Source: an uncultured cyanobacterium
Lineage (GTDB): Bacteria > Cyanobacteriota > Cyanobacteriia > CAKZMO01
DNA length: 64,000 nt
NCBI GenBank assembly: GCA_963719515.1
Contig: CAVRCJ010000001.1
Span: 32,001 to 96,000 of the forward strand
Reading direction: 5' to 3'
In this document: piece by piece, positions 1 through 64,000 of the stretch
How positions within the stretch are numbered: the stretch's first letter is position 1
Layout: every line of letters starts with the position of its first letter
Position numbers and translations under genes: made by a program
The notes under the pieces: generated by a model
Told to the model about the DNA's origin: nothing
The model's input: only the letters and a program-made list of their open reading frames with translations
Database searches by the model: none

Positions 1-1
1 T

Positions 2-1204
2 ACCCTTGAGTTCCCAGTCAGCTTCGACACCCCACCTGATAGTGCGGTGACGATTGAGTACTCGCTTGATATCGACGGTAGCCTTATCACCGGACTGACT
101 CAGCAGATAGACCCGGCAGGTGGCCTCATCAGCGTTGATGTCGCCAATGATGACCTCGACAATGGGGCAGAATCGGTCGCTGTGACGCTGACCAACGTCA
201 CTAGCACAGATGACGTCACGCTTGGCACCAATCAGGCGATCGCCACCGTCACCGAAGATGACACAGCGCCAACGACAGGAGGAGAAGTTGTTGTTGCTAT
301 CAATGCAGGTGGACCAGCTCTGACACAAGGCGGCATCAACTTCATATCAGATGCCTTCTTCACGAATAGCAAAGCCTACACAGACGATACCAAAGGCAAT
401 GGCCTTCAGCCCATCTTCGACGGCACTGTCTATGAAACCGAACGCTATGGCGGTGAAATAGGTAAAACGCCTTTCAGCTACTCTATTCCAGTAGCAACAG
501 GAGCCGACTATTCGGTCGAGCTATACTTTGCCGAAATATACCAGGACAACATCGGCAGTCGGGTATTCGACGTTCAAGTTGAAGGCCAGCTTGTGCTCGA
601 CGACTTCGATATCCTCGCCCAAACTGGAGGCGACTTCAATCAGCCCGTCATTGTTCCAGTTTCTGGCGCTTTTGCACCTGAGACCTCTGGCGCAGCGGAT
701 GCAATCGATATCTCGTTTGGTGCATCTGTCAACAGCGCGAAAATTAGCGGCATCGTCATTCGCAGCGCCGATGGAACGGTAAGTGGGGGCGGTACTGGTG
801 GTGGCACGAATAGCTCAACAGGTACAGAACCTTCTGATCTCGATATCGGCATCTATGATGCTAGCAGTGACACCCTAATCGCTACCATCAAGGATGGTGA
901 TGAAATTTCAGAAAGCTCATTTGAGCAGGGAGACATTACCGTTGCAGCTTTTGTACCGGGCGATAGCCTATTCTCCGGACAGGCTGAAAGCATGTCGCTC
1001 GACCTCAACAATGGTCAAGCCACACAGGTTGACGATACTGAACCCTACGCGCTGTTTGGCGATCTGAACGGAGACTTCACAGGGGGTTCTCTCCCATTAG
1101 GGCAGAATACTATTACCTTCGATATCTACTCGCAAGATAGTCTTCAAGGGGAGCTACTAGGTATAGTTTCACGTACATTTACAGTCATCAATGACGTTAT
1201 GTAA
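2..1204 (+). CDS. C-terminal part of a large secreted protein (Calx-beta-like segment, malectin domain, C-terminal beta domain); begins before the window
   Basis: Frame is open from position 2 (TLEFPVSFDTPPDSAVTIEY). Malectin motifs AINAGG, YETERYG, LYFAEIY, RVFDVQVEG, AKISGI; Asp/Thr/Gly-rich. Confidence 0.8.
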   Translation, partial: TLEFPVSFDTPPDSAVTIEYSLDIDGSLITGLTQQIDPAGGLISVDVANDDLDNGAESVAVTLTNVTSTDDVTLGTNQAIATVTEDDTAPTTGGEVVVAINAGGPALTQGGINFISDAFFTNSKAYTDDTKGNGLQPIFDGTVYETERYGGEIGKTPFSYSIPVATGADYSVELYFAEIYQDNIGSRVFDVQVEGQLVLDDFDILAQTGGDFNQPVIVPVSGAFAPETSGAADAIDISFGASVNSAKISGIVIRSADGTVSGGGTGGGTNSSTGTEPSDLDIGIYDASSDTLIATIKDGDEISESSFEQGDITVAAFVPGDSLFSGQAESMSLDLNNGQATQVDDTEPYALFGDLNGDFTGGSLPLGQNTITFDIYSQDSLQGELLGIVSRTFTVINDVM

Positions 1205-1524
1205 ATGAGCTGACTTCAGCACTTGTTTGGACTTGCCCTACTCCAATCGGGTGAAGCATCCTTGAATTAGGTGAGATCCTAAGGGATAACTTAAAAGCAC
1301 AAGACCTATCAGAAACATCGAATGCTCCTTCATAATTGATAGAGAGCATTCGATGTTTCTTGATTGAGAAGGCAGCTCTTGGCTCTGAATTTTGTAGCGC
1401 AAATGTACTAGTTTTAAGTGCATTTGCGCACCGCATTGCCTATCCCATGTAGGGGTTTGAGCCCGTGACATTGTCCTAAGAAATGCGGCCAAAGCTATAC
1501 CTATAGCTAAGTTTTACCTACCGG

Positions 1525-3786
1525 CTAGACTATAGGATTAAAGACCTCACCTGCTGAGGCAATTAGCGGTTGGGCACTCACATCTTCAATCTGAGCAAAC
1601 AATGCTTCTGTAGACCGCACGCCTGCAAGGGGCACATCATCTATATGTGGGATAGAGAGGCTATCAATACTTAGGCCGTCGCCAGACTTAAAGCTATCTA
1701 TAGCGGTGATAATATCGCTCTGACCAATCTCGAATAGGTCGTGCTTTGCTGCCACCGCAAGGGCACCGCCCTCGCCAGTCACTGAATCAACTGTGTCACC
1801 ATTGGGCACGTCCGTACGCTCATTTTGAGTGCCGCCCACTACCGTAACAATATCTGCCGCTGGACGAAACTCGATGTAGTCAACGCGAGCATGCTCAGCC
1901 GTACTCCGGCTACCGTCTTCTATACCCGTCAACGTAAACCGATCGCCCTGAGAAATTGTAATGCCTTGAATCTCTGTTGTTACTAGGGTTTTGCTATTGG
2001 CCAATCGACTGCCAAGCTGCTGGTCCATTACGACTTCTGTAAGCTGCTTACCGTTTTTGCTGAGGTTTAGCTGACCAATACCATCGTTCTCATCGAAGTA
2101 GGCCATGGTGACATCATATTTGCCGTCAGCGCCGCTGAACTCTATAACGGCTGAGCCAGTGTCAGTATTCGCGCCACCGCGAAGGCTGATGACTTTGTTG
2201 CCAGAAGCCGCATTGATTGACTCTACACGATAAGCACCCAACAGCTCCATATCTTCTGCTTCAACCTGAATAGCGGTAGGAATAGGGGCAGAAGTTGGTG
2301 CTGAATCTAGGTCAGGCGAGGTAGATGGATCGGCTGTATCAACGGCGGTATCGATTTCAAGCTGAACGACCCCTGTATTACTACGTTCACTGCCCTCAGT
2401 ATCTGAGACGGTGTAAGTAAAGTAGTCAAAACCAGTTTGATCAGCATCTGGAATATAAGCAAAACGGCCTGTTTCCGCATCTAGTAATTGAAGCTTACCA
2501 ATGCGAGCAGGCGTAAACCGCCCTATCTCAATCGCATCGCCATCAATATCAGTATCGTTATCTAAAACCGTAAAAATAACTGGGATGTTACTTCGTACTC
2601 TTACGGTATCATCGACTGCAGTAGCCGCACTATTCGTTTCCCAGATTCCATCACTATTGTCATCCTGAGCCTCGAGCGTTCCAAGGAACGGAAGGTCATC
2701 GGTAATCAAGCTATTATCCAATGTTAAAACGATATCCTTAACCGCTGAGGTCCCTAAAGCTCTATCGACTACTAGCTCAGATAGGATAATGGCGCTTTGA
2801 CCATTCGGTAGCGTGTAATATCCTTGGCGGACTATGCCCTCAAGGTCGATATTGACATTGTTCTGCAGCTCTAAGTTACTGTTGTAGGTCCCTAAACTGT
2901 CTGTCCGTTGCCCCCGTAAAGTAACGTATTCAAAATCATCAAAGGAATTAATGCTGAGATCTGATGATAAGCCGAGATCTAGCGCCAAAGACGACTTAGC
3001 TAGAGGCGACATATTTAGCAGCACCTCACTAGCAGTATCGTCTTGATGAGATTGGATAGTGTCAATGTCCATGACGTTAAGCTGCACGGTCCCCGTTCTA
3101 CTGCGGCCACTACCGTTGGAATCCGAAATGGCGTAAGTGAAGTAGTCAAAGTTTGGCTGGTCACTATTTGGGGTATAGCTGAACGTACCAGTTCCGGCGT
3201 CTACAAGCTTCAGGTCACCAATACGGGCTGGCGTGAAACTCTCTAACTGGATTGCATCACCGTCAATGTCGACATCGTTCTCGAGCACGCTAAATGTAAC
3301 TGCGCTATCGCCCTGCACGTTTACGAAATCGGACGCTGCACTTGCTGCACTATTTATTTCCCAAATTCCGTCATTGTCATCGTCTTGAGCCTTGAGTGAT
3401 CCGAGGAACGGGAGGTCATCAGTAATCAAGCTGCTATCTAACGTTAGAACAATATCCTTGACCGCTGAGACTCCTGAAGCTCTATCGACTACTAGCTCAG
3501 ATAGGATAATGGCGTTTTGACTGTTGGGCAATGTGTAATATCCCTGGTGGGCTATGCCCTTGAGGTCAATATTGACGTTGCCCTGCAGCTCTAAGTTACT
3601 GTCGTAAGTTCCTAGACTGTCTGTCCGTTGCCCACGCAGGGTAATGAATTCAAAATCATCAAAGGAATTGATGCTGAGGTCTGATGACAAGTCAAGGTCA
3701 AGAGCTATGAGGTTCTGCAAGAGACTTATAGCGGTAGAGTCGAGCTCGGTGGCGTCAAAGATTAAAGGTTGATTGTTCAATAACAT
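1525..3786 (-). CDS. Large acidic extracellular protein with a duplicated ~240-aa module containing Ig-like (tandem-95/Big_9-like) repeats and a CBM35/CBM6-like domain
   Basis: VLxNDxDIDGDAI...F(S/A)YxP...FDYFTY motif occurs twice; IQVEAEDM...ARVDYIEF jelly-roll motif. Start is ATG 3786 or 3825. Confidence 0.7.
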   Translation of the reverse strand: MLLNNQPLIFDATELDSTAISLLQNLIALDLDLSSDLSINSFDDFEFITLRGQRTDSLGTYDSNLELQGNVNIDLKGIAHQGYYTLPNSQNAIILSELVVDRASGVSAVKDIVLTLDSSLITDDLPFLGSLKAQDDDNDGIWEINSAASAASDFVNVQGDSAVTFSVLENDVDIDGDAIQLESFTPARIGDLKLVDAGTGTFSYTPNSDQPNFDYFTYAISDSNGSGRSRTGTVQLNVMDIDTIQSHQDDTASEVLLNMSPLAKSSLALDLGLSSDLSINSFDDFEYVTLRGQRTDSLGTYNSNLELQNNVNIDLEGIVRQGYYTLPNGQSAIILSELVVDRALGTSAVKDIVLTLDNSLITDDLPFLGTLEAQDDNSDGIWETNSAATAVDDTVRVRSNIPVIFTVLDNDTDIDGDAIEIGRFTPARIGKLQLLDAETGRFAYIPDADQTGFDYFTYTVSDTEGSERSNTGVVQLEIDTAVDTADPSTSPDLDSAPTSAPIPTAIQVEAEDMELLGAYRVESINAASGNKVISLRGGANTDTGSAVIEFSGADGKYDVTMAYFDENDGIGQLNLSKNGKQLTEVVMDQQLGSRLANSKTLVTTEIQGITISQGDRFTLTGIEDGSRSTAEHARVDYIEFRPAADIVTVVGGTQNERTDVPNGDTVDSVTGEGGALAVAAKHDLFEIGQSDIITAIDSFKSGDGLSIDSLSIPHIDDVPLAGVRSTEALFAQIEDVSAQPLIASAGEVFNPIV
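2355..3705. repeat. Intragenic tandem duplication with a 720-bp period
   Basis: TCTATCGACTACTAGCTCAGATAGGATAATGGCG starts at both 2761 and 3481; boundaries approximate. Confidence 0.9.
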
Positions 3787-4470
3787 CGCTAAGTGTGTGA
3801 AGTTGGGACAATTGCTGTTTTGCACTTTGCTGCTATCTCAGTGAGAGATATCGGCACAGCGCAATGGTAGATGGCCCCTCATTCCAATGGACTCTGGTGG
3901 GAGTAAGCCGTTAGACGTAGCTAATGTGACACGCAGCAGTCCAAAAGACTTTTATGTCTAGCTACAAGGATACAACGTCGATTCTACGAAAGCATAAAAA
4001 ACTTTAAATGGCAAGAGAGTTGGGCCTCTTGACAGAGCTGACCGATCAAAAGGCGTTTTGCCAAGAACTTGATCAACAGAAAAGTAACACAATATGCAGC
4101 TTGGATAGCTAGGAAAGCCTCACTAGTGAAGCATTGATCATTCTGATGAGGTACAGAGGCACAGTAGCAGCAACGGTAACAAACCCGATATATCGCTTAA
4201 GGAAACTTTGCTAAACGCTTGATCAACGGCTTTGGACAAAGCATCACAAGACGCGACAGATAGGCTTCATTTGAGCAGATGGGGCCCATCAGACACTTAA
4301 AGAGCTGCCGCGTCAAGTTCGATTTATGTCGTGTCTTCCTACGTACTCATCAGCTCGCCTATCTTGAGCTAGACAAGCGTTACCCTACAAAGCTCTTTGA
4401 GTGTCATGCGGTGGAACCTTTTACTGGATCTCATCGGTCTGCGGTGCTTGGCCTTTGTCCGAGTAGGTCA

Positions 4471-5454
4471 CTACAGCACTGCTTTATTGTCTGGCCCACT
4501 CTCAAAGCGATCCTCCGGCTCCACCTCCTCAGGAATAGGTAAAGGCGATCGCTCCCGCCACCACCCCAGCAGCGTACTGGCAATAAAGATGCTGGAATAA
4601 GCGCCCAGTAAAAAGCCAATAATCAGCGCCAGGGCAAAATACTTCAGCGTCTCACCGCCAAACAGGAAGATCGCCACCAGCGCCAGCGTCGTCGTCAACG
4701 TCGTGTTGATAGACCGCGTCAACGTTTGGTTTACCGCACTGTCCACAATCCGGTCGAAATCTTCGTGGGGATTGAGCTTGTTCGTTTCCCGAATGCGGTC
4801 ATAAATGACCACCGTGTCGTTCACCGAGAAGCCCACAATCGTTAGCAGCGCCACGATAAACAGGCTATCTACCTCTACCCCCAGCACCAGACCCAGCACC
4901 GCGAACACCCCTAGAGTGATAAACACATCGTGGAACAGGGCCACTAGGGCGAAAACTGCGTAGTCGAGCCGGAAGCGAATGCTGAGGTAGACCGTGATGC
5001 CCAAAAACGACATCAGCAGCGCCGTCAGGCCAGAGCGAAAGATTTGCCGACCAATGGTGGGGCCGACCGTGTCAATTTGCAGAGCCGACGGATCGATGGC
5101 CCCTACCGCCTCCCCCAACGCCTCCAGGAGCGCTGTCCGCTCGTCTACGTCCAGCTCGGCGGTGCGGATCGATAACGCCCCGCGATCGCTCCCCAAAAGC
5201 TGCAGTGAACTGTTGGCCAGCCCCTGGTCCGCCAGCACGTCCCGGACAATGCCTAAGTCGATGGGCGCTTCGCAGGCGGCCACCTCACAGTCGCGCTCAA
5301 TTTGCAGCCGAGTGCCGCCAACAAAATCGAGGCTGGGGCGTAGGGGAGCGCCCACCGTCCGCCAAGACACCAGCATCGCCACCAGGCTAGCGACGATTAA
5401 GGCTAGCGAGATGGACCACCAAAGGGACCGCCGTTGCGAAATCTGAAGCTTCAT
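4471..5454 (-). CDS. secF: Protein translocase subunit SecF
   Basis: [37 protein letters not shown] motifs; lies downstream of secD. Confidence 0.97.
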
Positions 5455-5489
5455 GAATTGCAGAGGTAAGGGTGCATGCGAGGGTGAAT

Positions 5490-6896
5490 TTAGGGGGTAG
5501 GCGTGTCTTTGGAGAGGTCGGGGGACGAGAGACTAGAGGACAAATTGGGGCAGAACAGCTCCGGCTTGCGGAGACTGGGCACGCTGAGCACCAGCAGCAG
5601 CAGCGTCCGGCTGCAGGTCAGGGCCGTGAACATACTGATGGCGACCCCAAGCCCCAGCGTAACGGCAAATCCTCTCACCAAACCGGTCCCCTGCCAAATC
5701 AGGGCGCTGCAGACGATGAGGGTGGTGACGTTGCTGTCGAGAATGCTCGAAAAGGCGCGGGAAAACCCCGACTCCACAGAGCGGTAGAGGGTGCGGCCGG
5801 CCCGCAGCTCTTCGCGGATGCGCTCAAAGATCAGCACGTTGGCGTCTACCGCCATGCCGATACTGAGGATAAAGCCGGCAATCCCCGGCAGGGTGAGGGT
5901 GACGCTCAGCAGCGCAAATGCCGCAAACACAAGAATGGCATAGATGACCAGCGCCACATCAGCAATCAGCCCCGGCAGGCGATAGTAAAGGCCCACAAAC
6001 ACCAGCACCAGCACCAGCCCGCCGATGCCGGCATAGAGACTTTGACGAATGCTGTCTTGCCCTAGGGTGGCCCCGACGGTGCGATTCTCAACAATTTCTA
6101 CCGGTACGGGAAGTGAGCCGCCCCGCAGCTGAATCGCCAGCTCGTTGGCCTCCTCGGTGGTAAACCGCCCCGTGACGCTGGCCCGCCCTCCGGTAATGCC
6201 GTTTTCGGCGTAGCGCACTTCGACCACCGGGGAGCTGAGCAGCTGGTTGTCCAAAAAGATTCCCAGGGTGCGTCCGGTGCCCGCCACGCTTTTTGTCAGG
6301 TCAGCAAACAGCTGGCCGCCCCGGTCATTAAAGGTCAGCACCACCTCCCAGTTGTTCCCGCCGGGGACGGGGGCGGCGTAGGCGTCGGTGAGCATCTCTC
6401 CCGTCAGCTCAGTTTTCGTAAACAGGGCGGCGATCGCCTCATCGGCAGAGGCCAGGTCCGCCTGCTTTTCCGCCGGTTCACTCTCGTCGTTGAGCTCAAT
6501 GGCGCTCCGGCTGTTAATTAAAGTGCCCAGCACCTGGGCCGAGGTGCCGCGCTGCTGCTCGCGAAAATCCAGCTGGGCGGTTCCCCCCAGCACGCGCTCC
6601 GCTTGCTCCGGGTCGCTGACGCCGGGCAGCTGCACAATGAGCTGGTCTTCCCCAGCGGTTTGCACTACCGCTTCCGATACCCCCAGGCCGTTGATGCGGT
6701 TTTCCACCACGCTCTGCACCGCGGCCAGCTTTTCTGGGGTGATGGTAGGGACGGCGTCGGTAGCTTTGACCTGGAGCGTCAGCTGAGACCCCCCGCGAAG
6801 ATCTAGCCCCAGCCGCGCCGGGGTCTGGGCAATCAGCACCGCTGCCACCAACGTGAGCCCTAAGATCAGTGCCAGAAGCGATCGCTGTCTACCCAT
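5490..6896 (-). CDS. secD: Protein translocase subunit SecD
   Basis: [34 protein letters not shown] motifs. Confidence 0.97.
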
Positions 6897-7167
6897 AATT
6901 TGCCGTTTGTTTTACCGTTTGCTGTGCTGCGATGCCTTCAGCGTAAACTTCCATAGCGCTAAAGCCACGCTTAAACCCACTGTATCAAAGGCCATGATAG
7001 CGGCATTTAAGGGGCAAATGCTGACGGCGGTGGCATCGACGTAGCCCAAGGCTTAATCTTCGCTTTCTGTAGATCCGCTACCCTATAAACTATCAACCTC
7101 GTTTTACTTCAAAACTTGGGCCGCGTAGCTCCCGCCCTTGGGCTGTCATCTCACCTTCATTGTCGCC

Positions 7168-9537
7168 ATGTCCCATCCCAAGCCTCAGTCCAACAGCAAA
7201 TCTAACTCGCAGCAGGATGGCCGCGGGGCCAGCGCCAAAGGTACGGCTGAGACGAAGGCAAAAAGCGAGGCAAAGGCCAAGAGCGAGGCCAAGACCAGCG
7301 CCAAGTCTAAAGGGTCCGAGGCGTCTGGCCGCACTGACGGTAAAAATTCAGATGCGGTGAGCCCGGCTCAAGCCAGAGCAGTTCAGTCTCCTGGCCCATC
7401 AGATTCACTCAGTAACCCGAACTTCTTCTTCAACCGAGAGCTGAGCTGGCTTGAGTTCAACTACCGTGTGCTCTACGAAGCGTTTGATGAGCGCACGCCT
7501 TTGCTAGAGCGGCTGAAGTTTATGGCGATCGTCAGCTCTAACCTGGACGAATTCTTTATGGTGCGGGTGGCGGGCCTGCAGCAGCAGGTGGAAGCTGGCG
7601 TCGAGACCATCACCCCCGACGGGCGCACGCCGCGACAGCAGCTCAGCGACATTGGCGATCGCCTCCATCCAATGATGGCCCAGCAGCACGACTGTTTTGA
7701 AAACGTCTTGCGCCCCCAGATGGCAGAGCAGGGAATTTTCCTGCTGTCCTACAGCGAGCTCAGCTATAGCGACCTCAACGAGGACCAAAAGCAGTATCTG
7801 CGACGTCACTTTGAAGAGCAAATCTTTCCGGTGCTGACGCCGCTGGCGGTTGATCCGGGTCATCCCTTCCCCTACATCTCAAACTTGAGCTTGAACCTCG
7901 CTGTGCTGATGCGAGATCCGAAAACTAAAGCAGAGCGCTTTGCTCGGGTTAAAGTACCGCCGTCTCGCTTTGTTGTATTTCCCCCTGGGCTGTGCAGACA
8001 CCTCACACCCGATAAGCCAGTGATTTGGGCCGGCATTTTGCTTGAGGAGGTGATTGCCCACAATCTGGATATTCTCTTTCGCGGTATGGAGATTCAGCAG
8101 TACTGCTTCTTCCGCCTGACGCGCAATGCCGACCTAGAGGTTGAAGAAGACGAGGCGGACGATTTACTTTTGGCTATTGAGAAAGAGCTGCGCAAGCGGC
8201 GGCTCGGCGGTTCAGCCGTTCGGCTGGAGATTCAGGCAGACGCGCCGAGGTTTGTGCGTGAAACGCTGATCCGCGAGCTAGAGCTGCCGGAGAACGCCAT
8301 CTACGCTATACAGGGCATGATCGGGCTTGGGCATCTCATGGAGCTGCTCGGACTACCGCTACCCGAGCTTAAGGACGCGCCGTGGCAGCCGGTGGTGCCG
8401 TCTCGCCTACAAAATAACGGCAGCCTGTTTGAGGAAAACGCCGCCGAAGACAGCCGCAGCTTGTTTTCAGAAATTCGGCATCAGGATTTAATGGTGCACC
8501 ATCCCTATCATTCCTTCCCCGCGACGGTGCAGCGGTTTGTGACCCAGTCAGCCCTCGACCCCAACGTACTGGCGATCAAAATGACCCTCTACCGGACCTC
8601 TGGCGATTCTCCCATCGTCAACGCGCTAATTCGAGCTGCGGAGCACGGCAAGCAGGTTGTGGCCTTGGTGGAGCTGAAGGCCCGATTTGACGAGGAGAAT
8701 AATATTGTCTGGGCCCGGAAGCTAGAGCGCTCTGGCGTGCATGTGGTCTATGGCCTAGTGGGCCTGAAAACCCACACCAAAATTGTGCTGGTCGTCCGTA
8801 AAAAAGACGATCGCATTCGGCGCTACGTCCACATCGGAACGGGAAACTATAATCCTAAAACGGCTCGCCTCTATACTGACCTAGGACTATTTACCTGTGA
8901 TCAAGAACTAGGAGCTGACCTTTCGGAGCTGTTTAACCACCTCACCGGCTACTCCCGGCAAGAAAACTACCGCAAGCTCCTCGTTGCCCCCGTAAGCTTG
9001 CGCAAGCGGATGATGAAGATGATCGAAGAGGAGGCTGAGCACGCTCGGGCGGGGAAAACTGCCGTTATTCAGGCCAAGATGAACGCCCTGGTGGATCCTG
9101 AAATTATTCAGGCGCTCTATCGGGCCTCCCAGGCAGGAGTGCAAATTGACTTAGTGGTGCGGGGTATCTGCTGCCTGCGTCCTGGAATTGAGGGCCTCAG
9201 CGCCACCATCCGCGTCGTCAGCGTTGTGGGCCGCTTTTTAGAGCACTCTCGCATTTTCTATTTTTATAATCAAGGAGAGGAGCGCTTTTACTTAGGCAGC
9301 GCAGACTGGATGCCGCGTAACCTCGATCGTCGCGTCGAAGCCGTAACGCCCATTGAGGATCCAGACATTGCGGCTCAGCTCAAACAAGTCCTTACGATCA
9401 TGCTAGAGGACAATCGCCACGCCTGGGAGCTGCAGTCCGATGGGTCGTACCAGCAGCGCAGACCGGCGGAGGGAGAGCCAAGTCGCAGCTCTCAGCATAT
9501 CTTTATGCAAAAGGCGCTCGCGGGTCAGCTCGACTAA
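7168..9537 (+). CDS. ppk1: Polyphosphate kinase 1
   Basis: FFNRELSWLEFN, SNLDEFFMVRVAGL, HHPYHSF, ELKARFDE, GSADWMPRNLDRRVE. Start taken at ATG 7168. Confidence 0.97.
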   Translation: MSHPKPQSNSKSNSQQDGRGASAKGTAETKAKSEAKAKSEAKTSAKSKGSEASGRTDGKNSDAVSPAQARAVQSPGPSDSLSNPNFFFNRELSWLEFNYRVLYEAFDERTPLLERLKFMAIVSSNLDEFFMVRVAGLQQQVEAGVETITPDGRTPRQQLSDIGDRLHPMMAQQHDCFENVLRPQMAEQGIFLLSYSELSYSDLNEDQKQYLRRHFEEQIFPVLTPLAVDPGHPFPYISNLSLNLAVLMRDPKTKAERFARVKVPPSRFVVFPPGLCRHLTPDKPVIWAGILLEEVIAHNLDILFRGMEIQQYCFFRLTRNADLEVEEDEADDLLLAIEKELRKRRLGGSAVRLEIQADAPRFVRETLIRELELPENAIYAIQGMIGLGHLMELLGLPLPELKDAPWQPVVPSRLQNNGSLFEENAAEDSRSLFSEIRHQDLMVHHPYHSFPATVQRFVTQSALDPNVLAIKMTLYRTSGDSPIVNALIRAAEHGKQVVALVELKARFDEENNIVWARKLERSGVHVVYGLVGLKTHTKIVLVVRKKDDRIRRYVHIGTGNYNPKTARLYTDLGLFTCDQELGADLSELFNHLTGYSRQENYRKLLVAPVSLRKRMMKMIEEEAEHARAGKTAVIQAKMNALVDPEIIQALYRASQAGVQIDLVVRGICCLRPGIEGLSATIRVVSVVGRFLEHSRIFYFYNQGEERFYLGSADWMPRNLDRRVEAVTPIEDPDIAAQLKQVLTIMLEDNRHAWELQSDGSYQQRRPAEGEPSRSSQHIFMQKALAGQLD

Positions 9538-9935
9538 ACCACCCCCAGGCCTCGGCGAGCTCTAGCCGCCTGTAGGATTGAGGTGAATACCTCCTCATCT
9601 AGCGGCTCGACCAAGCAGCCGTCGAGCATCGAGTCATTGGGTTGGAGAAACATTTCAGAGGCCTGCTCTCCAGTGTTCTCAGACAGCGCCAGGACAGTCC
9701 CTCCAAACTCATTGACGAGCTTTCCAACTCGAGAAGAAAAGTCGATAGGCCACCCTTGGCAAGGACCGACCAAAATAACGAGATAGGGATGCAGCTGCGT
9801 GAGATGATCGAAAAACTGGTCTGGAGAATTGGTAATTAGCATGCGGCAGCTCCACATTTCAAGCAATGGCTCGAACCGCCTTATCTCGTTTTCCTGCTGT
9901 TCGAGAACCAAAATACAATCATAGGAAGGAGTCAT
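9534..9935 (-). CDS. Stand-alone CheY-like (pseudo-)receiver domain protein
   Basis: Receiver-fold pattern (ILVLE...PYLVILVG...VLALS...DGCLVEP); the phospho-acceptor Asp and conserved Lys appear to be absent. Confidence 0.6.
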   Translation of the reverse strand: MTPSYDCILVLEQQENEIRRFEPLLEMWSCRMLITNSPDQFFDHLTQLHPYLVILVGPCQGWPIDFSSRVGKLVNEFGGTVLALSENTGEQASEMFLQPNDSMLDGCLVEPLDEEVFTSILQAARARRGLGVV

Positions 9936-10519
9936 TATGCTTCTGTATTACACCTAGATAGAGCTCAACAAGCCAGACTCAGTGCTTGCTTGAATTTAGT
10001 ATTTAACGCATCAGCCTCATGGTATCGCTGTTCAGGCGAGGCTAAATTCAATCAGGTAGGGACAAGAGGTTATACAATGCAAGCGTTCTATGGCTGCTGC
10101 TGCAAGGTTTCTAACTCGCTCAGCTTTGAGTTGATTTAAGATTTAGGTTACGTTACTTAATAAGTAATTGGTGAAAAATTGCCCAGGTAGAGCACTTTTT
10201 TTTAGGCGCTTTCAAAGCCTCTATACATGGGAGCCTGTTACCTTTGCAAAGGAGGCAGAAGGGCCCACTCTTCGAGAAGAGCAGAGCTCTATATCCCCCA
10301 GTCCCTTTGCCAAAATCTAATACTGCTGGCGAAATATTTCGTCATGGTATTTGACGTTTTGGAGACTCCCTCCACCCCCAATCCTAGAGAGACTCAGAGA
10401 AGCCCGATCTCCCTGATATCATTTGCTTCTGGGAATCCGAGATTCAGCTCCTGCTCCCTCAAGCCTGGGGTCGTGGTGGCCGCTTCGAGCGGAAAACATC
10501 AGGCATATTGCGGGAAATG

Positions 10520-10615
10520 AACCTCGCCAGCAGTCTCAAATCTGAGAGAAGGAGGCCCAAGAAGTTCAAAGCCCTCCTCTAACCCTGAGAGAGGGCTTTA
10601 GGATAAGAGCTCAAA
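10520..10615. repeat. Degenerate cyanobacterial REP-like palindromic repeat
   Basis: GTTCAAAGCCCTCCTCTAACCCTGAGAGAGGGCTTTAGGATAAGAGC resembles the CCCTCTCCC-N4-GGGAGAGGG-ATTTAGGGTGAGGG type of intergenic repeat. Confidence 0.45.
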
Positions 10616-10632
10616 AGCGGCAGGCTCCCCTC

Positions 10633-10754
10633 TATACTTCTGATTCAGGGCGGGACTTATTTATGCATTCAGTCCGATAGACTTTTGAGAGATTGTATGC
10701 GGTTTAGAGCAGTAAACCTCAAAACTCAGCTAAAGCCTTTGAATCAGAACTTTA
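10633..10754. mobile_element. Putative 122-bp MITE with imperfect terminal inverted repeats
   Basis: TATACTTCTGATTCA (10633-10647) and TGAATCAGAACTTTA (10740-10754) are 13/15 inverted matches; both ends are TA; no ORF. Confidence 0.5.
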
Positions 10755-10923
10755 GGCCCAGAACCCCAAGCTAGGCGGGCTGAGCGGGAATAGCTTAAAC
10801 CCCACAAAGCTTCTCCGATCCCAACAGGCGCGATCGCGGACGGCATCCGCAATTTTCCGGATATCTGCTAGGGTTCGATGAAAAGTTTTGGGAAACGATC
10901 GCTAGCTCTGTATAACCTGTACC

Positions 10924-11631
10924 ATGCTGTTCGCCACTGAAAATTTGCCGTACTGGATATTTCTGGGACTAGGCAGCGCACTATTCCTGATTACCTTTTT
11001 TGGCAGCAAGACTCACGACGCGTCCGCTGACGCTACCCGTAACCCTAGCTCCGGACCAAATCGTGCCGAAGTATTGCCGAACGATGTAGTGCCGCGCGCT
11101 AACAACGCGACTCAGTCTGTGCTGCCAAGCAAACCTCGCAGGCCCTACAGCCCCCTCGTGCTGAGACTAGCCCTCAATCTGACGCTTTGGGGGCTGATTG
11201 GCTGGATAGTGAACGTCATCTTTGGCCTGCTCCAAGGCTCCCTGCCTCAGAATCTGCTCCAGGTTGGCATTTTGAGCATCACTCTGATTGCAGCATTAGC
11301 GCTCAGCCAGTCGCTGATGTCGCCTATTGGCTGGGTCATCACCTCTCGCCGCAAGACGGACAATCTGGATCACCTTGTGGGCTGTACGGGCACGGTCAGC
11401 TCTGACTCTCTCCGCCGGCTTCAGGAGGGAACGGCTCAGATCAACGTCGTCGACCCGACGGGCAGCGCGTTAACCGTCAACGCTGCGCTTCCGGACTGGG
11501 CTACGATTGCCCCCCAGCAGGGGGACTCCGTGACGCTTATTGAGCGACTGCCTGATGCCCACCTTTACTATGCCGTTGCGACGGACAGCGCAGACCAGGA
11601 TCACTGGCTTAAGCAGACCGCCGCAATATAA
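10924..11631 (+). CDS. Membrane protein, DUF1449/YqiJ (NfeD-like OB-fold) family
   Basis: NLPYWIFLGLG N-terminus, three hydrophobic segments, C-terminal LVGCTGTVSS...GDSVTLIER OB-fold pattern. Confidence 0.65.
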   Translation: MLFATENLPYWIFLGLGSALFLITFFGSKTHDASADATRNPSSGPNRAEVLPNDVVPRANNATQSVLPSKPRRPYSPLVLRLALNLTLWGLIGWIVNVIFGLLQGSLPQNLLQVGILSITLIAALALSQSLMSPIGWVITSRRKTDNLDHLVGCTGTVSSDSLRRLQEGTAQINVVDPTGSALTVNAALPDWATIAPQQGDSVTLIERLPDAHLYYAVATDSADQDHWLKQTAAI

Positions 11632-11817
11632 CCGTAGCCTGACGCTGTTGGTAAATTAGAAGAATTGCTGTATTTGTGTCTTAGGGCTATTTGCGATCGC
11701 CTGTATTAGCATATACTTGTACTGCAAAATCAAAGCCATGCTGGAAAACTTTGTTTGGCCAAGGCAAGGTTTAATGCACTCGCGTATACCTATACTCTGT
11801 TATCGCCCTGCTGCCCA

Positions 11818-14800
11818 GTGATTCCACTGCGCCTCACCCTCACCAATTTTTTGAGCTACCGGCAGGCTACCTTAGATTTCGGTGGTCTCCATGTGGCCTG
11901 CGTGTGCGGGGCCAACGGAGCGGGAAAGTCGTCCCTACTGGAGGCGATCGCCTGGGCGGTGTGGGGGCAAAGCCGCGCTTCCTCAGAGGACAACGTTATC
12001 CATCTGGGTGAAGCTGAGGCTCGGGTAGACTTCACCTTTCGCTGCCACGAGCACACCTACCGCATTGTCCGCGCCCGCTACCGCGCCCAGGCCAGCTCTC
12101 TTGAGTTCCAAATTCAGACCTCAAGCGGCTATCGGGTATTGACGGGTAGAGGGCTGCGGGCCACCCAGCAGCTCATTCAGCAGCACATCCGTCTCGACTA
12201 CGACACGTTTGTCAATTCGTCATACCTCCGTCAGGGGCGAGCAGACGAGTTTATGCTCAAGCGCCCCAGCGAGCGGAAGCGTATTCTAGCCGACCTCCTG
12301 AAGCTTGAGCAATATGATCAGCTCTCAGAACGGGCCAGGGACAAAGTCCGTCAGCTCAGGGCAGAGGCGGCCGTGCTAGAGCAATCGATTGAGCAGATGA
12401 CGCAGCACCTGAACCAAGAAGCGATCGCCAGCCAGCAGCTACAGCTACAGCAGGCCCATGATGCCCTGCAGCAAAGCTTTTTTGAGGTGGCTCAGCAGAT
12501 CCAGACTTTACAGCAGCAGGCCCAGCAGCGGGCCGCTTGGCAACAAGAATACGCGCTGCGACGCCAGGCCCGAGAGCAGCTAGAGGCAGACTGCGATCGG
12601 TTAGAGATAGAGCTGCGGCGGCTGGAGGCGCAGGTGCAAGAGCGGCGGCTAGTGGTTGACGACGCTGCGGCGATCGTCGCTGCCTACGCCCAATATAAAG
12701 CGCTGCAGAGCGAAGAGGCTGACCAAACCTGCCGTATGCAGGCTCATCAAATGGCGCTGCAGGAGCAGCGCGCCCGTCAGGATGAGCAGCGCGCCCTAGT
12801 GCAGACCTTCACCGATCGGCTTCAGCGAGTCCAGATGCAGCTCGAAGCGGTGGCCCAGCAAACCGAGGACCTTGCCCCTATCTTTGCGAAAGCCGAGCGC
12901 ATTGAAGTCGGTCTAGAGCGGCTGGTTCAGGCCCGCGCCAAGCTAGCAGCTCTAGACCAGAGGCAGCTCGAGGTGGACCCCCTGCTGCAGCGGCGACGGC
13001 AAATTCAGGGGCAGCTCGACCAGCAGCGTGTCCGGCTGGCCACCCGCTTGGAAGAGCTGCAGCAGGCACTAGCCCAAACTCAGCAGCAGGCCCAGCAAAC
13101 CCAGCTTCAAGAGGCAATTCAGCAAACCCAGCAGCACCTTCAGCACCTTCAGCAGCGGCGGGCCTACCAAGAGCGGGTGCGCGAGCGAGGCCTAGAGCGG
13201 CGGCGCTTCATGGATAGGCTTCAGGAGCAGCAGCGGGATGTCGAGCGACAGATGGGGTTGCTAGAGCAAAAGATGGGTTTTTTGCTGCCAGCGGGGAAGC
13301 CAGCAGAGGGGCTGCCAAACGGCCTAGAGCAGGAACCCGTAGATGGGCTCAATGTCCCTTGTCCCCTGTGCGATCGCCCCTTGGATGAACCCCATCGCCA
13401 GCAGCTGCTAGCTCAGCACCAAGAGGAACAGCGCGATTTGTTGGCCCAACTGTGGACCACGCGGGAGCAGCTCTCAGCGTCGGACCGAGAAATTCAGGTA
13501 ATGCGGCAGGAGTACCGGCAGGTAGAAAAAGAGCTGGAGGCCTATGAAGAGGTAATTGAGCACAGCGGTCAGCTCAAGGCCCGCATCCTCAGCGCCACCG
13601 ACGCGGAAGCGCGGCTCAACGCCCTACGCCATGAGCAGCAGCAGCTCCAGCAACAGCTGCAAACCCAGGCTTACGGCACTGACCTCATTGACGAGCTACA
13701 GGCCATCGATCAGCAGCTGCAGGCGGTAAACTACGACGATCGCTCCCACGCGCTTGCCCGTGGTGAGGTCGACCGCTGGCGCTGGGCCGACGTCAAGCAG
13801 GCAGAACTGCGTCGGGCGGAGCGGCAGCGGCAGCAGCTGAGCGAGCGGCAGCAGCAGCTGTCGGCTCAGGCAGACGCCCTGTCGACGGCGCTAGAAGCGC
13901 AGGCCGCCTCCGAGCTCCAGCAGGCCATCGACCAACTGGCCCAGAAAGTGGCTGCGATCGCCTATGATGCCCAGCACCACAGGAACCTGCGGCAGCCGCT
14001 GACCCAGCTCCAGCCCTGGGTTTTGCGCCATCAGGCCCTGCAGCAAGCCCAAGCCGAGCTCCCGGATCTGCAGGCCCGCTACCAGGCGCTGATGACAGAG
14101 CAAGAGCGCCGCATCTGCGCCCTGCAGGACGCCCACAATCAGGTGGAACAGCTGGGCCAACTGCTGCAGCGGCCCGACAGCTCAGAAGAGCTGCAGGCTC
14201 TAGAGCAGGGGCAGCGGCAGCGCCGTCAGCAGCTTGATACTCAGCTGGCGCAGCTCGGTCAACTGCAGGCGCAACTACAGCAGCAGGCCCAGCTGCAGCG
14301 GCGTTACGAGGAAGCGGTGGTCCAACAGCAAATCCAGCGGCATCAGGTCTGGGTCTATGATGAGCTGGCCCACGCCTTTGGCAAAAACGGCATTCAGGCG
14401 CTGATGATCGAAAATGTACTGCCCCAGCTGGAGGCGGACGCTAACCGAATTCTGGGGCGGCTGAGCGCCAATCAGCTGCATTTGCAGTTTGTCACTCAGC
14501 GCGCCAGCAAGACAAAAACCCGAGGACAGGCCAAGCTCATCGATACCCTCGATATCCTAATTGCCGATACCCAAGGTACTCGGCCCTACGAGACCTACTC
14601 CGGGGGGGAGACCTTTCGGGTCAATTTCGCCATTCGGCTGGCGATCGCCCGTCTGCTGGCCCAGCGCTCAGGAACGCCGCTGCAAATGCTGATTATCGAT
14701 GAGGGGTTTGGCACTCAAGACGCAGCGGGCTGCGATCGCTTAATTGGTGCTATCAATGCGATCGCAGCTGACTTTTCCTGCGTGTTGACCGTCACCCACG

Positions 14801-14883
14801 TGCCCTACCTCAAGGAAGCGTTTCAGGCGCGGATTGAGGTGAGTAAGACGGGGCAGGGATCACAGCTGCAGCTGGTGACCTGA
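11818..14883 (+). CDS. sbcC: SbcC/Rad50 SMC-family ATPase with zinc hook
   Basis: Walker A GANGAGKS, long coiled coil, CPLC hook, YSGGE signature, IIDEGFG Walker B. GTG start at 11818. Confidence 0.92.
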   Translation: MIPLRLTLTNFLSYRQATLDFGGLHVACVCGANGAGKSSLLEAIAWAVWGQSRASSEDNVIHLGEAEARVDFTFRCHEHTYRIVRARYRAQASSLEFQIQTSSGYRVLTGRGLRATQQLIQQHIRLDYDTFVNSSYLRQGRADEFMLKRPSERKRILADLLKLEQYDQLSERARDKVRQLRAEAAVLEQSIEQMTQHLNQEAIASQQLQLQQAHDALQQSFFEVAQQIQTLQQQAQQRAAWQQEYALRRQAREQLEADCDRLEIELRRLEAQVQERRLVVDDAAAIVAAYAQYKALQSEEADQTCRMQAHQMALQEQRARQDEQRALVQTFTDRLQRVQMQLEAVAQQTEDLAPIFAKAERIEVGLERLVQARAKLAALDQRQLEVDPLLQRRRQIQGQLDQQRVRLATRLEELQQALAQTQQQAQQTQLQEAIQQTQQHLQHLQQRRAYQERVRERGLERRRFMDRLQEQQRDVERQMGLLEQKMGFLLPAGKPAEGLPNGLEQEPVDGLNVPCPLCDRPLDEPHRQQLLAQHQEEQRDLLAQLWTTREQLSASDREIQVMRQEYRQVEKELEAYEEVIEHSGQLKARILSATDAEARLNALRHEQQQLQQQLQTQAYGTDLIDELQAIDQQLQAVNYDDRSHALARGEVDRWRWADVKQAELRRAERQRQQLSERQQQLSAQADALSTALEAQAASELQQAIDQLAQKVAAIAYDAQHHRNLRQPLTQLQPWVLRHQALQQAQAELPDLQARYQALMTEQERRICALQDAHNQVEQLGQLLQRPDSSEELQALEQGQRQRRQQLDTQLAQLGQLQAQLQQQAQLQRRYEEAVVQQQIQRHQVWVYDELAHAFGKNGIQALMIENVLPQLEADANRILGRLSANQLHLQFVTQRASKTKTRGQAKLIDTLDILIADTQGTRPYETYSGGETFRVNFAIRLAIARLLAQRSGTPLQMLIIDEGFGTQDAAGCDRLIGAINAIAADFSCVLTVTHVPYLKEAFQARIEVSKTGQGSQLQLVT

Positions 14884-14884
14884 G

Positions 14885-15355
14885 CTAACCTACCGGCTTG
14901 ACCCGCATCAGCGGCTGATCAAATTCGATTGGCTCACCGTTCTCCACCAAAATCTCCACCACCTCGCCGCTGATTTCGGCCTCTAGCTCATTCATGAGCT
15001 TCATCGCTTCAATGATGCAGATGGTCTGACCTTTGGTAATGCGATCGCCAACGCTGACAAACGGCGGTTCATCGGGGGCAGGAGAGCGATAAAAGGTTCC
15101 CACCATCGGGGAAGAGACCTCTGCTAGGTCTGACTCTAGGCGCGAGGGGGGAGCAGCAGGCGGGATAGACGCAGTCAGAGGCTCTATCGGCCGCATCACG
15201 GTAGGAATAACGCTATCGCTTGGAAGGCTAGAGGTTGTTCCTATACCCCGACGTACCGTCAGCTCAAAGTCACCGCTTTTGAGCGTCAGCTCCTCGATAT
15301 CCGTTTGATTGAGTGCTGCTAGCAGCTCGCTCAGCTCAGTAATATTCAAATCCAC
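14885..15355 (-). CDS. accB: Acetyl-CoA carboxylase biotin carboxyl carrier protein
   Basis: SPMVGTFYRSP and EAMKLMNE biotinylation motif; downstream of efp. Confidence 0.97.
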   Translation of the reverse strand: MDLNITELSELLAALNQTDIEELTLKSGDFELTVRRGIGTTSSLPSDSVIPTVMRPIEPLTASIPPAAPPSRLESDLAEVSSPMVGTFYRSPAPDEPPFVSVGDRITKGQTICIIEAMKLMNELEAEISGEVVEILVENGEPIEFDQPLMRVKPVG

Positions 15356-15433
15356 AGCTTCTTTCCAAACTAACGCTCACCCCATCTGCCCGCTATCGCC
15401 AGGGCTATTCACCCTTGCGTCAGAGCCTCGAAA

Positions 15434-15994
15434 CTAAGTCTCGCGACCTAGGTAGGAATCATTTCGCGTGTCGATCTTGATTCGCTCTCCTCTGGAGATA
15501 AACAGCGGCACCATAACCTGGGCCCCCGTTTCGACAGTGGCGGGCTTAGTGCCTCCCGTTGCCGTATCGCCCTTGACGCCTGGGTCAGTTTCAGTAACTT
15601 CGAGAACGACTGAGTTGGGCAGCTCGACTTCGATTACCTGCTCGTTCCAGCGCACCACGTTCACCTCCATACCCTCATTGAGGTACTTAACGCGATCGCC
15701 AATTTGGTCAACCGATAGGCGATTTTCTTCGTAGGTTTCCATGTCCATAAAGACAAACTGGTCGCCCTCTTTGTAAGTGTGCTGCATGACGCTCTTGTCG
15801 ATGATGGCCTGCGGCACCGTCTCACCCGCTCGAAAGGTTCGCTCGACCACGCTGCCCGTCTGAGCATTTTTGAGCTTGGTCCGCACGAAGGCGGAGCCTT
15901 TTCCGGGTTTGACGTGGAGAAACTCTACGACTCGCCAGACTGCGCCATCCAGCTCAATGCTGGTACCGGTACGAAAGTCGTTGCTGGAGATCAT
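15434..15994 (-). CDS. efp: Elongation factor P
   Basis: [16 protein letters not shown] and [11 protein letters not shown] motifs. Confidence 0.98.
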
Positions 15995-16228
15995 GAATCT
16001 TTCGGAGGAGTAATCGGCAATTCATTTTACCTCTGTTGGGGCCGGTGCTTCATCTTTCAGTCCAACGGATTTTGGGGAGTGCCACCCTCGCCATCTTGTT
16101 TCGGACCAGAGGCCAAGCCTGTGGGAAGATAAGAGACATCCACTCCAACGGTGTTCGCCCTAACCTGTGCTGATAGGGCCGTACTCAAATAGACAAAATT
16201 ATCTGGCGTGTCGCTCGAAACTATTCCC

Positions 16229-17431
16229 ATGGTAGAGAACCCTAAAACTGTCCAGGCTACGTCTTCCCCAGACGCCCTGCAGAAGCGTTGGCTCAAGGCT
16301 TACCTGAGCTGGGCTGTGTCGCTGTGTGTTGTCCTTTTTGGGTGTAGCGCCCCTGCGATCGCATCAGAGCTGTCTGGTCCAAACTTTTTTGATCTAAGTT
16401 CCAGTCTGGGCTCTAGTCTGGTGGTCGGTGCCCTACCGCCGGGGGATGCTATTACCGACGGCAAGGCGCTGCTCCGCTATGCCCTGCCTATCGACAATCA
16501 GCCCATTCGCGAGGTTCAGCGGGAGATCGAAAGCATCTCCGAGCGACTGCGAATTCAGGGAACGCGGTCTGTCGCAGGCCTCAAGCGCAACGTCAAGCGA
16601 GCCAAAAACGCCATGCGGAGACCCGAGCGCATCTTAGCGGCGGTGCCTGCCGAGAGTGAGCTGGAGGCTAAGCAGCTGCTAGATAAGGTGCGCACCGGAC
16701 TTGCTGACCTAGAAACCTATGCGGAGGAGCGGGACAAAGAGGCGATCTGGCTTAAGCGCGCCGAAATGCTGGGACAGATTGGGCAAATTGAACAGCTGAT
16801 GGTCGCTAAAGAGCCCTTTGAGGTGCCGGAAGAGTATGACGGCCTGCCTCAGCTTCACGGACGCGCCACCGTGAAGCTGGTGACCAATAAAGGCCCAATG
16901 CTAATCACCGTGGATGGATACAACGCCCCCGTCACTGCCGGAAACTTTATTGATCTGGTGCAGCGGGGATTCTACGACGGTCTTCCAGTAGTCCGTGAAG
17001 AAGAGTTTTACGTCGTGCAGATGGGCGATCCCGATGGCCCAGACGATGGTTTCGTTGACCCCGACACGGGCGAGGCGCGCACTGTCCCCATGGAAATTGC
17101 CGTTAAGGACGGCGAGCCAGTCTATGGCATGACCCTGGAGCAGGCGGGTCTATACCTCGCAGACCCGGTATTGCCCTTTGCCGCCTATGGGACCCTGGCC
17201 ATGGCTCGTCCCGATAGCGACCCTAATGGCGGCTCGTCTCAGTTTTTCTTTCTTCGATTTGAGTCGGAGCTGACGCCCGCTGGCATCAATCTACTGGACG
17301 GACGCTATGCGGTATTTGGCTACGTCACCGAGAACAGCGAGGTGCTCGACGGGCTGCGGGTCGGCGATCGCATCGAGTCGATTACGGTCGTTGACGGGGC
17401 GGAAAATCTCCTGCAGCCTCAGGCGGCCTAA
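16229..17431 (+). CDS. Cyclophilin-type peptidyl-prolyl isomerase (TLP40/CYP38-like)
   Basis: ALLRYALPIDN helical domain followed by APVTAGNFIDLV, GTLAMAR, SSQFF, LDGRYAVFGYV. Start approximate. Confidence 0.9.
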   Translation: MVENPKTVQATSSPDALQKRWLKAYLSWAVSLCVVLFGCSAPAIASELSGPNFFDLSSSLGSSLVVGALPPGDAITDGKALLRYALPIDNQPIREVQREIESISERLRIQGTRSVAGLKRNVKRAKNAMRRPERILAAVPAESELEAKQLLDKVRTGLADLETYAEERDKEAIWLKRAEMLGQIGQIEQLMVAKEPFEVPEEYDGLPQLHGRATVKLVTNKGPMLITVDGYNAPVTAGNFIDLVQRGFYDGLPVVREEEFYVVQMGDPDGPDDGFVDPDTGEARTVPMEIAVKDGEPVYGMTLEQAGLYLADPVLPFAAYGTLAMARPDSDPNGGSSQFFFLRFESELTPAGINLLDGRYAVFGYVTENSEVLDGLRVGDRIESITVVDGAENLLQPQAA

Positions 17432-17452
17432 CTTCTGTCGCATCTGGGCGTC

Positions 17453-18439
17453 GTGCGGGTCGCCGACTTAGGGGAACAGGCGCTTCTGCGCCGGCTGCAC
17501 CGCTTCTGTCCGGCGTCGGTGGTGGGAGACGACGCTGCCCTGCTGTCCGTTCCCGCAGGGCAAACCCTTGTGGTTACCACCGACGCCCTCGTCGATGGGG
17601 TCCACTTTGCCCTAGGCCGAGTCTCAGACCTAGTGACCATGACCGCAGTAGATGCAGGCTGGCGGGCCATGGCGGCCAATCTGTCGGACTTAGCGGCCAT
17701 GGGGGCAGCCCCCCTCGGCGTCACCGTAGGGCTAGGCCTACCGGCTGACCTGCCGGTGGCGGCAGTGGAAGAAATCTACCAGGGGCTCACCCAATGTCTC
17801 GCGCCTCACGGCGGAGTCATTTTGGGGGGCGACCTGCATCGCTCCCCTGTAGTGTCCCTGTGCATCACTGCCTTAGGATCGGTTCAGCCCTGTCAGGCTA
17901 TCCGTCGCTCCGGAGCTCAGGTCGGCGATGCCATTGTCGTTACAGGAAGCCATGGGCGATCGCGGGTAGGGCTGGAGCTGCTGCTCAACCCGAAGCTACG
18001 GACCAGGGCGCAGGCGGACGCTGACCCCTATCTTCAGGCTCACCGACGACCAATCCCGCGCCTGGATGCGGTGCCCATCCTGCATCAGCTCGCGGTTCGC
18101 ACCGGTATGGACAGCAGCGATGGCCTTGCTGATGCTGTCCTGCAGCTTTGCCGCAGCAGCGGCGTGGGGGCCCAGCTCGAGCAAGCCGCTATTCCCTATC
18201 CGAAGGCGAGCTGGCTATCAGACGAGCAGGCGCTTTACTGGGCGCTCTACGGCGGGGAAGACTTTGAGCTGGTGCTCTGCCTCTCTCCCGAAAAGGCAGA
18301 GCAGCTCACCCAGTCGCTCGACGAGGCCGTAGTGGTTGGTAAAGTTGTCGCAGGCGCTGAAGTTTTTCTGACTAACGAGCGGGGACAGCCGGTTCAGCAA
18401 CTGTCACTGGAGCAAGGATTTCAGCACTTCTCCAAATAA
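17453..18439 (+). CDS. thiL: Thiamine-monophosphate kinase
   Basis: GDDAA, TTDALVDGVHF, NLSDLAAMG, MDSSDGL, GGEDFEL motifs. Confidence 0.96.
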   Translation: MRVADLGEQALLRRLHRFCPASVVGDDAALLSVPAGQTLVVTTDALVDGVHFALGRVSDLVTMTAVDAGWRAMAANLSDLAAMGAAPLGVTVGLGLPADLPVAAVEEIYQGLTQCLAPHGGVILGGDLHRSPVVSLCITALGSVQPCQAIRRSGAQVGDAIVVTGSHGRSRVGLELLLNPKLRTRAQADADPYLQAHRRPIPRLDAVPILHQLAVRTGMDSSDGLADAVLQLCRSSGVGAQLEQAAIPYPKASWLSDEQALYWALYGGEDFELVLCLSPEKAEQLTQSLDEAVVVGKVVAGAEVFLTNERGQPVQQLSLEQGFQHFSK

Positions 18440-18865
18440 ATCTCCTAGAAGCCTCATGTACAAAGAGAAAGCCATAGAGAGAGCCGCCCTTTTCACCTCT
18501 AGCGTCAGGATGCCGTGGCCAGCGCCTCTAGGCAGAAGATTTAACAGAAAATCTATAAGCTTATGCCTTAAGCTCATCGATTAAGGTATCAAAATATCTT
18601 ATGATGGGAGTAACCCCACAGGGGTTCTACCCACCGGCATAGGCGTAATTCCTGACGAGTTAAATTTTAGGTTCCAGTATCTCGGTTCCGTTAGATAAGA
18701 TTTCGGCTTCTTCAGTCTCCGCAACTGTCTCGCTCACAGGTCAACCTCAACCCCATCCAGATTGGGAACTAAAGCTTTCCCTCCGCGAGGACTCTGGTTC
18801 CCAGAATGGTTTTGGTTTGGTAAGCGTTCGGCGCTGGTGGCCATACAAAACTGACGGGAGCACCC

Positions 18866-19060
18866 ATGACACAGCTTCGACGTTCTCTTGAAGCCCTTCT
18901 TACTGCGATCGCACTTACAGCGGCAGTTGCAACTCAGCCCATGGCAGAAGATTCGTTCAAGCAACTGATTTCCAGTTTGGATACGACAGTTTGCTATGCA
19001 GAATCGGGGGGCTGTTCACCCAAGATCGCCTCTACCTGGCAGTTCTTGAAGCTGTTTTGA
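18866..19060 (+). CDS. Small hypothetical protein with signal-peptide-like N-terminus and two Cys
   Basis: GGGAG RBS upstream; basic then hydrophobic N-terminus; followed by an intrinsic terminator. Confidence 0.55.
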   Translation: MTQLRRSLEALLTAIALTAAVATQPMAEDSFKQLISSLDTTVCYAESGGCSPKIASTWQFLKLF

Positions 19061-19137
19061 GCTGGCTCAGGTCAACTCAACAGATGAAGCGACTGCCCAG
19101 AGTTTGACTTTTTCTGAACCTCAAATCTATTAACGAG

Positions 19138-19178
19138 AGCGATCCCAGCACAAAACTTTTACGCTGAGATCGCTTTTT
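19138..19178 (+). terminator. Intrinsic terminator
   Basis: AGCGATCCCAGC / GCTGAGATCGCT stem followed by a T run. Confidence 0.6.
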
Positions 19179-19181
19179 CGC

Positions 19182-19364
19182 TTATGAATAGCTCTTGGCA
19201 GGGTCTTTCCAAGCGGCAGTTTTTTGCAGAAATTCTCGAGCCTTAGGGCAGGCTAGCACCTGTCCCTGCTCTGTTAGCACGAAATGCTGTTCCGGGTAAA
19301 AGCCAGCGATGACTAGTTTGATGACGACGACGCCAACTTCAGCGGGGGTTAAAACTCGTTTCAT
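19182..19364 (-). CDS. Small hypothetical protein (60 aa)
   Basis: ATG-started ORF of natural-looking composition, converging on the hairpin at 19138-19178. Confidence 0.45.
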   Translation of the reverse strand: MKRVLTPAEVGVVVIKLVIAGFYPEQHFVLTEQGQVLACPKAREFLQKTAAWKDPAKSYS

Positions 19365-19694
19365 TATTGATAGTCCTGAATTCCAGTAGTGATGGGGAGC
19401 TTTGGCAGCATAGACAATCTGTGGAGAATGCCAAATAGCTCACTTGAAGAGAGAGGTAAAGCGCTGAACTGCTTCAGTCGATAGAGTGTATTTAGCGCTG
19501 CTTCAACTTTATCGAACTGAGGTCTATGCTGAGGCGGAGCCTGTGCAGGTTCGCGTAATGGTCTGAATCAACTGCGGAGTCGATACTTCCAAACTTAATA
19601 GAGACCTACCTTATGCTAGCCGAGTTTTCCGCATTGATTTGGAAAATTTGGCATCTTTATAAAGGCTTCGAATTGCCTCTACGGCGATAGGTGA

Positions 19695-20861
<1,167 letters not shown>

Positions 20862-20920
20862 CCCTCTAAAATAGACCTGCTATTATAGAATCGGTTTCGG
20901 CCATAGCGGCCAAGCCGTCC

Positions 20921-20994
20921 GGGGCTGTGGCTCAGCTGGATAGAGCAAGCGCCTCCTAAGCGCTAGGTCGCGCGTTCGAATCGCGCCAGTCCCG
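20921..20994 (+). tRNA. tRNA-Arg (anticodon CCT)
   Basis: Cloverleaf: acceptor GGGGCTG/CAGTCCC, anticodon arm AGCGC-CTCCTAA-GCGCT, T loop GTTCGAATC; CCA not encoded. Confidence 0.96.
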
Positions 20995-21201
20995 TTTACA
21001 CCTTAGGGCTACTGCCCGTGTCACCCTGTCACTGCAGCAACGGGAGACCTCTGTGCGTGGCCTCTTTACGGGAGGCTTGTGGAAAGAAGGGCGCTGACTA
21101 ATAAGGCAGGGGCGATCGCCCCGTGGGATATGCCCAGGCTCAAGACTCTGCCACAATAGAAGCTGCTCAAAGTCTGTGCGCTACTGCCCCCCTGATCCAC
21201 C

Positions 21202-22673
21202 ATGCCACTCACCCTCTACAACACGCTGACCCGCCGTAAAGAGCCCTTCGAGCCCCTCACCGCGGGCCGGGTGAGCCTGTACTGCTGCGGCGTCACCGTC
21301 TACGACTACTGCCATTTGGGCCATGCCCGCTCCTACATCGTTTGGGACACCGTGCGGCGCTACCTAGAGTGGCGGGGCTACGCCGTCCGCTACGTGCAAA
21401 ACTTTACCGACATCGACGATAAAATTTTGCGGCGGGCGGTGCAGGAAGGCTCCTCTATGACCGCCGTTTCTGAAAAGTACATCCAGGCCTACTTTGAGGA
21501 TATGGCGCGGCTCAACGTGCGGGAGGCCGACGAGTATCCCCGCGCTACCCACACCATGGACGGCATTCAGCGGCTGATTCACGAGCTAGAGCAAAAGGGT
21601 GCTGCCTACGCCGCCGCAGGAGATGTCTACTACGCGGTGCAGACGTTTCCTGAATACGGCAAGCTTTCGGGGCGGCGCTTAGAAGATCTTCAGGCTGGGG
21701 CCAGCGGTCGGGTAGAGGCCAGCCCCAATGCCCCAAAGAAGGCCTACCCCTTTGACTTTGCCCTCTGGAAAAGCGCCAAGCCAGATGAGCCGAGCTGGGA
21801 CTCGCCTTGGGGCCCCGGACGACCGGGATGGCACATCGAATGCTCTGCGATGGTGCGCGATCGCCTTGGGGAGTCCATCGACATTCACGTCGGGGGAGGA
21901 GATTTGGTGTTTCCTCACCACGAGAACGAAATTGCCCAGTCGGAAGCGGCCACCGGCAAACCCCTAGCCCGCTACTGGATGCATAACGGCATGGTGAACG
22001 TGGGGGGGGAAAAGATGTCCAAGTCTTTGGGCAACTTCACCACCATTCGTCAGCTGCTGGAGACAGGGATAGACCCGAGGGTGCTGCGGCTGTTTGTGCT
22101 TCAGGCCCAGTACCGCAAGCCCATCGATTTTACCGATGAGGCGATCGCCTCCGCCCGCAACGGCTGGGAGACGCTGCGGGATGGCCTGACCTTTGGCTAC
22201 CGGCACGGCAAGGATTTGGGATGGTCTGACGGTGGAGACGAGTCTGAGTCCGAGCTGCAGCGCCCCTGCCTGACAGCGATGCCGTAGCCCAGTTCCAGCA
22301 GGCCATGGATGACGACTTCAACACCTCGGGGGCGCTAGTGCCCTTGTTCGAATTGGCCAAAGCGCTGAAGCGGGCCAGCAACCTAATCGTTCACGCGGGG
22401 CAGGCCGACAGCGATGCGGTTCCGCTGCGTCAGCAGTGGCAGTCGCTGGTTGCTCTGGCGCAGGTGTTGGGGCTGGAGGTGTCTGCGGCAGACGCCAGGA
22501 CACCGGCCCTCGCCCTAGATGCTGCCGATATTGAGACCAAAATTCAGCAGCGGCGAGAGGCCAAGCAGGCCAAGAAATACGCCGAGGCCGACCAAATTCG
22601 CGAGCAGCTCAGCGCCCAGGGGGTGGTGCTCGTAGACAAGCCGGGGGGCGTAACGGAGTGGCATCGGGCCTGA
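21202..22673 (+). CDS. cysS: Cysteine--tRNA ligase, split by a single-base frameshift near 22254 (probable sequencing error)
   Basis: [28 protein letters not shown] in 21202-22287; AMDDDFNT and ADQIREQL anticodon-binding part in the -1 frame. Adding 1 nt gives 490 aa. Confidence 0.93.
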
Positions 22674-22805
22674 ACCATCAAGGCGCGAGCACTTCGATAC
22701 CGACAGGCGGGCACAAAGGTCAGGAATTCTAACGAATCGTAAATTGTCAGGACGGCTAGGTCGCAGCTTCGAAAAGTAGATTACCCCCATCTACGCCACC
22801 TAGCT

Positions 22806-23960
22806 ATGACCCAGTCCACCCTACTCCGCCACGCCAAACAGGGTAACCCCACCGCCATCGCCACCCTCATCAATCGCCATGCCCGACACCAAGGCGTGGT
22901 CGCCCACGTCAGTCTACAAGGGGACTGTCTGCACGTCATTCTGGAAGGGCAAGAGCCCCCCCTCCAGACCTTTTGGAGTCACTACCTAGAGCGGGCGCTC
23001 AGCCAGCTCGGCACAACGGCAGTTAGGCAACTTCAAGTTTATGGACGGTGCTATGGCGCAAAGCATTCGGCCTGGAGTGAAACCATAGCGCTGGGGGACA
23101 ATACGCTTGTAACTGCCCCAGCCGCCTCTGTTCCCAGCGCTTCTATGCCTACCGTCTCTATTGCCGTGCCGCCCAGCAGACCGTCTAGTAGTGCTGTACC
23201 CGACAACAGCAGCGCTTGGACTTTCAGGACCACGGCAGTACCGGTGACGAAGCCGCAACCGAGTGCTTGGTTGACAGCGGGCGCTAAAGCCGACTGTCAA
23301 CGGCAATCGCCGGCGCCCTCTCGCCGCAGTTCTTCAAAACCTAGCGTCGGCTTAGAAACAGGCCGCTGGCGATCGCTCCTGCAAACGCTGACTCACCTTA
23401 ATCTAGCGCTGGCGCTACAGTGGCTGGGCTCCATGCTGCTGGTGGGGGGCGGTGCGGCTGGGCTCCACGCCTGGGGCAGGTCGAGCGGCGTTTTAGCTGG
23501 GCTTGGGGGCCAAGTTCCCCAGTTTGCCCTGATAGCGCTGGGCCTTGGCGCTCTGGGCTGGCTGAGCGGCCAGATACAGGCCACCCTATTGAACGGCTGG
23601 GTCGTGTCCAGCGATCGCTGGACGGTGGTGACGGTTTTGGGCGCGGTTTTAGGCTGGGCTGCAGGACTGCTTACGGGAGCGCCGGTCCTAGCGCTACCGA
23701 TTTTGGCCGTCTTTCAATGGACGGCGCTGCGTCAGTGGCAATCTCAGGCCTACGGCTGGATAGTGGTCCATAGCGCGACGGCGATCGCCGCGTTGATGCT
23801 GATGCCGCTGCTGCGGCCTGCCGCAGTGGGATGGGGCAATACGCTTTCCGCAGGTTATTTTGAGACGGGCCATGGGCTCACCGCCGACGTTGCGCTGCTG
23901 TGGCTGTTCTACAGCGGGGGGGGCGCGCTCGCGGCAGGAAAGGTTTTTTATCGCCCTTAA
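22806..23960 (+). CDS. Hypothetical membrane protein
   Basis: N-terminal AKQGNPTAIATLIN...LHVILE domain, Pro/Ser linker, multi-TM C-terminus. Confidence 0.7.
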   Translation: MTQSTLLRHAKQGNPTAIATLINRHARHQGVVAHVSLQGDCLHVILEGQEPPLQTFWSHYLERALSQLGTTAVRQLQVYGRCYGAKHSAWSETIALGDNTLVTAPAASVPSASMPTVSIAVPPSRPSSSAVPDNSSAWTFRTTAVPVTKPQPSAWLTAGAKADCQRQSPAPSRRSSSKPSVGLETGRWRSLLQTLTHLNLALALQWLGSMLLVGGGAAGLHAWGRSSGVLAGLGGQVPQFALIALGLGALGWLSGQIQATLLNGWVVSSDRWTVVTVLGAVLGWAAGLLTGAPVLALPILAVFQWTALRQWQSQAYGWIVVHSATAIAALMLMPLLRPAAVGWGNTLSAGYFETGHGLTADVALLWLFYSGGGALAAGKVFYRP

Positions 23961-24652
23961 GGCCTGATTTGCAGGTCGCGAACGGGCTTTTCTATAAGGC
24001 AGCGCCAGTGGCAGACAAACAGGTCGGGAGACTGACGTCCTTGGCTGGCTAGGGCAGGGGCGGCGGGGAAGGGCCACAGCCGATCAAAGGTGATGCGATC
24101 GCCCTGACAAGCCGCCTGCAGTAAGTAAACGGCGGGCGGTGCCGTTAGGGCAGTGAGCAGCCAACGGCCCAGCCGGTACAGCGGCTGTCGCTGCGCATCC
24201 GACAGGTAAACGGGCTGCTGAAAGCTCTGCCCGATGCTGCCGGATGGCCCAGTTAAGGGATCTTGACCAATCGCTTCACCGTATAAAGGCCCTTTGGCGG
24301 TTAGCACTAAAGGAATCCATAGATTGCCCTCCCCAACGCTGTAGCCCTCGGCGGAAACGCGCTGCCTCAGCCCCGCCACGTCGCGGCAGGCGTTGTAGAG
24401 CTGCTGCCGGGGGAAGGAAACGTCTGGAACAAGGGTTAGAGGGCAAAGGATATCGGCTTTAAGAGGGCGCGAGGGCTGTCGCTCGCTCTCCGCTGTGGCA
24501 ACGTTGATCGTTACGTCGCCCTGCGCCGAGGTCGCGGGCAGCGGAGAGCTTGAATCGGCTGCCTCATCAGCCAAGATAGCCCGCTCCATCGCAGCTGCGA
24601 TGGCGACGCTGCCGGGCTCAGACGTCGACGTTATCAGGGTAATGGCAACCAC
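23957..24652 (-). CDS. Conserved cyanobacterial hypothetical protein
   Basis: WIPLVLTAKGPLYGEAIG and FDRLWPFPAAPA motifs; co-oriented with the upstream gene. Confidence 0.7.
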   Translation of the reverse strand: MVAITLITSTSEPGSVAIAAAMERAILADEAADSSSPLPATSAQGDVTINVATAESERQPSRPLKADILCPLTLVPDVSFPRQQLYNACRDVAGLRQRVSAEGYSVGEGNLWIPLVLTAKGPLYGEAIGQDPLTGPSGSIGQSFQQPVYLSDAQRQPLYRLGRWLLTALTAPPAVYLLQAACQGDRITFDRLWPFPAAPALASQGRQSPDLFVCHWRCLIEKPVRDLQIRP

Positions 24653-24664
24653 GCGGGGCTCGGG

Positions 24665-25210
24665 TTAAGACGCGTAGCGCGCGTCGGAGACCGCACTCAA
24701 GCGAGGAAACGTTGGCAAGTCGAGCTGGGCAATCTGGCGATCGCGCACGGCTAGGCGATAGCTGACGCTGTTGAGCTCTGTCTGTAGGCTGCGGTTGGTC
24801 TGCTGCAGCTTGAGAATCTTGGCCTTTACGGGCACCATGCGCTCGGCAAACTTCTGCTTGTAAATCTGGGGCATCTCCCGCAGCGCGGTTTCTAGCAGCT
24901 GGACACGGGAGTTGAGCTGAGTAACGGACTGCTGCAGGTGGACAAGTTCAGCCTCACGCTGCTGCAGACGAGTGCGGTAGTCAGCCGTTCTGTGCTTCTC
25001 GCTTTGGAGCTGCTGCTTAAGGGACTTTAGCTCGGTGGGGGTGGTGCGGCTAGCCGTTGGCACCTGTTCCCGGACCAGCCGAAACAGCTCTTGGGAGAGC
25101 TGCTGCACCAGCTGGTCCCGCAGCCGCAGCTCCGATTGAAGACGAACGAGCTCGGCCTGAGCTTCGGATTGCTTATTGGACCGTCTTAGAGGTGAAGAAA
25201 GAAGGGTCAC
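24665..25210 (-). CDS. Coiled-coil protein (Npun_F5560-like)
   Basis: LRDQLVQQLSQELFRL and PQIYKQKFAERM motifs; family assignment is from memory. Confidence 0.65.
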   Translation of the reverse strand: MTLLSSPLRRSNKQSEAQAELVRLQSELRLRDQLVQQLSQELFRLVREQVPTASRTTPTELKSLKQQLQSEKHRTADYRTRLQQREAELVHLQQSVTQLNSRVQLLETALREMPQIYKQKFAERMVPVKAKILKLQQTNRSLQTELNSVSYRLAVRDRQIAQLDLPTFPRLSAVSDARYAS

Positions 25211-25358
25211 ATTCCCGCTCCAGGAGAGTAACGTTTTCAGGCGGCGAGTATAGTGCAGCTTTGTCTACTGATCCGCTATAGGCACCATCTAGCCACCTAT
25301 TGTATTAGCGAGGCACATTTGTTACAAGTCCTGGAGACGAATTCCTCAACAAGCGAGC

Positions 25359-25685
25359 CTATTGAGCGGCCGCTTCCTCGGCCTCTTCAGCCTCTTCAAC
25401 TAGCTCTTGCTTGATGGTTAAGAAGCGCAAAACAGCCTCGCTCAGCCGCATGGCGCGCTGCATGATGGCGATCGCTTCCCCAGGAGCGCGGTAGTTCATC
25501 TGGATGTAGATGCCTTCTCGCTGCCGGTCAATCTCGTAGGAGAGGCGGCGCTTGCCCCGGTGCTGGATATCGATGTCCTGGGCACCGTTTTCTAGCAGAA
25601 TGTTTTGGTAGGTGGCAATGACCTGGTCAGCATCCTCTTCACCCAGGCTGGGGCGGAGGATGTACATGGTTTCGTAGGTGTTCAT
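25359..25685 (-). CDS. rpsF: 30S ribosomal protein S6
   Basis: [27 protein letters not shown] motifs. Confidence 0.97.
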
Positions 25686-25698
25686 AGCAGCTTTAGGT

Positions 25699-25768
25699 TC
25701 CTTATGGACAATAGGGCTGCGCGTTTCAAGGGGGCAACATTGGGCCTTTACCTTTACCGCAGCAAGGA
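25699..25768 (-). promoter_or_regulatory. rpsF leader RNA (S6:S18 autoregulatory-type structure)
   Basis: Minus strand TCCTT-GCTGCG...CGCAGC-CCTATTGTCCAT-AAGGA: TCCTT can pair with the SD-like AAGGA, a GCTGCG/CGCAGC inner stem, and a CC-containing loop. TATGAT -10 box at 25780-25775. Confidence 0.7.
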
Positions 25769-25837
25769 TTTTCCATCATATCCTAAATTGTTGATGGAAC
25801 AATACGAGAATTGACTCTGAATCTACGTCAGCTAACT

Positions 25838-26323
25838 ATGCCAACTAACCTCACGCTACGACCGGCAGAGGCCCAAGACGTGCCCCTGATTTTACAGTTC
25901 ATCCATGAGCTTGCAGACTACGAAAAGCTGCGCCATGAGTCTGTCGCCACCGAAACGCTGCTGCAGGAGCACCTGTTTGGTCCCACGCCTAGCGCTGCCG
26001 TCTTGCTTGCCGAGTGGGACAGCGCACCTGCAGGCATGGCCCTGTACTTCCGCACCTTTTCCACTTTCCTAGGTCTTCCCGGCCTCTACCTCGAAGATCT
26101 CTACGTTAGACCCGAATTTCGCGGACGGGGCATTGGGCGATCGCTGCTGGTGAAGCTGGCCCAGCTCGCCGTGGAGCGGGGCTACGGGCGGTTGGAGTGG
26201 TCAGTGCTCAACTGGAACGAGCCTGCCATTGGATTCTATAAAGGGTTAGGGGCGAAGCCCTTAGACGAGTGGACGGGATACCGGCTCACCGGGGATGCCC
26301 TGACTCAGGTCGCGGCGGAATAG
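25838..26323 (+). CDS. GNAT family N-acetyltransferase (spermidine/diamine acetyltransferase-like)
   Basis: ELADYEK, LYLEDLYVRPEFRGRGIG, LEWSVLNWNEPAIGFY motifs. Confidence 0.92.
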   Translation: MPTNLTLRPAEAQDVPLILQFIHELADYEKLRHESVATETLLQEHLFGPTPSAAVLLAEWDSAPAGMALYFRTFSTFLGLPGLYLEDLYVRPEFRGRGIGRSLLVKLAQLAVERGYGRLEWSVLNWNEPAIGFYKGLGAKPLDEWTGYRLTGDALTQVAAE

Positions 26324-26358
26324 GGCTCGGCGGCGGTCGGCTCGCCCCTGAGGCAGGG

Positions 26359-27033
26359 TTAGATGTCGGCTTTAGACAATCGCTGCAGCGAGAGCACTGC
26401 CGACGCCGCCACGTGACGGTGGTCGTCTTTGGCCAGGTACCGCAGCGCCGACAGGCTCTTCTCCGTCGGCAGCTGACCCAAGGCCTCTGCTAGGCGCTGC
26501 CGCACCAGCCAGTCTTCGGATTGGGCAAAGGTCAGAATTTTGTCCACCGAGTCAATCGCCTTAATTTCCCCCAGGGCAGCGATCGCCGCTTGGTGAATCA
26601 CCACCTCAGGGCTATCGAGCGCCTGCATCAGCGCGTCGTAGGCACGGGGATCCTTGAGGTTTCCCAGGGCAACGGCGGCGCTAAAGCGTACTAGCCAGTC
26701 CACATCTTCGTACAGCGCCCGGTTCAGCACCTCAAAGGCGCGGGGGTCTTCGAGATAGCCCAACGCCCCCGCCGCGTCAGCTCGAATGCCGTAGTCGGGG
26801 TCACCCTCTAAAAGCCGAACTAGCGTAGGATAGCTGTCGTCGTTAGGCTTCACCCCTAGGGCAAAGACCGCCATAGAGCGAACCTGCAGGTTCTCATCGT
26901 CGATCACTTTTTTGATCAGGGGAGCGGCTTCCTCAGCAGAATAATGTCTGAGGTTGGCCAGCGCCACCATGCGATCGCCCGACTTCTCGCTCTCCAGTTT
27001 CTCGGCAATCTGCTCCAGGGTCATCGGCGTCAT
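26359..27033 (-). CDS. HEAT-repeat phycobiliprotein lyase-like protein (NblB-like)
   Basis: Repeated HEAT_PBS units (VRSMAVFALG, IRADAAGALG, VRFSAAVALG, VRQRLAEALG). Confidence 0.85.
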   Translation of the reverse strand: MTPMTLEQIAEKLESEKSGDRMVALANLRHYSAEEAAPLIKKVIDDENLQVRSMAVFALGVKPNDDSYPTLVRLLEGDPDYGIRADAAGALGYLEDPRAFEVLNRALYEDVDWLVRFSAAVALGNLKDPRAYDALMQALDSPEVVIHQAAIAALGEIKAIDSVDKILTFAQSEDWLVRQRLAEALGQLPTEKSLSALRYLAKDDHRHVAASAVLSLQRLSKADI

Positions 27034-27114
27034 TCAGCGTCTCTCATGTTTGAAACTTATCTTAATGTTATCGAAAACTTTCAGGTCTTGAATCCGACTC
27101 AAGAATGAGACGCT

Positions 27115-29001
27115 TCAATCGCCCCCCTGCTGGAGCGCATAGACGGAGACCCGCTGCAAACGGCCTTTGAGCTTAAAGCTACCTACGCGACGACAGGGAT
27201 AAGTATTGCCTAAGGCCTGGCGCGTTGCCTCCGTCAGCAGCAGCGAGTAGGGATTCTCAGCCACTACGACCTTGTTGAGTTCCTCTAGCCGCGCCGCCAC
27301 GTTGACCGTGTCTCCAACGATGGAGTAGTTTAGCCGCTGGCGATTGCCCACGCTCCCTGCGGTCACCGCGCCCGTATGAATGCCGGTCCCGATATTTATT
27401 GGGGCATAGCCATCCTGCAAAAGCTTTTGATTCAGCCGCTGCACCTGCTCGTGAATTTTGAGGCAGGCTTCTATCGCCCGAGTCGCATCTCCCCCAATCG
27501 CGGCGGCGTCTGCCTGTTCTGTCGGGGTGCCGAAGTAGGCCATCACCTCATCTCCAATAAACTTATCAACCCTGCCCCCCTGAATAGTGATCTGCTCGGT
27601 TATGGCGTTTAGATATTGGTTCAGCCAGTGCATGAGGGTCTTAGAGGAAAGCTGTTCGGCCACGGTGGTAAATCCGCGAATATCGATGAACAGCACCGTG
27701 GCAACTAGGTCTTGAAGGGGCAGCTCGCCGTTTTGGAGGATGTGGTCCCGCTGCTGCCAGAGCAGCTTTGCGGTAGTGGGATCAACGTGAATTGAAAATA
27801 GCTCCATCAGCTGCTGTTTTTCCCACTGGGCGCTGGCTTGGGTGCCAGCTGCCGCGAGAAGAATTGTTCCGATAGGGGCCGCGACGGGCAGCCAAACATG
27901 GGCGAGGAGGCCGAGAAACGCCAACAGTCCCCAGGCCAGCGGGAGGCCGAGAGCTAGACGAAGTCGGGAGGAGTTGATGAGGCCAACGGTTCCCAGGCCG
28001 GCCAGCACCACAATAGGAATTAGCCCCCAGTCTGGTAAGCGCGTGAGCGATCGCCCAGCGATTAAATTGTCGATAACGGCGGCGTGGAGATAGACGTTGG
28101 CGGTGGGCGGCAATAGATCGAACGGGGTCCGCAGGGAGTCGATTGCGGTTGCCGTAACCCCTATCAAGACGATGCGATTCCTAAAGGCATCGGGCGAGAC
28201 CTGACCCGATAGGACGCAGTCCATAGAGTAGACAGAAAGCTGATCGGGACCGGGCGTAGCGCAGCTTACCGGCGCTTGAACCGGTGCGGGCCAGTTGAGC
28301 CAGAGGGTTTGCGGTATGGGCTGTGGGCCTTTCGCGATCGCCGGGAGGTTTAGGGCGTCATCCGCCGCCGTCGCTGTCTGACTTTCTCGGTAGGTTTGCA
28401 GCAGCGCCAGACCAAAGGCAGGTACATCCCCCTGGTGCGTTTCGACAGAGCGCGTGATGCCGTCTCTATCGGGGGTGACCAGCACATGCCCTTGACCCGC
28501 CGCTGCTGCCGCAAGCAGCGGTACCGGGGGCAGCGTGTTGCCTTGGGCATTTGCGGTCACGGGCAGAATGACGGTCCACTGCCGGTTGATCGCCTCCGCG
28601 AAAGCCTGATCGTAGGGAGACGGATCGGCAAACAATAGGTCGAATCCGACGGCGGCGGGCTGCGCCACAATGAGATAGTCGAGCAGATCGATGTAGTATC
28701 GCCGGCTGACAGGAAATTGTCCGTAGCGGCTCAGGGTGTGATCGTCAATGGCAATTACGGCAACGCGAGAGTCCCACTGAAGGGGCGCTATTGTCTGCCG
28801 GGCTCGAAATAGCAGCACATAGCTGGCATTGTCGAACAGTCGCCATCCTCCCACCGCTTGAATGCCTAAAGCGATCGCTGCCGTCAGTAGCCCAACTGCG
28901 CTCAGCCTCAGCCGTTTGAAACGGCGAATTCGCTTCAGCAGCTTGGGCTGACTAGGCGGCTCCTCAGCCAATGGAGTTGATGGGTCTGTGGTGGTCGCCA
29001 T
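27115..29001 (-). CDS. CHASE2-domain class III adenylate/guanylate cyclase
   Basis: VIAIDD, VGFDLLF, IVLIG (CHASE2), TM helices, LFIDIRGFT, DKFIGD, GDTVNVAARLE. Confidence 0.93.
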   Translation of the reverse strand: MATTTDPSTPLAEEPPSQPKLLKRIRRFKRLRLSAVGLLTAAIALGIQAVGGWRLFDNASYVLLFRARQTIAPLQWDSRVAVIAIDDHTLSRYGQFPVSRRYYIDLLDYLIVAQPAAVGFDLLFADPSPYDQAFAEAINRQWTVILPVTANAQGNTLPPVPLLAAAAAGQGHVLVTPDRDGITRSVETHQGDVPAFGLALLQTYRESQTATAADDALNLPAIAKGPQPIPQTLWLNWPAPVQAPVSCATPGPDQLSVYSMDCVLSGQVSPDAFRNRIVLIGVTATAIDSLRTPFDLLPPTANVYLHAAVIDNLIAGRSLTRLPDWGLIPIVVLAGLGTVGLINSSRLRLALGLPLAWGLLAFLGLLAHVWLPVAAPIGTILLAAAGTQASAQWEKQQLMELFSIHVDPTTAKLLWQQRDHILQNGELPLQDLVATVLFIDIRGFTTVAEQLSSKTLMHWLNQYLNAITEQITIQGGRVDKFIGDEVMAYFGTPTEQADAAAIGGDATRAIEACLKIHEQVQRLNQKLLQDGYAPINIGTGIHTGAVTAGSVGNRQRLNYSIVGDTVNVAARLEELNKVVVAENPYSLLLTEATRQALGNTYPCRRVGSFKLKGRLQRVSVYALQQGGD

Positions 29002-29015
29002 CGCGTCTTTATCGG

Positions 29016-29936
29016 CTACCGCCGCTCGCTTCGTAACGCTACTGAATAGTCGCGGCGATCGCCCAGAGGATTTTGGACTGAGAAGCGCGCTATCCGTCGG
29101 CGCGACAGCGGAGGGACCGAGATTCGAAATCTGCCGTTGAGGCGAGTTTCGACAATATCGCCATTGACCAGCAGGGTGTTGGAGGGGGCGATACGCCCAA
29201 CAAGAACAACACGCCCGCCGTTTGACCTCAAAGAGCGAACCTGCAGCTGCAGCGCCCTATCGAGCCGCGTCGGTAGGGAGGGTGGCTCCCCCGGCAAAAT
29301 GACGCTAGCAAAGCCGGGGTTAACCAGCACGCTGACGCCCTGGGCTCTCGCTTCTACAGCGCCGCTCTCAGTCCCAATGCTTGTTTTACCCCCTGGGGTG
29401 ACGGCAACGCCAAACTCGGTACCCCGCACTGCCGCTGTGCCTGCGGGCGTTTCTATCTCTAGGTTGGAGTTGGGATTGTTAAAGCGGCGGATCTGCAGTC
29501 GCGCTTGACCTTCCTCAATCCGCAGTGCAGTGATCCGGGCACCGTCCCGCAATGCCTGCAGACTATCGACCCTCAGACTCGTGTTTTCCGCTACCTGCAC
29601 CACGCCAATGTTGCTGTCGAGCTCTAGCGTTGACGCCGATAGGGCTGCTGTTGTCAGCCCGCTACCTCGGCGCTGCAGACGATCGCCGACCTGCGCTGGG
29701 CGCTGTCTCTGGTCTTCTCGAAACGTGACGGTTCCCTGCATTTGCTGGACCTCTAGCCACCGCTCTCCCTGGGGTAGCGATAGCCACTGGGCACGGGCAG
29801 GGGGCAGCATAATAGCCGCAGTTGTCCCTATCGTCATGAGAGTAACGCCGGTAAGCCAGATGCGCTGCGGCCTAGCACCTATGAGATGGGCCAGCATTTT
29901 GAACGTCGTCTTATCCTGTAGCTGTAGAATAGCCAT
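29016..29936 (-). CDS. FecR-domain secreted protein
   Basis: Signal-like segment, LEIETPAGTAAVRGTEF FecR motif; immediately upstream of the CHASE2 cyclase. Start uncertain. Confidence 0.85.
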   Translation of the reverse strand: MAILQLQDKTTFKMLAHLIGARPQRIWLTGVTLMTIGTTAAIMLPPARAQWLSLPQGERWLEVQQMQGTVTFREDQRQRPAQVGDRLQRRGSGLTTAALSASTLELDSNIGVVQVAENTSLRVDSLQALRDGARITALRIEEGQARLQIRRFNNPNSNLEIETPAGTAAVRGTEFGVAVTPGGKTSIGTESGAVEARAQGVSVLVNPGFASVILPGEPPSLPTRLDRALQLQVRSLRSNGGRVVLVGRIAPSNTLLVNGDIVETRLNGRFRISVPPLSRRRIARFSVQNPLGDRRDYSVALRSERR

Positions 29937-30200
29937 GTGAAGGAACGCTATAGTTTCTCTGACCCTTGTATGCCCAATGTCAGCGGTATACCCAATGTCG
30001 TCTGGGCGTACTCACAGGCAATAAACCACGTTTTGGCAACTCCAGTTTCCAACCTAGACGAAGTTTGTCTGAAGGCGTAACTAGAGCAGCTAATTGATGG
30101 GTATGCCTTAGCCAGTGCTGCAAATATCGCTGAGGACACTGCATAGTTCCAATGGTGACATCCTCCCGACGCTGATGCTACGCATACAGCGCGGGCTTCC

Positions 30201-31397
30201 TCAGTGACTCCCAGCTACTGCTGAGACATTTCCTGAGAGATTAAGGGCTTGATGTCCCACAGCCCTATTCAATAGGTTGATAGCCGCGTTGTGGTCGCGA
30301 CAGATCGTTAAGCCGCATGACGGGCAACTATGGACCCGATCGGCCAGCGTCTTTGGTACCCGCTCACCACAACCCGAGCAATCAATGCTGGTTCCGCGTG
30401 GGTTCTCAGCGATGGTCATCTTTCCAGCTTTCGCGGCTTTGAAAGAGCCTATCTCCAAGAATGTACCCCATGCGGCATCAGCGATTGACTTTGCCAGTCT
30501 GGTTCGAGCAAGTCCTTTGATGTTGAGCTTTTCATGAGCGACAACATCGTACTTTGAGAACAGCCAATCCCACACCTTAGAAAAGAAATCACGACGCTGA
30601 CGCGATATCTTTAGGTGTAGTTTGGCGATGCGATTCACCTGCTTACGCCAGCGGTTAGAGCCCTTCTTCTGTCTCGATAGCTGCCGCTGCAGCTTGGATA
30701 GCTGCCGCTCTGAGCGTCGAAAGAACTGAGGGATAGGAACGCTCTCACCGTCACTGGTAACCAAGAAATCCTTCAGCCCAACGTCAACACCGACAGACTT
30801 AGCCCTATCGACATCCGGAGTAAGCATCGGAACGGCATTGTTTTCCAGTAACAGGCTCACATACCAACCATCTGCTTTGCGAGTCACCTTGGCCGTTTTG
30901 ACAGTAAACCCATCAGGTATCGGGCGATGAAGGATTAGCTTCACCTGACCAATCTTAGGCAGGGTAATACGACTTCCATCGATGCAGTCAGGTTTCATCT
31001 GCGGGAACGTGAACGTCCTGTAGCGCCCCGCGCCTTTGAACCGAGGCTTGCCGCTACGCTTACCATTCCTATCACCTTTGATGAAACGCTCGAACGTCTG
31101 CTTTACCTGCTTCGTCACCTCCTGAAGCGCTTGTGAGTGCAAATCCTTGTACCAGGGTCGCTCTCGCTTGAGAGGTACTAGGCTAGCCTTCTGGCTGTAG
31201 TAATTAGGATTATCTTTGAGTGGCGCAAGGCTACAGGTGAGTGGGCAGGCGTTGACCGAACAGCGGTTCATCTCCCACCAGTCGAAGCGCTCAGCCAGCA
31301 ACCAGTTGTACTGTGCCCGAAGCATATCTAGCCATCGGGTCATGGTAACCGTTTGCTCAGCCGCTGGACGCAACTTGTACTGATAAGTGACTTTCAT
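30201..31397 (-). CDS. tnpB: RNA-guided endonuclease TnpB
   Basis: Start at MKVTYQYKLRP (ATG 31397). RuvC residues present in GVDVGL, AHEKLN, RDHNAA; zinc finger CSGCG...CPSCG. Confidence 0.95.
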   Translation of the reverse strand: MKVTYQYKLRPAAEQTVTMTRWLDMLRAQYNWLLAERFDWWEMNRCSVNACPLTCSLAPLKDNPNYYSQKASLVPLKRERPWYKDLHSQALQEVTKQVKQTFERFIKGDRNGKRSGKPRFKGAGRYRTFTFPQMKPDCIDGSRITLPKIGQVKLILHRPIPDGFTVKTAKVTRKADGWYVSLLLENNAVPMLTPDVDRAKSVGVDVGLKDFLVTSDGESVPIPQFFRRSERQLSKLQRQLSRQKKGSNRWRKQVNRIAKLHLKISRQRRDFFSKVWDWLFSKYDVVAHEKLNIKGLARTRLAKSIADAAWGTFLEIGSFKAAKAGKMTIAENPRGTSIDCSGCGERVPKTLADRVHSCPSCGLTICRDHNAAINLLNRAVGHQALNLSGNVSAVAGSH

Positions 31398-31404
31398 GCA
31401 ATAA

Positions 31405-31432
31405 TGATAGCATATTGACATCAGAATGACAT
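31405..31432. promoter_or_regulatory. Three TGA(T/C)A boxes at 11-bp spacing between the tnpB and RHH start codons (putative operator)
   Basis: TGATAG at 31405, TGACAT at 31416, TGACAT at 31427. Confidence 0.5.
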
Positions 31433-31613
31433 GCAGCAAATAACTATTAGAGCCGCTGACAGAGAAAAGCAGCATCTTGACAAGTATTGTGAGATGACTA
31501 AAAGAACTATCAACGATGTCCTTAGGGAGTACATCCGAAGTTTGGCCGTCTCCGGGGCATTGAGCCCCATCGACGACCGCGACTCTCATCCCGACGCTCA
31601 CCCTGACGGGTAG
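31431..31613 (+). CDS. Ribbon-helix-helix (CopG-like) DNA-binding protein
   Basis: QITIRA beta-strand, EKQHLDKYCEMTKR helix, TINDVLREYIRSL helix; divergent from tnpB and inside the element ends. Confidence 0.75.
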   Translation: MQQITIRAADREKQHLDKYCEMTKRTINDVLREYIRSLAVSGALSPIDDRDSHPDAHPDG

Positions 31614-31951
31614 AGCGCGGGGCTTCCCGTCTAGTAGCTAAAGCGGCCTCTCAGGAAATACACGCAATACGTCGGCGTGCTGCGGCATCTTTATGCGAAA
31701 TTCAAACGTATTTAAAGTCGTCCCCGAGAGAATTTTGACCTAGCCATCGATGAGCAGCACTAGACGCTCCTACACCATACAAGATGTAGAAAAGCCCAAC
31801 TCAGCCCAAGGGGCGATTAAGGCGAATAGTTAACTCTGTTACTTTTCGTTGCAGACGGTAGTCGTCAACAGTTTTCTGCAGGGTGCATCGGGCATGAGCT
31901 TGCAGACCACCCTGACTTGCAGCTACCGCTAACGATACACAAGAGAATCAC

Positions 31952-32416
31952 ATGGCTAATCCTGACCAAATCATCAATCAGATCAAACAGCTCGACGTCG
32001 ATCAGCAGCTAGCGCTGCTGTGGGTGGTCTACACCAAGATTGGAACGTCAATTACGCCTGCTGCCCCCGATGCCGCCTCACCCGCGATCGCGGGCGGACT
32101 GTTCGAGCAGGTCAAGCAGCTCGGACAGCAGGAACAGCTCGAGGCAATGCGCGCCATCGCTCAGGGAAGCGATACTACTCTGAGCCGCGAGTATGGTTCC
32201 CTCAGCGCTGAGACAAAGCTCGCGTTTTGGTACCAGCTAGCGCAGGGTATGACGTCGGGCAGCATTATTCCTATGCCTGAAGACTATTCTCTATCCAGCG
32301 AAGTCAGCCAAGCAGTAGGGACTCTAGAGTCGTCTGGGTTCGAGGAGCAGATTACGGTGCTGCGGAACGTTGCTGATGCCATGGGCGCTGCGCCTGCGCC
32401 TGGCTCCAAGGTGTAG
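31952..32416 (+). CDS. Helical carotenoid protein (orange carotenoid protein N-terminal domain homolog)
   Basis: DQQLALLW...SITPAAP, QLEAMR, SREYGSLS, KLAFWYQLAQGM motifs; no NTF2-like domain. Confidence 0.9.
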   Translation: MANPDQIINQIKQLDVDQQLALLWVVYTKIGTSITPAAPDAASPAIAGGLFEQVKQLGQQEQLEAMRAIAQGSDTTLSREYGSLSAETKLAFWYQLAQGMTSGSIIPMPEDYSLSSEVSQAVGTLESSGFEEQITVLRNVADAMGAAPAPGSKV

Positions 32417-32644
32417 GGAGTCGAATCGGTCTAGAAGCTTGCCTAGGATAGTCTCTTAGCGACTCCAAATCGAATGCCGAGTTGGAGGGCCTTTCCGTCG
32501 TGAGCAGCCCCACAGCTCGGCATTCCCTTTGCCGGACCAAGCGGAGGGTAAAGGCCAAATGTTAAGTGTTTCACCAGTTTCAGGGTCGTATACCATCAGA
32601 GCGAGAAAGATGAGATATAAAACTGAGTCCTCTACGGCGAGTTG

Positions 32645-34381
32645 ATGCATACAAAATCCTGGATGTCTCGCTTAGCAATGGTTCCCCGAAGCCGGCCCTT
32701 GACGATTGCCACCGCTTTAGCGCTAAGCGCCTGCGGCGGCAGCACCCCAAGTCCCAATCCGTCTCAGGCCAATGGTTTCGAGGTAAAGCTGCTGTTTGGT
32801 AGCGCCCTCGGCGACTTCTGCGAAGAGGCGATCGCAGACTTCAACGCGACTCGCCCAACGTTAGAGGACGGCAGCGCCTTTACCGCCACCTGCGAGGCTG
32901 AGGGTAGCGGCGATGTGGTCACCACCATCACTACTCTGGCCCAAGGGCTGCAGGCCGGTACGGTGAACCCCGACGATCCAGCCTTTCCCACGCTGCTTTC
33001 CGTAGACGGTGAAATCTACCAGAGTCAGCTCAAGTATCGCGTCGATCAGCTGTTTCCAGGCCAGAACTATATCCCCGAAATCACTGACGCACCGCTGCTG
33101 GCCAATAGCCCCATGGTGTTCATGACCCAGGAGCAGCTCGCGCCGGGACTGCAGCAGGTTGACAATCTGTTTCAGGTCCTCGTCGATGCCGAAACCCACC
33201 GAGACATCGACCCCGCCAGCGAGCCGCTGAAGATTCACTACGTCCACACGGCCCCTACTCGCTCCAATTCGGGCCTGCAGACGCTGGTGACCCAATTCGC
33301 ATCGGTATCCGGCAAACGCCCCAGCGAGCTAGCCCCCGGGGACGTTCAGAGCGCTATTCCGCAGGTGCAAAAGATTCAGAATAAGATCACCCGCTACGGC
33401 ATCTCCACGAGCTCGCTTGCGAGATCTATGGTGGAAAATGGTCCTTTTTGGGCCTCTATCGGTTCAGTGTATGAGTCGTCGGTGATTGCCGCCAACCAGT
33501 CCCTACCGCCAGGACAGCCGCGCTACGCCGCCGTGTATCCCCCTGCTACCTTCACCTCTAACATGCGGGCAATTTTGCCTGACGCCCCTTGGGTGAGCGA
33601 GCAGGAGCGGCAAGCGGCGGAGCAAATTATTGAATATCTGCGATCGCCCAACGCTCAGAAAATCGCCGCGCGGCTAGGCCTGCGCCCTGGCGTTCCCGGC
33701 GTTGCCCTGGGGCCTTCCTTTAGCCCTGAGTTTGGGGTCGACCCCGATGCGAGCTACGACTCCTACCGTCCGCCGGAGCCTGAGGTCGTAGAGGCGATGC
33801 TCGCGGCCTGGGAAAATACGGCCAAGAAGCCCTCCATGGTGGTGGTGGTGGTGGACTCCTCCGGATCCATGGAAGGGAGCAAGCTGCCCTCCGTGCAAAA
33901 TACCCTGCAAACCTACATCAATAATCTCGGACCGCGCGATCGCATTGCCCTTGTTGACTTCGACGACGCCATTCGCCCCCCCGTGCTGGTTGAGGGGACA
34001 GAAGCGGGTCGCTCTACGGGCTTACAGTTTATTAGCAGCCTCGAGGCTGACGGCGGTACCCGCCTCTATGACTCAGCGCTGTTCGCCCGCAACTGGCTGC
34101 AGGACAACTTGCGCCCCGAGGCGATTAACGCCGTGCTAATTTTGACGGATGGTGTGGACTCAGGGGAGGGCATTTCCCTAGAGATGCTGGAGGCTGAGCT
34201 GCGGGAAAGCGGCTTTAACAGTGACCAGCGCATCGCCTTTTTTACCATTGGTTATGGAGATCAAGGAGAGTTTGACCCCCAGGCCCTAGAGGCGATCGCC
34301 CAGCTCAACGGTGGCTACTATTCCCAGGGTGACCCCTCAACGATTTCTGAGCTAATGGCAGACCTGCAGCTGGAGTTTTGA
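32645..34381 (+). CDS. Lipoprotein: extracellular solute-binding domain fused to a C-terminal vWA domain
   Basis: Lipobox ALSAC, PTRSNSG motif, MIDAS DSSGSM, GGTRLYD, ILTDG. Start uncertain. Confidence 0.9.
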   Translation: MHTKSWMSRLAMVPRSRPLTIATALALSACGGSTPSPNPSQANGFEVKLLFGSALGDFCEEAIADFNATRPTLEDGSAFTATCEAEGSGDVVTTITTLAQGLQAGTVNPDDPAFPTLLSVDGEIYQSQLKYRVDQLFPGQNYIPEITDAPLLANSPMVFMTQEQLAPGLQQVDNLFQVLVDAETHRDIDPASEPLKIHYVHTAPTRSNSGLQTLVTQFASVSGKRPSELAPGDVQSAIPQVQKIQNKITRYGISTSSLARSMVENGPFWASIGSVYESSVIAANQSLPPGQPRYAAVYPPATFTSNMRAILPDAPWVSEQERQAAEQIIEYLRSPNAQKIAARLGLRPGVPGVALGPSFSPEFGVDPDASYDSYRPPEPEVVEAMLAAWENTAKKPSMVVVVVDSSGSMEGSKLPSVQNTLQTYINNLGPRDRIALVDFDDAIRPPVLVEGTEAGRSTGLQFISSLEADGGTRLYDSALFARNWLQDNLRPEAINAVLILTDGVDSGEGISLEMLEAELRESGFNSDQRIAFFTIGYGDQGEFDPQALEAIAQLNGGYYSQGDPSTISELMADLQLEF

Positions 34382-34384
34382 CGG

Positions 34385-35117
34385 ATGAAGCTGGCCAATC
34401 CCCTCTATTATCCACTTCCGGTGCTGGTGGGTGCCGTCGTTTTAGTCGTGGGGGTGCGGGTGCTGCGGCAGCCCAGCGTCGTGGTAGTGCCAGCGGCGAT
34501 CGCGGTGGCCACGGCAGGAGCAGCGCTGCGGAAAGGGCAAGAGCCCGACTCCTTAGGTCTAGAAGATCCGAGGCTGGAAAACACCCTTCAATCGGTGCGG
34601 CAGCAGGCCGTAACTATAGCCGAAAAGTCCGAAGCCCTGCGCGCAGAAGCCACTCGGCTGCTCAGCCAGGCCGAACAGCTAGATCTGCTGAGCGCCGTAC
34701 AGTTCGCCTGCGATCGCGCCGAGGAGCTGCCCGCGAAGATTGATGGCCTAGCGCAGCGGATGCGCGGGGGGCGATCGCTGCTGTCGATAGAAGATCTGCA
34801 GCGCCAGCGCCAGGAGGCAGAGCAGCAGGCCCACCAGCAGCAGCGGGGTGGCGCGAGAGCAGTGGCGCAAGCTAGTCAACACCCTGAGCCGAAATATTCA
34901 GCTGGCCCGCGAAGGTCAAGATGCCCGTCAGGCTCAGGTGGTGAGTCTATCGACGCTGACGCTAGAGGCTGCCGGGGTGCTCCAAAAGCTGCAGAATGAG
35001 CTGCGGACGGCAGACCTGACCGACACCCGTCAAACCAGCGAAATGCGATCTCTGAGCGCCGAATTTGCCAGCGTCCAGGAGAATCTGGATCTGCTGATGA
35101 CGGACGGGCGCTCTTGA
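34385..35117 (+). CDS. Membrane-anchored coiled-coil protein, frameshifted near 34835
   Basis: Two N-terminal TM helices and a helical region; continuation VAREQWRKL...ENLDLL in the +1 frame. Removing 1 nt gives 243 aa. Confidence 0.7.
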
Positions 35118-35219
35118 TTACACAGATGCTCAGACGGATGCACCGAAACGCCGCCTAGCTATGTCAGGGCTCAGCACGCTGGGCCCCCACCCTGATACCA
35201 TTCCTCATAGTCCTATCCC

Positions 35220-36308
35220 ATGGCTAACCCCCGTCTCCTCATCTCTCTCGGCATCACCGCCGCCGCTCTCGGTCTCGCCTACGCCCCTGTCCCTGTGGCA
35301 CAGGAGCGGCTGCTGGTTGTCAGCGGCACCGAGCTGCAGGAACCCCTGCAGGCGCTAGAAGCCCGCTTCGAGCAGGAGAACCCCGATATCCAGATCGATC
35401 TAGAGTTTGTCGGTTCGCGGGACATCGTTAACCGCTACATCGACGACGATTTCGACACCCCGCCGACTATTCTCATTCCCGCCAACGGCGAGCTGCTGCA
35501 GGAGGTGAGCGATCGCTGGCAGGGTGAAGGCAGTCCTTTTTACGGCAAACCAGCGCCGATCACCAAGACGCTGCTGGTGGGAATTGCCTGGAGCGATCGC
35601 GGCCAGGTGCTGTTTCCCGAAGGGGAGTTTGACTGGAGCCGGGTAGAGGCAGCGCTCGGTGCTGGCGTTTGGCCTGCCATTGGGGGCCAGCAAACCTGGG
35701 GCAGCTTCGACTTAGTGATTACCGATCCGGGGCGCTCTAATAGCGGTCAGCTGGCGCTCGGGCTGTGGGCCAAGTCGCAGTCGGGGGGCACTCTGTCTGC
35801 TGGCACGCTGGGGCAGCCTCAGATTCAAGCGTTGTTTTCTTTAGTAAAGCGCTCGGTCTACCAGCCGCCCCGCTCCACTGATACGCTGCTGCAGGAATTT
35901 ATCACCCGTGGTTCTAACGACGCCGACGTCGCTCTGGTCTACGAAAGCATCGCCCTCAACCGCTGGGAGCAGTCTGCCGCCACCCAAAACGAGCCCTATC
36001 AAATCTACTACCTCAATCCCTCCGTTGAGACGGTGTCGACGGCGGCAGTGGCCACGCGGGATGTGGGGCGATCGCAGGCAGACGCTGCCGAGGCATTTCT
36101 AAACTTCCTCAAGGCGCCAGATCAGCAGGAGACCTTTGTACAGTTTGGCTTTCGTCCCGCAGCGGCTACTCTTGACCTGGCCGGAGTGCCTGATAGCCCT
36201 TGGGCGGACGCCATCCCTGGCGCAAAAGTCGATCCCCCCCCCGCCATCGAGACGCCGGATCAGGGCACCTTGAGCGAGATCGTGCGCCTTTGGCAGCGGG
36301 CAAACTAG
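35220..36308 (+). CDS. Extracellular solute-binding protein
   Basis: Signal peptide, VVSGTELQEPL, DPGRSNSGQL, VYESIAL, FGFRP; paralogous to the binding domain of 32645-34381. Confidence 0.85.
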   Translation: MANPRLLISLGITAAALGLAYAPVPVAQERLLVVSGTELQEPLQALEARFEQENPDIQIDLEFVGSRDIVNRYIDDDFDTPPTILIPANGELLQEVSDRWQGEGSPFYGKPAPITKTLLVGIAWSDRGQVLFPEGEFDWSRVEAALGAGVWPAIGGQQTWGSFDLVITDPGRSNSGQLALGLWAKSQSGGTLSAGTLGQPQIQALFSLVKRSVYQPPRSTDTLLQEFITRGSNDADVALVYESIALNRWEQSAATQNEPYQIYYLNPSVETVSTAAVATRDVGRSQADAAEAFLNFLKAPDQQETFVQFGFRPAAATLDLAGVPDSPWADAIPGAKVDPPPAIETPDQGTLSEIVRLWQRAN

Positions 36309-36408
36309 TCTCCCTGAAGCCAGCCCCTCTTGTACTCAGGACCCTGCCCTAAGCACGATATACAATAATTAAATACGGTTTAGCCGTACGCGCTGCTGAG
36401 GAGCCGAT

Positions 36409-36675
36409 ATGCCCTGGTTTGTCAAAATAGAACGTGGAATTGTTGAAAAATCTACTTTTGATAAATTCGTATCTGCTCACAAGCAGTATATAGCTGAGCT
36501 GATCGCCGACGGCCACGAGGCCAAGACAGGGTATTGGGCCGAGCGGGGCGGCGGAATGCTGCTGTTTAAGGCGGCATCGCTAGAAGAAGCCAAGAGAATT
36601 GTCGCCCGCGACCCCTTGATCAAAGCCAACTGCGTCAACTACGAACTGCACGAATGGTGCATTGTGATGGAATAA
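36409..36675 (+). CDS. YciI family protein
   Basis: AHKQY, GGGMLLF, AKRIVARDPL motifs; GAGGAG RBS. Confidence 0.85.
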   Translation: MPWFVKIERGIVEKSTFDKFVSAHKQYIAELIADGHEAKTGYWAERGGGMLLFKAASLEEAKRIVARDPLIKANCVNYELHEWCIVME

Positions 36676-36693
36676 TTTGGAGCGTGATGGACC

Positions 36694-37152
36694 ATGGCAG
36701 AAGGACAAAAAATAGTCGCCGATAACCGGCAGGCCCGCTACCAGTATGAAATTTTAGAGACCTTTGAAGCAGGACTGGAGCTATTGGGCACCGAAGTAAA
36801 GTCCATCCGCGAAGGGCGGGCCAACCTGCGGGACGGCTACGCCTCCATTCGGGACGGAGAGGCTTGGCTACACAACGTGCATGTCTCCCCCAGCAAGACC
36901 GCCAGCCAGTACTTCAACCACGAGCCGCTCCGGGCGCGCAAGCTGCTGCTGCACCGCCAGGAAATCCGCAAGCTGATCGGCAAGACGGAGCAGCAGGGTC
37001 TGACCTTGGTGCCGCTGCGGCTGTATCTGCAGCGGGGCTGGATTAAAACCACAATCGCTCTAGCGCGGGGTAAGAAGCTGCACGACAAGCGGGAAACCCT
37101 CAAGCGGCGACAGAGCGATCGCGAAATCGCCCGGGCTGTCAAAAATTATTGA
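36694..37152 (+). CDS. smpB: SsrA-binding protein
   Basis: NRQARYQYEILE, GTEVKSIR, RKLLLHRQEI, GKKLHDKR motifs. Confidence 0.98.
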   Translation: MAEGQKIVADNRQARYQYEILETFEAGLELLGTEVKSIREGRANLRDGYASIRDGEAWLHNVHVSPSKTASQYFNHEPLRARKLLLHRQEIRKLIGKTEQQGLTLVPLRLYLQRGWIKTTIALARGKKLHDKRETLKRRQSDREIARAVKNY

Positions 37153-37397
37153 TGTCCCGATTATTGAGATGCCCCAACGGCTATTTCTTCCCGCTTCAAC
37201 AAAGCGCTACCACATCTGGATTCTCCAGCAGCGCTGCCTCCGGCCACTCCACACGTAGCATAGCCTCGCTGCCCATTCCAGTTGGGGCGTAGCTCAAGTA
37301 GGCGTTTCCCCTCAGACAAGATGTCGCCTCTGTAGGGCTAGGGCGTCAGCGTCTGCATGAGCGTCTCAAACTTCTAGAAACGGCGTGGCCGCAGCGG

Positions 37398-37625
37398 CTA
37401 TGCAGGCGTCTTTTGCAGCTCGGGGCGCTCTTCAGGCAAGATTGCGCCTTCGACGGGGCAGACCTGTAGACAGATACCGCAGTCAATGCAGGTGGCAAAG
37501 TCGATCCAATACCAATCGGTTCCTTTTTGGTTTTTGCCGGGGCCTTCGTGGATGCAGGCGACGGGGCAAGCGCCGACGCAGTCAGATACGCCTTCGCAGA
37601 CGTCAGTAGCAATAGTGTGTGGCAC
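37398..37625 (-). CDS. Bacterial-type 2[4Fe-4S]-like ferredoxin
   Basis: CEGVSDCVGACPVAC and CIDCGICLQVCP motifs; GTG start. Confidence 0.9.
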   Translation of the reverse strand: MPHTIATDVCEGVSDCVGACPVACIHEGPGKNQKGTDWYWIDFATCIDCGICLQVCPVEGAILPEERPELQKTPA

Positions 37626-37838
37626 GGTGCACTTTCAGAGAACGTTTTGTATCTGTCTCAGCCTAACAGGTTTGCCTAGAGGTTTCTTGCTGTAAGGCCG
37701 CTTAATTCTGACGACACCACGGTCGACAACACGATTGACTATCGCTGGACTGCTCGCCTGGTTGCCCGCCTGAATTTGCTTCAGGGGCAAATGACCTCTA
37801 AATGGTGTTCGAAATCATATCTCCTAGCAATAGCGCCG

Positions 37839-40598
37839 CTATTCTCGCTCTACAAAAACGATATTCTCCGTATACTGCTCAAAGGTGTCGTCGTGGCTGA
37901 TTACAAACAGCTGACGGAAGGACTTAATATTGGCGATCGCCTCAGCAAGTCCCTGACGGCGGCGGCGGTCCATGTTCGTCGTCGGCTCATCGAAAAAGGC
38001 AATATCGATGTCGGCCAATACCCTGAGCAGCGCCAATCGTACCGCCAGCGCCGCGCACATTTGCTCCCCCCCCGATAGGTTCACAAATCGGCGACGGTGG
38101 GCACCCTCCTGCACCAGGATGTCGTAGTCCCGGGTCCACTCTAAGGCCACGTTGGGTCGGTTGAGCAGCTCACGGAACAGTCGGTTGGCCTCCTGAGAAA
38201 CCGTATAGACGTAGCGCTCGGTAATTCGGGGTCCAGCCTCTTTATAAACCTTGCGGGCGAAGTTGATAAACCGCTTGACGCGCTCCTTTTGCTTGAGGTC
38301 CGCTTTGGCGCGATCGCAGCTTTGAGCCACCTCGCGGAGCTGGGCGAGCCGCTGGTCCAACTCGGTCAGCCGCTGCCGCTGCTGAGGCAGCTGCCCTTGA
38401 AGCCGGTCGGCCTCGCTGCGTAGCTGCTGGATCTGGGCCTCAACCTGCTGTCGCTGCTCGGCGCTATAGGCAGATTTAGCTTCGTCATAGGCCTGCTGCT
38501 GCGCCTGCTGCTGCTGAACGAGCTGCGTCACCTGACCCTCGACTTCAGACAGCGCGGTCTGATACTGCTCTAGCATCTGACCCTCGGGCTGCTGCTGCAA
38601 ATAGGTCAGGTAGCTGACGCGGTGGGCGTCGCGGGCTTGGGTCTGAGCCTGCTGGCGCGATCGCAGGTCGGCAAACTGTGTCAGCTGCTGGTCGAGGAGC
38701 GCGATCGCCTTTTGAATAGTCTCTCGGATCGTCTTTTGCTGCTCGTGGGACTGGGCAAGGGCAGGTTGCTGGGCCTGCTGCTTTTCTAGGAACGCGGCGC
38801 GAGCGCGAGGGTTGTCCAGTGCCTTGAGTTGAGCTTGAACCTCGCGCCACTGATGCGCAACGGCCTGCTCGCTTTCGAGGGCCGCTTCGAGCTGTGAGAA
38901 CTGCTCTGCTGAGGCGGCTATGGTTCGGCTGAGCTGCTGATGGCGATCGCGAGTCTCTTCTAAGGTGGCGTACCGAGCGCGATCGCGGTAGGCCTGATCG
39001 AGCTGGGCGGCCCCTGCCTTGAGCTGTCTGGAGAGCGCTGCTGTGGAGGTCTGCTGAGAGATGTCCGTCAAAATGTCGTCCAGCGCTCGAATGACGCTGG
39101 CGTTGAGGGTAACGCCAGATTCCAGCGTCGCTAAGGCAGCATCCACAGCCTCAGAAGCCAACAGCGGCGCGGCCTCCTGGAGCTGGCGCAGCACCGACAG
39201 GGCAGTGCCAGCCTCTTCTTCGTATTGCTGCTGCTGCTGCGAGCATTGAGTGACGAGCTGACGCAGGTCGGCTTCAAACTGCTTGGCGGCGTCGACGCGG
39301 CTGATTTGGGTACGGAGGCGGTCTTGTTGAGCTTCGATGTTTGGAATTTTCTCTAGCCCCGAGGCGATCGCCTCCAGCTGGGCAATGGTCTTTGCTAGGG
39401 AGGTCGCCTCAGTCTGCAGCAGGGTGAGCTCCCGCTTGAGGCGATCGCGCTCTTGGCGCTGCTGCTGCATCTGGCGCTGCTGCTGGTCGAGCTGGGCCTG
39501 GGTCTGCTCTAGGGTCTGCTGCTGCTTCACCTGGGGCAAAAGCTGCTCTAGCTCCCGGCTCGCCTGCTCCACCTGCTCTAGCTTTGTTTTTACAGTGGCC
39601 AAGGTAGCAGCGGCGGTGGCGGCGGCGGCCTGCTGCTGCTGCCGCTCCTGCAGCAGATCGGTTTGCTGTCCCAGCTGGGCGCTGAGCTGTTTTAAGCTGT
39701 CCTCGGCCTGGAGAAAAGCGTCATGCCCCGCCCGGTGCTGCTCGCACTGCTGTAGCGCCGTCTGCGATCGCGCTACGGCTTCGGCCTGGAGCACGGCCTC
39801 CCGACGCTTGCCGTCGAGCTGGGTACCTAGAGTCTGCAGCTGTGCGCGGCGCTGCTGGAGATCTTCGGCCTGTCGGGCAAGCTGCCCCTGCTCTTGGGTC
39901 AGCGTCTGCAGCTGGGTTTCTAGAGTTTTGAGATGGGCATCGCCGGTCGCGATACTGTCTGCAAGGTGCGATCGCTGCTGCTGCAGAGTCTCCAGCCCGG
40001 CTAGCGTTTCGTCGTACTGGACGATCGCCTGAGTCACCAGCGCCGTTTGGCCTTCGCTGTAGCGCTTTAGAGAGGCGAGCTGGCCGTAGAGCTGCTTGTA
40101 CTCTCCCACCTTGAGCACGGTGTCGAATACCTGCTTACGCTTTTCGACCGGCAGCTGAAAGTCGGCGGTGAAGGTCCCTTGGGGAACGCCGATGGTGTTT
40201 TTGAACAGCTGCTCTAGGCCGGTGCCGGGAGAGAGGCCCAGGTGTTGGCGCAGCCAGGGCAGCACTTCCGACTCAATGCGGGTGTAGGGTAGGCGCTGGC
40301 CTAGCTGGGGGTCGTAGAGGGTGTAGCCCCGACTGGTGCAGCGCTGCACATCGTAGGTGCGGCCATCGCGGCTGGAGACAAAGCTGACGGTAGCTTGGGC
40401 GCTAGAGGCCCCGTTGTAGATGAGGTCGTCTTTGGTGTAGCTGCTGCTGTAGTTGAATAGCGTCCAGCCAATCGCCTCCAGGATGCTGGTTTTCCCGGCA
40501 CCGTTTTCACCACAAATCGCGTTGGTGCCCGGCTTAAACTCAAACTGGCGATCGCGGTGAGCCTTAAAGTTTTTTAGGATGACGGAAATGATTTCCAT
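37839..40598 (-). CDS. Second SbcC/Rad50-like SMC ATPase, without a CxxC hook
   Basis: GENGAGKT, VPQG Q-loop, coiled coil, LSGGEQ, FFDEPT, VISHD. Confidence 0.9.
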   Translation of the reverse strand: MEIISVILKNFKAHRDRQFEFKPGTNAICGENGAGKTSILEAIGWTLFNYSSSYTKDDLIYNGASSAQATVSFVSSRDGRTYDVQRCTSRGYTLYDPQLGQRLPYTRIESEVLPWLRQHLGLSPGTGLEQLFKNTIGVPQGTFTADFQLPVEKRKQVFDTVLKVGEYKQLYGQLASLKRYSEGQTALVTQAIVQYDETLAGLETLQQQRSHLADSIATGDAHLKTLETQLQTLTQEQGQLARQAEDLQQRRAQLQTLGTQLDGKRREAVLQAEAVARSQTALQQCEQHRAGHDAFLQAEDSLKQLSAQLGQQTDLLQERQQQQAAAATAAATLATVKTKLEQVEQASRELEQLLPQVKQQQTLEQTQAQLDQQQRQMQQQRQERDRLKRELTLLQTEATSLAKTIAQLEAIASGLEKIPNIEAQQDRLRTQISRVDAAKQFEADLRQLVTQCSQQQQQYEEEAGTALSVLRQLQEAAPLLASEAVDAALATLESGVTLNASVIRALDDILTDISQQTSTAALSRQLKAGAAQLDQAYRDRARYATLEETRDRHQQLSRTIAASAEQFSQLEAALESEQAVAHQWREVQAQLKALDNPRARAAFLEKQQAQQPALAQSHEQQKTIRETIQKAIALLDQQLTQFADLRSRQQAQTQARDAHRVSYLTYLQQQPEGQMLEQYQTALSEVEGQVTQLVQQQQAQQQAYDEAKSAYSAEQRQQVEAQIQQLRSEADRLQGQLPQQRQRLTELDQRLAQLREVAQSCDRAKADLKQKERVKRFINFARKVYKEAGPRITERYVYTVSQEANRLFRELLNRPNVALEWTRDYDILVQEGAHRRRFVNLSGGEQMCAALAVRLALLRVLADIDIAFFDEPTTNMDRRRRQGLAEAIANIKSFRQLFVISHDDTFEQYTENIVFVERE

Positions 40599-40739
40599 GG
40601 GTCGCGTGATGGAGGGTTAGAGGAACCTACGGCGGCTGATGTTGCAGCCCATCGCCACTGTCGCCGCTCCCCATAGTACACCCGTTTGTCAGCTATGGTC
40701 TGGTCTCGCTCTAGTCGGCAAGTGAAGCGCTTCGGGGCC

Positions 40740-43552
40740 CTAAAGCGTAGAAGCCAAATTCATCCAAAGGCTGGGGCTGTCTGTTGCGAAAGCGTTTGCA
40801 AAGGCATATTGAGCCTTCTCAATTGTGTGGCTGGTTCCGATGGCAGCGGGGGCAGCCGCTAGGCTCAACGTTTGCAGCGGACTAGACATTGAAATGGGTA
40901 GGCTCTGAAAGTCTCCAGCACCAGCTGCTGGATGAGCGGTAGCTGTAGACGGGGCGCTTAGGAAATCGTGATGATCAAGCGGATTGACCCCGGGCGAGCG
41001 ATCGCCTGTTATCTCTCTGGCTAAGAGCTGAGCTGAAGCGTTTGTCCATAGATTTGGAGCGGCAAGATCTAGGGCGCTAGGGTCTGCAATGGGAATATCG
41101 CTCGCTGGGACCTCGGCGACTGGGGCGTCTGCCGTCGGACTTGTCAGCAATAGGTTGTCAATTACCAGCGTCGAATCGACCTGGGCGTCGTTGACGTCGA
41201 CAACGCCCAAGGTTAGGGCAACTGCGCCGTCGGTTTCGAAAGTATGACTCAGCGTCCGATAGCCAGTCGCCACTTCGAATGCTGGGTCTGCAGTTTGAGA
41301 TTGAACTAGCTCACTCAAGTTAGCGCTCAAGTCGGCCAGCTCAACCACCACGCCGTCAACGCCAAAAAAGCTGTAGTCGTTGAACTCCCCGTCGATGGGT
41401 TCGTCGGAAAGAAAGTTCCAGTCGAAAGTCAATACATTGCCTGCGGCGACCTTCACAGTCGTTCGAAGCGCAGAGCCCTCAATGGAGATCCCGTTTCCCA
41501 GTTCATCAAGACTCCCGCTGCTTAGGTCAACGGCCTGCTCTAGCAGCTCAGCGCTGAGAGCCCCCTCTCCAGTGGATATCGCCGCCTGAAATTTTTTCTG
41601 CGGAGCCGTCGCATCCGATACCACGGCGTCTACGCTAGCACTGCCAAAAGATTCCCAAGCCGTCAGTCCAGCCTCAAACGATAGAGTTTCGGGACTCGAG
41701 AGGGCTACAGTAGCGCCGGCGCTAGACAAGGCCTGTAGGGCATTGAGCCGTCCTCCGGAGACAGCGGTATTTTCTAGATCCGGCAGGAGATCTACCGACT
41801 CGAGAATGGCGGCTTTAATTTCGGCTGAGGATAGCTCGGGGTAAGCCGACAGCAGCAAAGCGACAGCACCCGTCACGTGGGGCGTCGCCATTGAGGTGCC
41901 GCTGCGTAAGCCATAGCCGCCCCCAAGCAGCGTGCTGTAAATGTCGCTCCCCGGAGCCAAGATATCGACGGAGGTTTGACCGTAGTTAGAAAAACTCGAC
42001 AGTCGGTCAGACGCCGTGGATGCGCCAACGCTGATAATGCCGCTGAGATCGTAGCCTGCAGGATACTCAGGCTGGCGATCGCTGTCAATTCCTAGGTTGC
42101 CGGCAGCGGCGACGAAGAGCTGGCCGACATTGGCAGCCGCGGCGATCGCCTCTCTCAAAGCTTGAGAGTACCCTCCCCCACCCCAGCTGTTATTGGTCAC
42201 ATCAGCGCCCATCAATATGGCGTATTCAATCGCCTGAATGGCGTCGAACGTACTCCCTTCAGACGCGCTGTCTAGAAACTTGAGCGCCATGACTTTGGCG
42301 TTGGGGGCGACGCCTACAGAGCCAAACTGATTACTGCCGTTCGCCGCAATTGTGCCAGCAACGTGGGTGCCGTGGCCGTTGTCGTCCATGGGATCGCCGT
42401 CGTCGTCGACGAAGTCATAGCCATAGTAGTCATCGACATAGCCATCTATAGCAATCCTGTTTGATTTATGAGAAGGAGCCATACCTGTGCAGTTTGGGGA
42501 AATCGAAGGTGTCCAACCTGAAGAACTGCTCAAACAGGGCTTTGAGTGCCGGAAACGATGGACACAACCCAGACATCCGCCTAAGCCAGGTCTTGCCTTG
42601 AAGCCAAGCATCTTCAATAGGGTTCTGAGTCGGGTCATTGGGGTCAAAACGAACACAGTGAATCTTCCATTCTTCTTGCGTAAGCCCCTCGTTCACCTGG
42701 GCTAGATACTCCTTAAGCTCGCCAGAGCGATGATAGCTGGCCCCATCCCAAAGAATGAGTAACCGCTGGTGGGGAAACTGAGCTTGTAAAGACTTCAGGT
42801 AAGCAATGGTACAAGCGGTGTTGCCCTTCTCATGCGCTTCGATAAATAACCGCTTGCTCACTAGGTCCACTGCCCCGTAGTAGGTTTGGCGCTCTCGCTC
42901 ATTGACAACCGGCACTACCACCCGCTCTACCATCGTCATCAATATCGTTATCGGGAATCTCGCCTGGGTTAGTCCATAGATTCCCGGCTAGGTCGGGATG
43001 GGTGTAGTCGATTCCAGAGTCGATAACGCCGACGACAACGTCACGCCCCGTAGAAATCTCCCAAGCCTCCGGGGCATCAATATCAGCGTCAAATAGTCCC
43101 CCCGTTTGGCCCTGATTGTCTAGCCCCCACAGCGGGTGAAAGTCGCTGCTGCTCGTGGCTGTCAGGTCGGCAGATAGCGCATAGTTGGGCTGCAGGTAGT
43201 CTATGGCGCTAACTGCATCAGCTGCCGTAATATCTCCCGCCTCTGCAGCAGCAGATATCGCATCAAGGCGATCTGCAGAAAGTGTCCAAAGCTCAAATCC
43301 TAGAGCTTGGGCTGTTTCCACCGTCTGAACGCCGTAGGCCGCTTTGAAAGCATCTAGGTCACCGCCGGAATGGTCGAGCTTGACGATAATCTGCAGCATG
43401 TCGTCCGGCTGAAGATCCTCCATTTGTAGACCCAATGCCTTATTGCTCAACGAGACGCTCCTGGAGGTCTGACCCAACGACACGCTGCGGCTCCGCACCC
43501 GAGCGCCGGCTTGATCGATGCTCGCATTGAGTCCCAAAGTCGTCATTCCCAA
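40740..43552 (-). pseudogene. S8 (subtilisin-like) serine protease interrupted by an IS630 fragment
   Basis: Catalytic D (VIDSG) lies upstream of the insert; H (HGTHVAG) and S (SGTSMATP) lie downstream. Deleting 42447-42928 restores a 776-aa ORF. Confidence 0.88.
42447..42928 (-). mobile_element. 5'-truncated IS630-family element (DDE_3 transposase C-terminus plus one end)
   Basis: RQTYYGA, LILWDGASYH, QNPIEDAW motifs; ends in ...CAAACAGGATTGCTATA. Confidence 0.85.
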
Positions 43553-43888
43553 ATCATCTCCAAAGCGATCGCAGTAACCGTCTTGTGCGGGGGTTGCTGC
43601 CTTCTGAGGCTAGCCCACAGTCCGGTATCCTAGCAGACTCGAATGGCCCGTAGTCACGGGCTACAGCCGCCGCCGAAAAAGCTTTTTTGAGAAATAGACA
43701 TTTAACCTTGCAAAACGTCATCAAACTTAACAAACTGGGGTTATGATGGTGTTGTCTCGATTGGGATAGGTATAAATCCTCATTGATTCACCTACGCTGA
43801 TGGCGTTCGGTCGCGCGTTCTCATTGTAAACAGCCGCATTCCGTTCGCTCACATCGCACCCACTGCTGTAAACGCTCGATAGACGCTC

Positions 43889-45511
43889 ATGATGAGTCCT
43901 CAACTTCCGTGGTTAACCATCCTCACTCTGTTACCACTAGTCGCGGCTTTGCCTATTCCGCTCCTGTCTGATAAAGAAGGCAAAACAGTTCGCTGGTACG
44001 CCCTTGGCGTGGCGATCGCCGAGTTTTCCCTGATGGTTTGCGTATTTTGGCAAAGCTACAACTTTGCTAGCCCTGACCTGCAGCTTGTTGAAACCTACAG
44101 CTGGGTTCCCCAAATTGGGCTCAACTGGTCCTTGGCCGTCGACGGTCTCTCGCTGCCGCTCGTGCTGCTGTCTGGCCTAATTAGCACCTTGGCAATCTTA
44201 GCCTCCTGGAACATCACCCGTAAGCCCCGGCTCTTCTTCGCGCTGCTGCTGGTGATGTATGCCGCCCAAGTCGGCGTCTTTTTGGCCCAGGACCTCTTAC
44301 TCTTCTTCCTAATGTGGGAGTTAGAGCTTATTCCCGTATACCTATTAATCTCTATTTGGGGTGGCCAAAAGCGCCTCTACGCTGCTACTAAATTTATTCT
44401 CTACACCGCTGCTGGCTCCATCTTTATTCTGCTGGCGGCGTTTGCGATGGCCTTCTACGGTGACACGGTCACCTTCAGCTTTTCCGAGCTAGCGCTCAAG
44501 AACTACTCGCTACCTTTCGAACTGTCGGTTTACGCGGCGCTGCTGATTGCCTTTGGCGTCAAGCTACCCATTTTCCCCTTCCACACCTGGCTTCCGGATG
44601 CTCACAGCGAAGCGCCTGCGCCTGTGTCAATGATCCTAGCTGGCGTCTTGTTGAAGATGGCGGGCTATGGCCTCATCCGCATCAACATGGAGATGTTGCC
44701 CAACGCTCATGCTCACTTCGCCCCCGCGCTGGCGGTTTTGGGAGTAATTAGCATTATTTATGCCTCACTCACGGCTTTCGCCCAAACCAATCTCAAGCGC
44801 CGCATGGCCTACTCGTCTATTGCCCATATGGGCTTTGTGCTCATCGGCATCTCGGCCTATACGCCGCTAGGGGTCAACGGTGCGGTACTGCAGATGATTT
44901 CCCATGGTCTCATCGCAGCGGCGCTCTTCTTCCTGTCGGGGGTGACCTACGAGCGGACCCACACCCTGGATTTGAGTAAAATGGGTGGCATGGGCAGCGT
45001 CATGCCGAAGACGTTTGCCTTCTTCACCGCGGGGTCGCTAGCGTCACTGGCGCTTCCGGGCATGAGTGGGTTTGTAGGAGAAATCACTATCTTCCTGGGC
45101 TTTACGGCTAGTGACGCCTACACCACGACGTTCAAGGTGGTCATCGTTGGTCTTGCAGCCGTTGGCGTCATCCTAGCGCCCCTCTATCTACTGTCCATGC
45201 TGCGCCAGGTGTTCTACGGGGAAGCGGTTGAATCCGAGGCGGTTCAGGACGGTGCAGCTCGCATGGCGTTCGACCTCAAGCCTCGCGAGGCATTCATTGC
45301 AGCCTCGCTGCTCGTGCCCATCATTAGCATTGGCGTCTACCCAAAGCTGGCGACCCAGACCTACGATGTCAAGACCTACCAGGTGGCCTCTCGGGTCACA
45401 GATGTGCAAATGGCGCTGGCCCGCAACCCCATCCAGGTCAACCTGCCATCCCTAAAGGCTCCATCAGTTCTTGGCCTCGAGGGCAAAGAGATCTCTGCGC
45501 TACGTCAGTAG
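43889..45511 (+). CDS. ndhD: NAD(P)H-quinone oxidoreductase subunit 4 (NdhD family)
   Basis: [49 protein letters not shown]. Which paralog is uncertain. Confidence 0.95.
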
Positions 45512-45588
45512 CGCGTCGTCACTAGCGTGCGGTGCTGAAGCGAAAGCGCGGAGGTCCCAAAGCCCCCGCTTTCGCTTCAGAAAAGCTC

Positions 45589-45619
45589 TTGACACGATTC
45601 CGCACAGACTTGCTATACT
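45589..45619 (+). promoter_or_regulatory. Sigma70-type promoter of tRNA-Gln
   Basis: TTGACA at 45589-45594 and extended -10 TGcTATACT at 45611-45619; the 19-bp spacer is long. Confidence 0.55.
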
Positions 45620-45633
45620 GGCGTAGTGCCTGT

Positions 45634-45705
45634 TGGGGTGTCGCCAAGTGGTAAGGCAGCGGGTTTTGGTCTCGCCATTCCTAGGTTCGAATCCTAGCAC
45701 CCCAG
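45634..45705 (+). tRNA. tRNA-Gln (anticodon TTG)
   Basis: Acceptor TGGGGTG/CACCCCA, anticodon arm GCGGG-TTTTGGT-CTCGC, T loop GTTCGAATC. Confidence 0.96.
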
Positions 45706-45728
45706 TTTAAAAGAACGTAGTGCATTCT

Positions 45729-45756
45729 GTAGGGACATGGAAAACCATGTCCCTAC
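45729..45756 (+). terminator. Hairpin downstream of tRNA-Gln
   Basis: Perfect 12-bp stem GTAGGGACATGG-AAAA-CCATGTCCCTAC. Confidence 0.7.
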
Positions 45757-46023
45757 GCTGCGTTTAAAGTCTGTACGTAAAAAATTACTGGGCAGATCTC
45801 GTAAATCCTTTAGATCTGGGGATTTATGCGCCAGACTACCGCTTTGTAGCTGCGCATACGGAAGGCTTAAAGCAACATCGCTACAGTAGCTTCACGGAGA
45901 GCAGCGCCTTTTTAAAATGTGCTTATAACGTCAGCTAAACCTGCAAGGGCTGCTGGCGTTAGAGAGTTTCTCATGTCCATTTTTAACCCTTCTCGCCTCC
46001 AAGGCCCAGCGTGAAATAGCTCA

Positions 46024-47388
46024 ATGACAACCCAATCCAACGTCATCTCAAAGGCAGCGCCCCATGGAAACAGCCCCGATGGCTGGCGCCAGCTGACCTA
46101 CTTTCAGCTGGTGCTCTGCGCTGTCGTCATCGGCATTTTTGGGGGACTGGTCGCCACCCTCTATTACTTTGTTTTGGAGAGCCTGATGCATGGCGTCTGG
46201 CATACCCTCCCAGACCTCATCGAGCCCTACTTTCCCAGCTGGCTCTCCGCCGCTAACTACGTTTGGATCGCAACCACCGTAGGTGGTTTCTGCGTTGGAA
46301 TAGTGCTCTATTTCATGGGGCTTCCCGGCGAAATGGCTCAGGTGGTCGATAAGGTTCACAATCCCGGCCGCATCGACATCCGCAAAACCCCGGCTATGGT
46401 GATTGCCTCCCTGGTGGCTATTACCTTCGGCGGGAGCGCTGGCCCAGAAGCGCCGCTCGTTCAGGTCAACGGCAGCTTTGGCAGCTGGCTGGGGGATACC
46501 CTGAAGCTCGACACCAGCGTCGTTCGGGTGCTGACTTTCTGCGGCATGAGCGCTGCTTTGGGGGCATTCTTTGGCGCCCCCATCGGGGCCGCTATTTTTG
46601 CCCTAGAGATTCCCCACCGCCGAGGGCTGCAGTATTACGAAGCGATTGGACCCGCCGTTATTTCCGCCATTCTCTCTTTCAGCGTTTTCCGCATCAGTAC
46701 GGGCATGACCATTGGCGGCTTCTATCACTTTGAGTCAGTCCCTGCCCTAGTCCCTATCAATCTACTGCAGGGGCTGATTTTGGGCGCTGTCGGCGCAGGG
46801 GTCGCAGTCCTGTTTATTGGAGTCTTTCGCCTCGTTGGCTATGTCCTCGAACCCCTAGAGCAATACCGGATCGTGCTCGCTACGCTTGGAGGACTTGTCA
46901 TCGGTCTAATTGCCTTTTTCTTTCCCCAAACGCTTTTCTTCAGCGAAGAGCAAATTCATACCGTAATCGAATCGGGCATGACCCTAGGCGTGACGATGCT
47001 GCTGTTAATCGCGATCGCCAAGATGTTTGCCATCAGCTTCACGCTGCATTCGGGCTTTTTGGGGGGCTTTATCTTTCCGCTATTCTTCATCGGCGCGAAC
47101 GTTGGGCTGGCCATTTCCCTGGCGCTGCCGCAGTTTCACCCCACTATCGGCATGGTCTGTCTGATGGCAGCGGTGAACGTGGCGGTGACCAAAACCCCCA
47201 TCAGCACGAGCATTATTCTCAGCGTTTTGTCAGGGACGACGATGCTGCCGGTAATCGTGATTGCCAGCTACACCAGCTTTTTGCTCACGAGCCAGGTGAC
47301 GATGATCAAGACCCAGCGATCGCGCGACATTGAGGTTGGCAGCATTCCCGTGCCGCTGCAAAATGGCCTTGTTCCAACGGTTCAATAG
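46024..47388 (+). CDS. ClC-family chloride/anion channel protein
   Basis: GGSAGPEAP, FFGAPIGAAIFALEI, GGFIFPLF motifs; multiple TM segments. Confidence 0.9.
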   Translation: MTTQSNVISKAAPHGNSPDGWRQLTYFQLVLCAVVIGIFGGLVATLYYFVLESLMHGVWHTLPDLIEPYFPSWLSAANYVWIATTVGGFCVGIVLYFMGLPGEMAQVVDKVHNPGRIDIRKTPAMVIASLVAITFGGSAGPEAPLVQVNGSFGSWLGDTLKLDTSVVRVLTFCGMSAALGAFFGAPIGAAIFALEIPHRRGLQYYEAIGPAVISAILSFSVFRISTGMTIGGFYHFESVPALVPINLLQGLILGAVGAGVAVLFIGVFRLVGYVLEPLEQYRIVLATLGGLVIGLIAFFFPQTLFFSEEQIHTVIESGMTLGVTMLLLIAIAKMFAISFTLHSGFLGGFIFPLFFIGANVGLAISLALPQFHPTIGMVCLMAAVNVAVTKTPISTSIILSVLSGTTMLPVIVIASYTSFLLTSQVTMIKTQRSRDIEVGSIPVPLQNGLVPTVQ

Positions 47389-47499
47389 CAGCCAGTGGAA
47401 CAACTGCGGCCAAGCTGAGTCATAGAAGACAGCTACGGCAGTTTAGCTGCCTACAATCAGGCGCATCACCATATTCGCTAACGATAAAGATATGGTGTT

Positions 47500-47922
47500 A
47501 TGGTACTGCAATTAACTCAGCCGTCTCAGAGTCACGCTTCCAAGCAACATCCGCTAAAGATCCTATATCAGCCCTCGCCAGAGATTAAGCAAACTCTGCG
47601 AGACCAGATTCAAAACACGCTTCAAATCGCAAAACAGCTGCCGCCTGAGCTTTGTCTGCAGGTGGTTAAAGAGCGGCTGCTCAGCATTCAACGGTACTGC
47701 GGCTCGGTGGGTAAAACATTCATCGTGGTAGAAGAGGCGATCGCCTGTCACCAGTACGAGCTGCGGGGGGCAAGGGACGATAGGGCCACACTGTTTCGCG
47801 GCCCCGATGAGCAAGCAAGCGTCGCAATCTGCGTCACTCAAAAAGGATCGCTGCTGCACCGCAACGACTCGGTCTGGGCCGTCTATCGCAACGCGGGGGA
47901 TGTTTTGCTCACCCAGGATTAA
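47500..47922 (+). CDS. Hypothetical protein
   Basis: 140-aa ATG ORF with protein-like composition, downstream of the ClC gene. Confidence 0.65.
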   Translation: MVLQLTQPSQSHASKQHPLKILYQPSPEIKQTLRDQIQNTLQIAKQLPPELCLQVVKERLLSIQRYCGSVGKTFIVVEEAIACHQYELRGARDDRATLFRGPDEQASVAICVTQKGSLLHRNDSVWAVYRNAGDVLLTQD

Positions 47923-47926
47923 CCGC

Positions 47927-49729
47927 TTAACGAATGGTGTAGGTGTAGGGAAGCCGCATGTAGACGTCCGTAGGGTCATTGAGGGAATTTAGCAGCTCCA
48001 TCTCGTTTTGAAGCGGGCGCAGAACTTTGGGCAGGCGGACTCCTGGTTCAGGAGAGGAGATGCCCAAAAGCTGCACGAACCCGTCCTCGAAACGAAGGGT
48101 GTTGGGGTACTCCTTGATCTCGTCGGGGTCCATATCCGACAGCTCGGCGGCAGCGGCGATCGCTGCCTCTAGTCCGCCTAGTTCGTCCACCAAGCCCACC
48201 TCTATTGCCGAGCGCCCCGACCAGACCCGGCCTTCCGCCACCTGCTCCACCTCGGCGCGGCTGATGGGCCTAGACTCGGCGACGCTGCTCAAAAAATCGT
48301 CGTAGACGGTGTCTACAAAGCGCTGGGCGATCGCCACTTCTTGCGCCGTCGGCGGTCTGGCTACCGTACCGATATCGGCGTAGGGCGAGGTCTTGACGAT
48401 ATCCCAAGTCACCCCATTTTTGTTTGCCAGTTCCTGAAAGTTGGGGAATAGCCCAAAGACGCCGATAGACCCCGTCAGCGTTGTCGGAGAGGCGAAAATT
48501 TGCTCGGCGTGGGTGGCCATGAGGTAGCCTCCGGAAGCGGCAATGGACCCCATAGAGGCCACAATGGGTTTCACCTCGCTGGTGAGAGACACCTCGCGGG
48601 CAATGACGTCAGAGGCCGAGGCGGACCCGCCTGGGCTATTGATCCTCAGCACGACAGCCTTGACGCTGTCGTCTAGGCGCAGCTGGCGCAGCAGCGCCGA
48701 AAAGCTATCCCCGCCAATCTGTTCGGCTCCGCCTTGACCCTCTACAATTGACCCTTCGGCATAAACCACGGCGATATGGTCTTCGAGGTCTGCGATGCCG
48801 GAATCCTGAGAGGTGACGACGGTGTCCGCGTAGGCCGTCAGGGAAATTTGCCGAAACGACTTGCTGTCGTCCTCATCTTCTTGAGTCAGCTCTCGCAGCT
48901 GCGGCAGCACCTGGTCAAAATAGACAACTTCGTCGACCAGCCCTGCCGCCTTGGCGGGCTCCGGCAGCAGTAGGGCATCGCTGTTAGCGACAGCCTGCAG
49001 CTGCTCAGCGGAAATCTCTCGGCTTTCCACCGCCACGGCCAAGAGTTCTTGCCACAGGTCATTTAGCAGGGTCGCGGTTTGCTCTTGCTCTTCGGGGCTA
49101 CGCTCTGTGCGCACGAAGGGCTCTACGGCCGACTTATAGTCTCCCGCCCGAATGGCGGATACCCCGACCCCGAGCTTTTGCAGAGCCCCGGCGAAAAACA
49201 GGGTTTCGACGCTCAGCCCGTTGAACTCGACGAGGCCATTGGGGTTGAGGAGTAGGGTGTCGGCGATGGAGGTGAGGTAATAACTGCGCTCATCCCAGCT
49301 CATGCCGTAGGCGATGATGGGCTTGTCCGCCTCCTGAAACTCGATCATCGCCTGACGCAGCTCGCGCAGCACCGTTAGCCCCGGAGGCTGACCCATGCCG
49401 CTATCCATAATGTATAGCCCGGTGATGCGATCATCGCTGCTCGCGGCCTCAATGGCCTCAACGGCGGCGCGCAGAGAGAGGCTGCGGGGGACTTGGCCTA
49501 GCACCCCTTCATCGACCCACCGCCCCAAAGAGAGTCCGGGGGGTCTGTCGGTAATTTGAGTGGACAGATCGAGCACTAAAACGGAGTCTGACGCCAGCTC
49601 AGGGTCGCTATCGCGGGAGGCGATCGCCACTAGCGACAGCAGAGTCAGGGTAACGACCCCGACGCCTAGCGCCCCAAACAGGACCAAACTGACAAAACTG
49701 GCGAAGACATACTTAAAGAAATCGCGCAT
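47927..49729 (-). CDS. sppA: Signal peptide peptidase SppA (long, 67K type)
   Basis: GDYKSAVEPF, VLRINSPGGSASAS, AASGGY, TGSIGV, AEGRVWSG. Start at MRDFFKY. Confidence 0.95.
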   Translation of the reverse strand: MRDFFKYVFASFVSLVLFGALGVGVVTLTLLSLVAIASRDSDPELASDSVLVLDLSTQITDRPPGLSLGRWVDEGVLGQVPRSLSLRAAVEAIEAASSDDRITGLYIMDSGMGQPPGLTVLRELRQAMIEFQEADKPIIAYGMSWDERSYYLTSIADTLLLNPNGLVEFNGLSVETLFFAGALQKLGVGVSAIRAGDYKSAVEPFVRTERSPEEQEQTATLLNDLWQELLAVAVESREISAEQLQAVANSDALLLPEPAKAAGLVDEVVYFDQVLPQLRELTQEDEDDSKSFRQISLTAYADTVVTSQDSGIADLEDHIAVVYAEGSIVEGQGGAEQIGGDSFSALLRQLRLDDSVKAVVLRINSPGGSASASDVIAREVSLTSEVKPIVASMGSIAASGGYLMATHAEQIFASPTTLTGSIGVFGLFPNFQELANKNGVTWDIVKTSPYADIGTVARPPTAQEVAIAQRFVDTVYDDFLSSVAESRPISRAEVEQVAEGRVWSGRSAIEVGLVDELGGLEAAIAAAAELSDMDPDEIKEYPNTLRFEDGFVQLLGISSPEPGVRLPKVLRPLQNEMELLNSLNDPTDVYMRLPYTYTIR

Positions 49730-49786
49730 AGTGCTTTCTATCTCGGTGCCAAATTTTGAGGTCACAATCTATTATGGCCCGTCCCT

Positions 49787-51346
49787 CTAGTCAACGCTGC
49801 CCAAAACGAACAGCCCCAACATAGTGGCGCTATTCCACAGGCTATGCAGCAGCATCGGGGCCAGTAGATTGCGCGATCGCGTATAGACGAAGCCCAGCGC
49901 AATGCCCAGCACCATCAGCGGCAGAATCTCCGACACGCTCAGGTGAGCCGCTGCAAAAATGAATGCGCTGAGGGCGATCGCAGGCCAAACGGCCATGTAT
50001 CGCGTCAAAGAGGGCAACAGAAATCCGCGAAAGAGAAACTCCTCAAATACAGGAGCGGCTACGGCGGCGGTAAAGAAAAACAGCCCGAGCGCCACCGGGT
50101 CAGTCTCGTTGAGCACAATCTGCAACAGGGGATTACTGCCCCCGCGCCCCTGCCAAATCTGCTGATTGACCAAAGAAACGCCAATCACAAGGGGCACAGC
50201 AGCGAAGTAGCCGCCCAGCCCCCACAGCGGCCAACTGTCGGCGATTTTAAGCCGAAACCAGCCTTCGGGCAGCGGGCGATACTGCCGAATGGATAGATAC
50301 AGGACCCCCACCGACGCGGCCGCCAACATTAGGTAGGTCACCAACGTCGACGCCGCCAGCGATCGCCCCCCGCCGGCCGCCGGGCTGAGAACCCCGCTAA
50401 GCACCGTCTGCCTAGCGATCTGCAGCACAATGGGCAGAATGATCTGACCCACCAGGAAAAACCCAACGATAATCACTTGCCAGGTAATCTCCCACTCCCA
50501 AGGGGTCTCCCAGCGCAGCTGCTTACCGCCCGCGAGCAGCGCCTGCTCCCCTTTGGTGAGGCGCTGAATACCAAGGAAAATGAGCAGGCCAATGCCAATC
50601 ACGCCGCCCAGCACCGGACCGATACCCAGCAGGGTGAGCTTGACTAGGGACTGCTGCGCCAGCTCTTGCTCTGCCGCTTCTAGCTGACTGAGGGCGTCGC
50701 TGCGCTGCTGTACGGTGTAGAGCTGCGCTAGAGCACGGGTCTCAAACCAGCCCTGGAGCGATCGCTCCAGGGTTTGCTCGGCGTCGGGAAGGATTTTAGG
50801 CGGGGTGCTCCAGAGGCCCAGCAGGATCCGGGCCGTTTGGGCCTGGTCTGCTTCGGCTTGGGCTGCTGAGTCAACGGCTTGCCAGCGATCGCGAGCGGCG
50901 CTTAAATTATCTGCCTCCGCTTGGAGAATGCCCAGCCGTAGGTCCAACCGATTGAGGAATAGCCGCTGAGCTAGGGATGACGACTGGAGGGTTGGAGTCG
51001 CTGCGGTTGAGGGGCCAGTGGACTCCGTTGAATCGGGCTGGGCCAACTCGGACTGAGCTCGCTCACTTCCCGCAGCGCTGAGCTGGCTAGCAGTGTCGTC
51101 TCGAAGGGACTGATACTGATCAATCGCACCATCGAGAGGTGTTTTGCCCACCAAAGACTCGCGAACTGGGCCCAAGGACTTGTCGTCGAGCGCAATCTCT
51201 TGGGCCTGCAGCAGCAAATCGGCTTGATAGAGCTCTAGTCGACTAGAAATCTGCTGCTCTTCCAGAGAGCCGATCAACGCTGGCCCGACGGCTAGCAAAA
51301 CAACGACTAGGGTCAAAACGGATAATATAATTCGCTTCAATAGCAT
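49787..51346 (-). CDS. CPBP/Abi (CAAX) family intramembrane metalloprotease
   Basis: APVFEEFLFRG, FAAAH, HSLWN motifs. Confidence 0.92.
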   Translation of the reverse strand: MLLKRIILSVLTLVVVLLAVGPALIGSLEEQQISSRLELYQADLLLQAQEIALDDKSLGPVRESLVGKTPLDGAIDQYQSLRDDTASQLSAAGSERAQSELAQPDSTESTGPSTAATPTLQSSSLAQRLFLNRLDLRLGILQAEADNLSAARDRWQAVDSAAQAEADQAQTARILLGLWSTPPKILPDAEQTLERSLQGWFETRALAQLYTVQQRSDALSQLEAAEQELAQQSLVKLTLLGIGPVLGGVIGIGLLIFLGIQRLTKGEQALLAGGKQLRWETPWEWEITWQVIIVGFFLVGQIILPIVLQIARQTVLSGVLSPAAGGGRSLAASTLVTYLMLAAASVGVLYLSIRQYRPLPEGWFRLKIADSWPLWGLGGYFAAVPLVIGVSLVNQQIWQGRGGSNPLLQIVLNETDPVALGLFFFTAAVAAPVFEEFLFRGFLLPSLTRYMAVWPAIALSAFIFAAAHLSVSEILPLMVLGIALGFVYTRSRNLLAPMLLHSLWNSATMLGLFVLGSVD

Positions 51347-51672
51347 GCTGATATAGGTAATTCTTTGGGACCGAGACTGATTTGGGACCGAGACTGAAGC
51401 CGGTGCCAACGCCTAAGGCTGACCCTAGATCCGTGCTCTGACGGCATTATCGCATCGTTCCTCTCTTTGTGGCGGTCCTTCTGGGGTGTGGAGGAATCAC
51501 AAGACAGGGTAATATGCCTTTGGAAACAGAGCGGCTCGTTGGGCCATCTGGTTGGTGATTGGTTGCCCGAGCAGCGCCTCGTTCGAGGTCCCTAGCAACG
51601 CGATGGCTGGGGGCAATGACGACTGGGGGTAGGATGGTTAGGGTTTGAGGCTAGATGAACAGGGGGGATCCT

Positions 51673-53040
51673 TTGGCTACTCGAATTGTTTTAGTGCGTC
51701 ACGGGGAAAGCACGTTTAATACCCAGCGCCGCGTCCAAGGGCATTGTGACGACTCCACGCTGACGGAGACGGGGCGGATTGGCGCGCGGCAGGTGGGCGC
51801 TACGCTGTGCGACCTCCCCGTTGACGCCGTCTACAGTAGCCCGCTGCGCCGGGCAAGGACAACAGCTGATCTGCTGCTGGAGTCGTTCTCCGCCGCGCCG
51901 CCGGTAGAAACCAGCCCGCTGCTGCTGGAGGTGAATCTGCCTGCCTGGGAAAGACTGACCTTCCAAGAGATAGAAGAGCGGTTTCCAGAGGGCTACCGCC
52001 TTTGGAAAGCCCGCCCCCACGAGTTCCGCATGGATATTCCTTCTCCTGAGGGAGACATTGAGCATTATCCGGTAAGAGCGCTGTATCGGCAGGCCAGCCA
52101 GTTTTGGCGGTCTGTGCTTCCCCATCACCCCAACGAGACCATTGTGGTTGTGGGGCATAGCGGCATCAACCGGGCTCTGATTCAGACCGCCATGGGTTTA
52201 GGGCCAGAGGCCTATAGCCGCTTCTATATTTCCAACTGCGGCATCAGCATTCTCAACGTGGCTGGCAATAGCGCTGACGATGGTGCGACCGAGAGCGGTG
52301 GTCTAGCCGGCGTGCAGCTAGAATCGCTCAACGTTGTGTCCCATCTGGGCAACACCTATCCACCCGTGCGCTCGGGCCACGTGGGCCCTCGTCTGCTGCT
52401 GGTGCGCCACGGAGAAACCGACTGGAACCGGGATAAGCGCTTCCAGGGGCAAATCGACATCCCCCTCAACGACAATGGACGGCAGCAGGCTACCTACTGC
52501 GCCGACTTTCTCAAGGCGGCTCAAATCGATCGAGCGGTCAGTAGCTCGATGTCTCGCCCCAGAGAAACCGCTGAGATTATCCTCAAGCCTCACATCGGCG
52601 TTCCCCTGTCCACGATGGACGGCCTGCGGGAAATTGGCCATGGCCTTTGGGAAGGGCAGCTAGAGCCCGATATTGACCAGGCGTATCCGGGACTGCTGCA
52701 GCAGTGGAAGGACAAACCGGAAACCGTGCAGATGCCCGAGGGGGAAAATTTGCAGCAGGTGTGGGACCGGGCGATCGCCGCCTGGAGCGCCATCGTCACA
52801 GCCGCTGCCCCTGGAGAGGTGATTTTGGTGACGGCCCACGACGCGGTCAACAAAGCGCTGCTGTGCCATCTGGCAGGCCTGGGGCCAGAGCACTTTTGGA
52901 CCTTTAAGCAAGGCAACGGGGCGGTGAGCGTTATCGATTACCCCAGCGGCCCGGATGGCCCTCCTCTGCTGCAGTCCATTAACATCACGACCTTTCTCGG
53001 CGCGGGGGTGTTGGACAAGACAGCGGCGGGGGCGCTCTGA
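51673..53040 (+). CDS. Tandem histidine-phosphatase (phosphoglycerate mutase-like) protein; possible phosphoserine phosphatase
   Basis: Two RHG motifs (LVRHGES, LVRHGET); TTG start after an AGGGGG RBS. Confidence 0.9.
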   Translation: MATRIVLVRHGESTFNTQRRVQGHCDDSTLTETGRIGARQVGATLCDLPVDAVYSSPLRRARTTADLLLESFSAAPPVETSPLLLEVNLPAWERLTFQEIEERFPEGYRLWKARPHEFRMDIPSPEGDIEHYPVRALYRQASQFWRSVLPHHPNETIVVVGHSGINRALIQTAMGLGPEAYSRFYISNCGISILNVAGNSADDGATESGGLAGVQLESLNVVSHLGNTYPPVRSGHVGPRLLLVRHGETDWNRDKRFQGQIDIPLNDNGRQQATYCADFLKAAQIDRAVSSSMSRPRETAEIILKPHIGVPLSTMDGLREIGHGLWEGQLEPDIDQAYPGLLQQWKDKPETVQMPEGENLQQVWDRAIAAWSAIVTAAAPGEVILVTAHDAVNKALLCHLAGLGPEHFWTFKQGNGAVSVIDYPSGPDGPPLLQSINITTFLGAGVLDKTAAGAL

Positions 53041-53047
53041 TACGCCT

Positions 53048-54367
53048 ATGGGCGATCTGTCTCTAGCTGACCCGTCTTCAACCTACCTCCTGCGTCAGGT
53101 CCGCGTCCTCGATCCACTCACCCAGAGCGATCGCGTTGCCGACGTGCTGATTGTCGCCAACAAAATTCGCGCCCTAGAAGCCTCTATAGAGACGCTGCCG
53201 GACGACGTTGATGCGAACGCAGTCCAGTCTGTGAGTCGCCCTGGGGCCGTACTGGGGCCGGGGCTTGTCGATCTGTATAGCCACGCCAGCGAGCCAGGCT
53301 TTGAGCCAAGAGAAACGATCGCGACGCTGACCCAATCGGCGGTGCGGGGGGGCTTCACCCGCCTGGCTATTTTGCCCGCTACGCAGCCCGTGGTGGACAA
53401 CGCCGCCCTGCTGCGGCAGCTGCGGGCCGAGTTCGCCGCCGCCTGCCCTGCGCTGGCGGTGAGCTTTTGGGGGGCGCTGACGCTCAGCCTCGCGGGGAAA
53501 CAGCTCACCGACCTGGGAGACCTCAAGGCCGCAGCTGCAGCTGGCTTCACTGACGCTAGAGCTTTGCCGTCGCACATTCTTTACCCAGCCCTCGACTATG
53601 CCCAAGCCCTGGGCAAGCCCGTCGGCGTTTCTCTCTGCCGCTCACCCCATCCGATCCGCGACGGGGCGATGGCGCTGCGGTTAGGGTTGCCCAGCGCGCC
53701 TCACACCGATGAAACGGGACCTTTAGCGGCCTTGATAGAGCAGGTCAAGATCGCCCCAACGCCGGTACATGTCATGCGCCTCTCTACCGCTCGGGGGGTT
53801 GCCCTGGTGGCGCGGGCGAAAGCGGATGGCCTGCCGGTCAGCGCTAGCACAACGTGGATTCATCTATTGCAGGATACGACTCACCTCACCGCCTATGATC
53901 CGAACCTCCGGGTCCACCCTCCTCTGGGCAACCCAGACGACCGGGAAGCTCTGATAGACGGCGTCGTCGATGGCACCATCGACGCGATCGCCATCGACCA
54001 CTGCCCACACCCCTACGAGGAGAAGACCGTCGCTTTTGCCGAATCGCCTCCCGGCGTCACTGGATTGCAGGTCGCGCTGCCGCTGCTTTGGTCGCATCTG
54101 GTGGAAACCAATCGGGTGAGCGCCTTAGCCCTATGGCGCGCCCTCAGCGCCCATCCCGCCCACTGCCTACAGCAGTCGCCCCCTCAAATAGCCCTAGGCC
54201 AGGTCGCTGAGCTAACTTTGTTTGACCCCGCAGACTCCTGGGATGCTACGCCCGAAGCGATCGCCTCCCTCTCCCGAAACTTCCCCTGGCTGAACAAAAC
54301 TATTGCGGGTCGGGTAGTGGGTCTGTGGACCCCCACGATGCCGCCAAAACTCTCCGCTAAGCAATAG
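53048..54367 (+). CDS. Dihydroorotase-like protein (probably catalytically inactive pyrC-prime type)
   Basis: PGLVDLYSH (first metal His replaced), GGFT, HVMRLST, PPLG, IAIDHCP. Confidence 0.85.
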   Translation: MGDLSLADPSSTYLLRQVRVLDPLTQSDRVADVLIVANKIRALEASIETLPDDVDANAVQSVSRPGAVLGPGLVDLYSHASEPGFEPRETIATLTQSAVRGGFTRLAILPATQPVVDNAALLRQLRAEFAAACPALAVSFWGALTLSLAGKQLTDLGDLKAAAAAGFTDARALPSHILYPALDYAQALGKPVGVSLCRSPHPIRDGAMALRLGLPSAPHTDETGPLAALIEQVKIAPTPVHVMRLSTARGVALVARAKADGLPVSASTTWIHLLQDTTHLTAYDPNLRVHPPLGNPDDREALIDGVVDGTIDAIAIDHCPHPYEEKTVAFAESPPGVTGLQVALPLLWSHLVETNRVSALALWRALSAHPAHCLQQSPPQIALGQVAELTLFDPADSWDATPEAIASLSRNFPWLNKTIAGRVVGLWTPTMPPKLSAKQ

Positions 54368-56626
54368 GGCTGCCCTCTGACAGCACGGGGCTGCTTTCCG
54401 GAATCATCAGGCGGAAGCTGGTCCTTCCCTGCTGACTGTAGACCTGAACGGTGCCTTCGAGCTGGTGCGTTAGCTGCTTGACAAGCGCCAAGCCAAGGCC
54501 GGTACCGCCTTTTTGCCAGAGGGTGTTGTTTTGCACTCGGTAGAACTTATCAAACACGTAGGGCAGGTGACTGGCAGAAATCTCGACGCCGGAATTTGTC
54601 ACCTGGAGCTGAAGCGTTCGGTCTATCATCCGCACAGTGACCAGAATAGTCTCTCCTGGAGGGGTGTATTTGTAGGCGTTGTCCAACAGCTCTGTCAGAA
54701 TGCGGTGAACCGCCGTGACGTCAGTTCTAAAGGGGGTTAGCGGACTGAGGCAGCGGAACTGCAGCGTCTGCTGTCGGGTCTGCATGCGCTCTTCAAAAGA
54801 TTGAGTGATGCCCGCTAGCCATGACTCTAAATTGATGAGACCAATGCTGGGAGACGGTGCGCCGGAGTCGAGACGCTGCAGGTCTAGAAGATCGTTGATT
54901 AAGCTAATCTCGCGATCGCACTCGCCGCTGAGAATTTGCAGATATTGCTGGACCTTGCTTGTGGTGGAGGGCATTGATACGGATTTCGAGCCCTCTGCTG
55001 GCGGCGCGCTGACGGGCTGGCGCTCTGCCGAGGCATCATCCTGCAGCTTTTCGAAGGACATGGTCAGCATCTGAATGGCCATCTTCATGTTGGTGACCGG
55101 GGACCTAAGTTCGTGGGATACGGCGCTCAGGAAGTCATCCTTCTGCTGATGCAGGCTCTCTAAGACCTCGACCTGGTTTTGGGCCGCTTTGTGGAGATGG
55201 ACCTGCCGAATGGCGATCGCACATTGATCGGCAGCATGCTGCACCAGGGCAACTTCCTGGGGGGACACATATTGAACCTCACGGTCGGCAGGCCAAAACA
55301 ACCAGAGATCGCCCAGGAGCCCCTGGCTGCTGACGATGGGGCAAGCGAGGACAAGCTGCCAGCCAAGGCTGGGATGCCGATGGCACAGCTGAACGGCCTG
55401 GCATTCTGAAAGTCGGGGATAGACCGACTGAATAATGGGCGCAGATCTCAAATTAAGCTTGCTTTCACTTTGAGATTCGACCCCTGTAGGGATGTATTCA
55501 CAAGCCGTAGCGCCATTGTCTTCTAGCGTATCGATGGTGTGTAGCGTTGCGCTGCCATAGCTGAGCCCCAGACCTTTTCCCAGCTCCCCGATCACCGTTT
55601 TGAGAATCTGCGCATCTTCAGCGCTATCTCGGATGCTATCGGTGATCCGTTTAAGCAAGGTGTTAAAGTCAAACATCTGCTGCAGCTGCGCTGTCCGCCG
55701 CTCAACTAGTTGCCCTAGACCTACGTGCCGCTCTTCTTGAGGCACTTTTTGGAAATAAATTGCCAGCCCCGCCCGGTGAGTGTAGCAGCGATACTCGAAC
55801 CAACAGTCAGTCTTAGGGCAATAGTCCTCAAAAACAATTCCATGTCCTTTCTGCGGACCTTCTGGCCGGTCACGCCGGACGCGAAAAGGCAAATCCACCA
55901 GGCAGGGAAAGACTTCCCAAACAGGATGTCCAATCAGACGCGATCGCGATTGGGACAAGCAGCTGCTCAGCGTGATCGTTGACGTAGGTAAACCGCCACT
56001 CGGCGTCGAGGTTAAAAAAGCCGTCCGCAATGCTCTCCAAGATGTCGCTATCTTGATGGTGGCTTGGTCTAAAGCCTCTGCTACGTCCGTGAGAGATGGT
56101 TTACCCCGATAGTTTTGATCGCCCAGCGTATCTTGGGTGATGGGGCTCCGCCTCGGCCCAGCTTTGCTTTCCGTAGCCTGCTGGTACGCACCCCTGAAGG
56201 CTCTGTGGGTGCGCCGCTACCGTGCAGCTGCGGGCGTTGACAAGCGCCAAATGGTGCTTGAGTCTCACCGACACCTCATCTGCGGAGAACGGCGCTGCAA
56301 TATAGTCCGCTGCCCCCGCCGTAAATGAGGCAGCTTCGCTGGACGGATCGTCGGAGAGTCGATAAAGATGACGGGGATCTTGCAGGTCAAGGGGCTGTGT
56401 TTGAGCCGTTGGCATAGTGCGTGGCCGTCGCTATTTGAGGCCCTTGCGTCTAGCAGAATTAGATCGGGAGCGATCGCTTCTAGTTGCGTCATCGCCTCAT
56501 GACTGCTGACGCTCTAGAGATTGTGTGGCCGAGGGTCTCGAGTATGGAGAGTAGGGGATCAGCTTGGACTGAGTCGCCAATAGCTAAAAAGCTACCGCTC
56601 AGGGATTCGGAGGGGATCAGGCTCAT
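54357..56626 (-). pseudogene. Receiver-PAS-GAF histidine kinase with about five frameshifts in the 5' third (pseudogene or assembly errors)
   Basis: PDLILLD receiver, ILESIADGFFNLDAEWRFTYVN PAS (in a different frame from the listed ORF), GAF, SHELRSP H-box, ELLDNAYKY, GGTGLGL. Confidence 0.75.
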
Positions 56627-56968
56627 CACTTGGGTACACACGGTCAGTAAATGGGTGTTGACGCTCTCGGCGATTGAGAAGACAGGGTGGCCTAACTGAA
56701 AAACTAGCTGAACAAAGGGGGGGCGCTGAAGGCTCGTAGGGTGCGGCGTTGGTGAAGCGGGTGTGTTGTTAAAAATATATTACATCTGGGTATGCTTAGA
56801 ATGACGCAACGGATACATCGTCTGTGGCCATCCAGCGGTCATCCCACAGCCTTTGATAGGTCTGCGCCAGAGTCTAGATGACTGTGGCGTCAGCCAGAAA
56901 CGAGGCTGGGAGCGGCGGCTGCCCCTAGCCGCGAAGAGACACCGTGGTTCCGACAGTGACGAAGCTGA

Positions 56969-57190
56969 CTAACCGCATCCTGGGCGGTGGTCAGATAGGT
57001 TACAGGTCGGTAGGGGGTCAAACCACGTATTACCCGATACAGCGTTGGGAGAAGAGATCGGAATAATACCGGGAAACTGCTGCGTCAACTGCCCAAACAG
57101 AGTAACTAGTACGCTGAGAGAGGCCACAGTGAGCAGCGCGTGTAGTGCGTGCAATAAGATAACGTTATGCTGCTTACTGGGTAAAGCCAT
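56969..57190 (-). CDS. Small hypothetical membrane protein
   Basis: 73-aa ATG ORF with one hydrophobic segment. Confidence 0.45.
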   Translation of the reverse strand: MALPSKQHNVILLHALHALLTVASLSVLVTLFGQLTQQFPGIIPISSPNAVSGNTWFDPLPTCNLSDHRPGCG

Positions 57191-57528
57191 GCTGTCTTAG
57201 GCAGTGGTGTGCTCCACTCCAACTTAAGAAATCTCAGGGCAGATCACATCAGGTGTCTTACGGAGAGATGCGATGTCACCGGCCCTCTATTACAGCGTTA
57301 CCTATACGAAATTGACCTCTGAAGGCTGGACGCTCGTCAGTCAGCGCAAAAGGCTACTGCGCAAAAATACTGATCTTAGGCCGCTATCTGCATTGGGCTC
57401 TTGCATTGTTCAAGGAATTTAGGCAACCTAAGGGCAGGTAGAATTAGAGCCTTCTTTCGAGGCCCGATGCTCTCGCTGAGTGAGCCCTGTTCCGCTACGC
57501 CATACTTGGTCATGAGGAGAGCCCGAAG

Positions 57529-59076
57529 ATGGTACTGCTATTTCGACGGACTGTATTTGCTGGTGCGTTTGTTTTCGCGATTTTAGGAGCCTCAGCTCGC
57601 GTAGCTGCTGCTCAGCTCGATCCGGCGGCAGATCTCCTGCTCGCAGAGCGCATGTCGGAGTTTGGTAGCACCACCATCGACCTCGAAGGCAGCGTCCCGC
57701 AGAGCAGTCAGACAATCGCCGATATCCAGGTGCAGTTCGTGAATGACGAGCAGCCTGTTGAGGGAAGAACGCGAGACCACATCATTCTTCAAGAGTTCGA
57801 CTTTGAGGTGGGCGATCGCTACGACGCCGCTCTGGCCGAGCGGGGCCTTCAGCGCATCAACAACTTGGACATTGTCAGCAGCGCGACCCTCTCCCTAGAG
57901 CCTACCGAAGATCCTACCCAGGTGGTGATGGTGGTGACGGTAGATGAAGCCAGTCCCTTCCCGATTGCCTTCGGCCTAACAATTCCCCATCCATCCGCTC
58001 TGCAAGGGGTTACGGTTCCCGACGCGGTTCTTCCGGGCACCGACCGCAAAGGGGGAACGCTGCTGAGCTTTCGCACTGAGCTATCCAACCTCGGCGGCAA
58101 TAATCAAACGGCGGCGCTGGGTATTGAAGGGGGCGAAAATACCTTCAACTACAGCGTGAGCTTCACCGATCCCTGGATTGGCGGCGACCCACACCGCACC
58201 GGATACTCGGTTAACTTTTTCAACAGCCGGGAGGTGCCGACGGTGTTCGACGGCGGGAACGAGGTAGAGCTCTCCAACGACCGCGACCCCTGGGTACACC
58301 GCCTCGGCGGCGGCGTTGAATTTTTCCGGCCCCTCTCCTCAGAGCTCGCGCTGGCGGCAGGGGTCTCGTTTCAGCGAGTCTCGGTGCGCGATAGCCTCAC
58401 CACCACCGATATCTTCACTGAAGATGAGCTGGGCAACGAACTCACGTTTAGCGACGAAGGGCGCGACAGCCTGCTCACCACTAGCTTTTCGGGCTCCTTG
58501 GACCGGCGCAACGATCGCCGCTACCCCACTGACGGCTACCGGCTACTCTTTCGTACTGACCAGTATTTCCCCGTCGGCGAGTCGAGCATTTTGGGCAACC
58601 GGCTGGCGGCCAACTACATTCACTACCTGCCCGTACCGCTGTTCGGGTTTGACGACGGCCCCCGCACGCTAATTCTCAACGTCCAGGGCGGAACGTTTAT
58701 TGGCGACCTGCCGCCCTATGAGGCATTTGCACTAGGTGGCGGCACCTCCGTGCGCGGCTACGACGCAGGAGAGATTGGCTCGGGGCGTAGCTTTGTGCAG
58801 GCTACGGCTGAGTATCGATTCCCCATTTTCGGCTTCGTCGCCTTTCAAGAGGAGGTCGATATCGGGGGGGCTCTGTTTGTGGACTACGTCACCGATTTAG
58901 GTTCTGGTGACACGGTGCGAGGGGAGCCTGCCGAGGCGCGAGATAAGCCGGGGGAGGGCCTGGGATTTGGCGTGGGGCTACGCGCCTTGACGCCCATTGG
59001 CCCTGCCCGGCTGGAGCTGGGAATTAACGACGATGGCGAGAGTGAGGTGATTTTCACCATTGGCGATCGCTTCTAG
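57529..59076 (+). CDS. Omp85 (BamA/TamA-family) outer membrane protein with a single POTRA-like domain
   Basis: Signal peptide, GRTRDHII POTRA, NLGGNNQ, SFTDPW, LGGGTSVRGY, C-terminal FTIGDRF; GAGGAG RBS. Confidence 0.92.
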   Translation: MVLLFRRTVFAGAFVFAILGASARVAAAQLDPAADLLLAERMSEFGSTTIDLEGSVPQSSQTIADIQVQFVNDEQPVEGRTRDHIILQEFDFEVGDRYDAALAERGLQRINNLDIVSSATLSLEPTEDPTQVVMVVTVDEASPFPIAFGLTIPHPSALQGVTVPDAVLPGTDRKGGTLLSFRTELSNLGGNNQTAALGIEGGENTFNYSVSFTDPWIGGDPHRTGYSVNFFNSREVPTVFDGGNEVELSNDRDPWVHRLGGGVEFFRPLSSELALAAGVSFQRVSVRDSLTTTDIFTEDELGNELTFSDEGRDSLLTTSFSGSLDRRNDRRYPTDGYRLLFRTDQYFPVGESSILGNRLAANYIHYLPVPLFGFDDGPRTLILNVQGGTFIGDLPPYEAFALGGGTSVRGYDAGEIGSGRSFVQATAEYRFPIFGFVAFQEEVDIGGALFVDYVTDLGSGDTVRGEPAEARDKPGEGLGFGVGLRALTPIGPARLELGINDDGESEVIFTIGDRF

Positions 59077-59136
59077 AAAAATTCCAATGGCTTGACACTG
59101 CTCTAGCCTTGAGGGGGCCAGGCTACGATGCTGAGC

Positions 59137-59355
59137 TTACTTGTTGCCCAAGCCCTCGAAGAATTCCTCTTCGAAGCGGCCCTCTAGCTTGTTGCCCAAG
59201 CCCTCGAAGAATTCTTCCTCGAAGCGGCCCTCTAGCTTGTTGCCCAAGCCCTCGAAGAATTCCTCTTCGAAGCGGCCCTCTAGGGCTAGAACCGGCGTCG
59301 CCGAAAGCGCCAGTAATGATAGCGTCGACAGTACGATAGTGATTAAGCGTTTCAT
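59137..59355 (-). CDS. Secreted 72-aa precursor: signal peptide plus three identical LEGRFEEEFFEGLGNK units
   Basis: AGGAGG RBS 7 nt before the ATG; MKRLITIVLSTLSLLALSATPVLA signal peptide; repeats run exactly to the stop codon. Confidence 0.85.
   Translation of the reverse strand: MKRLITIVLSTLSLLALSATPVLALEGRFEEEFFEGLGNKLEGRFEEEFFEGLGNKLEGRFEEEFFEGLGNK
59140..59283. repeat. Three tandem 48-bp repeats
   Basis: Units at 59140, 59188 and 59236; the middle copy differs at two synonymous positions. Confidence 0.97.
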
Positions 59356-59482
59356 GGTCTTGCCTCCTGATTCAGTAGCGTAAATGAGGGGTCTACTAAG
59401 CTGAGAGCAGAAGCAGGCGTTGGGATTGAGGTGAAGGGGTTTGCTGATCTACCCTCGACAGATTCACTATCCCACTCGAATG

Positions 59483-59548
59483 TGAGGATTCCCTGACGAA
59501 ATTTTGAGAGGATTCTGAGGAGAGGCTGAGAGCACTCTGAGAGGCCCG
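59483..59548. promoter_or_regulatory. Six TGA(G/C) boxes with an exact 11-bp period (putative response-regulator binding array)
   Basis: TGA at 59483, 59494, 59505, 59516, 59527 and 59538. Confidence 0.6.
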
Positions 59549-59792
59549 TGCTTCTACGGGAATGCCCTGTATCCTGGAAGATAGGGCTAAGCGACCCTTT
59601 TGCCGCGCCTTCAAACGTAATGGTGCCGTTGGCCAAAGAGAGCACGTTTTCTACACCTGCGCCAACGCAGAAGCAATGCAAAACCGAACCTAGTCAGCGC
59701 TTTCCATCGGGAAGTCCCTGGAAAAAAGCAGACTGTTTCTGAAAAAGAAATGCCGGTAGAAAAACCCTTATTGACGCTCAGTAAAGCCTAAG

Positions 59793-60410
59793 ATGCAGAA
59801 AAGATTCAGCCGTTTTCTTATCCTCACGTTAGTTGTTTTCATCAGCATCAGCTGGACGCTATCGACCCAAGCTCAGACCAATAACTTAGATAAGGCCACG
59901 TTTGCGGGAGGGTGCTTTTGGTGCATGGAGAAACCCTTTGAAGAGCTCTCTGGCGTAGTTGAAACAATTTCCGGCTACACGGGCGGCACCACCCCAAACC
60001 CAAGCTACGAGCAAGTGTCTTCAGGCACCACAGGACATATTGAATCGGTCCAGGTAACCTACGACCCGCAGCAGGTCAGCTATCCTGAGCTGCTGGAGGT
60101 CTATTGGCGCAATGTTGACCCGCTGGACGATGGGGGACAATTCTGCGATCGCGGTGAACAGTACGAAACGAAGATTTTCTACCACGACGAGGAGCAGCAG
60201 CAGCTCGCCGAGGCGTCCAAAGCCGCTGCCGCTGAGGAGATCGGACAGGCCCTAGTCACCGAAATCATCCCGGCGTCTACTTTTTACAGGGCGGAAGACT
60301 ACCATCAAAACTACTACCGCACTCACCCCATCCGCTACCGCGCCTATCGGTTCGCCTGCGGACGCGATCGCCGTCTAGAGGAGGTGTGGGGCAGCGCGCC
60401 ATCCCATTAA
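59793..60410 (+). CDS. msrA: Peptide-methionine (S)-S-oxide reductase with N-terminal signal peptide
   Basis: FAGGCFWCME, GYTGG, GQFCDRG, AEDYHQNYY motifs. Confidence 0.96.
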   Translation: MQKRFSRFLILTLVVFISISWTLSTQAQTNNLDKATFAGGCFWCMEKPFEELSGVVETISGYTGGTTPNPSYEQVSSGTTGHIESVQVTYDPQQVSYPELLEVYWRNVDPLDDGGQFCDRGEQYETKIFYHDEEQQQLAEASKAAAAEEIGQALVTEIIPASTFYRAEDYHQNYYRTHPIRYRAYRFACGRDRRLEEVWGSAPSH

Positions 60411-60454
60411 TCTAGCTCTGGAATATAGCGTTGAAAAATAACGCTGTTCTACAT

Positions 60455-60500
60455 ACCCAAAGCGCGATCGCCTAAAGGAAGGGGCGATCGCGCTTTGGGT
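60455..60500. terminator. 18-bp perfect inverted repeat between convergent msrA and gloA
   Basis: ACCCAAAGCGCGATCGCC-N10-GGCGATCGCGCTTTGGGT. Confidence 0.65.
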
Positions 60501-60656
60501 GATATTCAAGACTCGGAGAGTAAAGCCAGTAAGCCAGTCCACCGCGTAGGAGGGTGACTTACTGACCTGCATAGAGTGTTGCAAAGCCTAAGGAACCTTC
60601 CTGTAACGTTATACGCGCGGCGCGGCTATCGTCCGGACCCTATCGATTTTGACTGG

Positions 60657-61085
60657 CTAACTCGCGATCGCCTCGCGATCTTTGGGCTGGGCTGAGCCCT
60701 GGGTTCCCAGCTGAATGAGCTCAATTTTGTAGCCCGTTGGGTCTTGGACAAACGCGATTACCGTAGAGCCATGCTTCATGGGGCCTGGCTCGCGGACCAC
60801 TTTCCCGCCCTGGGCCTTGATCTGGCTGCAGGTTTCATAGATATCGTCGACGCCCAAGGCAATATGGCCATAGGCGTCTCCTAGGTCGTAGCTCTCGGTG
60901 CCCCAGTTGTAGGTCAGCTCGATAACCGTATGGTCTGACTCGTCGCCGTAGCCCACAAAGGCGAGGGTAAATTCGCCGCCGGGGTAGTCCTTTTTGCGCA
61001 GCAGCGTCATGCCCAGCACGTCGCAGTAAAACGCGATGGACTCGTCTAAATTTCCAACCCGTAGCATCGTGTGCAGCATTCGCAT
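60657..61085 (-). CDS. gloA: Lactoylglutathione lyase (glyoxalase I)
   Basis: [35 protein letters not shown] motifs. Confidence 0.96.
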
Positions 61086-61302
61086 TTGTAAGCCTCCTTG
61101 GCGGTCTAAACGTTTTTGTAGGCGCTGTCTTAACTATTACGGCAATCGCTGAGGTCGCTCGCCTCGCGGGCGATCGCGCCTGTCAGCGGACAATTATGAT
61201 CTTACAGTTAAGCCGAGTCGGACGACCTATCGGCCCCAGTGCCCAAGCTGCCAATGGCTGCAGCGATCGCCGCTACCGTTGTTTCCCCAGTCAGAGTGCT
61301 AG

Positions 61303-62694
<1,392 letters not shown>

Positions 62695-62726
62695 GGTAAG
62701 CCATTTAAGCCGTTTAGAGACCCTCT

Positions 62727-62756
62727 AGGTGCGCCACTCGATTCTGTGGCGCACCT
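62727..62756 (+). terminator. Hairpin after eno
   Basis: AGGTGCGCCAC-N8-GTGGCGCACCT, 11-bp stem. Confidence 0.6.
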
Positions 62757-63028
62757 GCAGGGTCTTCAGCTTTTTGGCCATCCCTGAGCGCCCAGTCAAA
62801 AGAAGGAATCTATTACGCAGTGGGGCTGGGATCTGTCTTGAGCATGAGAGACGGCGTCGTTTTTCTCACTACTATTGATTGGATATCAGCGATCGAACTT
62901 CAATCTTTGTTCAGCCAGCTTTCCTCAAAATCCAACTCAAGGAAGGTTAGAACGGGTAGCACTCTACAAAAGCTTGTTCGCTGCACAATCAACTAGGGCA
63001 ACAGCCCCACGCCTAAGAGGTGAAATTT

Positions 63029-63568
63029 ATGACCGCCCGTCGCCCCAAAGAGACACCCCCCGACTCAGTGACCGCTCGAAAGGCAACGCCAGATGAAGTG
63101 GCTTACCGCGATGGCTACCACGAAGGTCAGCAGGCCCAGCGCGCTGACGCTCAGCGCGCCAATGCCAACGCCCAGCGTCAGGTCCAGCGCACCCGCGAAA
63201 CTTCGAACGCGATGAATGGCCTGCTGCTTGGGCTCATCGTCGCTGCTGCCGTCGGTTTACTGATTGGCGCGATCGCCTATCTCAGCCGAACCGACAACAC
63301 GGTGGAGCCGGTGGTGCAGCCTGAAACCGAGGAGCCGTCGTCGAACACCACAATCATCGAGCGGACAATTGAGCGCACGGAGACGGCTGTTCCCGCACCG
63401 TCTGAGATCAATCCGCCTGACCTAAATGTCGAAATCGTTGCGCCTGAACCTCCAGCGCCAGAAGCAACATCAGAATCAGCACCGGAAGCCTCGGAGTCTC
63501 CTGCGCCCGAGCCGCCCGAGGCAGAGCCTGCGCCCGAACCGGTGGTGGAGCCTGCCCCGGTCCAGTAG
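63029..63568 (+). CDS. Hypothetical single-pass membrane protein with a Pro/Glu-rich tail
   Basis: AYRDGY motif, one TM helix, TTIIERT motif; GAGGTG RBS. Confidence 0.75.
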   Translation: MTARRPKETPPDSVTARKATPDEVAYRDGYHEGQQAQRADAQRANANAQRQVQRTRETSNAMNGLLLGLIVAAAVGLLIGAIAYLSRTDNTVEPVVQPETEEPSSNTTIIERTIERTETAVPAPSEINPPDLNVEIVAPEPPAPEATSESAPEASESPAPEPPEAEPAPEPVVEPAPVQ

Positions 63569-63589
63569 ACCGCTGCACTGAGGCCCCTC

Positions 63590-63693
63590 ATGCTGGGGCT
63601 GTAGGGGTAGGTTTCGCCGCCGCGAAACGTCGGCTCAAGGATTGCCCAGACTGGGGACCAGTCGGCGGCCTTGATGGGCCGTATCGCTACCAT
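63590..63693 (-). pseudogene. N-terminal fragment of a GNAT acetyltransferase
   Basis: MVAIRPIKAADWSPVWAILEPTFRGGETYPY resembles a GNAT N-terminus; similarity stops at the 3' end of the convergent gene. Confidence 0.6.
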
Positions 63694-63773
63694 GGGGGGC
63701 TTCCTCAGCCAAAGGGCACCGGATGATATTAGCAGCGATACGGCCCATCTCGCCGGTTCGAGGCGCAGAGGCG

Positions 63774-63998
63774 CTATCGCTGGATGGGGGCGTCTAGGGT
63801 GCGCTGCCGCGTGAGGTAGGCCATCATCTGACCCTGGCTTTGGGTGATCCTGATGCCGTCGGGGCCAACCTTGAAGGGGCCGGCCCACAGGAAGTGCTCG
63901 ACGTAGCGGCGGACGTGGAGCACGTAGATGGCTTCGCGGATGCCTTCGGGAGAGCCGATGAGGATGTGGCGGATGATTTCGCCGTTGGGGTCGGCCTC
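63774..63998 (-). CDS. C-terminal part of a cyanobacterial hypothetical protein; begins beyond the window
   Basis: My own translation: EADPNGEIIRHILIGSPEGIREAIYVLHVRRYVEHFLWAGPFKVGPDGIRITQSQGQMMAYLTRQRTLDAPIQR*; strong C-ending codon bias. Confidence 0.7.
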   Translation of the reverse strand, partial: EADPNGEIIRHILIGSPEGIREAIYVLHVRRYVEHFLWAGPFKVGPDGIRITQSQGQMMAYLTRQRTLDAPIQR

Positions 63999-64000
63999 GG

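Follow-up and report, generated by a model that had tools for sequence, protein, structure and literature searches.

A cyanobacterial IS605-family element with a divergent ribbon-helix-helix gene that probably represses its tnpB

The window analysed here, a stretch of 64,000 nucleotides from an uncultured cyanobacterium, contains a transposable element with two genes, tnpB and, divergent from it, a small ribbon-helix-helix (RHH) gene termed arc (Table 1). Both ends could be set to the exact base by comparison of the 15 full-length copies in the genome, at 98.1-99.6% identity. The initial annotation had placed the left end at 31642. However, TTAG precedes and TCAC terminates all 72 elements whose ends could be paired, so that the element stops at 31637 and the last five bases of the original interval (30155..31642) are target DNA. 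The fifth target base is variable and is a T in 63 of the 72 cases (TTTAG, including position 31642); from known TnpB biology TTAG is predicted to be the core of the TAM. The element shares with the IS200/IS605 family the subterminal hairpins at both ends, the insertion 3' of a fixed tetra- or pentanucleotide and the lack of terminal inverted repeats and of a target duplication. The end hairpins fold moderately better than shuffled sequences (z -1.6 and -2.0), and the guide tetranucleotides AAGC (left) and GAAG (right) would match TTAG and TCAC, respectively, according to what we take to be the guide pairing rule of IS608. The flanks are formed by a FecR-domain gene and a gene for an orange-carotenoid N-terminal domain, the latter adjoining the element as a stand-alone gene at 31952-32416 of the window. 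In a genome of the same genus (L211) these two genes are neighbours, 462 bp apart, and the element is absent.

Table 1. Features of the arc-tnpB element and its target (positions in the window)
Feature	Position	Strand	Details
IS605-family element, non-autonomous, with arc and tnpB	30155-31637	-	1,483 bp; ends fixed by 15 full-length copies
Right end	30155-30199	-	guide GAAG 30199-30196, hairpin 30195-30165, TCAC 30158-30155
Predicted omegaRNA scaffold	30155-30330	-	spans tnpB 3' end and right end; placed by analogy with known TnpB systems
tnpB	30201-31397	-	398 aa; RuvC D205/E289/D368; C4 zinc finger
Predicted tnpB promoter	31404-31432	-	-35 ATGTCA 31432-31427, 17-nt spacer, TG, -10 TATCAT 31409-31404; strict scan
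Candidate arc -10 TAGCAT	31408-31413	+	from sequence only; shares TA with tnpB -10; leader of ~11 nt
Predicted operator	31416-31432	+	GACAT twice with 11-bp period: 31417-31421, 31428-31432
arc, ribbon-helix-helix	31431-31613	+	60 aa; residues 1-38 RHH; tail largely left-end read-through
Left-end hairpin	31592-31621	-	DNA fold
Left-end predicted guide AAGC	31622-31625	-	fits TTAG
TTAG target tetranucleotide, outside the element	31638-31641	-	precedes 72 of 72 paired elements

The tnpB gene is intact, as first annotated. Its product passes the Pfam cut-offs for HTH_OrfB_IS605, OrfB_IS605 and Cas12f1-like_TNB and scores 295 bits against the NCBIfam model guided_TnpB (cut-off 100). The RuvC residues lie in the motifs VGVD(205), HE(289)K and RD(368)HNAA and the zinc finger consists of two CxxC pairs (340/343 and 358/361), so that TnpB domains, RuvC triad and zinc finger are all present as in OMEGA TnpB proteins. 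The region predicted to hold the omegaRNA scaffold shows a z-score of -2.3, with 3 of 200 shuffles folding equally well, and a search of this region against Rfam gave no match. Metatranscriptome contigs from four sets (shares 0.05-0.10) contain a relative with ~90% similarity across tnpB, the match ending at 31396 and leaving arc uncovered; such contigs are uninformative on transcript starts and levels and were excluded as evidence.

The arc gene faces tnpB across a gap of 33 bp (31398-31430), and we could confirm the original description of a 60-aa RHH ORF head-to-head with an intact tnpB in an element without a transposase. Both ORFs lie within the element, but arc is not entirely inside the end hairpins, as had been stated before, since its last codons and the stop codon (31611-31613) enter the left-end hairpin. 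The C-terminal ~20 residues of Arc resemble the tail of the TnpA of the sister elements described below, because both genes run into the same left-end DNA. Taken alone, Arc scores 14.7 bits against Pfam RHH_1, below the cut-off of 20.5; of the family members, 15 out of 15 match RHH_1 with an E-value of 0.05 or better (best 2.8e-6). An ESM Atlas feature search returned RHH clusters (best 0.93), the ten best named hits all belonging to one clan. The AlphaFold2 model has a pLDDT of 86.5 with helices at residues 10-23 and 27-37, the strand being unassigned because a monomer was modelled. Its fold neighbours are PutA, NikR, CopG-type antitoxins, P22 Arc and Omega (Z 5.5, no E-value <0.001), and such low scores are expected for only 46 residues. 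Searching the sequences of solved structures with the arc alignment yielded no RHH match, and a large protein search retrieved just three near-identical proteins. Among ten hand-picked pairs of homologues, 161 of 244 substitutions in arc fall on the third codon position. Judging by the predicted fold together with this third-position bias, arc is a real RHH gene, in agreement with the earlier prediction. Like the Arc-type repressors of IS605 elements it is a stand-alone RHH protein of <200 aa, encoded within IS605 ends and divergent from tnpB across the promoter. The ORF is also conserved among the copies, being intact in all 15 full-length ones, which are too young (98-99.6% identity) for this to be informative on selection.

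Relatives were gathered by whole-genome searches; within the class, a profile built from 15 members matches 158 of 401 genomes. We examined 130 non-redundant related RHH loci, drawn from the loci that these searches returned and from 80 further hand-listed hits, with more than 200 lower-ranked matches outside the sample. In 63 of these 130 loci a divergent tnpB start lies within 110 bp. A tnpA was found within ~1.5 kb of the RHH gene in none of the 130 loci, using a profile that detects the helper TnpA of this genome at 185 bits. Callable start codons were present in 55 unique arc-tnpB pairs (median gap 37 bp) and absent from seven loci. Among the remaining RHH loci are arc-only mini-elements as well as chromosomal RHH genes. 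Three mini-elements (L026:1000-1700, L027 and L029) carry arc and an inverted-repeat box with a structured-looking stretch instead of tnpB, and the first of these is present in two copies in its own genome. A chromosomal RHH paralogue (L031, L034 and part of L037-L050) has, in many genomes of one family, a fixed place next to a gene for a flavoprotein that looks zeta-carotene-desaturase-like by eye, and is a candidate for a domesticated relative. In two further loci (L003:1044-1508, L004:1477-1938) the RHH domain is fused to a longer C-terminal part and the gene is divergent from a periplasmic-binding-protein gene that appears molybdate-uptake-like by eye. The notion that arc is a non-functional passenger or a chance frame would fit the subthreshold Pfam score, the youth of the copies and the one copy broken by an insertion, but is largely refuted by the third-position bias among homologues, the spread of the family over the class, the fixed position opposite tnpB and the RHH fold, and we give it only the slightest chance.

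Pairing of the ends yielded 15 full-length copies with the RHH ORF, a further copy whose ORF is interrupted by an insertion, three elements bearing tnpA and 53 gene-less elements, while the RHH ORF itself has 18 matches in the genome. At C13:118817-120433 arc is truncated by a 129-bp insertion and tnpB is intact. The three tnpA-bearing sisters (1,785-1,806 bp) possess the same ends and carry a divergent Y1 tnpA, intact in two of them, in the slot of arc. Their TnpA scores ~140 bits against PF01797, and their TnpB is 94-98% identical to that of the arc form. The element was thus correctly recognised as non-autonomous: no transposase lies inside it, and a Y1 TnpA of the IS200/IS605 type with matching ends, sought at the suggestion of the initial annotation, is available in trans. 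In lacking a transposase, in its hairpin ends and tetranucleotide target, in its helper in trans and in its gene-less mini-copies, the arc element resembles tnpB-only IS200/IS605 elements and PATE-like mini-elements. It differs from the tnpB-only non-autonomous elements, which we take to be the IS1341 group, in carrying an additional regulator gene where the transposase would be. The 53 gene-less mini-copies are 396-398 bp long, on average 99% identical, and have the same TTAG target and ends as the full element. They contain an internal TATGAT hexamer and ~240 nt unlike tnpB (for example C1:96746-97142, 397 bp), and are possibly stand-alone omegaRNA-like units using the same TnpA.

A strict promoter scan of the window puts 6 nt between the tnpB -10 hexamer and the ATG. 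The same spacing applies to the relatives: TAnnnT precedes the start codon of tnpB by exactly 6 nt in 40 of 40 gaps of up to 40 bp, with start codons chosen from the protein alignment and independently of the -10 motif. With so short a distance the tnpB mRNA is predicted to be leaderless, in agreement with the earlier conclusion that a 33-bp gap implies leaderless or overlapping transcripts. The candidate arc -10 was missed by the strict scan, and TAnnnT is present at its offset in 19 of the 40 short-gap relatives; the predicted arc promoter is thus weaker in evidence than that of tnpB. The predicted operator consists of two GACAT boxes. The second of these coincides with the predicted -35 of tnpB and extends into the start codon of arc. 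Of 19 double boxes in the genome, 17 belong to arc copies, and the second box is altered in one of the 18 arc copies. For a comparison of the gaps we used a set of 52, from which one broken arc and two mis-called starts had been removed and in which the start for the window's own copy was set manually. Direct repeats of at least 5 nt with a period of 10-12 bp are present in 17 of the 52 gaps versus 2.5 (maximum 6) in 100 shuffles. Inverted repeats are present in 26 versus 15 (maximum 22), a count given little weight since the overlapping -10 hexamers are palindromic themselves.

The boxes appear to change together with the protein. A GAC[GA][GT]C box accompanies 17 of 20 proteins with x-T-R at RHH residues 3/5/7 versus 1 of 31 others tallied, and a TATATC-type box all 9 S-F-R proteins, both patterns having been picked by eye. 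In addition, 37 variable RHH columns were scanned with no preselection, column identity being compared with gap similarity and corrected for the other columns. Gap similarity is best predicted by residues 5 (0.42), 3 (0.41), 28 (0.33) and 27 (0.22). Residues 3, 5 and 7 of the model align with residues 9, 11 and 13 of P22 Arc, which we take to be base-contacting, while residues 28 and 27 presumably mark the start of helix B. As arc adjoins the gap, shared descent inflates the covariation of boxes and residues, and a phylogeny-independent pairs test was underpowered, as just two of its pairs lay on branches with good support (median p = 1). The gap boxes covary most with residues 5 and 3, that is, with the predicted DNA-reading strand.

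Arc-like ORFs with TnpB were first noted in 10.1101/2023.11.20.567912, where a figure legend also reports them with Cas12k. A 2026 preprint by Moon, Zedaveinyte, Wiegand and Sternberg (10.64898/2026.09.24.754181) describes Arc repressors of IS605-family transposons, including elements with only arc and tnpB. It reports ChIP-seq of Arc on the transposon promoter, repression of a reporter and loss of these effects upon mutation of the beta-strand or the site, and also some Arc homologues without specific binding. The element in the window resembles these examples in its small RHH gene, which faces tnpB across a predicted bidirectional promoter, and in a predicted site that overlaps the tnpB -35. 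The main examples tested in that preprint are clostridial elements in which arc and tnpA share one side, whereas in the cyanobacterial loci examined the two genes alternate in one slot and are never found together (0 of 130). The strings 'cyanobacter' and 'leaderless' do not occur in its main text, so that the published Arc proteins may be another clade, and its supplements may include cyanobacterial members. The predicted leaderless tnpB and the residue-box covariation are features of the cyanobacterial set that the main text of the preprint does not mention. Outside subscription papers, our literature search found no title or abstract opening on cyanobacterial arc-tnpB elements or leaderless tnpB. 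By analogy with the experiments on other IS605 Arc proteins, and from the covariation of the boxes, it is likely that Arc regulates its own element.

Two other roles for Arc were considered. Arc made by the passengers might repress the tnpA of the helpers in trans and so limit transposition of the whole family. There are 18 arc copies to 3 helpers, tnpA repression in arc-tnpA elements has been proposed (10.64898/2026.09.24.754181), and the helper gap contains a single GACTT, a single GACGC and the palindrome TGATATCA; the double box GACAT-N6-GACAT, however, is missing from all three helper promoters, and we regard this role as unlikely. Alternatively, the main function of the RHH protein could be that of an antitoxin, binding the TnpB protein so that guide and target cannot pair; such a role was proposed from AlphaFold cofolding for an archaeal RHH-TnpB clade (PMC10691335). 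Many of the fold neighbours of Arc are indeed antitoxin DNA-binding domains, and Arc also has a weak RelB match (14.9 bits versus a cut-off of 50), and in the archaeal RHH/MazE-TnpB loci the RHH gene likewise adjoins tnpB. According to that report, though, the archaeal genes are co-oriented and immobile, have a rearranged catalytic site and form a proposed toxin-antitoxin pair, whereas here the genes are divergent, the element has 18 copies and TnpB has the canonical D368. Many relatives, moreover, measure 41-48 aa and extend no more than a few residues beyond the RHH core, and the tail of Arc is left-end read-through, so that a conserved segment for toxin binding is lacking. A single Arc class also occurs beside distant TnpB clades, and two of the arc-only mini-elements (L026, L027) have no tnpB. 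An antitoxin role is therefore quite improbable, and repression of tnpB remains our preferred reading.

The initial annotation had drawn a parallel to type V-K CAST loci, whose small divergent repressors the arc-tnpB architecture might predate. The parallel itself is already published (10.1101/2023.11.20.567912, Fig. S2 legend; 10.64898/2026.09.24.754181, discussion). As described in PMC9938897 and PMC12416283, CvkR, Arc_1 and Arc_2 are likewise small regulators divergent from a TnpB-derived effector with a leaderless mRNA in cyanobacteria, but they belong to the MerR, 56B_RHH and RHH_5 families and reside in a Tn7-like element with an inactive nuclease. The start-to-start distance is ~160 bp for the CAST Arc_1-type genes examined versus the median of 37 bp for arc-tnpB. 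We compared 50 cas12k loci (30 + 20) of the 81 matches listed, and the divergent gene was MerR-like (by eye) in 31, Arc_1-type in 8, RHH_5-type in 2 and other or unclear in 9. RHH genes lie next to cas12k in 10 of the 50 loci, and the three that were scanned match 56B_RHH and RHH_5. No gene at the 50 loci matches the arc family profile (best 7.1 bits), and neither of these two Pfam families matches any of 15 arc family members. The hhalign comparison of the arc family with the CAST RHH profiles gave probabilities of 13% and 33% (E 0.002 and 0.0005), and no cas12k match was found in this genome. Arc thus falls outside the CAST regulator families Arc_1 (56B_RHH), Arc_2 (RHH_5) and MerR, and its neighbour is tnpB rather than cas12k in a Tn7-like element. 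An arc-tnpB layout ancestral to the divergent repressor-cas12k pairs of these CASTs could explain why both are cyanobacterial and divergent with a leaderless effector gene (10.1101/2022.05.13.491168), the RHH fold used by both in some cases, the residual profile similarity and the placement of TnpB-linked and Cas12k-linked Arc-like proteins in one tree (10.1101/2023.11.20.567912, Fig. S2 legend). It is nevertheless very unlikely: besides the differing families and the predominance of MerR-like genes, the closest arc relatives away from TnpB loci are RHH genes on cyanobacterial chromosomes, and PMC9938897 concludes that CASTs probably gained their regulators on several independent occasions. 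The comparison leaves a common fold and layout with no sign of descent, and the results weigh against deriving CAST repressors from arc-tnpB elements.

Within the genome, the arc and tnpA forms show consistent differences in tnpB only as far as codon 11, and further polymorphisms are common to both. Among 18 tnpB copies of both forms, 32 of 41 informative sites are third positions. The four-gamete test was failed by 409 of 820 pairs of informative sites, with mosaic haplotypes, and this mosaicism points to recombination among copies, with assembly mixing as a possible alternative. In a FastTree phylogeny of TnpB all four tnpA-bearing TnpBs included from this genome are sister to arc-bearing TnpB, and Arc proteins of the K-T-R class, with a TGACGGC-type box, accompany TnpBs from a number of separate clades. 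The same genome contains two further arc-tnpB families whose RHH strands differ (C15:9773-10072, three copies; C10:496374-496673, nine copies). Their boxes, TTGTAGCA and GTAGGCA, again have an 11-bp period and occur only in their own copies within the genome, three and nine times, and both families have a tnpA-bearing sister TnpB there. Solo tnpB families without arc, such as C10:347735-349137, have a predicted leaderless start and carry a strong inverted repeat of the type TTAAGGAG...CTCCTTAA directly upstream of its -10 hexamer. A more tentative interpretation is that the left cassettes, either arc with operator and leaderless promoter or tnpA, are interchangeable by recombination at the tnpB start, and that each Arc reads its own box by a simple beta-strand code (for example K-T-R for TGACGGC repeats, S-F-R for TATATC/GATATA, Q-T-R for GACAT). 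We consider this possible, though still short of probable. The genome would then hold three orthogonal repressor-operator pairs, each nuclease family limiting its own dose. Were this true, repressor-bearing passengers could exceed the tnpA helpers in number (18:3, 9:1 and 3:2), and the Arc proteins would provide a natural set of 45-residue orthogonal repressors.

Building on the observed anatomy, copies, same-end helper, coding signal and predicted fold, we consider it quite probable that the element is an IS605 passenger which borrows TnpA and whose Arc, on the two GACAT boxes, represses the predicted leaderless tnpB transcript and probably that of arc as well. TnpA from the 1.8-kb sisters would recognise the common hairpins and insert the element after TTAG. 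RNA polymerase would initiate tnpB at the ATG from the extended -10, and arc from the overlapping divergent -10. Two Arc dimers, on boxes one helical turn apart, would cover the tnpB -35 and the arc start, and their occupancy would cap the dose of active nuclease, whatever number of copies draws on the repressor pool, as well as that of the omegaRNA, which would be processed from the tnpB transcript. TnpB-omegaRNA would cleave vacated TTAG sites, with the element being restored by recombination, and recombination close to the tnpB start codon may swap the arc-promoter and tnpA-promoter cassettes. The principle of Arc repression is already in print for other elements, and new here are the cyanobacterial example and its details: the cyanobacterial set adds exact predicted starts, predicted operators linked to Arc residues by a candidate code, and an apparent exchange of cassettes within one genome. 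A tiny repressor that likely restrains the nuclease would offer a DNA-cutting selfish element a route to many copies.
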